64,000 nucleotides of DNA from Gammaproteobacteria bacterium (GCA_965215365.1 CBDCDS010000003.1:2336001-2400000), one strand, 5' to 3'; positions 1 through 64,000 are shown, counted from the stretch's first letter. Program-made: numbers and translations. The notes: a model not told the origin generated them from the sequence alone.

Positions 1-111
1 AAGGCATGCACCCATGACCGCGCAGTTCAGGTTCCAGCCAGGAACCTGATGAAAATAGCCGCTCTCCTCATTGAGCAGCAGCAGCACCAACTCATGCACC
101 AAATTATTCAC
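1..111 (-). CDS. 5' part of a gene running off the window edge, GPP34 (Golgi phosphoprotein 3)-like N-terminus
   Basis: Not in ORF track. GTG at 111 after a GAGG SD reads MNNLVHELVLLLLNEESGYFHQVPGWNLNCAVMGACL, which resembles the GPP34 start L.EEL.LL.L..E.G...L..A..GA.L. Confidence 0.55.
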   Translation of the reverse strand, partial: MNNLVHELVLLLLNEESGYFHQVPGWNLNCAVMGACL

Positions 112-172
112 AGGCTACCTCTTGCTTCTCCGGAGTAGAGCTTCAGGACAATTCAGGTCAGCGCCCGACAGT

Positions 173-685
173 TCAACCGGGCGCGTCCCGCCCGCTCGCC
201 CCACCAGCCAACGACGACCCCGCCTCCACATACGCCTTCACGGCCTCCACATCGGCGGTAATGCCCTTTATGGCCGCCGGCCGGAGAAAGGGTGTAACCA
301 GCTTGCCCATGAAGCTGATCGGCTCTATCCGCACCAGCATGTCGAGTTGGGCCTGGTCGCCGCTTTCATTGGGCGTCACGGTAAAGGTTGTGTGCCAGAG
401 GGCTCCCGCCTCCTCGGTCACCAGCTGGACCATACTGCCATCCTCGAAACCGGTCACCTCGCTTTCAGTTGCTGACAGGCCAAAGACCCTCGCAAAGAAC
501 GCCTGCACGCCGCTGAAGCGGCGGGTCTCATGAAATCGGGCGCCGACTCCGGTTTCATTTTCAGTGAGGAAATGCACCGTATCAATCTCTGGAATCGCCT
601 TGCCGTAGTTGCGGCCATTGGCGACGACATCGAACACGGCCGGCGCTGTTGCGGCGATAGTCCGGCTGATCTTAATTGGCTTCAT
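173..685 (-). CDS. SRPBCC/START-like (polyketide cyclase/dehydrase) protein
   Basis: I.ISRTIAA...VFDVVA start, GVGARF.ETR motif, C-terminal helix, AGGAG SD. Confidence 0.8.
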   Translation of the reverse strand: MKPIKISRTIAATAPAVFDVVANGRNYGKAIPEIDTVHFLTENETGVGARFHETRRFSGVQAFFARVFGLSATESEVTGFEDGSMVQLVTEEAGALWHTTFTVTPNESGDQAQLDMLVRIEPISFMGKLVTPFLRPAAIKGITADVEAVKAYVEAGSSLAGGASGRDAPG

Positions 686-918
686 ATCTGATTAATCTCC
701 TCTTCCTCGTTGTCGTTTCTTGCCGCGGGTTCCCTGCTACAGGTGTTGAGAGAGGTCTCTTGATGCACGATAAAAACAGTTGCTGCACAACAGCAGCATA
801 GCCTCAGGAACAACTGCAGTATATCAGACATTTCAAGACCTGTGTTACGAACTGTTACGAACACACCTCTTCAAAATTCGGACGATGCGGGTCTCATTGA
901 CGGGTTGCGCAAAGCGGT

Positions 919-2298
919 TCAGGCTTTGCGCAACCGCCAACCGTACATCAGGCGACCATAAAAGTTAAACCACTTGCGCGTTTCTTCATTATCGAAAGGG
1001 TAGTCGGCGCCCAGTTGCCTGGCAGTAACCAAGCCGGTAATGAAGCAGGTTTCCTGACTGTTGATCAAGGTATGCGCGCCGCAGTGCCAGCTGCGCCGTT
1101 TGCCCTGGATCAGGCGGAACAACGGCACCAGCAAGGCCACGTGGCGCACGTCATGCACGACATGCTGGAACCACCACTTCCTGACGATTTTGTTCTCGTC
1201 AATGGGAGTAATCGGGTTGTAAGTCACCAGACACGGCTTGTCCGAGCTGTTTGCCCAAGGCTGCTGATTGTGCATGATATAGGTGATTTCGTAGTTATCC
1301 GGTCTGACGCCGTACTGTTCTATGTGGTTGCTGCGGGTAGTGAGCGGTTTGACATCGTTGTCCGGCAGCACCGAGGCATCCGAATGCACCACAGTGTGGT
1401 TGTGTAACTCACTCTCGTAGCGCACGGACGAGAGCAGAAAACTCTCCAGCAAGCTCGGCTGGTCCAACATCATCAAGGTCTGATTAGCGTTGCAAGCGAA
1501 TACCACGTCATCGAAGTTCTCCCGTTGACCCTGTTCATCCTCTATCACGACTTCATCTGCATAGCGATACACCTTGCGCACCGGCCGGTTAAGGTAAATC
1601 CGCTCCTGAAAGCCTGCCGACATCTTTTCATAAACATGCCGCGTGCCCCGGTCCCAGGTTTGCATCGGCGTGGCCGCTTCGATATCAAAGAACTCCAGGT
1701 AGCGGGCGAACAGCGACGCCGGCATGTCAAACACGTTTGTGGCCATGAGAAAGTTAACGAACATTGGCTTTAATATCTTGTAGCGGAAGTCGCCGGAAAA
1801 CCTGCCTAGGTTCAGCAACATGCCCATGCTGAGGTAATTAAAGGGATTGATGGCATTGAGCAGGCGCGAGCGCGAGCGGTTCAGCCGGCCCAACCACTGC
1901 AACCCCCTGAGCATCTTCTGAAACTTCTTGATTTCCGGTTGTAATGCGCGCCTGATATCGGTGTCGAAATCATGCGCGTACAGGCCGCCGCGGTATTTCA
2001 CGCTGTAACTGAAACGGGTATCGACCAGGTCGATGTCATGTTCCTGCATGAACAGCAGGATATGATGGTACACCGTAGGGATGCAGGCGGTGACGGAAAT
2101 ATCGAATGGAATGGAGGAGCCATCATCCTGCGGCATATCCGCAGTGTAGGCATTGCCGCCGACGCGGGACTGCGCTTCGTACAGCCGGAAATCGAACCTG
2201 TCAGGATGCCGATGCAAGGCCCAAGCAAGCCCCAGGCCTGACACCCCGGCGCCAATAATGGCAATTTTTCTCGGCTCAGCAGTGTGGTTAACCCGCAT
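919..2298 (-). CDS. FAD-dependent oxidoreductase (flavin amine-oxidase-like)
   Basis: KIAIIGAGVSGL Rossmann motif and EAQSRVGG motif, 459 aa. The start ATG lies inside the MITE-A terminal repeat. Confidence 0.85.
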   Translation of the reverse strand: MRVNHTAEPRKIAIIGAGVSGLGLAWALHRHPDRFDFRLYEAQSRVGGNAYTADMPQDDGSSIPFDISVTACIPTVYHHILLFMQEHDIDLVDTRFSYSVKYRGGLYAHDFDTDIRRALQPEIKKFQKMLRGLQWLGRLNRSRSRLLNAINPFNYLSMGMLLNLGRFSGDFRYKILKPMFVNFLMATNVFDMPASLFARYLEFFDIEAATPMQTWDRGTRHVYEKMSAGFQERIYLNRPVRKVYRYADEVVIEDEQGQRENFDDVVFACNANQTLMMLDQPSLLESFLLSSVRYESELHNHTVVHSDASVLPDNDVKPLTTRSNHIEQYGVRPDNYEITYIMHNQQPWANSSDKPCLVTYNPITPIDENKIVRKWWFQHVVHDVRHVALLVPLFRLIQGKRRSWHCGAHTLINSQETCFITGLVTARQLGADYPFDNEETRKWFNFYGRLMYGWRLRKA

Positions 2299-2753
2299 AT
2301 CTCACCAAGTCGCTTGTTGCATTGTGAAACATTTTTACTCTCAATAAGTTATGGGCACCTCTCACAAACACGAGGTGCCCGTGCAGCACAGGGATGTGCT
2401 GCCAGTAACAGCAAGCACGTAAGTGCCTGAAAATGAAGGAAATGAAAAATTACACTTTTTCATTTCCGTCTCTAAACTTTCATGATCAGGGCGTTGCACA
2501 CCCCGACAGTATGTAAATCTGTAAAATTTACATAGCAAAAATGCCACGGAGGGCATTTTTAGAGGTTACCTTATGGTAATTTCTGTTCTTTCCACATAAC
2601 ACACTGCGCTTGATGCGCCCTCGCTGGTCCTGGTTCTGCCTGCGGGCACGTGCTTGTTCAACCATAGCTACGGCTATGGTTTCGGGCGCAGGCACCCGCC
2701 GGCAGAACCAGTCCGGCGCGAGCTTCGCATCACCTGGTGAGATCTGCGGGTTA
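2289..2753. mobile_element. MITE-A (non-autonomous element) with nested MITE-B
   Basis: Ends TAACCCGCATATCTCACCA ... TGGTGAGATCTGCGGGTTA are inverted repeats; body is homologous to 56393-56695. Confidence 0.75.
2353..2570. mobile_element. MITE-B nested in MITE-A
   Basis: Ends GGGCACCTCT...AGAGGTTACC flanked by TTAT on both sides; 2468-2570 is the reverse-complement homologue of 4604-4710. Confidence 0.7.
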
Positions 2754-3092
2754 GAGGTAACCATGGCGGTACAATACGACAATGTGGCCAGTCATGCAAA
2801 TTTTGTCCGGGTTCTGTGTTGTCCGGGTCAAACAGGACCTGTGCAGCAATTCCCGCTAATGCCTGAGCAGTCATAAAATCCTTACAAATACAGGGTGGAT
2901 TCAGTATACTACCAGGCATTATTCACGTCAAAGGTGAGGTGAGCCATGTCCCGTCCTGCTTTACGTAAGTCGCTGAGTGCCCCGGGTTTGTTAAGTGAAG
3001 TCCGCCGTGTCCGGGTGCGGCAGCTTGCCGCAGAGATTCCAAAAGGCAAACTCCCAACGGCGCAAGAACCGAGGAGGACATTTTAGAGTTTG

Positions 3093-3698
3093 CTATGAGC
3101 CATGTCTCTGCTTTTTCCAATAAATCAAACGGTTATTCGCCGGCATGGGGTAGTCACGTTGCAGCTGCAGGTTTGCCGATGTGGCCAGCTTATTGACCTC
3201 TTCAAAGTGTCGGATACCGCTTTGCGGGTCGCGTTGCTGCAGCCATAAGTCAAACCTTGCATTACTCTCGCTGGTATAGGCGTTGTTGTAGTTGAATGGT
3301 CCGTACATGGCCAGCAAGCCATTGTCGGGAAGCAGCTTTCCTACCCCGCTGAACAGAGCCTTCACGGACTCCCGGCTTATGATATGGATCGTGTTTGCGC
3401 AAAACACTGCATCGACTTGCAGCTCGGGCCAGTACGGCTGGTTGACGTCCAGTGCCAGTGGCGCCGGCGTGTTGGGCAGGTTGGCTTCAGCCAGCCATAA
3501 TTTGATGCCGGCATGGTGTTGCGGGAGCTCACTGCTGTGCCAGACCAGGTGCGGCAGGTTTGTGGCGAAGTAAACCGCATGCTGACCGGTGCCGCTGCCG
3601 ATCTCCAGAACCTGCTGGCAATCGGCAAACAGTGTTTGAATAATTTCCAGAATGGGTTGCCGGTTGTTGTCACAGGCGGCGGAATAGGGTTTGTTCAT
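3093..3698 (-). CDS. DUF938-family class I SAM-dependent methyltransferase
   Basis: KPYSAAC.NNR.PIL, VLEIGSGTGQHA, YGPFN, FD.WL..RDP.SGIR, MPANN motifs. Confidence 0.9.
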   Translation of the reverse strand: MNKPYSAACDNNRQPILEIIQTLFADCQQVLEIGSGTGQHAVYFATNLPHLVWHSSELPQHHAGIKLWLAEANLPNTPAPLALDVNQPYWPELQVDAVFCANTIHIISRESVKALFSGVGKLLPDNGLLAMYGPFNYNNAYTSESNARFDLWLQQRDPQSGIRHFEEVNKLATSANLQLQRDYPMPANNRLIYWKKQRHGS

Positions 3699-3784
3699 AT
3701 AAAAGGCCAGGGTGCTGCGGCTCGTTGTGTCTGTTCTTGCAAATGAGTCTTGACATCACCTCGCTACAGGTTATTGTCATTGCC

Positions 3785-4405
3785 ATGCCAAGTCTATCAA
3801 AAATTCAGGCATTAACGCTTTGCGCGTTATTCTTGGGTAGCTTCCTGCCTGTGCCCCAAAACCTGGCAGGCAACCTGCTTGCAAGCAGCGGCGCTAAACT
3901 CGACGAGACGCAGGTCCAAGCAGTTGAGAAAGCAGCCATAACTTCGGCCGAGGTAGAACAGCAACGCCAGGCCATCGCAGTGATGCTGGCGGAATACGAG
4001 CTCGAAGGCAGGAAACTGCTGGACGGACTTGATGGAACTGCCGACAGGAACCAGATTGACCGGCAGGCCGGCGCCCTGCTCTCCGCCGGTGAAGAGATCA
4101 TGGGCTGGGCCCGGTTCCGCTTACAACAGTGCGATGAATACCTTAGCAAGGCCCTGGAACTCAAGGCAATGATGCCTGACATTACCCTGGAAGTACTGGA
4201 GCGGGATTATCATCACGATGGCGCGTTGCCGCAAGCGCTGCCGGAGTGCTACCACATCAAAGACACATTCGTACATCCGGCTACAGTGTTGGTGCTGACC
4301 CGTGATGACCCCGCCCTGGGGCAGGAAACCGTTGCCGGCATCAAGGCGGAGCTACAGGAAGTGCTGGGGCACATAGAGGTCGTGCGACAACTGATTGTCT
4401 ATTGA
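3785..4405 (+). CDS. Exported hypothetical protein, possible metal-binding helical bundle
   Basis: N-terminal hydrophobic signal; Cys/His cluster YHHDGALP..PECYHIKD..VHPATV; coding-like codon usage; start uncertain (3725-3785). Confidence 0.6.
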   Translation: MPSLSKIQALTLCALFLGSFLPVPQNLAGNLLASSGAKLDETQVQAVEKAAITSAEVEQQRQAIAVMLAEYELEGRKLLDGLDGTADRNQIDRQAGALLSAGEEIMGWARFRLQQCDEYLSKALELKAMMPDITLEVLERDYHHDGALPQALPECYHIKDTFVHPATVLVLTRDDPALGQETVAGIKAELQEVLGHIEVVRQLIVY

Positions 4406-4406
4406 A

Positions 4407-4470
4407 GGGAACCTCTAACCCGCATATCTCACCAAGTCGCTTGTTGCATTGTGAAACATAATTGTTCTCC
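4407..4470. mobile_element. MITE-B end (GGGAACCTC) fused to a MITE-A left end
   Basis: gggaacctc-TAACCCGCATATCTCACCAAGTCGCTTGTTGCATTGTGAAACAT matches 2289 onward. Confidence 0.7.
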
Positions 4471-4603
4471 CAACTTCGACGGTTTATTTCTCTAACTGAT
4501 TGATTTTATTGAAGGCGCGTTGACCCTCAGGCACTACAATTGCCCTATATCGGCGTTCTCAGGGGCCGGCTATTTGAGCTCGTAGGGGGGTGGAGTGACT
4601 TAA

Positions 4604-4710
4604 GGGAACCTCTAAAAATACCCTCCGTGGTATTTTTGCTGTGTAAATTTTGCAGATTTACATATTGTCGGGGTGTGCAGTGCCCTGATCATGAAGGTTT
4701 AGAGGCACCC
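4604..4710. mobile_element. MITE-B, compact 107 bp copy
   Basis: GGGAACCTCTAAA...TTTAGAGGCACCC inverted ends; internal hairpins AAAAATACC-N6-GGTATTTTT and TGTAAAT..ATTTACA. Confidence 0.75.
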
Positions 4711-4878
4711 ATATGTATTGAACCTGGACAAATCATTTGTCTTTGCTGAGGTATAAGGTAGAGTGTGCATGGGTCTTACCTGTGAAACCCATCCGGTGAT
4801 AGTCATTGATCTCGCAAGACATTACACAGACAAGGCTTTTTGATTCTTGGCCTTGCTAACGCGGGATTAGAGAATAAC

Positions 4879-5854
4879 ATGCTCGACTCAAGCATAAAAA
4901 TTGCTGATCAATACAGCCCGGATGAGCAAGCAGTACTTTTCCATGGCAACTGCCTGGACCTGCTGAAAGAGATACCGGAGCGTAGCGTCCAACTGGTTGT
5001 CACCTCTCCCCCTTATAACATCGGCAAGGAATACGAGAAGAAAATAAATATTGACAAGTACCTCAGCCAACAGGCCGAAGTAATTAAGGACTGTGTACGT
5101 GTTCTTTCCGATACGGGAAGTATTTGTTGGCAGGTAGGCAATTATGTCAACGATGGTTCAATCATTCCCTTAGATACAGTTCTGTATCCGATATTTACTG
5201 AACTTGATTTGGTCATGCGCAATAGAGTCATCTGGTATTTTGAGCATGGATTACACTGCACCAGACGGTTTTCCGGCCGCTATGAAACCATAATCTGGTT
5301 TACCAGAAAAACGAAGGAATTCGTGTTTAATCTCGACCCGGTCCGAGTTCCGCAGAAATATCCGGCCAAGAAATACTTCAAGGGACCTAAAGCCGGGCAA
5401 TATTCCTGCAACCCCCTCGGTAAAAATCCGGGGGACATCTGGGATATACCCAATGTCAAGAATAACCATATAGAGAAGACCGAGCATCCCTGCCAGTTTC
5501 CGGTAGGTCTCATCGAGCGGCTGGTCTTGTCGATGACCAACGAGGGAGATTGGGTGTTTGACCCTTTTCTGGGAACCGGCACATCGGTTATTGCCGCACT
5601 ACGCCACAAAAGAAGGGGGGGGCGGCGCTGAGACGGAAAAGAAATACGTCAGGATTGCAAAAGACAGGATACAGAATCAGATAGACGGCACCCTGCGAAC
5701 TCGGCCGATGAATAAACTCAAATATGATCCCGCCACGGGCAACAACAAATTGACCGTGCCGCCATGGGATACTACCGGCGAAGAGGCAATACAAGAGAGA
5801 TTGATGGAGCCCCGCGCAAAATACCATAACGATGAGGGGCCGTTTGCTGTTTAG
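4879..5854 (+). pseudogene. Site-specific DNA methyltransferase (beta class, N4-C, M.BglII/M.BstYI-like), frameshifted in a G8 run
   Basis: TSPPY, HPCQFP and DPFLGTGTS motifs. Frame breaks at G8 (5615-5622); the C-terminus GAETEKKY...LRTRPM continues in ORF 5558..5854. Confidence 0.85.
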
Positions 5855-6299
5855 TCCGATCGATATGAACAGGTCATTCAAAAAGCTCCTGGAAGATAAA
5901 GGATGGGCAGAAAGTCGCGTCAGCTATTGGGTGACAAAGGATGAGAAGTTGATCAGAAAGACACTCACCATGTCTCCGGAACAGCAAAAACAGGAAATTG
6001 AACGAACAGACTCTTCCCCGATATACAGCTACAACCAGACTGATTTTGTCAAAGACAGGGTGGCAATTGAGGTTCAATTCGGAAAATATTCCTTTGTTGC
6101 ATACGATTTATTTGTTAAACACCTTGCATTTTACGTGGGTGACAAAATTGATGTCGGTGTTGAAATTTTACCCATGAAACAACTGCAATCCCAAATGAGC
6201 TCCGGCGTGTCTTACTACGAAGGAGAGCTGTACAATGTTATTAGGCAGGGACGTGGGGTGCCGGCAGTGCCGCTGGTAATTGTGGGAATTGAAGATTAA
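5832..6299 (+). pseudogene. BglII/BstYI-family type II restriction endonuclease, N-terminally truncated
   Basis: SYNQTDFVKDRVAIEVQFGKYSFVAYDLFVKH and SSG.SYYEGELYNVIRQGRGVPAVPLV match BstYI from recall; ~50 N-terminal residues are absent. Confidence 0.85.
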
Positions 6300-6379
6300 A
6301 AATCATCCGCCGCGCTTCGGGCAAGTGGTTAACCGCGTTGGTGCCGGTATAACGCTGAAACAATGCGGAATTGGGCAAG

Positions 6380-6650
6380 CGCGGCGTGTACTGCCTGCGC
6401 TCTAACCGCACCGACTGGGACGAGGACACCCTCTGGCGCACCTACTTCATGCTCACCGAGGTCGAAGCTGTGTTCCGCGCACTGAAATCCGAGCTGGGCC
6501 TGCGCCCCATCTACCACCACACGCCCGTGCGCGCCGAAGGACACCTGTTCATCAGCGTCATCGCCTACCAACTGGTGCAGGTCATTCGCACCCGCCTGAA
6601 ACACACCGGCGAGCACGCCAACTGGACCACCCTGCGCCGCACCCTCGGCA
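6380..6650 (+). mobile_element. IS1634-family transposase C-terminal fragment
   Basis: GVYCLRSN...LW.TY..LTEVEAVFR.LKSELGLRPIYH..RAEGHLFISVIAY; no N-terminus. Confidence 0.8.
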
Positions 6651-6820
6651 GAGGAATGCAGTTCCCGCAAGCTCAGCCGGCAGGCCGGGCGCAGCAGACG
6701 AACTATAACCGAATGTGCCGGTTCAGGAGTCTTTGTCCTGGTAAGGATACTTATAGGCCAACCAGAGCAATACAATCGCTCCTATAAAAGTAGTTGCTCC
6801 AGCAGCCAGCAAAGCCATAT

Positions 6821-7009
6821 TCATCGCTTTTTCCTCATATTGCCAAGGGCTAACAAAAAAATGCCAACCAGTGCCAGCCAGATAGCCAACCAAGTGTTTC
6901 CTCCCTCAAGAACGCCGCTCAAAAAGCCGGCAGAGGTAACGATGATACCCAGCCGACGAATATCTTCCAGCACAGTCGGCACATAAAATTCAAAGTTTTC
7001 AAATGACAT
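6821..7009 (-). CDS. Small two-helix membrane protein (62 aa)
   Basis: MSFENF...LEDIRRLGIIV...LWLALVGIFLLALGNMRKKR; TGcTATACT extended -10 lies 9 nt upstream of the ATG. Confidence 0.55.
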   Translation of the reverse strand: MSFENFEFYVPTVLEDIRRLGIIVTSAGFLSGVLEGGNTWLAIWLALVGIFLLALGNMRKKR

Positions 7010-7042
7010 ATCGGTGACAGTATAGCACACGGCAATACTTGA

Positions 7043-7936
7043 GGGGTCGTTGACCCCCTTGCCATAGTTGGCGGAGAGAGAGGGATTACAAACTACCTCC
7101 CTGTAGTTTGCCCCTGCGGGGCCAGCTACGCTGTTCAAATTCGCTCCCGGCGAATTTGTCGAACCCGGGTGTTGATTATCGAGGGTTCGAATCCGTACTG
7201 CAACAACTACCACAAGGGGGGGTCGTTGACCCCCTTGCCATAGTTGGCGGAGAGAGAGGGATTACAAACTACCTCCCTGTAGTTTGCCCCTGCGGGGCCA
7301 GCTGCGCTGTTCAAATTCGCTCCCGGCGAATTTGTCGAACCCGGGTGTTGATTATCGAGGGTTCGAAGCCACACTCAACAACTATGGCAAGGGGGTCGTT
7401 GACCCCCTTGCCATAGTTGGCGGAGAGAGAGGGATTACAAACTACCTCCCTGTAGTTTGCCCCTGCGGGGCCAGCTGCGCTGTTCAAATTCGCTCCCGGC
7501 GAATTTGTCGAACCCGGGTGTTGATTATCGAGGGTTCGAAGCCACACTCAACAACTATGGCAAGGGGGTCGTTGACCCCCTTGCCATAGTTGGCGGAGAG
7601 AGAGGGATTACAAACTACCTCCCTGTAGTTTGCCCCTGCGGGGCCAGCTGCGCTGTTCAAATTCGCTCCCGGCGAATTTGTCGAACCCGGGTGTTGATTA
7701 TCGAGGGTTCGAAGCCACACTCAACAACTATGGCAAGGGGGTCGTTGACCCCCTTGCCATAGTTGGCGGAGAGAGAGGGATTACAAACTACCTCCCTGTA
7801 GTTTGCCCCTGCGGGGCCAGCTGCGCTGTTCAAATTCGCTCCCGGCGAATTTGTCGAACCCGGGTGTTGATTATCGAGGGTTCGAAGCCACACTCAACAA
7901 CTATGGCAAGGGGGTCGTTGACCCCCTTGCCATAGT
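7043..7936 (-). repeat. tRNA-linked tandem array (RtT-like), five units of 173-176 bp
   Basis: tRNA 3' 19-mer (TGGCGGAGAGAGAGGGATT on +) at 7069, 7245, 7418, 7591, 7764 plus the real tRNA at 7937; each unit carries the hairpin ACTATGGCAAGGGGGTC-GTT-GACCCCCTTGCCATAGT, degenerate in the distal copies. Confidence 0.95.
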
Positions 7937-8027
7937 TGGCGGAGAGAGAGGGATTCGAACCCTCGATACGCTATTAACGTATACACACTTTCCAGGCGTG
8001 CGCCTTCAGCCACTCGGCCATCTCTCC
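7937..8027 (-). tRNA. tRNA-Ser(GGA)
   Basis: GGAGAGATGGCCGAGTGGCTGAAGGCGCACGCCTGGAAAGTGTG...GGTTCGAATCCCTCTCTCTCCGCCA; long variable arm; encoded CCA. Confidence 0.97.
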
Positions 8028-8126
8028 GGTGCGGATTGACGCTATGATATGGGAGAAAGCCCCGGCACACAACTTCCGAAACTCTGAAACTCCGCATGGT
8101 GTCATGTCAGGGCTGTCAACTGCCGC

Positions 8127-9926
8127 TCATTGCATATTTGGAGTGAGTTGCAACTCTGCCAGCCGCGCGTACATGCCGGCGCCGGCGACCAGGCTGTCAT
8201 GGTCGCCGCTATCGACGATCCGGCCCTGGTCCATGACGATGATCCGGTCCACTTTTTTCACGGTGGCCAGACGGTGGGCGATGACGATGACTGTGCGGTT
8301 TGCCATCAATTCCTGTAACGCCTGTTGCAACAGGTTTTCGCTTTCGGCATCCAGCGCGCTGGTGGCCTCGTCCAGCAACAGCAACGGCGGGTCTTTCAAT
8401 ACCGCTCGGGCAATGGCGATGCGTTGTTGCTGGCCGCCGGACAGGCGCGCGCCTTTTTCTCCCAGGAACGTGTGGTAGCCGTTTGGCAGTTGCCGGATAA
8501 AATCGTCCGCATAAGCCGCCGTGGCCGCCCGGACTACTTCGGCATCCGTGGCATGCGGGCGACCGTAGCGAATGTTTTCCAATACGCTGTCGGCAAATAA
8601 CACCGTCTGTTGCGGCACGATGCCGACCTGCTGGCGCAGCGCGCGCAGGTCCAGCTCGCGTATATCGATGCCGGCCAGCCGGATTTGCCCCTCAACAGGA
8701 TCATAAAACCGCAGCAATAACTGGAACACCGTGCTCTTGCCGGCCCCGGACGGCCCCACCAGGGCCAGAGTCTCAGTCGGGCTGATAGCCAGAGATAAGC
8801 CGTCCAGCGCCCACTGCCCAGGGCGGGACGGGTAGCTGAAACTCACTCGCTCCAGTACCAGCGGGTGGTTGGCGCCGGCAGAAAACGGGCGCGGGGCATC
8901 GGGACTGGTGACGGCCGGGCGACTGTCGAGGATGTCCAGCAAGCGCCCCATGGCGCCGGCCGCCCGCTGCACCTCGCTCCAGACCTCCCCTATCGCAGTG
9001 GCACTGCCGGCCACCAGGGTGGCGTAAACCAGGAACTGCACCAGAGTACCGGCGCTGATGCTGCCGTCGATGACAGAGCGGGCGCCGCTCCACAGCACCA
9101 GCACGACGGCGCTGAATGAGCATAACACGACCAGGCCAGATAACAGCGACCCCACCGACAGACGCCGGCGCGCGGCGGCGAAGGAACGCTCTACCGCATC
9201 GTTAAAACGGCGCCCCTGCACAGCCTCAAGGGTGAAGGCCTGCACCACCTGTATGGCATTTAACACCTCCCCGGCAATACCGCTGGAATCGGCCACCCGA
9301 TCCTGGGTCTCCCGGGACAGCTTTCGCACCTTCCTGCCGTACACCAGAACCGGCAACACCACCAGCGGTAACAGCCCGAACAAAAGGATACTCAGCCGCG
9401 GGCTGGTGACGAGCAACATGACCAGACTGCCGCTCAGGATAAAGGCGCTACGCAAGGCCATGGACACCCCGGCCCCGATCACTGACTGCACCAGGGTAGT
9501 ATCCGTAGTCAACCGGGACAGCACTTCACCGGCTCGGGTCACCTCAAAAAAAGCCGCGTCCATGCGCAGTACGTGCCGGTAAACTGCGCTGCGGATGTCG
9601 GCGACTGCCCGCTCGCCAATCCACATCACCGTATAATAACGCGCCGCCGAGGACAGCGCATAGACCCCGGACAACAACAGCAGCGCCATGAAATAAATGT
9701 CTATGGATTGGCCGTTGGCATCGGAAAAACCGTAATCCACCACCAGCCTGATGGACACCGGCATAGCCAGCGCCGCCAGTGCTGCTACGGTCAGGCAGAT
9801 TAACGCAAACAACATTCTGCCGGTGTAAGGGCGCAGAAATGGCAACGCGCGCCGTAGTGGTTTGACCTGGGGCATGTAACGCAGACGGGTCCGATGAAAA
9901 AAGACAGACATTACCACAAACGGCAA
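8127..9926 (-). CDS. ABC transporter fused permease/ATPase (MsbA-related half transporter)
   Basis: 6-TM domain, GPSGAGKST, LSGGQQQR, LLLLDEATSALD; true start probably 9875-9911. Confidence 0.92.
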   Translation of the reverse strand: MPFVVMSVFFHRTRLRYMPQVKPLRRALPFLRPYTGRMLFALICLTVAALAALAMPVSIRLVVDYGFSDANGQSIDIYFMALLLLSGVYALSSAARYYTVMWIGERAVADIRSAVYRHVLRMDAAFFEVTRAGEVLSRLTTDTTLVQSVIGAGVSMALRSAFILSGSLVMLLVTSPRLSILLFGLLPLVVLPVLVYGRKVRKLSRETQDRVADSSGIAGEVLNAIQVVQAFTLEAVQGRRFNDAVERSFAAARRRLSVGSLLSGLVVLCSFSAVVLVLWSGARSVIDGSISAGTLVQFLVYATLVAGSATAIGEVWSEVQRAAGAMGRLLDILDSRPAVTSPDAPRPFSAGANHPLVLERVSFSYPSRPGQWALDGLSLAISPTETLALVGPSGAGKSTVFQLLLRFYDPVEGQIRLAGIDIRELDLRALRQQVGIVPQQTVLFADSVLENIRYGRPHATDAEVVRAATAAYADDFIRQLPNGYHTFLGEKGARLSGGQQQRIAIARAVLKDPPLLLLDEATSALDAESENLLQQALQELMANRTVIVIAHRLATVKKVDRIIVMDQGRIVDSGDHDSLVAGAGMYARLAELQLTPNMQ

Positions 9927-9969
9927 GTTTGCGCGACAGTCGGCGCATTCGGGTTATAATGCGCAAGGT

Positions 9970-11133
9970 GTGAAAATTACCATCAGACAGACGGACCGCC
10001 TGGAGCACATAGACCGCAGCGCGTGGGACCGATTGGACTATGGCGGCAACCCTTTTCTGCGCTACGACTTCCTGCACGGGCTGGAGCGTTGCAAGTGCCT
10101 AGAGGGACATGGCTGGCAGCCCTGCCACCTGCTGGCGAAGACTGCGGATGCGCGTCTGGTCGCCGCCATGCCGCTTTATCTCAGGGACAACTCGCACGGG
10201 GAGTTTGTGTTCGACTGGACCTGGGCCGACGCATACCAACGGGCCGGCGGCAACTATTATCCCAAGCTGGTAGCGGCTATTCCGTTTACTCCGGTACGCG
10301 GCCCGCGTATTCTTATCGACCGCAGCGCCGCTAACCGGCGCGGTCTTAAAACGTTGATGGTGCAGGCGGCGGCGCAACTGGCGCAGCGCTCAGGCCTGTC
10401 CTCATTCCATTGCCTGTTCACAGAGGAAGACGACCTGGAGCTGTTCGCCGACAATGAGCTGTTACCGCGCCGCACCTGCCAGTTCCACTGGCATAATCGT
10501 GATTACGAGGATTTCAACGACTTCCTGTGCCGCCTGACCTCAAAGCGACGCAAACAGATCAAGCGCGAACGCCGGGCGGTACGGGCTGAGCAGGTGGAAA
10601 TTTTGCGTCTGGGCGGCGCCGACATCAGTGAGGAACAATGGGCGGTATTCTACGAATTTTACTGCAATACCTTCTACCAGCGCTGGGGCAGCCCGCGCCT
10701 GACCCTGGACTTCTTTCACCACCTCAGCGCAACCATGCCGGACAACACCTTGCTGATCCTGGCCAGACAGGGCCGGCAATATGTCGCCGGGGCTTTTGCC
10801 ATGCTCAGCGATACCACCTTGTACGGGCGCCATTGGGGCTGCAACCGCTACCTGGCCAACCTGCATTTTGAACTGTGCTACTACCAGACCATCGAGCATT
10901 GCCTGCAACAGCGGCTGGCCTCGGTCGATGCCGGGGTGCAGGGGGAACACAAGCTAACGCGCGGCTTTGAGCCGCAGCTGGCACTGTCCGGCCACTGGCT
11001 CCGGCACCCGCGCTTCCGGCTGGCCATCGATGACTTCCTGCAACGGGAAACTGCGCAGTTGGATACATACATCAAGGCTTTGAAAACCCACCTGCCGTTC
11101 AAGGAGCCGGATAGCGGCACTCTTCCCATTTAA
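9970..11133 (+). CDS. FemAB-like GNAT protein (DUF482)
   Basis: HGEFVFDWTWADAY..AG..YYPKL, LYGRHWG, LHFELCYYQ, QGEHKL.RGF. Confidence 0.92.
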   Translation: MKITIRQTDRLEHIDRSAWDRLDYGGNPFLRYDFLHGLERCKCLEGHGWQPCHLLAKTADARLVAAMPLYLRDNSHGEFVFDWTWADAYQRAGGNYYPKLVAAIPFTPVRGPRILIDRSAANRRGLKTLMVQAAAQLAQRSGLSSFHCLFTEEDDLELFADNELLPRRTCQFHWHNRDYEDFNDFLCRLTSKRRKQIKRERRAVRAEQVEILRLGGADISEEQWAVFYEFYCNTFYQRWGSPRLTLDFFHHLSATMPDNTLLILARQGRQYVAGAFAMLSDTTLYGRHWGCNRYLANLHFELCYYQTIEHCLQQRLASVDAGVQGEHKLTRGFEPQLALSGHWLRHPRFRLAIDDFLQRETAQLDTYIKALKTHLPFKEPDSGTLPI

Positions 11134-11144
11134 TTCCGACCGGT

Positions 11145-12296
11145 TCAGATCTCGCCAGCGCCGTCCCCTGCCTCCCAATACGCCACTGCGTCGGGTATCT
11201 GCGCCTCGTTCTGTGCGTGCCGGTAGTTCGAGGAAGCGGGGTAGGCGTGACGGCGCAGGCGATTCAGTTGGCCCAGGGGGCGGTGTGCCGGTAGGGCATG
11301 CCAGGGAGCAAATGCCAGATTTTCACAGAATTGCGCCTGTTCATCACCGGAGAAGTCCTGCCGGGGAATGCTGAGGGTCGCCAGCGGCATAAACGGCGCC
11401 TCCTGTTGCGGCCAGGCCCGGGTGGCGTCGTCCAGGGACATCGCTCGCGCAGCCGCGTCCTGCACCTGCACCTGGAAGATGAAGCAGGCGCCGGTGTGCG
11501 CCAGTTGCGCCCGTAGTTGCTTCCTTAAAAAATCAGCCCCGGACGAATCAGCCCCAAAGGAATGAGTACCAGAGGAATGGGCGCCAGTGTCAACAATGGC
11601 TGACCCCTGCACCGGGCGGGCGTGACAGGGACGCGCGGCAAATTTGATATTGTGCGGACCCAGCTTGTAAGGCGTTATACTGAAATATACCGGGTCCAAC
11701 ACACTCGCTGGCGCTGGCGACAGCACCTGTTTCCCGGCAAATACCTCCCTTATGCGCCACTTGAACGGATTTAAGCCAGGGAAGAAAAAACTCTTCAGGT
11801 CTTCCGGGTTGGCGATAAAGCTGTTGTAATCGGGCATGTTCCTGACAAAAAACACGGGCGTGTTGGCCATCAGGAAGTCTTGCACGGGGCCGTTGACACC
11901 GTCCTGTTCAAGCGGTTCCCCGTCTATCTCCAACAGCTTGAGCGCCATGCCCCGGGCGTCGTTTTTGTGGTCAGGGCTGGCCCGCAAGTCGTAATGGCCG
12001 TTGGAAAACCGCACCCAGGCCCGGTAGCGCCGGCCCGGTTCGGCAAATATGCCATGACGAAACTCACCGCGCAGGTCAGGCAGCACATCAAAATACGCGC
12101 GCACACAGGCATGGGCCTTGGCGTGGGCGCCGCGCGCCACATACTCGGCGCGGTAGGCCTCCACCAGCTTTTCAAAGCTGGCGCGGGTAGCCTCGCCCTG
12201 CCCCACCTCGTCGTCGCGCAACAGCTCCTGACTATGGTCAACCCGGGTGCAGGCAACCACCAGGCAGACGGCCAGCAGTGTCAACAATAGCTTCAT
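11145..12296 (-). CDS. Catalase-fold haem lipoprotein (mini-catalase / allene-oxide-synthase-like)
   Basis: Lipobox VVAC; distal RGAHAK; VRFSNG; DARGMALK; QDFLMAN; proximal NRLRRHAY. Confidence 0.85.
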   Translation of the reverse strand: MKLLLTLLAVCLVVACTRVDHSQELLRDDEVGQGEATRASFEKLVEAYRAEYVARGAHAKAHACVRAYFDVLPDLRGEFRHGIFAEPGRRYRAWVRFSNGHYDLRASPDHKNDARGMALKLLEIDGEPLEQDGVNGPVQDFLMANTPVFFVRNMPDYNSFIANPEDLKSFFFPGLNPFKWRIREVFAGKQVLSPAPASVLDPVYFSITPYKLGPHNIKFAARPCHARPVQGSAIVDTGAHSSGTHSFGADSSGADFLRKQLRAQLAHTGACFIFQVQVQDAAARAMSLDDATRAWPQQEAPFMPLATLSIPRQDFSGDEQAQFCENLAFAPWHALPAHRPLGQLNRLRRHAYPASSNYRHAQNEAQIPDAVAYWEAGDGAGEI

Positions 12297-12402
12297 CTAC
12301 CGCGCTCACAGAGTGAACCAGGCCGCTCGTCATTGCGGGCCCTGTCTCGAGACCAGCCCGGAATCCAGTAGGCAACAAGACTCATCACAAGAGATACTCG
12401 CC

Positions 12403-14136
12403 TTAAAGACTCTTCATATATTCCACCAAGGCCCGGAGCTCCCCCTCGCCCAGCGTTGGCAGGCCGTCTCCCCCGGTACCGTATTCGTGACCGGCATTGC
12501 TGTTGCCCGGCAGGCGGGTATCGAACAGGAACGCGCCAGGGGCGGGGGCGCTGACATAGCCGACCTTGACCGGATCGTATTCCCAAGAACCGATATGGAA
12601 GGTCTTGCTGCGTTCGACAGCAGGCAGCAGCAGCTCGTACAGGTTGGGCACCGAGCCGTTGTGCAGGTAGGGCGCGGCGCTCCAGATACCATTCAGCGGG
12701 CGCGCCTTGTAGGCCAGCAGCGCGCGGTCGGAGACTTCCTCGCCGCGTGCGAGGATTTCTCCGTCCAGGTATTTAGGTGGGTGGATCACTTCGGGGTGAC
12801 CCAGTTTTTTTGCGTCCCGAATCGCCAGCAGGCTTTGTAACGGATTGTTCCTGAGCACGCCACCCATGAGGTTATTGGCAACAAACAGAGCCGGCTCCTC
12901 AGCGCCCATGCTGGAGCCGACCAGATAGAAGCGCGGCTTGCCCTCGAAGATGCCCGTTTTTCCGCGCATTTCGAGGACGTTACGCGCCATTTTCGGGTCA
13001 GTTCCCAATTTTTCCAGGCTGCTCATACGCACCTTGATACGGCGTTGCGGATCGGTGCGGTCGATATCCTGGTGGCAGCTCAGGCAGTACTGCTGGTACA
13101 ACACGCGCCCGCGCGCCGCCTGCTCCGGGTCGATGGCCGGGAAAATATCCGGCCATTGCGGGGAATGCAATTCGGCCACTTTCTTTTCCACCGCGCGCAG
13201 GTTGCTGGTATGCACCGTCGAGGGATAACCGGCGTCATAGAAATACAACCAGGTCGCAGGAGTCGTTTGCACCCGGCCATACACGCCTATTACCTCACCG
13301 ATGTTACGCGCCAGCGCGCCGATATGGGAGTTGGACTGCGACCCGTTCCATTCCACATAGTCATGCTGGGGCGTATCCCACAGGTAAGGATAACTGGTGG
13401 GGGCGTCCGGTGCATTGAAATTGTCGCTAACGCCGGTCAGCGACAAGCCCTTGTTGAGGATGGCGCCAAAGGCATCGAGGCGCGAGTAGCCGTAGGCCAC
13501 CGGGCTGTGGTTGCGACGATTATTGTCGCTGATGCGGGCCAGGTCTTCCTGTAACAGGGTCTTGAGCGCCAGAATTTCCTGCGTCGAGGCGCGTTCCCCA
13601 TGGTAGCGTCGGCCCAGCCTGGTCAACTTGCCACTGTCATTGATGGCCGCCGCAAGGGACTGCTCCAGGTGCTGCAGGAATAGCGGCAGATCCAGCATGG
13701 CCTGACCGCCGTCGATACGCAACAGCTTGCCGTCATAACGAATATGCTGAGTATGGCAGGCGGCGCAGGTCAGGCCCACATTGTCCCCATCACGGGCAAA
13801 ACCAATGGGTAAGGCGTCCGGGTTGGCACCCGACTTTACCCCCGGCAGGAAGCCGAAGCGCATCATGTTCAAGGGCTCATGCAACAATTCCCGGCTGTCG
13901 TGCCGTTCCAGGTGCAGGAACAGGTCGTAGGACAACAGGTTGGAACCCTGGTTGAGGTGGTAGAACCATTGCCGGTCGCGCGCATCCCAGTTCTGCTCCA
14001 AAAAGACGATGTGGTCGGGGTGCAAGGCCTGCTCGTCCTGCAAGGCGCTGCGCGCCGGGGCTGGCGCGGTCAGGCTGAATAATGACAATGCCAGTAGTAT
14101 TGCCGGCGCCCGCATTGTGTACCGGATGTTACGCAT
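12403..14136 (-). CDS. Exported di-haem cytochrome c (RoxA/MauG/peroxidase-like)
   Basis: Signal peptide; CAACH and CLSCH haem motifs; YKARPLNGIW..APYLHNGSVPNLYELL; C-terminal NAGHEYG. Confidence 0.88.
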   Translation of the reverse strand: MRNIRYTMRAPAILLALSLFSLTAPAPARSALQDEQALHPDHIVFLEQNWDARDRQWFYHLNQGSNLLSYDLFLHLERHDSRELLHEPLNMMRFGFLPGVKSGANPDALPIGFARDGDNVGLTCAACHTQHIRYDGKLLRIDGGQAMLDLPLFLQHLEQSLAAAINDSGKLTRLGRRYHGERASTQEILALKTLLQEDLARISDNNRRNHSPVAYGYSRLDAFGAILNKGLSLTGVSDNFNAPDAPTSYPYLWDTPQHDYVEWNGSQSNSHIGALARNIGEVIGVYGRVQTTPATWLYFYDAGYPSTVHTSNLRAVEKKVAELHSPQWPDIFPAIDPEQAARGRVLYQQYCLSCHQDIDRTDPQRRIKVRMSSLEKLGTDPKMARNVLEMRGKTGIFEGKPRFYLVGSSMGAEEPALFVANNLMGGVLRNNPLQSLLAIRDAKKLGHPEVIHPPKYLDGEILARGEEVSDRALLAYKARPLNGIWSAAPYLHNGSVPNLYELLLPAVERSKTFHIGSWEYDPVKVGYVSAPAPGAFLFDTRLPGNSNAGHEYGTGGDGLPTLGEGELRALVEYMKSL

Positions 14137-14145
14137 AAGGCGTTC

Positions 14146-15570
14146 CTAATCAATCGACAGCAAGGTATTTAACAGATTATCCCGAAAACTGATATTGCCG
14201 GTCAAGCTGTCGTGTTGTTCACACAGCAGGAATGCGTGATGCAACGGAAAGAAACTGTATTGATGGCGCGGAACGCTGGGGTCCAGGGTATCCCGACCCA
14301 GCAGCGAGGCCTTGGTGACGGCACCATCGCCGGGTTCCAGCAACAGGGCGTCATAGTCCACCCCGGGTACGGGTTGGGTGACTTCATCGGGGTACAGGCG
14401 AATTTCCGAAATGCCGTCCACTTCCTCGACCAGGATGCGGGCCGGGGTCAGGGTGCAGTCGCCGCCGAAGACAATCAATTTGGGATGCTCGTCCGGCAGC
14501 GGCACGGTCAGCGACCAGACGAAACGCCGGGCGCGCGCCAGCGACTTTTCAAAATACAGCTCCAGGGTATCGAGATAAACCTCGCCGGCAGCGGCAGACT
14601 CAAAGCGGGACAGAATGCGGGCGCGGGTATCCTCGGCAAAGATCGACCAGCCGAAGCGGCGCCAGGTGTCCACATCGAAAATATCGCGCGCCAGCGGCGC
14701 GCCGGTGGCGGTCACGATCCAGTTATTGAGGGGGTGCGGCAATAGCTGGTACATGCTCGGCATGGTCACCAGCAGTTCCGTGCCGATCTTGCGAAAACCG
14801 ACCTGTATGCCGTCGATGAACGAGTTCAGTATTTTCACCGAACCCAGGTTGGGCGTACCCAGCAGGATGACGCGCCGCACCCGCTCGCCGCCGTACATAT
14901 TCACCGGAAAGTCATTGTCATCTAGCACATCGGTGCGCCCGTAGCGGATGTAGTAACGGGCAATCAAGCCGCCCATGCTGTGCGCAACGAGGTCCACTTT
15001 CAGCTCTGGGTCGCCGAAGTCCAGCCGGATGCGGTCGATGAAATCTGCCAGCCGCGCGGCATTGTGCGCGTTATCCAGGCGCCAGTCATAGTAGAACGGG
15101 TAGTAATACCTGGTGGCGGCGCGCACGGTCTGGCCGGGCGCTGCCGGTTGATAGCCGCCCACCTCCTCCAGGGTGCGCATAACGTTGCCGTAATAGTCCT
15201 TGCCGGCAGTGTTATCGGCAATGGCAAATGGCTTGAGCGAACCGGCCTGCGGCTCCAGCGTGTCCGGGTCGATGGTCAGGGCCAGCTCTGCATGGTCGTG
15301 GAACAACAGTCGCCACAGCGGGCCGAACCAAAGCTCCTGATCGGTGTTCTCATCCTTGAGTTTACTGCCTAAGATGCCGTGGATGAATACTACCGGCGGT
15401 TGGTTCTCCACCGTCCTGCTCTGCAGGTACAGGCGTTGCAGATCAGGCTTGGCCGAACTGGTGAACCAGTAGTTGCCGAGCAAAGCCAGCAACGCGCCAA
15501 GCGCAATATAGAGCAGACGTTTCAAGCTGTGAACCTGTGTTTTCGATGTGTTTTTTTTACATAATAGCAT
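14146..15570 (-). CDS. LCAT/phospholipase A-like alpha/beta hydrolase with N-terminal membrane anchor
   Basis: VFIHGILGSKL, YDWRLDN, AHSMGG nucleophile elbow, LGTPNLGS, GDGAV. Confidence 0.85.
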   Translation of the reverse strand: MLLCKKNTSKTQVHSLKRLLYIALGALLALLGNYWFTSSAKPDLQRLYLQSRTVENQPPVVFIHGILGSKLKDENTDQELWFGPLWRLLFHDHAELALTIDPDTLEPQAGSLKPFAIADNTAGKDYYGNVMRTLEEVGGYQPAAPGQTVRAATRYYYPFYYDWRLDNAHNAARLADFIDRIRLDFGDPELKVDLVAHSMGGLIARYYIRYGRTDVLDDNDFPVNMYGGERVRRVILLGTPNLGSVKILNSFIDGIQVGFRKIGTELLVTMPSMYQLLPHPLNNWIVTATGAPLARDIFDVDTWRRFGWSIFAEDTRARILSRFESAAAGEVYLDTLELYFEKSLARARRFVWSLTVPLPDEHPKLIVFGGDCTLTPARILVEEVDGISEIRLYPDEVTQPVPGVDYDALLLEPGDGAVTKASLLGRDTLDPSVPRHQYSFFPLHHAFLLCEQHDSLTGNISFRDNLLNTLLSID

Positions 15571-15620
15571 TGTTGCCGATGGACTGGCTTTTTTCCGGGT
15601 AAAGGTATATCTTGTGAGAT

Positions 15621-16559
15621 ATGCGGGCTAAATTTCACCGTAGCGCCAAATTCGTCAGTGCGCTAGCGCTGTTGCTGTGCTGTCAGGCTTGCGCGCCGCA
15701 GCGGGAAGTTGTCGCGCCTTTCGACATGGCGACGCATTCCAGAACTGTGGCAGTGAACGGCCTGGAATTCCCGGTCACCGTATACGGGGACGGGCCGGCC
15801 GTGGTGTTCCTGCACGGTTTCCCGGATTCCCGCGCAGTCTGGCGCTACCAGATACAGGCGGTGGCCGATGCCGGCTACCGGGTGATCGTCCCGGACCAGC
15901 GCGGGTTCGGCAACGCCAGCCGGCCGCAGGGCGAGGAACATTATCGCATCGACCTGCTGGCGGCGGACATTATCGGCATCATGGATGAACTGGGCATTGC
16001 GCGGGCGCGGCTGGTCGGTCATGACTTCGGCGCCGGGCTGGCCTGGTTCATGGCGGCGCATACCCCGGAACGCTTTGAACAGCTGGTAGTCATGTCGGTG
16101 GGCTCCTCGGGCAACCCCGGTTGGGATACCATCGAGCAGCGGGAAGCATCCTGGTATTTTGACTTCTTCAACAAGACCGGGATCGCGGAAACCGCGCTGC
16201 AAGCGCAGGACTGGGACTTCTTCCGACGCCTCACCCGCCACAGCGGCGACCAGCAACACTTTATCCGCGACCTGTCCCGTCCCGGCGCGCTGACTGCGGC
16301 GCTGAACTGGTACCGCGCCAATACCCGCGGCTGGGGCGGCCTGCACGGCGGTCTTAACTATCCACTGATCGATATGCCGGTGATGGGCATCTGGAGCAGC
16401 GGCGACCCGTTCCTCAAGGAACCGCAGATGCAGCAATCCGCCATCAATGTCGCCAGCCGCTGGCGCTATGAGCGCATTGAGGATGCCGGACACTGGTTTA
16501 TGCTGGAGGAACCGGCGGCGGTGAACCGCCTGCTGGTGGAGTTCTTTGGAAGTTTTTAA
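15621..16559 (+). CDS. Epoxide-hydrolase-like alpha/beta hydrolase, probable lipoprotein
   Basis: LHGFPD, PDQRGFG, GHDFGA (Asp nucleophile), LNWYRAN, AGHW; start ATG lies in a MITE-A end. Confidence 0.88.
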   Translation: MRAKFHRSAKFVSALALLLCCQACAPQREVVAPFDMATHSRTVAVNGLEFPVTVYGDGPAVVFLHGFPDSRAVWRYQIQAVADAGYRVIVPDQRGFGNASRPQGEEHYRIDLLAADIIGIMDELGIARARLVGHDFGAGLAWFMAAHTPERFEQLVVMSVGSSGNPGWDTIEQREASWYFDFFNKTGIAETALQAQDWDFFRRLTRHSGDQQHFIRDLSRPGALTAALNWYRANTRGWGGLHGGLNYPLIDMPVMGIWSSGDPFLKEPQMQQSAINVASRWRYERIEDAGHWFMLEEPAAVNRLLVEFFGSF

Positions 16560-17229
16560 CGCCGGCCAGTTCTACTGGGTTGCGGACAACGTCATTGCCG
16601 CGGATTTCCCGGAGGTCTCCTCGGCGTTGCGTAACCCGGACGGGTTGCTGGCAATCGGCGGCAATCTGGCAGCGGCCACGCTGTTGAATGCCTACCGGCG
16701 CGGTATTTTTCCCTGGTATAGTGAAGGACAGCCGCTACTGTGGTGGTCGCCGGACCCGCGCTGCGTACTGGAGCCGGAGCAGCTCCACATCAACCGCAGC
16801 CTGGCCCGGACGCTGAAACGCAATATCTTCAAGGTTTCCTTCAATCAGGCCTTTGCCGATGTGGTGCGCGGCTGCTCAGCCCCGCGCGGCGACGATACCG
16901 GCAGCTGGATAACCACCGCCATGGCCGCGGCCTACCTCAAGCTGCATCACCTGGGTCATGCGCTGTCCTGCGAATGCTGGCACGAAGGCGAGCTGGCGGG
17001 CGGACTCTACGGCGTGGTCATCGGCAAGGTATTTTTCGGCGAGTCCATGTTCAGCCGCAAGCCCGACGCCTCCAAGGTGGCGCTGGTGCGTCTGGCACAG
17101 CTGCTGCGCCAACGCCACTTCCGCCTGATCGACTGCCAGATACATTCCCCACACCTAGAACGCCTGGGCGCAAAGTCCATGCCACGCGACGACTTTGTGG
17201 GCATCCTCAAACACTATTGTTCCCGCTGA
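16546..17229 (+). CDS. aat: Leucyl/phenylalanyl-tRNA--protein transferase
   Basis: PDGLLAIGG.L, AYRRGIFPW, WWSPDPR, FFGESMFS, ASKVAL. Confidence 0.95.
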   Translation: MEVFNAGQFYWVADNVIAADFPEVSSALRNPDGLLAIGGNLAAATLLNAYRRGIFPWYSEGQPLLWWSPDPRCVLEPEQLHINRSLARTLKRNIFKVSFNQAFADVVRGCSAPRGDDTGSWITTAMAAAYLKLHHLGHALSCECWHEGELAGGLYGVVIGKVFFGESMFSRKPDASKVALVRLAQLLRQRHFRLIDCQIHSPHLERLGAKSMPRDDFVGILKHYCSR

Positions 17230-17307
17230 CCCCACAGAGGCGCCTCAGACAGGTGGGAATGGCTGCTATTTGTGGTATTGAGCGGATTTTTACGCCATAA
17301 TCCTGCA

Positions 17308-17346
17308 GGAACCTCCAAAAATGCCCTCCGTAGCATTTTTGGGGGC
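17308..17346. repeat. MITE-B remnant upstream of infA
   Basis: GGAACCTCCAAAAATGCCCTCCGTAGCATTTTTGGGGG. Confidence 0.6.
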
Positions 17347-17369
17347 GTTACTCACAACCGCGAGGAGCC

Positions 17370-17588
17370 ATGCCGAAAGAAGACCAGATAGAAATGGAGG
17401 GGACTATTATCGAAACCCTCCCCAATACCATGTTCAGGGTGGAACTGGATAGCGGGCATATCATCACTGCCCACATTTCCGGGAAAATGCGCAAGAATTA
17501 CATCCGCATCCTCACCGGCGACCGCGTCACCGTAGAAATGACCCCTTACGATTTGTCCAAGGGCCGGATTACCTACCGGAACAGGTAG
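17370..17588 (+). CDS. infA: Translation initiation factor IF-1
   Basis: KEDQIEMEG...[10 protein letters not shown]...[16 protein letters not shown]; GAGGAG SD. Confidence 0.99.
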
Positions 17589-18313
17589 TTGGCCCGTGCC
17601 ACATCCTCCGGCGTATTAATCTCCAGACCCGGCTCTGCTGCCGCCTGTTCTAGGTGGATGCGGTAGCCGTGGTACAGCGCGCGTAACTGTTCTAAGCGTT
17701 CGCTCAGTTCCAGCGCCGGCGCCGGCAGCCTCGTATAGGTCTCAAGAAAGTCACCGCGGTAGGCGTAGATGCCGATATGCCGGTAGCCGCACGCGGGCGC
17801 CGGCGCGTCGGGCGGGCGCCAGGGGATGGCGGCGCGACTGAACGTCAGGGCATAGCCGCGGGCGTCCGTCACCACTTTTACACAGTTGGGGTTGTGCAGC
17901 TCCTGCGCTGAGCGGAACGGCGCATAGAGGCTGGCCATGGCGGCGTCGGGATGCCGGGCCAGATTGCCGGCGACCTGATCGATCAGCACCGGCGCCAGCC
18001 CAAGCTCATCGCCTTGCACATTGACGATGAGGGTGGCGGCGGGTAATTGCAGGCCGGCGACGGCCTCGGCAATACGCTCGGTACCGGATTGGTGTGAGGT
18101 CGAGGTCATCACCACCCTGGCGTCGAAACCCTGCGCTGCGCGCGCAATGCGCGCATCATCAGTGGCGATAATAACCTCCGCCGCCTTGCTGTTGGCGGCC
18201 GCCTGATAGACATGTTGCAGCAGCGGCCGGCCGTCGAACTCGAGCAACGGCTTGCCCGGCAGCCGTTTGGAGGCATACCTGGCCGGGATGACCACCAGGA
18301 ACCGCGATTTCAC
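17573..18313 (-). CDS. kdsB: 3-deoxy-manno-octulosonate cytidylyltransferase
   Basis: [42 protein letters not shown]. Confidence 0.96.
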
Positions 18314-18501
18314 TGTCGGTAATGATCCACTTCGGCCTGGCTCAACGGGCGCGCGTCACTCTCCAGCATGACGGGAATATCGTCGCGGATCGGGTAGGCC
18401 AGCCGAGCGCTGACGGAAACCAGTTCCTGTTGCTCCCGAGCGTAGATCAACGGCCCCTTGGTCACCGGGCACACCAGTATTTCCAGCAGGTTCTTATCCA
18501 T
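18310..18501 (-). CDS. ycaR: Trm112-family protein
   Basis: [14 protein letters not shown]...[12 protein letters not shown]; lpxK-ycaR-kdsB synteny. Confidence 0.95.
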
Positions 18502-19489
18502 GGTTTATGTTCTCAACCAGTTGCATGAATTTTTTTTCAAATGCCATCGACAAGGTGGCATCTATCGGCACATACCAGGCGTTGTCAAGCCGGAAGCGCC
18601 GGCATTTCACCGCGTCTTTTTCCGTCATCAGTATGGCGGCACCGTCGCCAAATTCAAGTTCAGCGCGCCGGAAACCGTGATGGTCGGGAAACGCGTGCGC
18701 CTCAATATCGATACCGTTACGGCGCAACAGGGTGAAAAACCGCTCGGGGTTGCCGAGCGCCGCCACCGCATGCACCCGCTGCTGCCGAAACCCGCCCAGT
18801 TCCCGGTTGCGACTACCGTCTAAGGACCTCACCGGCAGTTCGGTATATTCCATCAGATACTCACCGGCCGCGGCGCAGCCATTGGCAACGACCAGGTCCA
18901 CCGTATTTAGGCGCGCGCGCGGTTCGCGTAACGGCCCGGCGGGCAGGCAACGGCCATTGCCGAAGCGGCGCGCGCCATCGACGACTACGATTTCCACATC
19001 CCGGGCCAGTGCGCTATGCTGCAAGCCGTCATCACAGAGCAGGATGTCGCAATCCGTCTGCCGCAACAGCGCCTGCGCGGCGCGCACCCGCTTTGGCGCC
19101 ACCACCACCGGGCAGCCGGTACGCTGCGCCAGCAACACCGGCTCATCACCGACCAGGGCCGGGTCGCTGTCTGCCTCGACCCGTAGTGCCGGCGCCGGCG
19201 CCGACACCGCGCCGCCATAACCGCGGCTGACAATACCGGGCCGGTACGACCGGGCTTGCAGGCGCCGGGCCAGCCAGATAACCAACGGGGTCTTGCCGGT
19301 CGCGCCGACCGTCAGGTTGCCTACCACGATCACCGGCACGGCCAGTCTGGTCACCGGCAGGATGCCGCGCGCATACAGCAACCGACGGCATGCCAGCGCC
19401 AGCAGATATAACCCGCTCAACGGTGCCAGCAACAATGCCAGGGGATGCCCTGCATACCACATTCTTTCCAGGCGTAAACGCAGCGACAT
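18494..19489 (-). CDS. lpxK: Tetraacyldisaccharide 4'-kinase
   Basis: [48 protein letters not shown]. Confidence 0.96.
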
Positions 19490-19625
19490 AAGGACGCTGC
19501 ACACCCCGCCAGTATGTAAGTTGTTGTTCGTCATACCGGACCGGGAGTGGCCGGTATCCGGTCACAGGAATGTAAACAGGCAGGGGCAGGTAAATTTACA
19601 TAGCAAAACACGGGGCGGCGCTGCC

Positions 19626-20045
19626 TCATTTTTCAGCCTGGATGCTGGTGGCAAATGTGATATTAACCAGACCGGCCTGCCTGGCGGCATCCATGACCTT
19701 GATCACGGCCTGGTGACTGACCGCGGCATCGGCCCGGATCACCACCGGCATAGCGCCCGCCGCGCCGGCCTGTTCCCGTAACGCCGCGCTGATAGCGGCC
19801 ACCCCGGCGCCGGCCAGGGGCTCAGCGCCGATATACACCTGTTCATTAGTATCGATATGCACCAGGATCAGGTCTTCCCGAGCCTGCAGCTGCTGTTCGG
19901 AGGCTTCCGGCAAGACCAGCTTGAGCTCTGACTCCTGTTCGAAGGTAGTGGAAACCATGAAGAAGATCAGCAATAAGAACACCACATCGATAAGTGGCGT
20001 GATATTCACGTCCGTTTCCCGGTAACGCTGCGCACGGAAGTTCAT
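19626..20045 (-). CDS. exbD: Biopolymer transport protein ExbD/TolR
   Basis: NITPLIDVVFLLLIFFMV, IRADA...V..VMDA. Confidence 0.92.
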   Translation of the reverse strand: MNFRAQRYRETDVNITPLIDVVFLLLIFFMVSTTFEQESELKLVLPEASEQQLQAREDLILVHIDTNEQVYIGAEPLAGAGVAAISAALREQAGAAGAMPVVIRADAAVSHQAVIKVMDAARQAGLVNITFATSIQAEK

Positions 20046-20650
20046 CTTTGCTCCCGGTGCATGACCTCGACCAGTTTTATGGCTTCCTGCTCCATGGTAA
20101 CAACCAGCTCATCGACCCGGCCGCGGAAGTAGCGGTAGAACATCAACGAGGGAATGGCCACGGTCAGGCCCACCGCAGTCGTGATCAAGGCCTCCGAGAT
20201 GCCCTCGGCCAAGACTGCGGGGTCACCCACGCCTTGCGTCGTAATCACCGCAAAAACCTTAATCATGCCGACCACCGTACCCAGCAAACCCAGCAACGGC
20301 GAGATCGAGGCGATAGTGCCCAGAGTATTGAGGTAACGTTCCAGATCATGGGCAACATGACGCCCCACTTCCTCTATGCTCTCCTTCATTATTTCCCGGC
20401 TCTGCTCCATATTGCTGAGACCGGCAGCCAGCACCCGCCCCAGCGGCGAGCTCTTCTTTAACATGTCCAGCCGCTTGGCGTCCAGGGTCTTTTTTTTATG
20501 CCATTCCCAGACAAACCTGACCATGTTCGCGGGGATAATGCGTTTGCGCTGCAACGACCAGAACCGCTCGCAGATAATCGCCAGCGATATCACCGAACAC
20601 AACAACAACGGCCAGATTAAAACCCCGCCTGACTTGACCAGTTCAAGCAT
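20042..20650 (-). CDS. exbB: MotA/TolQ/ExbB proton channel protein
   Basis: LGTIASISPLLGLLGTVVGMI, GISEALITTAVGL. Confidence 0.9.
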   Translation of the reverse strand: MLELVKSGGVLIWPLLLCSVISLAIICERFWSLQRKRIIPANMVRFVWEWHKKKTLDAKRLDMLKKSSPLGRVLAAGLSNMEQSREIMKESIEEVGRHVAHDLERYLNTLGTIASISPLLGLLGTVVGMIKVFAVITTQGVGDPAVLAEGISEALITTAVGLTVAIPSLMFYRYFRGRVDELVVTMEQEAIKLVEVMHREQR

Positions 20651-20704
20651 CCAATTCTCCGGTTTTCATATCAGCAAAGCCATTAGTATAATTGAAACCT
20701 GGTA

Positions 20705-21304
20705 ATGCTAACAAATCCGAAATATCCGGGTTTTATACACAACGACACAAATTCTGTGAAATACCTGTTCGTCCTTATCCTGATTGTTTGCTGCTGCCCG
20801 CCGCTGGCGGCTGCACCTTACCACATCGAGATCAGTAAATCCGGGCGCACCCTGTCGCTCCTGCAAGACCGGCAGGTTATCAAACAATACCGTATTGCCC
20901 ACGGTAAAGGCGCGCCAGGCGCCAAAATTCGCGCCGGCGATAACAAAACCCCCATCGGCACGTACCGCGCCGTCAGGTTCAAATCCAACAGTAAATTTCA
21001 TTTTTTCATTCAGTTGGATTATCCTAACCCACTGGATGCTTGGCGCGGTTACCAGAATGAAGTTATTTCTGCGACAGAATTCAAGCAGATTATCCTAGCC
21101 TACAAGAGTAACAGCCTGCCGCCTCAGGATACCGGTCTGGGCGGCTACATCGGCCTGCACGGCATAGGCCCGCTCACGCACGAGAAAAACCGGATACATG
21201 AGGCGCACAACTGGACGGAAGGTTGCGTTGCGGTGACCAACGAGGAGATCATCGAACTCAAAAAATACATTACCCGAGGCGTCAGGGTGATGATAAGGGA
21301 GTAA
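20705..21304 (+). CDS. L,D-transpeptidase family (YkuD) protein
   Basis: GDNKTPIG.Y, LDYPN, IGLHG...WTEGCVAV catalytic His/Cys. Confidence 0.88.
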   Translation: MLTNPKYPGFIHNDTNSVKYLFVLILIVCCCPPLAAAPYHIEISKSGRTLSLLQDRQVIKQYRIAHGKGAPGAKIRAGDNKTPIGTYRAVRFKSNSKFHFFIQLDYPNPLDAWRGYQNEVISATEFKQIILAYKSNSLPPQDTGLGGYIGLHGIGPLTHEKNRIHEAHNWTEGCVAVTNEEIIELKKYITRGVRVMIRE

Positions 21305-21311
21305 CGCAGTA

Positions 21312-22046
21312 ATGAAAAAAGGTGAACATCATTTATTCCTGTTATGGCTGATGTTAGTCAGCCTGGTGGGCTTCGGGCTGTTCCTGGCCCTGCGTGAACA
21401 GCTGTTGTTGCTGCTGTACCAGGGGGACAGCAGCAAACTGTCCTGGGTGATCAGCCTGTTATTCGTCATCATCACCCTTTACTGTGCGCGCCGGGCGTGG
21501 TTCATCTCCCGGGAACTCAACATCTCTAGGCAGATCTATGCGTTGGCGCACCGGCACGAACTTGCTGTCAAAGATGGCGCGGTATATCTGGACGACACGC
21601 AAAAACTGCCGGACTGCCTGCTCGAGCGCTACCTGCTGGACCTGTGCCAGCGGGCGCACACCGGGAATGGGCAGTCCGGCAACAACACGCTCGATACCAG
21701 CAACAAGGAGTTGATCGAGGTATTCGAGGCAAAGCTCAAAAACCCGCATAACCTGGGCTGGTTCTTCAGCGACATCATGATCAAACTTGGCCTGCTCGGC
21801 ACCATCATCGGTTTTGTGCTGATGCTCGGCTCAGTGGTCAACGTCACGGATTTTGACGTGAGTACCATGCAGGGCATCTTACAGGAGATGAGCTCAGGTA
21901 TGGGCACCGCCTTATACACCACGTTTGCCGGTCTGGTCTGCAGCATCCTCACCGCCGCCCAGTTCCACCTGCTCGACCAGGGCGCCGATGAACTCATCGA
22001 CACGACCAAGCGCCTGAGCCAGATTCACGTGCTGCCGAGACTATGA
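21312..22046 (+). CDS. Divergent MotA/TolQ/ExbB-family membrane protein
   Basis: LGLLGTIIGFVLML and GMGTALYTTFAGLV helices; two N-terminal TMs. Confidence 0.85.
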   Translation: MKKGEHHLFLLWLMLVSLVGFGLFLALREQLLLLLYQGDSSKLSWVISLLFVIITLYCARRAWFISRELNISRQIYALAHRHELAVKDGAVYLDDTQKLPDCLLERYLLDLCQRAHTGNGQSGNNTLDTSNKELIEVFEAKLKNPHNLGWFFSDIMIKLGLLGTIIGFVLMLGSVVNVTDFDVSTMQGILQEMSSGMGTALYTTFAGLVCSILTAAQFHLLDQGADELIDTTKRLSQIHVLPRL

Positions 22047-22114
22047 CCGCAGCTCTCACCAAGTCGCTTAAATCCGGCGCGATCTTCGCATCACCTGGTG
22101 AGATATGCGGGCTA
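22044..22114. mobile_element. Internally deleted MITE-A (~70 bp)
   Basis: CCGCAGCTCTCACCAAGTCGCTT...CCGGCGCGATCTTCGCATCACCTGGTGAGATATGCGGGCTA. Confidence 0.7.
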
Positions 22115-22131
22115 GCCCGCAGGTCGGCGCC

Positions 22132-22722
22132 ATGAAAAGTTACAGACGTTACCAGTCAGACCCGTTTACGGACTTGTTGTTCAACGCCCTGCTGGGTTTT
22201 ACCTTCCTGTTCCTCGTGGCCATCATGTTTATGAACCCGGAGGCCAAGTCCGGTATTATCGACCCCAAAGCGGAGTACATCCTCACCATCACCTGGGAGG
22301 ACAACAGCCCTGATGACATTGACGTATGGGTGGAGGACCCGGACGGCAGAGTGGTCTGGTTCCGCAACACGGAAGCCGGCCTGCTGCATCTGGACCGTGA
22401 CGATCGCGGGCTGCTTAACGATACCATCGTGGTGAACGGCGAGCCGTTGCAGAACCCGCTGAACCAGGAAGTCATCACTATTCGCGGTGTAGTCCGAGGT
22501 GAGTATGTCGTCAACCTGCATTACTACGCCACAGCAACCGAAAAACCCGTTGACGTGCAGGTGCGCCTGGTAAAAGTCAACCCCACCCTGGAGATCGTGT
22601 ATTACAATACGATTATCTTAGAACAGGTGGGTGTGGAGAAAACCGCGTTCCGCTTCCGTATCAACCTCGACGGTAAGGTCTCAGACATCAGCTTCCTGCC
22701 CAAGCAGCTGGTATCGGTTTGA
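22132..22722 (+). CDS. Single-pass membrane protein with ExbD/MotB-like TM Asp and beta-rich periplasmic domain
   Basis: PFTDLLFNALLGF TM; DDIDVWVEDP, LDRDDRG, GEYVVNLHYY. Confidence 0.75.
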   Translation: MKSYRRYQSDPFTDLLFNALLGFTFLFLVAIMFMNPEAKSGIIDPKAEYILTITWEDNSPDDIDVWVEDPDGRVVWFRNTEAGLLHLDRDDRGLLNDTIVVNGEPLQNPLNQEVITIRGVVRGEYVVNLHYYATATEKPVDVQVRLVKVNPTLEIVYYNTIILEQVGVEKTAFRFRINLDGKVSDISFLPKQLVSV

Positions 22723-22751
22723 TTAGTCACGAAGAACACAGAGAATAAAAC

Positions 22752-23273
22752 ATGTACGCATTGGGAATGACCGGGCTGCTCGCCGCTTACGTGCTGGTGG
22801 CCCTGCTGCTGCTCAGCATTAACCTGTATTCCAACTGGTCCTGGCAGGTCAAGGCCGGTTCCATCGTGGTGACCACGCTGCTGTACGTGGTGACCTACCT
22901 GTCCTTCCCGCCGCTGCTCGGCTGGCCAAGCGGGGAGCTGCCGCCGCAGCGCTTTCGGCTGGTGGGCGCCGATGTGGTGCAACCGGACAAGATGACCGGC
23001 GCGCAAGGGATGGTGTATCTCTGGGTCAAAGACATCAAGGATCTGTCCGCGCGCACGCCGCCGCGCGCACACAAGTTGCCCTACTCCGCCGACCTGCATG
23101 AGGCGGTGCTGTCGGCAAAATCGAAACTGGACCGAGGCATGGAACAACTGGGCGAGTTGCAATCACCCCTTGACGCCAATGCCCGGGAAGTGGATACGCT
23201 TATCCGTGGCGGCCAGCAAAGCGTGGAGATCGACTTCTACGACATTCCCGATCCACTGATCCCGGACAAGTAA
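22752..23273 (+). CDS. Hypothetical membrane protein, third gene of the MotA-like module
   Basis: Two TMs then LLGWPS...P.RF.L, YLWV, PRAHKLPYS..LHE. Confidence 0.7.
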   Translation: MYALGMTGLLAAYVLVALLLLSINLYSNWSWQVKAGSIVVTTLLYVVTYLSFPPLLGWPSGELPPQRFRLVGADVVQPDKMTGAQGMVYLWVKDIKDLSARTPPRAHKLPYSADLHEAVLSAKSKLDRGMEQLGELQSPLDANAREVDTLIRGGQQSVEIDFYDIPDPLIPDK

Positions 23274-23295
23274 TCGGCTTGGTGAGATATGCGGG

Positions 23296-24138
23296 CTATA
23301 TCCACAACGCCAGCACACCCATGCCGGCGAGGCCGATGACTATCAGGATAAACTTGTAAATACGGTCGCGATCATGTTCCGGCATGGGCATATCGTCGCC
23401 GAGCAGGGAACTGCGCATGAAATGCTTGATACGGTCATCGGAGCGATACATTTCTGCGTCGATGACGTCCAGGATGGCCACATACACAAACGTGCCGGCG
23501 GCCAGCGCATTGAAGCTGCCCTCGATCAATAACGCGGCCGCTCCCTCATACAGCCCTGAGGCCAAGGTGCCCAGCAGGATTCCCACGGGCGTCATCACCG
23601 CGAAGATGGCGAGCACGCGCAACAGTCGGCGGCGCTCGGCGCCGGCCGCCTGCACGCTGATGAGCAGCGCAAACGCGGCCGACCCTTTATGCGACAGAAT
23701 GGCGATCATGACCAGCAGGGACGCCGCCACCTCGGTTTCGATGCCCAACGCAATACCGGCGATGATGGAGTGGATCGACAGCACCACCAGCAACACCAGG
23801 GGATAAATCGGCTGCCGCTCCTCCGGCTTCTCACCCCTTCTTTTAGCATGGCTGGCTTCAAACAGCACCCGGTCTATGAGCAACAGCGCCACCACACCCA
23901 CGGCAGCCAGCAGTGGCGCCAGCGGATAATCGACCACGCCCGCCAGTGCCTCGCCGGCCTCCGGCAGCAGGTGGATAAACCCGGTCCCGAGGAATATGCC
24001 GCCGGCCAAAGCGTTGCCGAGTGACAGCAACCGGCGGCTGGCATGATGGCGCGCCGCCAGCAACGGGATGAGGCCGCCCAGGATGGCAACGACCAGGATC
24101 GCCAGGGCGGCGCTGAGTTTGATTTCCAGTAGTGACAT
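23296..24138 (-). CDS. ZIP-family metal transporter
   Basis: GIFLGTGFIHLLPEA, LSIHSIIAGIALG, ILSHKG, AAGTFVYV; stop TAG lies in a MITE-A end (23280-23298). Confidence 0.9.
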   Translation of the reverse strand: MSLLEIKLSAALAILVVAILGGLIPLLAARHHASRRLLSLGNALAGGIFLGTGFIHLLPEAGEALAGVVDYPLAPLLAAVGVVALLLIDRVLFEASHAKRRGEKPEERQPIYPLVLLVVLSIHSIIAGIALGIETEVAASLLVMIAILSHKGSAAFALLISVQAAGAERRRLLRVLAIFAVMTPVGILLGTLASGLYEGAAALLIEGSFNALAAGTFVYVAILDVIDAEMYRSDDRIKHFMRSSLLGDDMPMPEHDRDRIYKFILIVIGLAGMGVLALWI

Positions 24139-24250
24139 GATGGGGCGCGCTTGCCATGCCAGAATAACACCGGCCTGTGGTAAAAGCTATCAGACTACTC
24201 TGCGCCAGCCGCCGCCGCTACCCTCAGTGGGATAGTTGCGGTCAGGCTAC

Positions 24251-24289
24251 CCTCACCTACCCCCTCTCCCGCAAGGGGAGAGAGGGGGC
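24251..24289. repeat. REP-like palindrome / possible terminator
   Basis: CCTCACCTACCCCCTCTCCCGCAAGGGGAGAGAGGGGG between znuD-like and ZIP genes. Confidence 0.5.
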
Positions 24290-24308
24290 AGACTTGCTTG
24301 CAGCGACG

Positions 24309-26762
24309 CTAAAACCCCATGCGCAAACCGAAGATGCCGGAACGCCCCGGCAGCGGCGCCTCATTCTTCACAAAGGAAATGTGCCGGCGTATCTCCTCAT
24401 CCAGCAAGTTGGAGCCGCGCGCAAACAGCGTGACCCTGTTGCCGCCCAGCCTGAACATGTATTCAGCATAGATATCCAGCAGGTGATAACCATCTGTCTG
24501 CGTCTCCAACGGCGCGGTGCTGTCCTGCTCGTTCACGCGCGTATAGTTTACAGCCGCATACCAGTTGCCGCGTGAGTAAGTGAGACCCGAACCGAAACGC
24601 CAGGGGGTGATGCGCGCCAGGTTGATATTGTTGCTGCGTTCGCCTTCCACATAGTCGGTCCACAGCCGCAATACCAGCCTGCCGTTGTTATCATCCATGA
24701 GACGCACCCGGGTTTCCGCCTCGAAACCCAGGAATTCCACATCGTCCTGGCTGACGTAAACCAGAAACAGCTCCTCATCGACTCCCGCGTCCAGAATATC
24801 AGCCGGATCGCCGTCAAAGCCTTCCGTTACCCGGTCGGCAAAACCGTCGCCGTTTAAGTCCTGCTGCTGATAGTAGATGTAATCGTCAATCCGGTTATAG
24901 AAGAAATTCACCGAAGCAGTGAGTTTCCCTGCCGTCTTGCGCCAGTAGATATCGACATTATTGGACTTTTCCCTGGCCAGACCAGCGTCACCAATCTCGT
25001 ATGTCGTGCTCGCCAGATGCGGGCCGTTCGCATACAACTCGCTAAGCGCTGGCGCCCGCTGCGAATGGCCTAAGGAAAAGCCAGTCTGGTAGCCCGGAGC
25101 ATAATCCCAGTTCAGGCCGCCGGAGGCGCTGAACAGGTCGTGACTGCTTGCATCACCGGTCTCTGTCTCTGCGCTGGTATCCTGGTGTTCATAGCGTGCG
25201 CCCAGCTCGATATGCACCGGCCCGATATCCGTTTTTTCCAGCACGAAAACTCCGAACGACTCCAGCTCCGACAGGGGGATAAAACTCTCCGGGCCGTCGG
25301 TGACGAAGTCCTGATGCCGATAGTGGAAGCCGACCGCACCACTCCAGTCACCGATGGGGTCATGCAGGAACTCGACGCGGCCTTCCACTTCCTCGTTATC
25401 GAACAGCGTGCCTGATCCTTCCTCACCCTCTAGGTGCTGATAGTCGCTATAGCCCCAGCGCATCTTGACGCGACTCAGGCCAGGCAACGGCTCATCCATA
25501 GCTGCGACAAAATCGTAGCGGGTCTGTTCCATGTCAATGCGCGCGCCACCTTCTTCCTCATTATCGTGATGCTCTTCATCGCCATGGTCGTGAGCGTCGC
25601 CTTCACCGTGAGTGTCACGATCGCCGTCATGGAGCTCGTCATCATCGTGGTCATGATCGCCGTCCTCGTCATCATGGTGTTCCTCATCATCATGGTCATG
25701 AGCGCCGTCCTCGTCGTCATGATGCTCGTCCTTATCATGGTCATCGTGATCATCGTGGTCGTCATGGTCATCATGGTCATCATGGTCATCATGGTCATCG
25801 TGATCATCGTGGTCGTCATGGTCATCATGGTCATCGTGATCATCGTGGTCGTCATGGTCGTCATGGTCATCGTGATCATCGTGGTCGTCATGGTCGTCAT
25901 GGTCGTCATGGTCGTGACCATGATGGTGGTGGTGATGCCCTGGTATCCCGTACTTGTTCTCATAGTGGCTCACGGAAAACCCGGCATACCCGCGGGCGCC
26001 GACCCAGGACAGGCCGCCTGAGATATTCTCGGTCTTGCGACTGCTGTTGGCTAGGGTACCCCGACTCGAATCCTCTGGTTCCAACTCCGCAAAGCCCGGG
26101 ATATTGTAATCATCCATATTACGCGTCATCCCATCGATATGAAAGGCGAAATTGCCCACCCCGAAATTCAACCTGCCGGCGCCGGTCATACCATCCGCCA
26201 CGGTTTCATATTGCAAGGCCACCTCACCTTCCACATCGTCGGGTACGTAGTCAAGTATCCTACCTTTTACAACGTTGACAATGCCGCCGCTGCCGCCGCT
26301 ACCGAACAGTAACGTCGCCGGCCCGCGCAATATCTCCACCTGCTGCGACAGCAGCGCCTCCGTAGTCACCGCGTGGTCGGCGCTGAAGCTGCCGGCATCC
26401 ATGCTGCTGAGGCCATCTTCCAGTATCAGTACCCGGTTACCACTCTGCCCGCGGATAACAGGACGCCCCACCCCGGTGCCGTAGTCACTGGAGGCAATAC
26501 CTGGTTCATTGGCAACTGTTTCACCAATGTTGCTGATACTGCGGGTTCGCAGCGCCTCTTTTGATAGAATCCGGACCGGCTGGACGATATGCTCATCGAT
26601 CGCGGATAACGGATGGGCAGTGACCCTGATCTCCTCAAGGGAGGCGCCAGCGGTGGGTGTGCTTTTATTTCTTTCCTGGGCATGACCTGAGGTTGCCTCG
26701 GCCTGCGCCAGCGATACATGGACGCCCGCGAGTGCGAGCGCCAGAACGGCGATGCGTAACAT
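24309..26762 (-). CDS. znuD: TonB-dependent zinc receptor (ZnuD-like) with long His/Asp insert
   Basis: Plug RPVIRGQ..NRV, SADHAV, EILRGPATLLFG; ELYANGPHLAS; C-terminal Phe; His-rich loop after YGIPG. Confidence 0.85.
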   Translation of the reverse strand: MLRIAVLALALAGVHVSLAQAEATSGHAQERNKSTPTAGASLEEIRVTAHPLSAIDEHIVQPVRILSKEALRTRSISNIGETVANEPGIASSDYGTGVGRPVIRGQSGNRVLILEDGLSSMDAGSFSADHAVTTEALLSQQVEILRGPATLLFGSGGSGGIVNVVKGRILDYVPDDVEGEVALQYETVADGMTGAGRLNFGVGNFAFHIDGMTRNMDDYNIPGFAELEPEDSSRGTLANSSRKTENISGGLSWVGARGYAGFSVSHYENKYGIPGHHHHHHGHDHDDHDDHDDHDDHDDHDDHDDHDDHDDHDDHDDHDDHDDHDDHDDHDDHDDHDDHDDHDKDEHHDDEDGAHDHDDEEHHDDEDGDHDHDDDELHDGDRDTHGEGDAHDHGDEEHHDNEEEGGARIDMEQTRYDFVAAMDEPLPGLSRVKMRWGYSDYQHLEGEEGSGTLFDNEEVEGRVEFLHDPIGDWSGAVGFHYRHQDFVTDGPESFIPLSELESFGVFVLEKTDIGPVHIELGARYEHQDTSAETETGDASSHDLFSASGGLNWDYAPGYQTGFSLGHSQRAPALSELYANGPHLASTTYEIGDAGLAREKSNNVDIYWRKTAGKLTASVNFFYNRIDDYIYYQQQDLNGDGFADRVTEGFDGDPADILDAGVDEELFLVYVSQDDVEFLGFEAETRVRLMDDNNGRLVLRLWTDYVEGERSNNINLARITPWRFGSGLTYSRGNWYAAVNYTRVNEQDSTAPLETQTDGYHLLDIYAEYMFRLGGNRVTLFARGSNLLDEEIRRHISFVKNEAPLPGRSGIFGLRMGF
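25560..25940 (-). repeat. Coding (His-Asp-Asp)n 9-bp microsatellite and His/acidic tract
   Basis: About 20 CAYGAYGAY units followed by HDHDDEEHHDDEDG repeats. Confidence 0.95.
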
Positions 26763-26861
26763 TTGGATATCTCCACATAGATACAACTGGAATAGTGCCG
26801 AGCGTTATTGGGCACCTCTGAAAATCAGAGGTTACCTGCTCGGACAAACAGGTAGAACAGG

Positions 26862-27152
26862 TTATGTGGAAATCAGCGGCGGCGAGCGGGCGTGGGTAGT
26901 GGAACGGTCGTGTGAATAGTACCTGCTTGCAGCTACCGCCTGGGGGGCGGCGTTAGCGGCAGGTATGAGTGTGCAAGTATCGCCGGCGGCCACTGCATTG
27001 CCGTCAAATATCGACTGCGTCAGGCATTGCTGGCAATGCTCATGGGGTTCCAGCAGCTCATGCTCGAACTGATGCGCAAGCGCGGCGGCCTGCCCGCACA
27101 GGAGCAGAGCAGAGAACAACCAGGCCGACAAGGATTTACGTACCAAAGTCAT
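26862..27152 (-). CDS. Small His/Cys protein (DUF2946-like) upstream of the TonB receptor
   Basis: Signal/TM, AHQFEH, CQQC, C-terminal ARSPP. Confidence 0.75.
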   Translation of the reverse strand: MTLVRKSLSAWLFSALLLCGQAAALAHQFEHELLEPHEHCQQCLTQSIFDGNAVAAGDTCTLIPAANAAPQAVAASRYYSHDRSTTHARSPPLIST

Positions 27153-27155
27153 GGT

Positions 27156-27617
27156 TTATTTAGCGGGATGCTCCGGGCATAAACAGGACTGCTGGCGCCG
27201 GCACAGGCGGTAGTTCCAATAATGACCCAGGGCAATGGTGACAGCACCGCAGACGGTCAACGCCCGTTCCTGAAAGTCGCTGATAACACCCTCGCCCAAA
27301 AGTACCGCCGACAGCAACAACAACAGGCCAACCAGACCGACGCCAAGCAAGCGATAGCGCTGGTGCTGTTTGCAGCCTATAGTCAGGGCATAGACACTGA
27401 TGGGTAGCACCGCCAGCGCCATCCACAGATGAAACGCCTCATCGTCGAACTGCAACGCCGCCAGACCGGGCAGCATCACGATGAGCACCGGCGTAGCCAG
27501 ACATTGCAGCAGGCACAGCAGCGACAAACTCATGGCCGTCTTGTCTGTCAACGCGCGCAGGCCTGTTGTAGTGATTTTCACGTAAACCTGAACTCCCGCA
27601 TTCAAAGTTTTGTACAC
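27156..27617 (-). CDS. MerC-domain membrane protein
   Basis: DKTAMSLSLLCLLQCLATP, EAFH, GCKQH, GHYWNYRLC; start uncertain. Confidence 0.8.
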   Translation of the reverse strand: MYKTLNAGVQVYVKITTTGLRALTDKTAMSLSLLCLLQCLATPVLIVMLPGLAALQFDDEAFHLWMALAVLPISVYALTIGCKQHQRYRLLGVGLVGLLLLLSAVLLGEGVISDFQERALTVCGAVTIALGHYWNYRLCRRQQSCLCPEHPAK

Positions 27618-27708
27618 AGCATGAAAAGCAGTATAACAGTACTGTCAAGCAAAACCTGTTTTCCCCCATCCCCCAGACATTCCCGCTGAATGCCGGGGTT
27701 GGCGGGAA

Positions 27709-28191
27709 CTACTGTGTTTTCCCAGGCCCCAGCGCGGCCACGGCGTGCACGGCAATGCCTTCGCAGTTGCCGATAAAGCCCATTTTCTCGTTGGTGGTGG
27801 CCTTGACGTTGACGGCATCCCGGCTCAGGCCCAGGTCGGCGGCCAGATTGGCGCGCATGGCGTCGATATGCGGCGCCATTTTGGGTTCTTCGACAATGAT
27901 GGTGAGGTCTGCATTCAGCACCTGATGGTTATTTTGCGCCAGCAGCTCATGCACCTGCCGCAACAGGATGCGGCTGTCCACGTTTTTGAAATCCTTGCTG
28001 GTATCCGGGAAGTGCTTGCCGATGTCGCCCAGCGCCGCCGCGCCCAGCAAGGCATCACACAGCGCATGGATGACCACATCGCCGTCGGAATGCGCCAGCA
28101 GGCCCTTGTCGTGCGGAACCTTGACGCCGCCGAGTATCAGCGGCCGCCCTGCTATGAACCTGTGGGTATCGTAACCGTGGCCGATTCTCAT
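27709..28191 (-). CDS. ispF: 2-C-methyl-D-erythritol 2,4-cyclodiphosphate synthase
   Basis: [31 protein letters not shown]. Confidence 0.98.
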
Positions 28192-28885
28192 AATGCTGTC
28201 CTCAAATAAAACTCCGCCAGCGCCAGATCTTCCGGCGTTGACACCTTGATATTATGCGCGCCGCCGGGTACCAGCAGCGGCGAGTAGCCGCGCTGTTCCA
28301 GCGCCTGGGCTTCGTCCGTGACCAGGAGCTTGTCGGCCAGGGTTGCGGTCAGCGCTTCCTGCAACAGGCCCAACCGAAACATCTGCGGCGTCAGTGCGCG
28401 CCACAGGCGCGCGCGTTCCAACGTGCTTTCAATGGCCCGGTCCGGGCCGGCCTGCTTGACCGTGTCTCGCACTGGCAGGGCCAGGATACCACCGACCTCA
28501 TGCGCGCCAACCCCGTCCATGAGCGCGTCTATATCGGCCGGCGTGACACAGGGCCGGGCTGCGTCGTGCACCAGTACCCAGTCGCTGTGCGCGGCGCGTT
28601 CGGCCAGACGGTTCAAACCGTTCAGGACGGAATGGCAACGTTCCTTGCCACCGGCGGCCGTGACGATGCGAGGATGGCCGGATACTGCCAGCGTCGGCCA
28701 GCGGGCATCGTCCGCCGCCACCACTACGACCACACCCCGAATCCGCGGGTGTTCACAGAACGGCAGCAGGCTGTGCTCAATGACGGGCCGGCCCAGCAGC
28801 TCAAGATATTGCTTGGGTTTGCCGGCGCCCATGCGCCGGCCGACCCCGCCCGCGGGCATGACCGCCCAACAGTCCGGCGCAACGC

Positions 28886-28889
<4 letters not shown>
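28188..28889 (-). CDS. ispD: 2-C-methyl-D-erythritol 4-phosphate cytidylyltransferase
   Basis: [34 protein letters not shown]. Confidence 0.97.
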
Positions 28890-31370
<2,481 letters not shown>

Positions 31371-31372
31371 GG

Positions 31373-33133
<1,761 letters not shown>

Positions 33134-33347
33134 CTAGCACACAAGGCCGGCAGATGGAACTTTCCGGGTGTTAAGAACCGGATGTTACAAACAATGTTCG
33201 TAACTACTCACCCCCTGGTCGTCATTTTCTGCCAATGCCTCCCCATCAAATAATGGCTGCCTCTAACCCGAGGATCGGTTATAATGGGTGCCGTGAAAAT
33301 GCCCTGCGTGGCACTTCGATACGGCAACATGCCGGGAGACAAATACC

Positions 33348-33980
33348 ATGAACCGCATCATTGCCGCCGCCGGCTGCGCGCAAGCCGTCTTTGATTCGAT
33401 CAGGCAACGCATCGATTTCATCGCGCCGCTGTTGCTCAGGCTGTATCTGGTGCCCGTGTTCTGGGTGGCGGCCAACAACAAGTGGAACCCGTTTGACGAA
33501 AACAGTTCCTTGGAGGCCGTGATCGAATGGTTCGGCAACCCTGACTGGGGCCTGGGGCTGCCCTTCCCCGCAATCAACGCCTATCTGGCCTGGGGCGCGG
33601 AATATTTTGGTGCCATCCTGTTGGCCCTGGGTCTGGCCACTCGCTGGATCTGCATCCCCCTGATGTTCACCATGCTCGTCGCCATGCTCACGGTGCATAT
33701 CAGCCACGGCTGGCAAGCCGTGCACGACCTGAACAGCCCGTTTCCCGCGGCCGAAGCAAGCACCGCCAGCGAACGCCTGGACAAGGCGAAAAGCCTGCTG
33801 CGCGAGCATGGCAACTATGACTGGCTGACAGAACACGGCAACTTCGTCGTTGCCAACAACGGCATCGAATGGGCCGCCACCTATCTGGTCATGCTCTGCG
33901 CCCTGTTGTTCCTGGGTGGCGGCAGCTATCTGAGCGTGGATCACTGGCTCAGACGGCGCTACCCGCCCGGCGTACGGTAG
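33348..33980 (+). CDS. DoxX-family membrane protein
   Basis: LLLRLYLVPVFW.A, WFGNPDWGLGLPFP, GLATR, NNGIEW, GG.YLSVD. Confidence 0.88.
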   Translation: MNRIIAAAGCAQAVFDSIRQRIDFIAPLLLRLYLVPVFWVAANNKWNPFDENSSLEAVIEWFGNPDWGLGLPFPAINAYLAWGAEYFGAILLALGLATRWICIPLMFTMLVAMLTVHISHGWQAVHDLNSPFPAAEASTASERLDKAKSLLREHGNYDWLTEHGNFVVANNGIEWAATYLVMLCALLFLGGGSYLSVDHWLRRRYPPGVR

Positions 33981-34042
33981 CGGGGGTATGCCGGCGTTGC
34001 CCTGATCCCGGCATTACAGGGGTGGGCGCGCAAGAGTGACTG

Positions 34043-34369
34043 ATGTCCGAACAACAACCACACGAACGTTACAACGAAGACCTGGCCCTGCTGGAGGCGC
34101 GGCCGCGACTCAAGCGACCGCCTTTGTACAAGGTGCTGCTGCTGAATGACGACTACACGCCCATGGAATTTGTGGTGCATATCTTAGAGACGTTCTTCGC
34201 CATGGACCGGCAGACTGCGACGCGCATCATGCTGGAAGTGCACACCCGCGGCATGGGGGTATGCGGGGTGTTCACCCGCGATGTGGCCCAGACCAAGGTG
34301 GTGCAGGTCAACCATTATTCAAAGGAACACGAACATCCGTTAAAATGCACCATGGAGAAAGACAGCTGA
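34043..34369 (+). CDS. clpS: ATP-dependent Clp protease adaptor ClpS
   Basis: [25 protein letters not shown]. Confidence 0.98.
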
Positions 34370-36648
34370 TGCTTGACAAAGACTTGGAACAAACGCTGAA
34401 CAACACGTTCCGCGCCGCCCGCGACCAGCGCTATGAATTCGTGACGGTGGAGCATTTGTTGCTGGCCTTGCTGGAGAACCCGGCAGCGCTGAAGGTGTTG
34501 CAGGCCTGCGGCGCCAAGGTGGAGGCGTTGCAGGACGAATTGACGCGCTTTATCGAGGATAACTCCCCGCGCCTTGACACCAATGACGAGCGTGAAACCC
34601 AGCCTACGCTGGGCTTTCAACGGGTATTTCAACGCGCCGTGCAACATGTGCAGTCCTCCGGTAAAAAGGAAGTGAGCGGCGCCAATATCCTGATCGCCAT
34701 TTTTTCCGAACGCGAATCCCACGCTGCGTTTTTTCTGCGCCAGCAGGACGTGGCGCGTTTAGATGCGGTGAACTTCATCGCGCACGGCATCGCCAAACAT
34801 CCCCAGGACGAAGCCGGACAGCCCGGCGCGGCAACCGAATTTGATGATGCCCATCAGGATGAGGGCTCGAAAAATCCCCTGGAGGCATATGCAACCGACC
34901 TCAATGAACAGGCTGAGCTTGGTCGCATAGATCCGCTCATCGGGCGCGCGCATGAAGTGCAGCGCACCATCCAGATCCTGTGCCGGCGACGCAAGAACAA
35001 CCCGCTGTTTGTGGGCGAGGCCGGCGTCGGCAAAACCGCCATCGCCGAAGGCATTGCCAGACAAATTGTCGCTAAGGAAGTGCCGGAAGTGCTGCACGAC
35101 TGCACCATTTTTTCACTGGACCTGGGCGCGCTGTTGGCCGGGACCCGCTATCGCGGCGATTTTGAGAAGCGCCTGAAAGGCGTGCTCGCCGAGTTGATGA
35201 AAAAAGATGGCGCAATTTTGTTCATTGACGAGATCCATACCATCATCGGCGCCGGCGCCGCCTCCGGCGCAGTCATGGACGCGTCCAATATCATCAAGCC
35301 GGTGCTGGCCTCCGGCGCCATCAAGTGTATCGGTTCCACCACCTACCAGGAATTTCGCGGCATCTTCGAGAAGGACCGGGCGCTGGCGCGGCGCTTCCAG
35401 AAGATCGATGTGGTCGAACCTTCCATTGACGAGACCATCAGGATCCTGCAAGGGTTGAAATCACGCTTTGAGGAACACCACCGCATACGTTACACGCAGC
35501 AGGCGTTGCGCTCTGCGACGGAACTGGCGGAGCGTTACATCACCGACCGCCACCTGCCGGACAAGGCCATTGACGTCATCGACGAGGCCGGCGCTTCACA
35601 GCAACTGCTGCCGCCTTCCCGGCGCAAAAAGACTATCGGAGTACAAGACATCGAGGCCATTGTGGCGAAGGTGGCGCGTATCCCGCCGAAGACAGTCACC
35701 AGCTCGCACCGGGATACCATGAAGAACCTGGAACGCAACCTGAAAATGGTAGTATTCGGCCAGGACCAGGCGGTCGCAAGCCTAGCCACGGCTATCAGGA
35801 TGGCGCGTTCGGGGCTGGGCAATCCGGAACAGCCCATCGGCGCGTTCCTGCTGGCCGGGCCTACCGGGGTGGGGAAAACCGAGCTCAGCAAACAACTGGC
35901 CAATGCCTTAGGGATCGAACTGCTGCGCTACGACATGTCCGAATACATGGAACGCCACACGGTCTCGCGCCTGATCGGCGCACCGCCGGGTTACGTGGGC
36001 TTTGACCAGGGTGGCCTGCTCACCGATGAGATCAACAAACATCCGCACAGCGTGCTGCTGCTGGACGAGATGGAAAAAGCCCACCCCGATGTGTTCAACC
36101 TGATGCTGCAGGTGATGGACCACGGCACCCTCACCGACACCAATGGGCGCCATATCGACTTTCGTAACGTGATCCTCATTATGACCACCAACGCCGGCGC
36201 CGAACGCATCAGCCGCGCCTCAGTCGGCTTCACCCGGCAGGACCACAGCTCGGACGCCCTGGAGATCATCAACAAGACCTTCAGCCCGGAGTTCCGCAAC
36301 CGCCTCAGTGCCATCATCGAATTCAACCCGCTGGAGCGGAGCACCATTCTGGATGTGGTGGATAAATTCCTGGTCGAACTGCAAGCGCAGTTGGATGAGA
36401 AAAAAGTGGTCATCGACATAGATGAACCGGCTCGCCTGTGGCTGGCACAACACGGCTACGACAGGCTTATGGGCGCCCGCCCCATGGCCCGCCTCATTCA
36501 GGACCGGATCAAAAAACCACTGGCCGAAGAGCTGCTGTTCGGCAAACTCCTGCACGGCGGCCACGTCATCGTCTCCGCCGTGGAAGATGGGATTACTATT
36601 GAGATAGAGGAAGAGGAACCGGCGGGGGTGGCGTTGGCTACAGGTTAA
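34369..36648 (+). CDS. clpA: ATP-dependent Clp protease ATP-binding subunit ClpA
   Basis: Two AAA modules (GEAGVGKT, GPTGVGKT); start overlaps clpS stop (TGATG). Confidence 0.98.
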   Translation: MLDKDLEQTLNNTFRAARDQRYEFVTVEHLLLALLENPAALKVLQACGAKVEALQDELTRFIEDNSPRLDTNDERETQPTLGFQRVFQRAVQHVQSSGKKEVSGANILIAIFSERESHAAFFLRQQDVARLDAVNFIAHGIAKHPQDEAGQPGAATEFDDAHQDEGSKNPLEAYATDLNEQAELGRIDPLIGRAHEVQRTIQILCRRRKNNPLFVGEAGVGKTAIAEGIARQIVAKEVPEVLHDCTIFSLDLGALLAGTRYRGDFEKRLKGVLAELMKKDGAILFIDEIHTIIGAGAASGAVMDASNIIKPVLASGAIKCIGSTTYQEFRGIFEKDRALARRFQKIDVVEPSIDETIRILQGLKSRFEEHHRIRYTQQALRSATELAERYITDRHLPDKAIDVIDEAGASQQLLPPSRRKKTIGVQDIEAIVAKVARIPPKTVTSSHRDTMKNLERNLKMVVFGQDQAVASLATAIRMARSGLGNPEQPIGAFLLAGPTGVGKTELSKQLANALGIELLRYDMSEYMERHTVSRLIGAPPGYVGFDQGGLLTDEINKHPHSVLLLDEMEKAHPDVFNLMLQVMDHGTLTDTNGRHIDFRNVILIMTTNAGAERISRASVGFTRQDHSSDALEIINKTFSPEFRNRLSAIIEFNPLERSTILDVVDKFLVELQAQLDEKKVVIDIDEPARLWLAQHGYDRLMGARPMARLIQDRIKKPLAEELLFGKLLHGGHVIVSAVEDGITIEIEEEEPAGVALATG

Positions 36649-36675
36649 AGTGTCCCTTCGGGACTTTTCCCCACC

Positions 36676-36701
36676 TGGATTCCCGCATGCGCGGGAATGA
36701 C
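36676..36701. repeat. REP-like palindrome ATTCCC-N8-GGGAAT between convergent genes
   Basis: TGGATTCCCGCATGCGCGGGAATGAC. Confidence 0.65.
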
Positions 36702-36720
36702 GACTTGTAATTCTAGCCGC

Positions 36721-38615
36721 TCAGCCTAGCAGCGAGGCATCGGCACCGGCGAAGAGGAAGCTGGCGTCGGTAAGGTCGTCCTGTGCTATGCCGGTGAGGG
36801 TCAGCGTGCCGCCGCCGTGCCCGGTGAAGTCGATGACGAGGCCCTGCGGGCCGGGTTGTAAGGTTAAGTCGCTGACGGTGCTGAGGTCGGCGAAGGCGCT
36901 CAGGTCAATGCGGTCGTCCCCGCGCCCGAAGTCGGTCACGATGTCGTGGCCGGCGCCGGGGGTGAAGATGAAGGTATCGTTGCCGTCCCCGCCGGTGAGG
37001 GTGTCAGCGCCGGCCCCGCCGTGCAAGGTGTCATCGCCGGCCCCGCCGTGCAGGGTATCAGCGCCGAGGTTGCCGCGCAGGGTGTCGTGGCCGGCCCCGC
37101 CGTGCAGGGTATCGTTGCCCTTGCCGCCGAACAGCCGGTCATGGCCAGCCCCGCCGTGCAGGGTGTCATCGCCGCCCGCCGGGCCGCCGTAGAGGGTGTC
37201 GTGGCCGCCGCCGCCGGTTAAGGTGTTGTCACGCCCGTCCCCGGCTAAGATGTCGTGGTAGTCCGAGCCGTGTAAGTGCTCGATGTCCAACAGCGCCTCG
37301 CCCTCCGTCATCCCCGCCACCGGGGTGAAGGTATCGCCCTCGGCATGACCGCCGTGCGCCTGCCCGCTGTGCAGGCGCACGATGACACCGGCATCGGAGT
37401 AGCGATACGAGGCGGTGTCCTGACCCTCACCCCCGCTGAGCACATCCGCCCCGGCCTCGCCTTCGAGGCGGTCATCCCCGGCGCGCCCTGCAAGGCGGTC
37501 GTCCCCGCCCCGCCCTTCAAGGCGATCGGCCCCGGAGGCGCCGATTAGAATGTCGTCATGCTCCGAGCCGTCTAAGTATTCAATGTCGGCCACCCGACCA
37601 CTGCGCACCCCCCCGGCGGCATCCGTCCAGGTGACGAGCTGACGCCCGGGAAAGGTATCGCCCTCGGCGTCCCCGCCGACAGCCTGCCCGCTGGTGAGGT
37701 TCACCGTCACCCCGGCCGGGGAGGCGGCGTAGCTCACCGCATCGAAGCCCGGCCCGCCGCGCAGTACATCAGCGCCAGGGCCGCCGGTGAGCCAGTCATT
37801 GCCATCCCGACCGTCTAAGGTATCAGCGCCCTCGCCCCCGTCTAAGTCATTGGGCAAGGCATTACCGATGAGCACATCACTATGTGCTGAGCCAATGAGG
37901 TTCTCAACATCCGGGACATTGCGCACGCGGGTCTGCCCGACGGCATCGATAACGGTGATGCGTTGCACCCCGAAGCTGTCACCGGTCGCGTGCCCGCCCT
38001 GTGCGCGGCCGGTCTCTAAGCGTATGCTCACCCCAGCGCCGGAGTCACCGTACCAGGCGGTGTCACTGCCGGGCCCGCCAATGAGCCTGTCACCGCCGGG
38101 GCCGCCGGCTAAGGTGTCATCGCCACCGCCGCCGTCCAAGGTGTCATCGCCGGGGCCGGCACTGTCGCCGGCCGGCAGGCGGTCGTCCTCAGCACTGCCG
38201 GTGAGCCGGCGTGCCGTGAAGGCGCCGCTATCATACAGGCGCAGCTCATAGCGCCCGGCATGGTCGTGGGTCGGGTTACGGGTATAGACTGCGGCTTGCA
38301 GGTAATATATCCCATCGGTATTGGGCCTAAACGTCAGCTGCGAGTGGGTCTCCCCGGCGCTGAAGTTGACATCATCGTTACGGGCTACCTGCGCGCCGGT
38401 GTTATCGTACAGCGTGAGCACCGTATCGCCGGCCGGCCCCGGGCCAATGCCGCCTAAGGTCATGGTGTAGGTCTCCCCGGCGGTTAACTCTACCCGTACC
38501 CAGTCGGCATCGGTGCGCGTGGCAATCAGGCCACGAAAGCGTGCGCCCACGGCCAGGGTGTAAGGAGTGTCAACGCCAGCCGGGGCGTCTTGCCCGGGAC
38601 GTTCGTAGGCAATCG

Positions 38616-38619
<4 letters not shown>
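36721..38619 (-). CDS. RTX (haemolysin-type) calcium-binding protein with N-terminal PPC-like domain
   Basis: Many GG.G.D.L nonapeptides; D.DW.RV.L..G.TY domain; ATG 38619 coupled to upstream stop (ATGA). Confidence 0.9.
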
Positions 38620-44971
<6,352 letters not shown>

Positions 44972-44972
<1 letters not shown>

Positions 44973-44999
44973 CTGCGGTCTGCGGTCTGCGGTCTGCGG
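44972..44999 (-). repeat. Heptanucleotide SSR (CCGCAGA)x4 directly upstream of the autotransporter ATG
   Basis: TCTGCGG at 44972, 44979, 44986, 44993. Confidence 0.9.
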
Positions 45000-45004
45000 T
45001 CAAC

Positions 45005-45075
45005 ATTATGTCGATTTCCTCAGCGTTTGTCAAGCAGTTTTTTGGCTTTTTTGGTATTTTTTTCAGTGAGATAAA
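45005..45075 (-). promoter_or_regulatory. Sigma70 promoter with A-tract UP element for the autotransporter
   Basis: TTGACA (45033-45028), 17 nt, CATAAT (45010-45005), preceded by AAAAAAATACCAAAAAAGCCAAAAAA. Confidence 0.8.
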
Positions 45076-45096
45076 AAGAAAAGTTTGCCTGCTGTT

Positions 45097-45465
45097 TCAA
45101 CCGTCCGTACCGGTGCTAGGCAGACCCAAATGCCCTTCAATCCGATGCACCTGACCCGACAGAGTATCTACTTTTTGACTCAAAGTATCCACCCTTTGAC
45201 CCAGTGCGTTGATGTTATCTTTCTGATCATCGATACGCTTGTTGACGTCATCGATACGCTTGTTTACGTCATCGATACGCTTGTCGATGCTTTCTTTCAA
45301 ATCATGGAAGCGTTTGTCGATGCTTTCTTTCAAATCATGGAAGCGTTTGTCGATGCTGTCCTTTAAGTCGCCGATGCGGGTGAACAGAACGCAGACAATG
45401 ATAAGTACAGCCAGATTGATGAGGTCGGGCAGGCGGTCGAACAGCATGCTGATAATGGCGTTCAT
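45097..45465 (-). CDS. Small N-anchored coiled-coil protein A1
   Basis: TM helix then 11-aa (DLKESIDKRFH) and 7-aa (RIDDVNK) repeats; GAGGG SD. Confidence 0.8.
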   Translation of the reverse strand: MNAIISMLFDRLPDLINLAVLIIVCVLFTRIGDLKDSIDKRFHDLKESIDKRFHDLKESIDKRIDDVNKRIDDVNKRIDDQKDNINALGQRVDTLSQKVDTLSGQVHRIEGHLGLPSTGTDG

Positions 45466-45501
45466 GGTTGTATTCCCTCTGCTTCAAGTGGAGGTAAGGT
45501 C

Positions 45502-45612
45502 ATGCTACTTGTCGTTGGAGCAGATGTCAATAAAAATACGATGTAGCGATTTTCATAAGTCCTGTCAAGCAGTTTTTGGCTTTTTTGGTAATTTTTTTCA
45601 CAGTGAGATAGA
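45502..45612 (-). promoter_or_regulatory. Tandem sigma70 promoters with the same UP block, for A1
   Basis: TTGACA-17-TACATC (45568-45540) and TTGACA-17-TAGCAT (45530-45502). Confidence 0.6.
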
Positions 45613-45702
45613 AAGAAAAAGTGGCCTGTCGGGTGGCGACTCAGGACACCCCTGGCTTAGAGGCAGGTCCCGGCATCACTAACAGGTTTGTTCAGCACCC
45701 GG

Positions 45703-46317
45703 TTACACCCCCGCAAACAGCTTCATAAAACCCAACAGCAGTCCTGCGAGCAATCCGGTCTGCGCAATCAACGCGCCGATCATCCATTTCAGCAAGTCAG
45801 CCTTGAGTTCAGCCAACTGCCGCTCCAGGTCGGTCTTGACTTTGGTCAACTTCCGATCCAAGTCGGCCTTGAGTTCGGTCATCTGCTGCTGCAGGTTGCC
45901 CTCGAGTTCGGTCATTTGCTGCTGCAGCCTGCCCTCAAGTTCGGTCATCTGCTGCTGCAGGTTGCCCTCGAGTTCGGTCATTTGCTGCTGCAGCCTGCCC
46001 TCAAGTTCGGTCATCTGCTGCTGCAGGTTGCCCTCGAGTTCGGTCATTTGCTGCTGCAGCCTGCCCTCAAGTTCGGTCATCTGCTGCTGCAGGTTGCCCT
46101 CGAGTTCGGTCATCTGCTGCTGCAGGTTGCCATCGAGTTTGGCCAGTTGCTCCTTTTGGACTCCCTCGAGTCTTAGCAGATTTTCCTTAGTAGCCAAGTT
46201 GCTGTTCAGTAAGGTCACCTGCTCGTCCGCCAACGCCTCGGCTTGCGCCTCGGTGAACCCGGTCTGCGTCAGGCGCTTGATAAAGCGGTGGGTATCAAAT
46301 GCAATGGCTTGGCTCAT
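45703..46317 (-). CDS. DUF1640/CCDC90-like coiled-coil protein B1, long stalk
   Basis: FDTH.F.K.L...GF.E.QAEAL head, LATKE neck, 8x L[DE]G[NR]LQQQMTE, C-terminal LLKWMIG TM anchor. Confidence 0.88.
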   Translation of the reverse strand: MSQAIAFDTHRFIKRLTQTGFTEAQAEALADEQVTLLNSNLATKENLLRLEGVQKEQLAKLDGNLQQQMTELEGNLQQQMTELEGRLQQQMTELEGNLQQQMTELEGRLQQQMTELEGNLQQQMTELEGRLQQQMTELEGNLQQQMTELKADLDRKLTKVKTDLERQLAELKADLLKWMIGALIAQTGLLAGLLLGFMKLFAGV

Positions 46318-46323
46318 GGCGGC

Positions 46324-46352
46324 AGTATATAAAGGCGTAACGGGTAATGCAA
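46324..46352 (-). promoter_or_regulatory. Sigma70 promoter for a probably leaderless B1 mRNA (identical copy at 47317-47345)
   Basis: TTGCAT-17-TATACT-6 nt-ATG, no SD. Confidence 0.7.
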
Positions 46353-46468
46353 CACATGTCCAGATTCAATACAGTAAGAGTCTCACTTGTTTCTGAACCC
46401 GGACAGCAGTTTTTTGGCTTTTTTGGTATTTTTTTCAGTGAGATAAAAATAAGAGTTTGCCTGCTGTT

Positions 46469-46837
46469 TCAACCGTCCGTACCGGTGCTAGGCAGACCCA
46501 AATGCCCTTCAATCCGATGCACCTGACCCGACAGAGTATCTACTTTTTGACTCAAAGTATCCACCCTTTGACCCAGTGCGTTGATGTTATCTTTCTGATC
46601 ATCGATACGCTTGTTGACGTCATCGATACGCTTGTTGACGTCATCGATACGCTTGTCGATGCTTTCTTTCAAATCATGGAAGCGTTTGTCGATGCTTTCT
46701 TTCAAATCATGGAAGCGTTTGTCGATGCTGTCCTTTAAGTCGCCGATGCGGGTGAACAGAACGCAGACAATGATAAGTACAGCCAGATTGATGAGGTCGG
46801 GCAGGTGCTCGAACAGCATGCTGATAATGGCGTTCAT
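46469..46837 (-). CDS. Small N-anchored coiled-coil protein A2
   Basis: Differs from A1 by 2 residues (DR to EH). Confidence 0.8.
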   Translation of the reverse strand: MNAIISMLFEHLPDLINLAVLIIVCVLFTRIGDLKDSIDKRFHDLKESIDKRFHDLKESIDKRIDDVNKRIDDVNKRIDDQKDNINALGQRVDTLSQKVDTLSGQVHRIEGHLGLPSTGTDG

Positions 46838-46896
46838 GGTTGTATCCTCTCTGCTTCAAGTGGAGGTGATGCGCTTACGCGCGAGCGCGGCTAATC

Positions 46897-46968
46897 ATTC
46901 TGGCATTTCCCCCGTGCTTGTCAAGCAGTTTTTGGCTTTTTTTGTAATTTTTTTCACAGTGAGATAGA
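46897..46968 (-). promoter_or_regulatory. Sigma70 promoter with UP block for A2
   Basis: TTGACA (46924-46919), 16 nt, CAGAAT. Confidence 0.55.
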
Positions 46969-47058
46969 AAGAAAAAGTGGCCTGTCGGGTGGCGACTCAG
47001 GACACCCCTGGCTTAGAGGCAGGTCCCGGCATCACTAACAGGTTTGTTCAGCACCCGG

Positions 47059-47310
47059 TTACACCCCCGCAAACAGCTTCATAAAACCCAACAGCAGTCC
47101 TGCGAGCAATCCGGTCTGCGCAATCAACGCGCCGATCATCCATTTCAACAAGTCGGCCTTGAGCTCCAGTAGATTCTGCTTGGTGGCCAGGTTGCTGTTC
47201 AGTAAGGTCACCTGCTCGTCCGCCAACGCCTCGGCTTGCGCCTCGGTGAACCCGGTCTGCGTCAGGCGCTTGATAAAGCGGTGGGTATCAAATGCAATGG
47301 CTTGGCTCAT
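47059..47310 (-). CDS. DUF1640/CCDC90-like protein B2, stalk-less (83 aa)
   Basis: Same head and anchor as B1, 121 aa shorter. Confidence 0.85.
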   Translation of the reverse strand: MSQAIAFDTHRFIKRLTQTGFTEAQAEALADEQVTLLNSNLATKQNLLELKADLLKWMIGALIAQTGLLAGLLLGFMKLFAGV

Positions 47311-47371
47311 GGCGGCAGTATATAAAGGCGTAACGGGTAATGCAACAACATTTTTCGATATAATGCGGTGC

Positions 47372-48664
47372 ATGCCTGTTTCCCGTTCCCTGCTTCCTGA
47401 CCCGCGCTGGTGGTTGTTCGGTATTGCCAGCCTGTTCTTTTTCTTTATCACGGCGGCCACCTTCAGTTCCCTGGGCGTGGCATTACCTTATATGATTGAG
47501 GAGTATGCTTGGAGCTGGTCCGAGGCCGGTGCCGGGTTTTCCCTGTTGGCGTTGATGGTGGGGCTGGCCGGCGCCCTGCCGGCCTGGACCATAAGGCGCT
47601 ACGGCATCCGCATGACTTATGTGCTGGGCGCGGCGGTGATGGCCTGCGGGTTTATGCTGATTGCCGCAGGAACCGGGCTGTATCTGTACTGGGCCGGCGC
47701 CGGCCTGCTGGGAACAGGGTTTGCCCTGTGCGCCACCGTGCCCGGCATCCACTTGATCAATGACTGGTTGCCCGAACGCCGCTCGTTCGCCATCGGCCTG
47801 TACCTGACCTTAGGCGGCCTAGGGGCGGTGGCGGGAGCACCGGTCGTGACCGCTATCATCGGTCATACCGACTCCTGGCGCCTGCACTGGTGGAGCATGA
47901 CCGGCGCTACGCTGGCACTGCTGCTGCTGGCCGCAGTCTTTATCCGGGCGCGGCCGACCGGCGCCGACATGGCGGACTCGCGACAGCAAGAGAAAACCTC
48001 CGCACAGGTATTTAAGACCCGCACTGACTGGCGCTACCGCGAGGCGCTACGCACGCCCCAGTATTACGTGCTCGTGGCGGCACTGACACTGACCCTGCTG
48101 TGCACCCTGACCATGAACAGCTGGGCGTTTACCCACTTGGGCATGCTCGGCATATCCACGACGCTGGCCACGCTGGCGCTGAGCGCCGCCGGCGCGGTCA
48201 ACGCCCTGTCGCGCGCTTTGGGCGGACTGCTTGCGACTCGTATAGACCCGAAATGGCTGCTGGTTGCGGCACTCGCCAGTGAAATGCTCGGCATGCTGGC
48301 CCTGTCGGTTGCGGATAACCCGGTGACGCTGATCGTGTTCGTCATTGGCGAAGGTTGCGGCTTCGGTTTATGTTTCCTGGCCACCACCCTGCTGCTGCTG
48401 AATTATTTCGGCGAGCGCGACAACCCGGAACTGCTCGGCACCATGAATTTCCTCACCACTATCGCCATGGTCGGCCCGATCCTGGCCGGCTACCTGGCCG
48501 GCAAGTCCGGCGGCTTCTCGGTCGCGTTCCAACTGAACGCGGCACTGTTACTGCTCCTTATCGTCGTCGTCGCTGGTATAAAACCTCCCCGCCAACGGGA
48601 CACTGTCACAGCTGGCGAAGCCGGCTGCCAGCGGCAGACCGGCAGCAGCGTGAATAAGCCATAA
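47372..48664 (+). CDS. MFS transporter
   Basis: ~12 hydrophobic helices; W..RRYG.R and W.PERRSFAIG motifs. Confidence 0.88.
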   Translation: MPVSRSLLPDPRWWLFGIASLFFFFITAATFSSLGVALPYMIEEYAWSWSEAGAGFSLLALMVGLAGALPAWTIRRYGIRMTYVLGAAVMACGFMLIAAGTGLYLYWAGAGLLGTGFALCATVPGIHLINDWLPERRSFAIGLYLTLGGLGAVAGAPVVTAIIGHTDSWRLHWWSMTGATLALLLLAAVFIRARPTGADMADSRQQEKTSAQVFKTRTDWRYREALRTPQYYVLVAALTLTLLCTLTMNSWAFTHLGMLGISTTLATLALSAAGAVNALSRALGGLLATRIDPKWLLVAALASEMLGMLALSVADNPVTLIVFVIGEGCGFGLCFLATTLLLLNYFGERDNPELLGTMNFLTTIAMVGPILAGYLAGKSGGFSVAFQLNAALLLLLIVVVAGIKPPRQRDTVTAGEAGCQRQTGSSVNKP

Positions 48665-48758
48665 AACATGCGAAAAGCCAAGGCACGCACGTAGCTGCAG
48701 CCACACCGACTACCGCTGCGCGGTAGAGCTCGAAAGCAGGGTTTGGGGAGGGGAATTC

Positions 48759-49001
48759 CTAGGTTTCGTGGCCTTCGTCTTCTTCCGCCAGAATCCTGAT
48801 GCTGCGGGCCGGGACGATGGTGGAGATCGCGTGTTTATAGACCAGCTGACTCACCGAGTTTTTCAGTAAAATCACGAACTGGTCAAAAGATTCAACCTGA
48901 CCTTGCAACTTGATACCGTTGGCGAGATAAATGGATACGGGAACCCGTTCCTTGCGTAAAGTATTCAGGAATGGGTCCTGGAGGGTTTGCCCCTTACTCA
49001 T
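48759..49001 (-). CDS. hfq: RNA chaperone Hfq
   Basis: [32 protein letters not shown]...YKHAIST. Confidence 0.99.
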
Positions 49002-49057
49002 AATGACACCTCGTTGCTATTCATTGTGGTTGTTATTACCTTACCCGCCCGATTATA

Positions 49058-50002
49058 CTACGCGCGGGAGGGGAATGTGTGTTTTTCGCGCAAATATTTC
49101 ACCACCGCCCGGGTCATGTTCATTGCGTAAGCGTCGAAGCAGATGGCATTCTGTTCCGAGCGTAACCAGGTCAACTGACGTTTGGCAAGTTGCCGGGTTG
49201 CGGTGACGGCGCGGGTGCGCATTTCAGCAAAATCGTAGTGCCCCGCCAGGTATGACCACACCTGCCGGTAGCCGACCAGCCGCATGGATGTCAAGTCCTC
49301 GTGCATATCTTTGCTCCGGTAAAAACTCTCCACTTCATCCACCAGGCCCTGCTCCAGCATGCGCTGAAAACGCTGCCCGACCCGGGCGCGCAGCAACTGC
49401 CTGTCGGCGGGGATTAGCGCCAGCTTGATAACCGTTTGTGGCAGTCTCCCCAGGCGCCCTTTGGCAACCAGGGCGGACAGCGGCTGGCCGGTCATTTCAT
49501 ATACCTCCAGTGCTCGTTGCACCCGTTGTACATCATTCGGGTGCAGGCGCGCGGCGCTGCCAGGGTCAACGCGCTGCAATTCTGTATGCAGCGCTGGCGC
49601 ACCCTGTTGTCGTAGCCTTTGCTGCAGGCGGCGACGCACTGCCAGGTCGGTGGCAGGCAGGTCGGAAAAACCCTGTTCCAGGGCACGAAAATACAAGCCG
49701 GTGCCGCCCACCAGTAACGGTATCCGGTCATGACTGCGGATATCCCTGATAGCCGCCAGGGCGTCGCGTCGAAACCTGCCAGCAGAATAAGCCTCGGTGG
49801 GCTGGCAAATATCGATCAGTCGATGCGGAACTATCTCCAGCACCTCCTTGCCGGGCTTGGCCGTGCCGATGTCCAGCCCTTTATAGACCATGGCAGAATC
49901 GACGCTGATAACCTCCAGCGGCAACTGTCTGACCAGCTCCAGCGCCAACGCCGTCTTGCCGCTCGCGGTCGGCCCCATGAGGAAAATGACCGTGTCATTC
50001 AT
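49058..50002 (-). CDS. miaA: tRNA dimethylallyltransferase
   Basis: GPTASGKT, DSAMVY.GLDIGTAKP, VGGTGLY, TRQLAKRQLTW. Confidence 0.98.
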   Translation of the reverse strand: MNDTVIFLMGPTASGKTALALELVRQLPLEVISVDSAMVYKGLDIGTAKPGKEVLEIVPHRLIDICQPTEAYSAGRFRRDALAAIRDIRSHDRIPLLVGGTGLYFRALEQGFSDLPATDLAVRRRLQQRLRQQGAPALHTELQRVDPGSAARLHPNDVQRVQRALEVYEMTGQPLSALVAKGRLGRLPQTVIKLALIPADRQLLRARVGQRFQRMLEQGLVDEVESFYRSKDMHEDLTSMRLVGYRQVWSYLAGHYDFAEMRTRAVTATRQLAKRQLTWLRSEQNAICFDAYAMNMTRAVVKYLREKHTFPSRA

Positions 50003-51746
50003 CGATCAGTGCGCTGAGCTTATCTAGGGGAACCGTCCTCCACAGACCCTTGTGATGTTTTTGCGTGGTATCAATATCGGTCTTGTCCAGGTCGGCCAGC
50101 AAGGCTGCGAGGGTGGCATTGGCGGGTCGTTCCACACTATCCGTCATGCTCCCTGCCATGATTGCCAATAACCGCTCGGCAGGGTCGCCACTTGCGGGGC
50201 GCGGGGGCAAGGCGTCCAGCACTGCGCTGACCATGCTCTTGACATCAACCGCTTCGAGCAATACGGGAATTTCCCTGACCGATACCAGGTGGTCGGCCAC
50301 CACGCGCAAGGACAGGCCCACGGCCTCCAGCAGCTCGGCATATTGCTCTGCCACATCGACCCGGTGCCGGCCAACATCGATATGCACCGGGACCAGCAAC
50401 GGCCGGCGCGCTATCGATTCATTCAGATAATCCTGCCTGAGCCGGTAACGCAGGATACAGGCACTGAGCGCGTGGCAGTTCAGCAGCACCAGATCGCCAT
50501 TACGCTGTGCGACTGCCAGACCCGGCGTTAGTGCCAGCCGGGGAATGCCGAGTCCGGCGGGCTTGGCGAGCAGGTCTTGCTGGGGTTGCCTGGCGGTGAG
50601 GTTCTGATAGAACAGGCTGGCTTCCCGCACCTGTGGCGGCGCTCGGTAGCCCTGCGGCGCATAGCTGTGCGGCTTGTCAGCAGCCGTAGTTTCGTCCTCG
50701 TGCAAAGCCAGTGCCGATGCCGCCTTGAGCGCATCGCGCAGACTCAAGTGGATAAAATCATGCACCACGCGGCTGTCCCGGAAACGGATTTCACTTTTGG
50801 TCGGATGCACGTTGATATCGGTGACCGCAGGATCGATATCCAGGTGCAACAAACAGGTCGGGTAACGCCCGGGCGGCAGGGTATCGGCGAATGCCGAACG
50901 CATTGCATGGAGGATTTTTTTGTCCCGTACCGCCCTGCCATTGACAAAACAGAATTGCCGGTCCGACTGGCTGCGGCTGAGCTCGCCGCCACCCAGCCAG
51001 CCCCACAACTTCATGCCCCGCGAGGTATAACTGACCGGAATGGATTGCGCCGCAAAATGGCGCCCGAATACCTCCTCCACCCGCTCCGCCATGTTATCCG
51101 CGCAGGCGCGATAGCGCAGCAGAGTCTTGCCGTTGTGCACCAGCTTGAAACCGATATTGAAGCGGCTGCAGGCCACGCGCTTGACCGTTTCGCTGATGTG
51201 GAGAAACTCCGTGGTCTGACTGCGCATGAATTTACGGCGCGCCGGCGTGGCCTGAAAAATATCCGCAGCCTGCACGGTAGTGCCGGGGGCGCGCGCCGCC
51301 GGCTTGAGTGCCGAATGTCCACTGACCGGGTCGAAGGACAAGGACCAGGCGGTCGCCGTCGCGGCACTTCTTGAGACCAGTAAAAACGAGGATACCGCGG
51401 CGATGCTGGCCAGTGCCTCACCGCGAAATCCCAGACTGGTGATACAGTCCAGATCGGACTGGGTATTGAGCTTGCTGGTGCTGTGGCGGCGCAGTGCCAG
51501 CTCCATATCATCGGGGTGGATGCCATGACCGTTATCGCGGACTTCGAGCAGCTTGTGGCCGCCATCGGTGACGGTCACCGTCACCTCATCAGCGCCGGCA
51601 TCAATGCTGTTATCCAGCAGTTCCTTAACCGCCGCCGCCGGTCGCTCGATAACCTCCCCGGCCGCGATCTGGCTGGCCAGGGTGGGCGGCAGTTCGGCGA
51701 TGCGGGGGGGTGATGTTGCGCGTCCCTTAATGATAGCAGAAGTCAG
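49995..51746 (-). CDS. mutL: DNA mismatch repair protein MutL (probable CTG start)
   Basis: QIAAGEVIERPAAAVKELLDNSIDAGA lies upstream of the tracked ORF start; GFRGEALASI; DINVHPTK. Confidence 0.92.
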   Translation of the reverse strand: MTSAIIKGRATSPPRIAELPPTLASQIAAGEVIERPAAAVKELLDNSIDAGADEVTVTVTDGGHKLLEVRDNGHGIHPDDMELALRRHSTSKLNTQSDLDCITSLGFRGEALASIAAVSSFLLVSRSAATATAWSLSFDPVSGHSALKPAARAPGTTVQAADIFQATPARRKFMRSQTTEFLHISETVKRVACSRFNIGFKLVHNGKTLLRYRACADNMAERVEEVFGRHFAAQSIPVSYTSRGMKLWGWLGGGELSRSQSDRQFCFVNGRAVRDKKILHAMRSAFADTLPPGRYPTCLLHLDIDPAVTDINVHPTKSEIRFRDSRVVHDFIHLSLRDALKAASALALHEDETTAADKPHSYAPQGYRAPPQVREASLFYQNLTARQPQQDLLAKPAGLGIPRLALTPGLAVAQRNGDLVLLNCHALSACILRYRLRQDYLNESIARRPLLVPVHIDVGRHRVDVAEQYAELLEAVGLSLRVVADHLVSVREIPVLLEAVDVKSMVSAVLDALPPRPASGDPAERLLAIMAGSMTDSVERPANATLAALLADLDKTDIDTTQKHHKGLWRTVPLDKLSALIDE

Positions 51747-52900
51747 TTCGTCGTTCCCCGCGCCGCCAGCAATGTATTCTCCGGCGGGTTCAGCTGGAAA
51801 TAACGCTTGATGCCGGTGGCGATGGCCTGGGCAAGTTTGCGCTGATAGGCGGAGCTGCGCAGCTTTTTTTCCTCCTGGGGATTGGAAATAAACGCAGTCT
51901 CGATGAGCATGGACGGGATGTCGGGCGATTTCAATACGGCAAAGGCTGCGTACTCCACTGCCGGCTTGTGCACTTTGCCCACCTCTTTCAACCCTGCTAG
52001 GACTTTTTCAGCCGCCTCAATGCTGGCTTCCTCACTGGCTGTCTGGGACATGTCCAGCAGTACCGATGCCAACTGATTGTCCTTGTCATCCAGGCTCACC
52101 CCACCCATCAGGTCGGAGGCATTTTCGCGCGCGGCCAGCCAGCGCGCGTGTTCGCTGCTGGCACCGCGGCTGGAGAGGATATATACGGACGAACCCCTGA
52201 CTTGCCTGTTAGTAAACGCATCGGCATGAATGGATATGAACAAATCCGCCTGCTGGCGGCGCGCCAGCTCCATGCGCTTGCGTAAGGGCACGTAATAATC
52301 ACCGGTTCTGGTCAGTACCGCCTTCAGCCCGCGCTCTTTGTTTATCCGCTTCACCAGTTCCCGGGCTATCTTCAGCACAACCGTCTTCTCGTAGGTGCCG
52401 CGTGGACCGATGGCACCCGGGTCTTCACCACCATGCCCGGCATCGACTGCGACTACGATATCGCGATACCCCGACGCCGGTGTGCGCTTTTTTACCAGCG
52501 GTTGCGGTTGCTCATCGGTGACATCCACCACCAGCCTGTGACCGTAGTGTTTATTGGGTTTAAGCAGGAAGCTCTTGGCCTTGACGCGTTGCTCCAGGTC
52601 CAACACGATCCTCAGAAAATCGTCGTGCTGCCCGTGCCGGAGCTCGCGCACATGGCCGTCGTGCAGCACCGGATAGGAAATTCGCGCTAACGGCGCAGTA
52701 TTTTTCAGATCGATAACAACCCGGTAGGGGCTGGACAGCAGTCTCAGTTCGTGCCTGATGGGAGCGCTCAGATCGAATACCACACGGGTATTATCGGGCG
52801 CCGCCCAGACCCGGATATTTTTCAGGCGCGCCGTCTCCTGTGCCGCCAAGGGCAGGGAAAAAATCAGGAGTAAACAATAAGTTGTGATTAATCGCAGCAT
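51743..52900 (-). CDS. amiB: N-acetylmuramoyl-L-alanine amidase (AMIN + Amidase_3)
   Basis: VDAGHGGEDPGAIG, FISIHADA, AFAVLKSPDIPSMLIETAFISN; tsaE-amiB-mutL synteny. Confidence 0.9.
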   Translation of the reverse strand: MLRLITTYCLLLIFSLPLAAQETARLKNIRVWAAPDNTRVVFDLSAPIRHELRLLSSPYRVVIDLKNTAPLARISYPVLHDGHVRELRHGQHDDFLRIVLDLEQRVKAKSFLLKPNKHYGHRLVVDVTDEQPQPLVKKRTPASGYRDIVVAVDAGHGGEDPGAIGPRGTYEKTVVLKIARELVKRINKERGLKAVLTRTGDYYVPLRKRMELARRQQADLFISIHADAFTNRQVRGSSVYILSSRGASSEHARWLAARENASDLMGGVSLDDKDNQLASVLLDMSQTASEEASIEAAEKVLAGLKEVGKVHKPAVEYAAFAVLKSPDIPSMLIETAFISNPQEEKKLRSSAYQRKLAQAIATGIKRYFQLNPPENTLLAARGTTN

Positions 52901-52964
52901 CTGCCAGCCGATTATTGTGGGCACTATACCGGCCATTATCTCAATCTTTTTTTAAGAAGTCAAG

Positions 52965-53471
52965 CTATCTGACTGTTTTTTTTGAAGTTGCATCAATTGA
53001 TATACGGTCACCTCTAAAAATTGAGGTGGCCGTAAGTTGTTGTAAGCATTCCCGGCCTGCTTCAGTCTGCGCCCGACAATTCAGGCTGCGCGCAGCCTGC
53101 TCTATGCTGATATTGATGGTTAAATCCGCAACGGGCAAGCTCGCCCCGCCCCGTTCCGGCCATTCCACCAGGCAGACGGCCCGGCCGTCGAAGTAGTCGC
53201 GACAACCGATGTCATCCAGTTCCGCAGCTGTGGTCAGACGGTACAGGTCGAAATGATACACGCCGGCGACCGGGTAATGTTCCACCAGGGTGTAGGTCGG
53301 ACTCTTGACCACGCCCTGGTAGCCAAGCCCGCGCAGCGCGCCCCGGACAAAGGTGGTCTTGCCGGCGCCCAGCTCCCCTTGCAAGTACAGCTTGAAGCCC
53401 GGTGACAGCTGTGCCGCGCAACAGGCCGCGAGTTGCTGCAGCTGTGCGGGGGTGGCAACGGTCAGGCGCAT
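52965..53471 (-). CDS. tsaE: tRNA threonylcarbamoyladenosine biosynthesis ATPase TsaE
   Basis: L.GELGAGKTT, VKSPTYTLVE.Y, HFDLYRL, VEWPE. Confidence 0.97.
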   Translation of the reverse strand: MRLTVATPAQLQQLAACCAAQLSPGFKLYLQGELGAGKTTFVRGALRGLGYQGVVKSPTYTLVEHYPVAGVYHFDLYRLTTAAELDDIGCRDYFDGRAVCLVEWPERGGASLPVADLTINISIEQAARSLNCRAQTEAGRECLQQLTATSIFRGDRISIDATSKKTVR

Positions 53472-54982
53472 GGCGCAGGCTGATGTGCAGAGTGATGCGC
53501 AGGGTGATGCGCGGGATTGACCAGCGTGCGCAACATCGGCAATAGCTCACCGGCCAGCAGGCCTCTTTCCCCCTGCGCCGCACACAGGTCTGCCGCATGA
53601 CCGTGCAGATACACCCCGCCGCGCGCGGCTACCTCCGGCGCCAAGCCCTGGGCCAGCAAGCCGGCGATGAGCCCGGTCAACACATCGCCCATGCCAGCGG
53701 TGGCCATGCCGGGGTTGCCGGTGGGGTTCAGGTAGCGCGGGCCGGCGGCCGCGGCCACCAGGCTGCCGGCCCCCTTGAGCACAACGACTCCGCCGAATTT
53801 ATCCTGTAACGATGACACCGCGGCAAAGCGGTCGGCCTGAAGCTCTGCCGTGGTCACGCCCAGCAGACCGGCGGCCTCACCAGGATGGGGCGTCAGCACC
53901 CAGTTGGCTCGGCGTTGCGGCTCAAGGGCCAGCAGCTTCAGGGCGTCGGCATCTACCACCAGGGGCAGCCGGGTCTGCAACACTGCGGCGAGCAACGCGC
54001 AGGCCCAATCCGACTGTCCCAGGCCAGGCCCGATGGCGACCACGCTGGCCCGATTCAGCAAGGGTGCCAGATCGGGCCCGGTGTGCACGGCGGCGCTCAT
54101 CAATTCAGGTTGATACAAAGGCACAGTACGGGCATGCTCCGGGCGCGTCGCCACCGTCACCAGACCGGCCCCACTCCTAGCCGCCGCGCATGCAGCTAAG
54201 AGCGCCGCGCCCTGGTAGCCGTAATCGCCACCCACGACCAGAACATGGCCATGGTGGCCCTTGTGGGCATCCCGCCGGCGCGCCAGCAGGTTGTGCGCAA
54301 CCTCCTGGTGGTCAATGAGGCAGGCATCCGCATTGACCGCAGCCCGGATAGTGGCGGGAGTGGCCAGATCGCGGTACAGTATGTCGCCGCAGTGCTCCGG
54401 CCCCTGGGCGGTGAACAGGCCACGCTTGAGCCCGATGAAGGTGACGGTGACGGCCGCCCTGATGGCATTGCCCATACAGGCCCCGGTGTCGGCGTTCAGG
54501 CCGGAGGGGAGGTCCAGCGCCAACGTCGGAATACCGGAGCGGTTGCTACGCTCGATGGCGGCGGCAAAAGTGCCGGTCACAGGACGGTTCAGACCACTGC
54601 CCAACAAGGCGTCAATAATGACCTCGGCGCCGTCCGGCGCAAAGGCGCTTGTCACCGGACCGGTTCGCAGGTAGTGGCGCGCGCAGGTCGCCGCATCGCC
54701 CTTGAGTTGACCCGGGTCTGCCAGCGCGCTGACCCGGACTTCCAGCCCGGCCTGCTGTGCCAGACGCGCCAACACGTAACCGTCGCCGGCGTTATTGCCT
54801 CCGCCACAGAGCACCAGCAGCCGCTTGGCCTCGGGGTAGCGCGCCCGCAGCGCCGCAAAGGCATCCGCCCCGGCCCGTTCCATCAGCGTGAGCGAGGGGA
54901 TGCCCTGCTCTGCCAGCGCGAGCCGTTCCAACTCCCGTACCTGGGCGGCGCTATATAGTTCCACAGGCAAGTCAGCGGCCAT
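53462..54982 (-). CDS. nnr: Bifunctional NAD(P)H-hydrate epimerase/dehydratase
   Basis: LMERAG, GNNAGDG, DLPSG, HKG..G, TPHPGEAA, GMGDVL. Confidence 0.96.
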   Translation of the reverse strand: MAADLPVELYSAAQVRELERLALAEQGIPSLTLMERAGADAFAALRARYPEAKRLLVLCGGGNNAGDGYVLARLAQQAGLEVRVSALADPGQLKGDAATCARHYLRTGPVTSAFAPDGAEVIIDALLGSGLNRPVTGTFAAAIERSNRSGIPTLALDLPSGLNADTGACMGNAIRAAVTVTFIGLKRGLFTAQGPEHCGDILYRDLATPATIRAAVNADACLIDHQEVAHNLLARRRDAHKGHHGHVLVVGGDYGYQGAALLAACAAARSGAGLVTVATRPEHARTVPLYQPELMSAAVHTGPDLAPLLNRASVVAIGPGLGQSDWACALLAAVLQTRLPLVVDADALKLLALEPQRRANWVLTPHPGEAAGLLGVTTAELQADRFAAVSSLQDKFGGVVVLKGAGSLVAAAAGPRYLNPTGNPGMATAGMGDVLTGLIAGLLAQGLAPEVAARGGVYLHGHAADLCAAQGERGLLAGELLPMLRTLVNPAHHPAHHSAHQPAPCA

Positions 54983-55026
54983 AGCGCATCACCAGTTCCA
55001 GACAGTCCCAGCTTCCGGCCTGTTCA

Positions 55027-56388
55027 TCAGAATAACCCGAATACCAGTACACACCCGACCGCAACCGGGGCGATGTAACGGGTGAGCAGGCGCCAGAGCC
55101 GGAACGCGGTATCGTTGCTGAGGCCCATCTCATTGCGTAACGTCCGTGCCGGGATGACCCAGCCGGCAAACAGGGCGATGAGCAGGGCCGTCAGGGGCAA
55201 CATCACGTTCGACACGGTGAATTCAAGGACATGGAACATGTTCTTGTCCTGATACAAGGGGATGAACGACAGCGGTTTGAACTCCTTGCTCAGGTTGAAG
55301 GAGAAGACTGCGCTGAGGCCGACCAGCCAGATGACGGTGCCACTGACCATCGACATGGTAAGACGTTGATAGCCCTTGTCTTCCAGGTATGACACAAACG
55401 GCTCCAGCATTACCAGAGAAGAGGTAAAGGCGGCAAAGAATACCAAGACAAAAAACACCACACCGAAAAAGTGGCCGGCGGGCATGCCCCCCAGCGCCAC
55501 CGGCAGGGTCACAAACATAAGCCCCGGCCCTCCCGCCGGGTCCAGACCGGACGCGAACACGATGGTAAACACAGCCAGACCACACAAGACAGCCGCCAGA
55601 GTATCGCTGAACGCAATCATCCAGGTCGGACCGGGCAAGGAGATGTCTTTGGACAAATAAGCGCCGTAGGTCAACAGCGCGCCAGTGCCCACGGTGATGG
55701 AAAACAGTGCTTGCCCCAACGCCATGAGCAGGCTGTTCCAGGTCAGGCTGGAAAAGTCCGGGTTGAACATGAATTGCCAGGCGCGCGCCGGCGCCCCTTG
55801 CAGATGCCCGTAAACCACCAGTGCGATGATCATGATGAACAGGGCCGGCAGCATGAAAGTAGTCACCGCTTCAATGCCGCGCTTGATGCCCCTGCCGATA
55901 ACCCCGACCGTGGCTGCCAGAAACAAGGTGTACCAGAGTATCAGGCGCTGGGGAGACGCCAGCAGGTCATCGAACTGTGCCACTGCGGCAGCCGGCGTCA
56001 TGTTGATAAAGGCGCCGCGCAGGGCCAGAAAGACATAGTCCAGCGACCAACCGGCGACTACGGCATAAAAACACAACCCGCAAACCGGCGCCATAATGCT
56101 GAGCCAACCGATACTCCTCCAGAACCTTGAGCGTCCACCCTCCTGGCACAGCCGCACCATGGTCAGCACCGGGCTCTTGCCGCCGCGCCGGCCCATGGCC
56201 AGCTCCGCCATAACCAGTGGCACACACAACAGCAGGATAATCAACAAATAGACGATAATGAATGCACCGCCGCCGTTTTCGCCGGCGACATAAGAGAAGC
56301 GCCACAGGTTGCCCAGCCCGATGGAGGCGCCCACCATGGCGCACAGGAAAGCAAATTTTGATGACCAGATTTTGGTTGGCGCGGACAT
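55027..56388 (-). CDS. Sodium-dependent transporter (NSS/SNF family)
   Basis: GASIGLGNLWRFSY.AGENGGGAF, GQALFS, GPGLMFV. Confidence 0.93.
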   Translation of the reverse strand: MSAPTKIWSSKFAFLCAMVGASIGLGNLWRFSYVAGENGGGAFIIVYLLIILLLCVPLVMAELAMGRRGGKSPVLTMVRLCQEGGRSRFWRSIGWLSIMAPVCGLCFYAVVAGWSLDYVFLALRGAFINMTPAAAVAQFDDLLASPQRLILWYTLFLAATVGVIGRGIKRGIEAVTTFMLPALFIMIIALVVYGHLQGAPARAWQFMFNPDFSSLTWNSLLMALGQALFSITVGTGALLTYGAYLSKDISLPGPTWMIAFSDTLAAVLCGLAVFTIVFASGLDPAGGPGLMFVTLPVALGGMPAGHFFGVVFFVLVFFAAFTSSLVMLEPFVSYLEDKGYQRLTMSMVSGTVIWLVGLSAVFSFNLSKEFKPLSFIPLYQDKNMFHVLEFTVSNVMLPLTALLIALFAGWVIPARTLRNEMGLSNDTAFRLWRLLTRYIAPVAVGCVLVFGLF

Positions 56389-56392
56389 GACT

Positions 56393-56695
56393 TAACCCGC
56401 ATATCTCACCAAGTCGTTTGTTGCCTTGTGAAACATAATTGCTCTCAATAAGTTATGGTAACCTCTAAACTCCCATGATCGGGGGTGCTGCACACCCCGA
56501 CAGTATGTAAATTTTGAAAATTTACATAGCAAAAATACCCTCCGTGGCATTTTATGATGCGTCCCATCCCCGGGACGCCCCCTGCGGGCATGTGCTTGTT
56601 CAACCATAGCTACCGCTATGCTCATCGTCGCCGGCACCCGCAGGCAGAACCAATCCGGCGCGATCTTCGCATCACTTGGTGAGATCTGCGGGTTA
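56393..56695. mobile_element. MITE-A with nested MITE-B (from 56457)
   Basis: TAACCCGCATATCTCACCAAG...CTTGGTGAGATCTGCGGGTTA; GGTAACCTCTAAAC follows AAGTTAT as at 2353. Confidence 0.78.
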
Positions 56696-56758
56696 AGTGC
56701 TCAGTCCGATGACAGGAGCAGTATAATACCACCGAAAAATTCAGGACACACTCACACA

Positions 56759-58387
56759 ATGACTCTGATGACCGGCGCTGAGGCGCTTATCAATTCGCTG
56801 CGCCAGTACGGCGTCGATACCCTGTTCGGCTTGCCGGGAGCGCAGACCTATCACCTGTTTGACGCGGTTTACAACGCCGGCGACAGCCTTCGCATCTTCA
56901 ATGCCCGCCATGAGCAGGGCGTAGCCTACATGGCCTATGGTTATGCCCGCGCCACCGGCAAGGTGGGGGTTTATAGCGTTGTTCCCGGCCCTGGTGTGTT
57001 GAACACCGCCGCGGCCCTGTCCACCGCGTATGCCGGCAATGAACGGGTGCTGTGTCTGGCCGGGCAGATCCCGTCGGCATGGATCGGCAAAGGGGTTGGT
57101 TTTCTGCACGAAATACCGGATCAGCCGGGCATCCTGCAACGCCTGACCAAGTGGTCGGCGTGCGCAGCAACGCCAGCTGCGACCCCGCGCCTGGTCGAAC
57201 AGGCGTTCCGGGAGATGCACTGTGGCCGCCCGCGCCCGGTCGCCCTGGAGATGGCGCCGGACGTGATGGGCGAGAAGCAACAGGTGGCGCTACTGCCGCC
57301 GGCGCCGCCCCCGCAGCCGCAGCCGGCCGACCCGGAGCTGATTGAAGCCGCGGCGCGTCTGCTCGGCAAGGCCAGGAACCCGCTCATCGTCATCGGCCAT
57401 GGTTGCGTGGAAGCCGGTGCCGAGCTGCTGCAGGTGGCGGAACTGCTGCAAGCTCCGAGCACGACCCTGTGGAATGGCAAGGGCATCATCGACGACCGGC
57501 ATTACCTGAGCCTGCCCTACAGCGCCGGCCATCAGCTCTGGGGCACGGCAGATGTGGTGCTGGCAGTCGGCACCCGGCTGGACAACCCGCAACTGCAATG
57601 GGGCCTGGACGCTGACCTGAAGATCGTCCGCATCGACATCGACCCGGCACAGCTGGCAAATATCGCCACACCGGCGGTCGGTATCGTCGCCGACGCCAAA
57701 ACTGCCCTGACAGACCTGACCGCCGCCCTGGTGCGCCACAATATCGCCCGTCAATCACGTGTGCAGGAATTGACCGAACTGAAGACAGCCACATTTGCCC
57801 AATATGAGCGGCAGGTCGGTCCGCAGCTGCGTATCCTGAAGGTTATCCGGGAAGAACTGCCCGAAGATGGCTTTTTAGTGGATGAGGTCACCCAGGTGGG
57901 CTATGTCTCATGGTATGCGTTTCCCGTGTACCGCCCCCGGCATTTTATCAGCAGCAGCTACCAGGGCAACCTGGGCTACGGTTACACCACCGCCCTGGGC
58001 GCGCAGGTTGCGCATCCCGATAAAAAAGTCGTGGCACTGGGCGGCGACGGCGGCTTCATGTATCAGGCTACGGAACTGGCGACCGCAGTGAAATACCGCC
58101 TGAACCTGGTGAACATCGTCTTTAATAACAACGCCTACGGCAATGTGCAACGCGACCAGCAGGAGAAGTTCGGCGGTAACGTCATCGGCGCCGACCTCAC
58201 CAACCCGGATTTCGTGCGCTTCGCCGAGAGCTTCGGCGCGCCGGGTTTCCGCGCAGAAACCCCGGCACAACTGCGTCAGGCCCTCAAAGCCGCCTTCAAG
58301 GAACCCGGCCCGGCGCTGATTGAAATGCCCGGCGCCAACATGCCCAGCCCCTGGCCCTATATCCTGCTGCCCCGGGTGCGGGGCTGA
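56759..58387 (+). CDS. Thiamine pyrophosphate-dependent enzyme (acetolactate synthase-like)
   Basis: MTGAEAL, FGLPG, RHEQG, PGPG, GDGGF...NNNAYG. Confidence 0.92.
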   Translation: MTLMTGAEALINSLRQYGVDTLFGLPGAQTYHLFDAVYNAGDSLRIFNARHEQGVAYMAYGYARATGKVGVYSVVPGPGVLNTAAALSTAYAGNERVLCLAGQIPSAWIGKGVGFLHEIPDQPGILQRLTKWSACAATPAATPRLVEQAFREMHCGRPRPVALEMAPDVMGEKQQVALLPPAPPPQPQPADPELIEAAARLLGKARNPLIVIGHGCVEAGAELLQVAELLQAPSTTLWNGKGIIDDRHYLSLPYSAGHQLWGTADVVLAVGTRLDNPQLQWGLDADLKIVRIDIDPAQLANIATPAVGIVADAKTALTDLTAALVRHNIARQSRVQELTELKTATFAQYERQVGPQLRILKVIREELPEDGFLVDEVTQVGYVSWYAFPVYRPRHFISSSYQGNLGYGYTTALGAQVAHPDKKVVALGGDGGFMYQATELATAVKYRLNLVNIVFNNNAYGNVQRDQQEKFGGNVIGADLTNPDFVRFAESFGAPGFRAETPAQLRQALKAAFKEPGPALIEMPGANMPSPWPYILLPRVRG

Positions 58388-58456
58388 AAACGGGGGGTTG
58401 CATTATTCCATACGCCGGGCTATACTCCGGCAGTATCATAACCAAGGAGAGCCCCC

Positions 58457-58660
58457 ATGCTAGGAGTTGTGAAGAAATACCTTGAGAAAGACAAATACCG
58501 GCGTGCAGATGAGATGCTGGAGAGGGCTGCAACAGCTTTTTTCAACAATCCGGAAGTTCAGGAAATCCTGAGAACAAACCCCGAGTCAGAGAAAATTCTC
58601 AACGACGCTCTTAAAGACCAAATACAGACAAGGAAGAAATGGATGAGCAAAAATACCTGA
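58457..58660 (+). CDS. Small hypothetical protein
   Basis: AAGGAG SD; upstream TTGCAT-17-TATACT promoter; low GC. Confidence 0.55.
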   Translation: MLGVVKKYLEKDKYRRADEMLERAATAFFNNPEVQEILRTNPESEKILNDALKDQIQTRKKWMSKNT

Positions 58661-58959
58661 GATTCGGAAACGCGATAAAAGCCGCATTTCACATCAACAA
58701 CGAAAACAAGCGTAATATTGTTATTGACTGCTTGATCAGGAATCTCCAGGAGCACACAGAAACCAACGCCGAACTCGGAGTACGGTTATTGGGTCATTGC
58801 ATTTCGATTCTGGTTGCCGCAGCATTCAGTATCTTGCTGATTTGGTTGCTTTATGATGCGTACAAAGCTGAGTATTTTGATTTCTTCAAAATGCTGCTAA
58901 GTTCAAGCCTTGTTGGTATCGTAGTAGGTGGTGTTGCGACTTATTTCATCAAGAAATAA
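58639..58959 (+). CDS. Small two-TM hypothetical membrane protein
   Basis: Two C-terminal hydrophobic helices; overlaps previous gene; low GC. Confidence 0.55.
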   Translation: MDEQKYLRFGNAIKAAFHINNENKRNIVIDCLIRNLQEHTETNAELGVRLLGHCISILVAAAFSILLIWLLYDAYKAEYFDFFKMLLSSSLVGIVVGGVATYFIKK

Positions 58960-58961
58960 GG

Positions 58962-59810
58962 TCAGATTATCAACTGGAATTCGCATTTGTATTGCAATGG
59001 AATCAGGTGCATTTTTTCAAGCTGCTCAACTGAAAGATAAAAAATACCCCCGCTTCTGGAATTTGGATTGAACTCGAATATACGATCAATCCGATAATTC
59101 TCTCTATTTTCACGCGCACATTTCATCTCGTTGGCAGTAATGAAGAATCCACTATCTTTCTCGCGCAATGTTGTTTTAACCTCGATGAGTATTTCTGCAC
59201 CATTAGGTTCATAAGATAATACATCGTACCCTGCTCCGTCTCCCCAATCTTTGGAAACATGTATAATTTTCTCGGCCAGTGCATGCTTATTCGCTTCGCG
59301 CAGCTTCTTTTTCTCAAATTCAACGACCGTTTCCTCCCCTGCCATACCAATCTCCCTAGCTCGGTTACTTGTTAGATTGACCCAATAATTTCCATGCGAA
59401 GCATTGCTCACAACATCATATTGTTCCTCAGCGAAATCAGGTGGTTCTACCAAGATTAGTTCGCCATTATCAGATTTTGATTCCCCCAAAATAAACAAAC
59501 TTTCCTGATCAAACATGAAACCTTTCGCGTATGCGCATATGGGACATTTATGTCTTTGGATACCACCCTGATTCTCGTGGATTCTGTTGATTGCTGACAA
59601 TCGCGCAGCCTTACCATGTTCACACCTGTAAATATCAGAGGCGGCAGGCCACCAGCCCGATTGTGCGTCTTCAAGCCCCTGTTGGAACGCACAATGACAA
59701 CATTTGTGGCGTCCCGGCCCCGCCTGAGACTCTGGTAATCCTAACAGTTCTTGCTCTGGTGCCGTTTTTCCTATTTCACATTGTGGTAGTGCATCCGGGT
59801 TCCGCATCAT
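58962..59810 (-). CDS. DUF3883 (NO VEIN C-terminal) PD-(D/E)xK nuclease with tandem N-terminal Cys/His repeat
   Basis: IG.AGEE.V..FE, GDGAGYDVLSY, IEVKTT, FFITANE. Confidence 0.85.
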   Translation of the reverse strand: MMRNPDALPQCEIGKTAPEQELLGLPESQAGPGRHKCCHCAFQQGLEDAQSGWWPAASDIYRCEHGKAARLSAINRIHENQGGIQRHKCPICAYAKGFMFDQESLFILGESKSDNGELILVEPPDFAEEQYDVVSNASHGNYWVNLTSNRAREIGMAGEETVVEFEKKKLREANKHALAEKIIHVSKDWGDGAGYDVLSYEPNGAEILIEVKTTLREKDSGFFITANEMKCARENRENYRIDRIFEFNPNSRSGGIFYLSVEQLEKMHLIPLQYKCEFQLII

Positions 59811-59869
59811 CGTTGTCTACTCTTTAGGCGTGTCGCTATATTAGCAGTAAAAAAGCCACGACTTAAAAG

Positions 59870-60727
59870 TCATGTTGTCATTGTGAAGTTAGTAATCAAA
59901 GCTTCACTGATTTGCCCACGTTTGTTTCCTTTACTATTTACGGAACGCTTTGCAAAAACTGTGGTTATACAAAAATCGCCATATAAAGATTGGATAAAGC
60001 CTGTCATGGAATTAGATAAAATCAGCTTGACTCCGCGTTTGTCCAAGGCTTTGAAAATATTCGCTAATTTGATCTGTGAATCTTCATTAAAGCCATATCT
60101 GGAATATGACGTAAAACTTGCAGTTTTTGATATCGGGTAATAGGGCGGATCGAAGTAGATTAAATCGCCCTCCATCGCATGTTGTTCGACGGTAGTAAAT
60201 GGACAAGCACTGATTTTTGCCTGCGACAAGCAAGCGGAAACGGCAAAGAGATTTTCTTCATCACAAATTTTCGGATTCTCGTAGCTACCCAGAGGGGCGT
60301 TAAACACTCCCTTGCTGTTTTCCCTATGCAGCCCATTATAGCAAGTCTTGTTCAGATATATAATCCTGGCAGCTCGCGTGGCGGGAGTTCGAGGAACCCT
60401 TGAACGTATTTCATAGTAATATTTTCTACAGTGCTTTGCTCTATGAACTTTCAGATGTTTTATCACCCTATCAACATCATCTCTTACACCCAGGTAGGTA
60501 TGGATAATGCTTTCACTGATATCGGAAAGGCAGGAAGCTTTTTTTAATCGTTGTTGTCGTGCTAATTCGAAGAACAGCGCGCCTCCCCCTAGAAACGGTT
60601 CGTGATAGCGACTAAAAGATCCTGCACATTCAACTGCTCGTAGCAATTCGGGCAGCAATTGTCTTTTTCCTCCAACCCATTTGAGAAAAGGCCTGGGAAG
60701 TGGATTCGTCAAGGTACCATCACTCAT
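59870..60727 (-). CDS. Dam-family (D12 class) DNA adenine methyltransferase
   Basis: PFLKWVGGKRQL, EPFLGGGA, YLNKTCYNGL.R.N..G.FN.P, YFDPPY, LSNS. Confidence 0.92.
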   Translation of the reverse strand: MSDGTLTNPLPRPFLKWVGGKRQLLPELLRAVECAGSFSRYHEPFLGGGALFFELARQQRLKKASCLSDISESIIHTYLGVRDDVDRVIKHLKVHRAKHCRKYYYEIRSRVPRTPATRAARIIYLNKTCYNGLHRENSKGVFNAPLGSYENPKICDEENLFAVSACLSQAKISACPFTTVEQHAMEGDLIYFDPPYYPISKTASFTSYSRYGFNEDSQIKLANIFKALDKRGVKLILSNSMTGFIQSLYGDFCITTVFAKRSVNSKGNKRGQISEALITNFTMTT

Positions 60728-60815
60728 GGCTGAAAATCTTACTTGATATGAGATTTGTTCTATTTTTCTGACGCCTTCTGTTCCAGCCAGACACAGATAC
60801 GCCCCCGGCAACCAA

Positions 60816-61112
60816 TTATTCCCCCTGCTCCCGCGCGGCGTAGGCGTCGAGCTGCGCTTTGGACGCTTCCTGCTGGTGTTGGTCTTTCCATTCGTGATAG
60901 GGCATCCCATAGACAATTTCCCGGGCCTGTTCGTAGTCCAGTTCCTCGCCGCGTTCTGCTGCCGCAGCGCGGTACCACTTGGATAAGCAGTTCCGGCAAA
61001 AACCGGCCAGATTCATCAGGTCTATGTTCTGCACCTCGGTATGTTCACGCAGGTATTGCGCCAGGTGGCGAAACGTGGCCGCCTCAATGGCTTGTCGAGT
61101 AGCGTCATTCAT
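60816..61112 (-). CDS. DUF1244-family protein
   Basis: EAATFR.L..YL, VQNIDLMNLAGFCRNCLSKWY, VYGMPY.EWK. Confidence 0.93.
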   Translation of the reverse strand: MNDATRQAIEAATFRHLAQYLREHTEVQNIDLMNLAGFCRNCLSKWYRAAAAERGEELDYEQAREIVYGMPYHEWKDQHQQEASKAQLDAYAAREQGE

Positions 61113-61204
61113 ATCTCTCTCCGGTCAGTTGTTGTGAGTGGCAGGGACGACATATGCCGCGCGCGGCGCCTCCATGGGCACTCCGAAAATGCCCCCTACC
61201 CCAA

Positions 61205-62632
61205 TCATTCGAGGTTATATTTCTGTATCCGGTAGCGCAGGGCCATGCGGCTGATGCCCAGTTCCCGCGCCGCTTTGGAAACGTTGCCCCGGCATTTTTC
61301 CAGGGCGTTTTTGATCAGCATCAGTTCCGCATCGCCCAGTGTCAAGTCCGTATCAGTAGTGGGGGACAGGTTCAGACCCGCCTCCGTATCGGGCTGCGCC
61401 GGCGCACTCAGGGCCAGATTCTCGGGCGATAACTCGCCGCCACCGGACAGTAACACCGCGCGTTCGATCATGTGTTTCAACTCGCGCACATTGCCGGGCC
61501 AGTGATACGACCTGAGCGCCTGCGCCGCCGCCGCCGACAGGCTGAGGGCGGGTATCCCGTAACGGCGGGCGTTCTGCTGCATGAAATGCTGCGCCAGCAA
61601 TAGCACGTCAGCGCCGCGTTCCCGTAATGGCGCCAGGGTGATGGACAGCACATTCAGGCGGTAGTACAGGTCGGAACGGAACTCACCGCGCCGCGCCAGT
61701 TCCTCAATATCGCGGTTAGTGGCTGCGATAATCCAGGCCGCCACCGGCCGCTCCCTGGTGGTGCCCACCTTGCGTAGCGTCCGGCGCTCCAGCACGGCCA
61801 GCAACTTTGCCTGCAAGTCCATGGGCAACTCGCCGATCTCATCCATGAACAGCACCCCGTCCTCCGCCGCTTCGATCAAACCGGTCCGGGCCGTGTGGGC
61901 GCTGGTAAAGGCGCCTTTTTCATGGCCGAACAGTTCGGCCTCAATCAGATCCTTGGGCAGGCTGGCGCAATCCACATGCACAAACGGTCGTTCCCTGCGG
62001 GCGCTGTTGGCGTGCAGCCGCCGCGCCACCACATCCTTGCCGGTGCCAGTCTCGCCAAGGATCAGGATGGTAGGCGGCGCACTGGCGGCTGTCACCTGTT
62101 GCAGGCGTTCGAGCTGCTGGCGCAGCGCGGTCATCACCGGACTTTCACCGAGCAGGTCCACGCCCTCATGGGCATGTTGTTCGCGCTTGCTGGAGTAGGT
62201 CAGCTTTTGCGAGAGCTCATTTTGTTCCAGCGCCCGCTCCACGACGAGCAGCAACTCATCGAGGTCAATCGGCTTTTTCAGATAATCGGACGCGCCCGAT
62301 TTCATGGCCGACACCGCGTCCTCAATTTCTCCATAGGCGGACATCACCAGCACCGGAAAGGCGTTGGCGGCGTCATCCTGCAGGCCGGCGAGAAAATCCA
62401 GCCCGGAACCATCGGGCAGACGCATGTCCAGTAACAGCAGATCCGGCGTCGCTTCCTTGAGTTTTGCCGCGCCGGCGGCCAGCGTCCCGGCAATATCGGC
62501 CTGATACCCCGCCCGCGTCAGGCGCTTGTGCACCGCTCCGGCAAACACCGCCTCGTCCTCTATGATCAGGATCTGCTGCTGCAGGCGTGGCACCTCGGTT
62601 TCAGTAACGAACGGACTGCTGTGCATAGCCAT
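61205..62632 (-). CDS. NtrC-family response regulator (REC-AAA-Fis HTH)
   Basis: LLDMRLPD, GETGTGKD, ELFGHEKGAFTSA, WPGNVREL, GNVSKAARELG. Confidence 0.93.
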   Translation of the reverse strand: MAMHSSPFVTETEVPRLQQQILIIEDEAVFAGAVHKRLTRAGYQADIAGTLAAGAAKLKEATPDLLLLDMRLPDGSGLDFLAGLQDDAANAFPVLVMSAYGEIEDAVSAMKSGASDYLKKPIDLDELLLVVERALEQNELSQKLTYSSKREQHAHEGVDLLGESPVMTALRQQLERLQQVTAASAPPTILILGETGTGKDVVARRLHANSARRERPFVHVDCASLPKDLIEAELFGHEKGAFTSAHTARTGLIEAAEDGVLFMDEIGELPMDLQAKLLAVLERRTLRKVGTTRERPVAAWIIAATNRDIEELARRGEFRSDLYYRLNVLSITLAPLRERGADVLLLAQHFMQQNARRYGIPALSLSAAAAQALRSYHWPGNVRELKHMIERAVLLSGGGELSPENLALSAPAQPDTEAGLNLSPTTDTDLTLGDAELMLIKNALEKCRGNVSKAARELGISRMALRYRIQKYNLE

Positions 62633-62681
62633 AGTGCCAATCAGGATGGTCGGCAACCCTGAACATACTGAAACACATTTA

Positions 62682-62921
62682 TCAAGGATCAACCGGTGTC
62701 AGGGTCGGATCTGTGTGGGGTGGTATATCCAGCTTGGTTTCTACTCGGGCCAGACATTCGCGGATATCTGTGACATCTCTGGAAAGAGTGTCAATTTTAG
62801 CGACCAGCTTGTCATGGTCAGCTTCCAGGCGCGCCAAACGCTCGGTCAGACTGGTTTTCAGCCACAGTACCGTACCGATGATGGTGCCGAGTAAAGTAAA
62901 AAATTGCATGGTGTCATTCAT
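62682..62921 (-). CDS. Small N-anchored coiled-coil protein
   Basis: TM FFTLLGTIIGTVLWL then heptads ending LARVETKL; GGGAG SD. Confidence 0.65.
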   Translation of the reverse strand: MNDTMQFFTLLGTIIGTVLWLKTSLTERLARLEADHDKLVAKIDTLSRDVTDIRECLARVETKLDIPPHTDPTLTPVDP

Positions 62922-63068
62922 TGAAATCTCCCAGGTTAGTCCCATTCAGTAACGAAAATTTGCCAAGCGTCTTGCTCGTTGCAGACCGGACGAAGTCCAT
63001 CGACATCGGACTGATTTGAACAAGCCCACCGGCAGTATAGTTGCGTACCGGCAACTATTCAAGCGCTA

Positions 63069-64000
63069 TGTCCAGGTTCAATACATATGAGACTCAGAGG
63101 CAGGCTGTGTGAGTTGTTGATAATACTCCATTGGGGTTAATAAACCAATACCGTCATGCGGGCGGTAGGTATTGTAGTATTGCTGATACTCTGCCAGTTT
63201 GCGGTTGATGGCGGCCACGGTCAGTGGGCCCTCGTAGAACGGATAGAACTCATAGCGGCTGGTGGCATTGGCGCGTTCTACACAGCCGTTGTATTCGGGT
63301 TTTTTCGGGGGCAGCACGTACAGGGGGATTCCTAAGTCCTGGCAAGCCTGCTCGAACTCATCTCGGAACTCCGAGCCGCCATCGACCTGGATAGAACGGA
63401 TGGGAAACGGCGCCTCACCGAGCAGCGCTTTTAAGAAGCGCCGGGCATTGCCACTGGTGGCCCGACTGTAGGCTCGCAGCGCACTCCATTTGCTCACCGG
63501 ACAGACGGCCTTGAACTCCTTCACCGTGACGCCGTCCGTGAAGCCGACACTCATGTGGTCTATCTGCATCAACTCCCCTGGCGCCTTAGCCTTCATCCCG
63601 TAGCGCCAGCGCTTGGCATGATGGGTAAACGCCCGGCGGCGCTTAGGCTTCACCCGGCCATAGTAAAACGCCACCGGCTTGACCCGACCTAGCCGCACCA
63701 GCTTCGCCACGATGCGCCCGACCGTACTCTCGCTCAAAGTCCAGCCCTGCTCGCGCACCCCCACCCGCCAGAGCTTACGCTTGCCCCATAACGGATAACG
63801 TTGGCGAAGGTGCAAGACCTGCTGCTCGTGCTGGCGCGTCCATTGCGGCACACGCCGCCGCCGCGGCGCACGAGAGCCACACCCCAGACCCTTCAGCCCA
63901 TGTTCACGATACCGCTTCAACCAACGGTAGTAGGTCGCCCTCGACCAACCTACTGCTGCCAGTGCCGTCGCCTCACCACACCCATCCTCGCGTAACGTCG
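63069..64000 (-). mobile_element. IS481-family insertion sequence; transposase 63078..>63920, cut by the window edge
   Basis: rve core PGELMQIDH, IQVDGGSEF, NGCVERAN, YNTYRPH; terminal TGT at 63069. Confidence 0.9.

Follow-up and report, generated by a model that had tools for sequence, protein, structure and literature searches.

tRNA-linked repeats (TLRs) have been described in Escherichia coli since 1978 (Egan and Landy 1978; Rudd 1999, as cited in PMC8144298). The available part of PMC8144298 places 22 of them in ten loci, with one to five units per locus, and gives as their hallmark that 18-19 bp at the 3' end of the unit are identical to the 3'-terminal bases of the upstream tRNA or rRNA. 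That part of the source gives no established function for TLRs, and neither a function nor an origin appears there as accepted. In the same account, three TLRs named rrA, rrB and rrF lie between the two terminators of rrnA, rrnB and rrnD. Their RNAs occur in forms of ~173 and ~115 nt, the long form of RrB being ~173 nt, and have a life of ~2.5 min. RrA, RrB and RrF bind Hfq and CsrA in vitro (KD ~100 nM), and CsrA binding is abolished by changing three GGA (PMC8144298). Deletion or overexpression of rrA/B/F has a modest effect on CsrA-regulated traits, and the 19 tRNA-linked E. coli TLRs score <0.01 in a predictor of CsrA binders, again as given in the available part of PMC8144298.

Another point of reference in E. 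coli is the tyrT-tyrV-rttR locus. As read from its sequence, each RtT unit comprises a piece complementary to A59-C68, the half of the T loop up to G57, a hairpin insert and the segment from A58 to CCA. Rfam's consensus for RtT closes the unit by pairing this inverted piece with the tail of the same unit.

The locus described here is an array of repeats behind tRNA-Ser(GGA) in a gammaproteobacterial genome of 2.73 Mb (3 contigs, 58% G+C, 45 tRNA genes); the window is the whole 64,000-nucleotide stretch of that genome that was analysed. The array belongs to the known TLR class and not to the Rfam RtT family, and we are highly confident that it is a TLR array with an rrB-type module, called E72 below.

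Anatomy of the tRNA-Ser(GGA) array

tRNA-Ser(GGA) is the single tRNA gene that ARAGORN finds in the window, and the array begins at the base right after its CCA (Table 1). Tandem Repeats Finder (TRF) reports a tandem array at 7043-7955 with a period of 173, 5.3 copies, 98% matches and a score of 1750. In a search of the whole genome, units 1-4 are mutually 100% identical and the distal unit is 94% identical to them. The 3'-terminal 19 nt of the tRNA, AATCCCTCTCTCTCCGCCA, occur six times in the window, once in the tRNA and once in each of the five units, against a mean of 0.02 in 100 shuffles. The five units of the earlier note, four identical and a diverged distal one, are thus borne out by TRF, by the genome search and by the count of tails.

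Read in the direction of the tRNA, each unit consists of a hairpin (H1), an 11-nt spacer, an inverted copy of part of the tRNA, a 10-nt spacer, GGGTTCG, the 72-nt insert and a copy of the segment from A58 to CCA. The 5' arm of H1 starts at the CA of the tRNA's CCA. The inverted copy reads TTCGAACCCTCGATA (15 nt) in units 1-4 and GGATTCGAACCCTCGATA (18 nt) in the distal unit. All the parts of the unit listed in the earlier note were recovered, namely a 17-bp hairpin, an antisense segment of 15 or 18 nt, GGGTTCG, a hairpin insert of ~70 nt, which measures 72 nt, and the 19-nt tail. The 11-nt spacer between H1 and the inverted piece was considered as a decayed inverted copy of the acceptor strand; this is not claimed, since the stretch is too short.

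The RNA of one unit is predicted to fold with -80.4 kcal/mol (z = -6.19), and none of 200 shuffled sequences folds as well. In the predicted fold, GGGTTCG pairs with the inverted copy over 8 bp and the unit as a whole is closed by 4 pairs only. Within 6700-8300, the one T-rich terminator-like site lies ~165 bp past the array. H1 is itself a very stable 17-bp hairpin and could halt most transcripts. Each identical unit carries a promoter-like TTGAGT-16-GATAAT (9/12 matches); it is given no weight here, since it amounts to a single sequence in four copies.

A near-perfect tandem array could owe its length, or its very arrangement, to the assembly. Among public short-read contigs none bridges the whole array independently, and the inner bins 7452-7752 are without cover. 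Yet short-read contigs from two other studies enter the array from both unique flanks without any difference, and the genome comes in 3 contigs despite its many near-identical copies of a 2.3-kb element. The same architecture recurs, moreover, at 8 further loci in 5 relatives, with 1-2 units each, and at 58 loci in other taxa among the matches listed. We regard an inflated unit number or a mis-assembled array as extremely improbable. Repeat-to-flank depth ratios vary between public sequencing runs and are not to be read as copy numbers.

Table 1. Features of the tRNA-Ser(GGA) gene and the array behind it (positions counted from the first nucleotide of the window)
Feature	Position	Strand	Basis
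tRNA-Ser(GGA) gene, CCA encoded	7937..8027	-	ARAGORN; Rfam tRNA 57.8 bits
TLR unit 1, 173 bp, same sequence as units 2-4	7764..7936	-	TRF and genome search
TLR unit 2, 173 bp	7591..7763	-	TRF and genome search
TLR unit 3, 173 bp; unit used for RNA folding	7418..7590	-	TRF and genome search
TLR unit 4, 173 bp	7245..7417	-	TRF and genome search
TLR unit 5, distal, 176 bp, 94% identity to other units	7069..7244	-	genome search
Truncated sixth H1 copy, 28 nt including CA of the last CCA; end of array	7043..7070	-	
Hairpin H1 of unit 1, 17-bp stem and 7-nt loop	7898..7938	-	
H1, other copies	7725-7765, 7552-7592, 7379-7419; diverged copy 7204-7246	-	
Inverted copy of tRNA TATCGAGGGTTCGAA, 15 nt, unit 1	7872..7886	-	
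15-nt inverted copy, units 2-4	7699-7713, 7526-7540, 7353-7367	-	
Inverted copy in distal unit, 18 nt, complement of TATCGAGGGTTCGAATCC	7177..7194	-	
Direct T-arm piece GGGTTCG, up to G57, unit 1	7855..7861	-	
GGGTTCG, other copies	7682-7688, 7509-7515, 7336-7342, 7160-7166	-	
E72 module (72 nt, four helices), unit 1	7783..7854	-	covariance model R1, 97.9 bits
E72 module, unit 2	7610..7681	-	R1, 97.9 bits
E72 module, unit 3	7437..7508	-	R1, 97.9 bits
E72 module, unit 4	7264..7335	-	R1, 97.9 bits
E72 module, unit 5, one base different	7088..7159	-	R1, 98.6 bits
Copy of last 19 nt of tRNA (A58 to A76), unit 1	7764..7782	-	
19-nt tail copy, other units	7591-7609, 7418-7436, 7245-7263, 7069-7087	-	

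An rrB-type module in a TLR array

The array agrees with the definition of TLRs in each respect: it lies directly 3' of a tRNA gene, the tails of all five units are identical to the tRNA end over 19/19 nt, and five units plus a truncated hairpin fall within the range of one to five per locus. The insert ties it to one type of TLR in particular. R1, a covariance model of E72 built from an alignment of 23 copies (see below), matches exactly three places in E. coli K-12, with 53.7 bits each (E 2.1e-9). At rrnB, the sequence places the module just past rrfB, inside a split copy of the 3' end of 5S rRNA. The three places are rrA, rrB and rrF. The core of these E. coli TLRs and E72 are homologous, and the GGA motifs of E72 likewise fall in single-stranded loops. 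The array is found behind a tRNA and not in the 5S-linked position between two terminators. The core of the tRNA-linked E. coli TLRs differs from E72.

The units had been called RtT-like in the earlier note. This holds for their architecture and for the wider class, that of TLRs, but does not extend to membership of the Rfam family. RF00391 (RtT; gathering threshold 45 bits) gives no match at E<=1 in positions 6500-8600 of the window, in the whole genome or at six related loci; the positive control, E. coli tyrT, yields 4 hits that score 133-137 bits. The RtT-type closing helix, in which the complement of A59-C68 pairs with the unit's own tail, is lacking here, and the inverted piece complements the 5' side of the T-arm instead. 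Homology of the RtT insert to E72 was considered and dropped, as the best R1 score on it is 12.1 bits (E 0.013) with an alignment that is not sensible.

Arrays at other tRNA-Ser genes

All 45 tRNA genes of the genome were scanned for copies of their own tail downstream and for inverted copies of the T-arm. Arrays lie behind all three tRNA-Ser genes (GGA, GCT and TGA) and behind none of the other 42 tRNA genes. The units of tRNA-Ser(TGA) end in the tail of that tRNA, AATCCCACCCTCTCCGCCA, and carry an inverted piece that matches it over 17 nt; their H1 is unlike that of the GGA units in sequence, and their insert is ~96% identical to that of the window. What derives from the tRNA is thus specific to the locus, and the insert is common. 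The inverted piece itself is CCCTCGATA in the GGA and GCT units, CCCACGAA in the TGA units and, in relatives, CCCACGGTA in the units of tRNA-Ser(CGA).

Within the genus, the junction between loop and module is present in 14 of 23 genomes, while the reversed control pattern gives 0-1 matches per genome. Fifteen of 19 loci inspected adjoin a tRNA-Ser gene. Three (L043, L056 and L048) are chance matches of the pattern inside coding regions and were dropped, and in the last (G022) an island-like stretch separates the tRNA from the unit. The presence of units and their number differ between close relatives. At tRNA-Ser(GGA), where the earlier note had proposed a comparison of unit number, it does vary, with 5 units here, 2 in G006, 1 in G005 and 1, truncated, in G012.

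The units behind tRNA-Ser(CGA) in two genomes (G004 and G009) carry an inverted piece that matches that tRNA (TACCGTGGGTTCGAA), and they also copy the unusual CCA-less end of the gene. In G004, both the tRNA and its inner unit terminate in GTAA; the outermost copy alone keeps CCA, and has a different flank. Upstream of tRNA-Ser(TGA), arrays of mirror-image layout are present in several relatives, and there the module is in the D loop. A mirror unit consists of the leader and tRNA bases 1-21, then the module, ~12 more bases of the tRNA and a short fold-back.

The CCA and the different flank of the outermost copy in G004 look as if an original 3' end had been displaced, which would suit a history of integration: the 19-nt tails would be att sites for integrases that use tRNA 3' ends, and the units miniature integrated elements, left as scars or serving as decoys. 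Many integrases cross over in the T loop of tRNA genes, and this is where the copied segment begins. A restriction-modification pair is also located ~750 bp past the array. Against this history, an integrase is absent from the seven neighbouring reading frames scanned, and the 64-kb window holds no further copy of the tail at up to 3 mismatches. The mirror arrays rebuild the 5' end of the tRNA and are split in the D or anticodon loop, so they cannot stem from integration at the 3' end; the same module, furthermore, splits a copy of a 5S rRNA end in E. coli. In G022 the island sits between the tRNA and the unit, which implies that it used the tRNA itself. Integration is thus a very improbable source of the units, and nothing was found in favour of the decoy attB sites suggested in the earlier note.

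Conservation and spread of the E72 module

The alignment of 23 E72 copies from 14 genomes predicts four helices with 25 pairs; compensatory changes occur in 10 of these pairs. All 23 aligned sequences, which were not selected by pattern, carry GGA in the loops of both the first and the last hairpin. Over a larger set of 141 distinct hits, the last hairpin loop holds GGA in 125; the corresponding figure for the first hairpin loop, 131, is a biased count, since the search pattern demanded GGA there. R1 has matches in 68 of 151 genomes sampled one per family across Gammaproteobacteria (the 68 include G063 and G165, which are flagged unpublished). A pattern scan with one genome per species gives at least 118 stretches, all listed titles being Gammaproteobacteria or Pseudomonadota.

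Among the matches listed in that scan, 58 of 80 loci have an intact tRNA gene on the same strand that ends within 200 nt upstream. These 58 comprise tRNA-Ser (24), -Arg (12), -Gln (8), -Tyr (7), -Glu (2) and -Lys (2), with one each for Phe, Pro and Val. In 35 of the 58, again among the matches listed, an exact copy of the tRNA tail of at least 12 nt follows the module. The longest antisense match to the cognate tRNA in the spacer has a mean of 8.83 nt at these loci, versus 6.93 (sd 0.16) when tRNAs and loci are shuffled; none of 2000 shuffles reaches 8.83, a comparison to be read with the fact that the loci are not phylogenetically independent. Together with the three tRNA-Ser genes of this genome and those of its relatives, this agrees with the expectation of the earlier note that the antisense segment would co-vary with the cognate tRNA, and supports, at the level of DNA, the local templating on the tRNA that it had proposed.

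Such co-variation could also be expected if the antisense segment served, either in trans or as part of the primary transcript, to pair with the tRNA-Ser T-arm and so controlled folding or maturation of the tRNA. Its perfect complementarity to the cognate tRNA extends over 15-18 nt, which exceeds the 8 bp paired inside the unit in the predicted fold. However, the stretch of tRNA that the inverted piece matches varies from locus to locus, being the 5' side of the T-arm at some and the 3' strand or the CCA end at others; this fits a by-product of copying better than one conserved target, and in the Rfam RtT consensus the inverted piece pairs with the tail of its own unit. A role of this kind appears highly unlikely, and the sequestration of the T-arm mentioned in the earlier note found nothing in its favour.

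The module is not confined to the T loops of tRNA-Ser copies. The flanks of 27 R1 loci reveal it inside partial tRNA copies: in T loops (Arg, Gln, Glu and Ser), in a D loop (Ser) and in an anticodon loop, the last in three units of G049 that lie upstream of tRNA-Ser(CGA). At one locus it has the opposite orientation. Of 54 E72 hits that were not selected by pattern, 43 have G as their left flank and 38 have AA as their right flank; both occur together (G^AA) in 31. E72 accounts for 36 BLAST hits in the present genome. Some form head-to-tail arrays with a period of 72 bp, of 6 and 11 copies here and of ~20 copies in a relative, and single copies lie away from tRNA loci, inside mosaics of other small palindromes. 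One of the free-standing arrays is flanked upstream (~60 bp) by a promoter-like site and downstream (~80 bp) by a terminator-like hairpin; the other lacks both, and nothing is claimed for either.

This dispersal in mosaics and pure arrays is the pattern of a selfish repeat. On this view, E72 would be mobile, a short palindrome comparable to REP/BIME that inserts at G^AA in the loops of stable-RNA genes, with the array a by-product of recombination and its RNA, if made at all, having no role; cells would survive only where an intact copy of the tRNA is kept or rebuilt. The G^AA flanks, the occurrence of the module in T loops, D loops, an anticodon loop and non-tRNA sites in both orientations, and its variable presence and number in close relatives are all in keeping with this, and the genome holds one Y1-transposase-like gene (33.5 bits). 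That gene, however, is unlinked to E72, and no transposase lies beside any E72 copy inspected. Both the fold and the GGA of the loops are conserved throughout a class of bacteria, and in E. coli the homologue of E72 binds CsrA through its GGA (PMC8144298). The selfish repeat is a serious alternative on function, although on balance we consider it unlikely. It is compatible with what we propose below for the origin of the units and differs on function alone.

Two candidate agents of mobility were set aside. A Y1/RAYT transposase next to E72 would have to be the single Y1 match of the genome, which is linked to no copy. A minimal GIY-YIG nuclease has its only match in a 615-aa reading frame, which we take to be UvrC.

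Origin of the units

The unit is laid out as two copies: an inverted, partial one of the 3' third of the tRNA and, behind it, a direct one whose T loop holds the module. We propose that the module lodges at G^AA in the loops of stable-RNA genes and that the tRNA gene at each locus supplied the sequence from which the unit was built, perhaps through a fold-back and template switch at the hairpin of the trailer. The growing strand would fold at this hairpin, copy back through the tRNA tail and rejoin the template at GGTTCG, before the module. Copying of this kind would also account for the agreement of both tRNA-derived parts with the local gene.

Such copying predicts a mirror of the trailer. 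In 23 of the 58 tRNA-linked loci among the matches listed, a mirror of the trailer's first 8 nt occurs further on. In three of these 23 the mirror continues without mismatch for 14-15 nt into the tRNA end, and eight more match at 10-11 of 16 positions. The fold-back origin is therefore put forward as a model, which the trailer mirrors bear out only in part.

The four identical proximal units would result from recent unequal recombination or slippage between units, and growth of the array was probably by unequal recombination. For the active expansion inferred in the earlier note, the identity of these four units is the evidence.

A possible connection with CsrA

The precedents of RtT and of the ~173-nt RrB make the release of CCA-ended small RNAs, one of the suggestions of the earlier note, plausible. 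The array would be transcribed from the tRNA-Ser promoter by read-through of H1, which lacks a T run. The enzymes that form tRNA 3' ends would cut at each copied tail and generate RNAs of ~173 nt that end in CCA. Each RNA would display GGA in two hairpin loops and could thereby be a ligand of CsrA and possibly of Hfq, in line with the in vitro binding of RrB. With five units placed on the promoter of a stable RNA, the pool of CsrA-binding RNA would be tied to the rate of tRNA transcription. By analogy with RrB, the most likely product of the array is CCA-ended RNA of ~173 nt able to bind CsrA.

The steps of this proposal differ in strength. That the array is transcribed and processed seems reasonably probable from the E. 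coli precedents. Taken loosely, as TLR identity together with expression as trailer RNAs, the whole chain has slightly more for it than against it. A real role related to CsrA may exist, although, argued as it is from the E. coli homologues, we lean somewhat against it.

The genome encodes csrA (C3:11843-11998; 90 bits), which lies directly upstream of tRNA-Ser(GCT) and its units. We give this adjacency no weight, since the order csrA-tRNA-Ser(GCT) is presumably the same in E. coli. Genome-wide, the models for CsrB (RF00018, E 0.14), RsmZ (RF00166, E 0.16) and RsmY (RF00195, E 0.0024) all remain below their cut-offs.

A bolder proposal joins origin and function. E72 would be a portable CsrA-binding unit, TLRs would serve Gammaproteobacteria to hang such units on the promoters of stable RNAs, and the units would be built by fold-back copying; we consider this combination distinctly unlikely as a whole. 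If it were true, titration of CsrA by the tRNA-Ser(GGA) array and by the tRNA-Ser(GCT) units right after csrA would keep pace with tRNA transcription. This lineage would have its counterpart of CsrB in the free-standing 72-bp arrays, the CsrB, RsmZ and RsmY models having no match above their cut-offs in the present genome. Template switching at the trailer hairpin, by which the tail of the local tRNA would be copied in both orientations around the module, would solve a puzzle open since 1978.

This locus and its relatives form a clean natural data set that makes two questions testable. The first is whether RNA for a CsrA-binding pool comes from tRNA trailers, and the second is how the gene that it interrupts can be rebuilt by a module that is non-coding. 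The same module is found behind four different tRNA-Ser genes, with the tRNA-derived parts following the local gene each time, and mirror versions on the 5' side and free-standing arrays of the module are on offer as well. The module, moreover, leads to the one type of TLR for which the available part of PMC8144298 gives a biochemical partner, CsrA. Should neither proposal hold, the array would be an ordinary, recently amplified repeat.

Comparison with known systems

Like the E. coli TLRs, as far as these are set out in the available part of PMC8144298, the array stands directly behind a stable-RNA gene, shares 18-19 nt with its end and consists of one to five units; unlike them, it occurs in a different genus and behind tRNA-Ser. 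For E. coli TLRs, that part of the source describes neither an inverted tRNA piece nor free-standing copies of the module, and does not state at which exact point of the loop the insert sits.

The resemblance to RrA/RrB/RrF lies in the homologous core, with the same order of hairpins and GGA in the loops, and in the module splitting a copy of the 3' end of the upstream RNA. In length, the unit of 173 bp corresponds to the long form of RrB (~173 nt; PMC8144298, available part). Each of the E. coli RNAs, however, comes from a single unit behind 5S rRNA between two clear terminators, whereas five units without a T-rich terminator are present here, and the binding to Hfq and CsrA reported in the available part of PMC8144298 applies to E. 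coli only.

The 178-bp RtT/rttR repeats of tyrT-tyrV (RF00391) share the outer plan, with a split at G57/A58 and units in tandem, and the RtT product ends in CCA. In contrast, RF00391 does not match the present array and R1 reaches at most ~12 bits on RtT units. Moreover, the RtT inverted piece complements A59-C68 and closes the unit, while that of the present array complements the 5' side of the T-arm.

RNAs of the CsrB/RsmZ type are built of repeated hairpins with GGA in the loop, and the array would carry 10 such loops. It differs from them in that none of the CsrB, RsmZ and RsmY models matches, and in that it forms the trailer of a tRNA instead of a free-standing gene.

REP/BIME sequences are the palindromic mosaics of enterobacteria. 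E72 is similarly dispersed, occurs in mosaics of small palindromes and forms head-to-tail arrays, but it is longer (72 nt, four helices), is spread over a whole class and takes a fixed position in the loops of stable-RNA copies.

Repeat units at other tRNA-Ser genes

The 72-nt insert of the repeat units, E72, is found in more than one loop of the partial tRNA copy and also on the 5' side of tRNA genes. In five other genomes (loci L031 of G002, L032 of G014, L034 of G019, L037 of G015 and L053 of G006) tRNA-Ser(TGA) is preceded by a mirror-image array. Its units, 155-166 bp long, recreate the leader together with bases 1-21 of the tRNA; the module lies in the D loop, and a short fold-back comes next. 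Upstream of tRNA-Ser(CGA) in G049 (L082), three units carry the module in the anticodon loop of a partial tRNA copy, which it splits between ..GACTCG and AAAGC...

The tRNA-Ser(CGA) genes of G004 (L023) and G009 (L024) have no encoded CCA and end in ..CCGTAA, an end that is reproduced in their units; the tail copy lying farthest out in G004 retains CCA and differs in its flank. No tRNA-Ser(CGA) was found among the tRNA genes of the whole genome to which the window belongs, G000. In G022 (L049), an AT-rich, island-like stretch terminates in a tRNA-Ser tail copy, directly followed by a unit devoid of the opening hairpin H1, and islands and units therefore use a common site.

Surroundings of the array and other repeats in the genome

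No integrase was detected among the reading frames scanned near the array behind tRNA-Ser(GGA). A methylase/restriction endonuclease pair lies about 750 bp past its distal end. The promoter-like TTGAGT-16-GATAAT, spanning the inverted tRNA piece in all four identical units, amounts to a single sequence in four copies. A weak match to the model of the module is distant from any tRNA.

Elsewhere in G000, tRNA-Ser(GCT) lies directly downstream of csrA (L104) and has behind it a complete unit of the array type plus a truncated one, with tRNA-Arg(ACG) further along. Insertion sequences and small mosaic repeats are abundant, and G000 carries no fewer than 15 near-identical copies (99.7-100%) of a roughly 2.28-kb element.

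Location of features in the window and elsewhere in G000
Feature	Location	Strand	Remarks
DNA methylase (N6_N4_Mtase) and BglII-like restriction endonuclease	window 4840-5631 and 5832-6299	both +	
TTGAGT-16-GATAAT	window 7351-7378, 7524-7551, 7697-7724, 7870-7897	-	9/12 matches
Weak module match	window 56557-56625	-	19.8 bits, E 0.004
csrA	C3:11843-11998	-	L104
Head-to-tail module array	C3:2120409-2120840 (L013 1141-1572)		6 copies; outside window
Head-to-tail module array	C3:2323420-2324211 (L012 1503-2294)		11 copies; outside window
~2.28 kb element, example copies	C3:650843-653125; C1:66948-69230		

Free-standing module arrays

The module also forms pure head-to-tail arrays, two of them in G000 and a single one, of about 20 copies, in the relative G006. 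Of the two in G000, only one is accompanied by nearby sites resembling a promoter and a terminator. Each module copy in both presents two GGA loops. Such free-standing arrays could be RNA genes resembling CsrB, which sequesters CsrA through repeated GGA hairpins.
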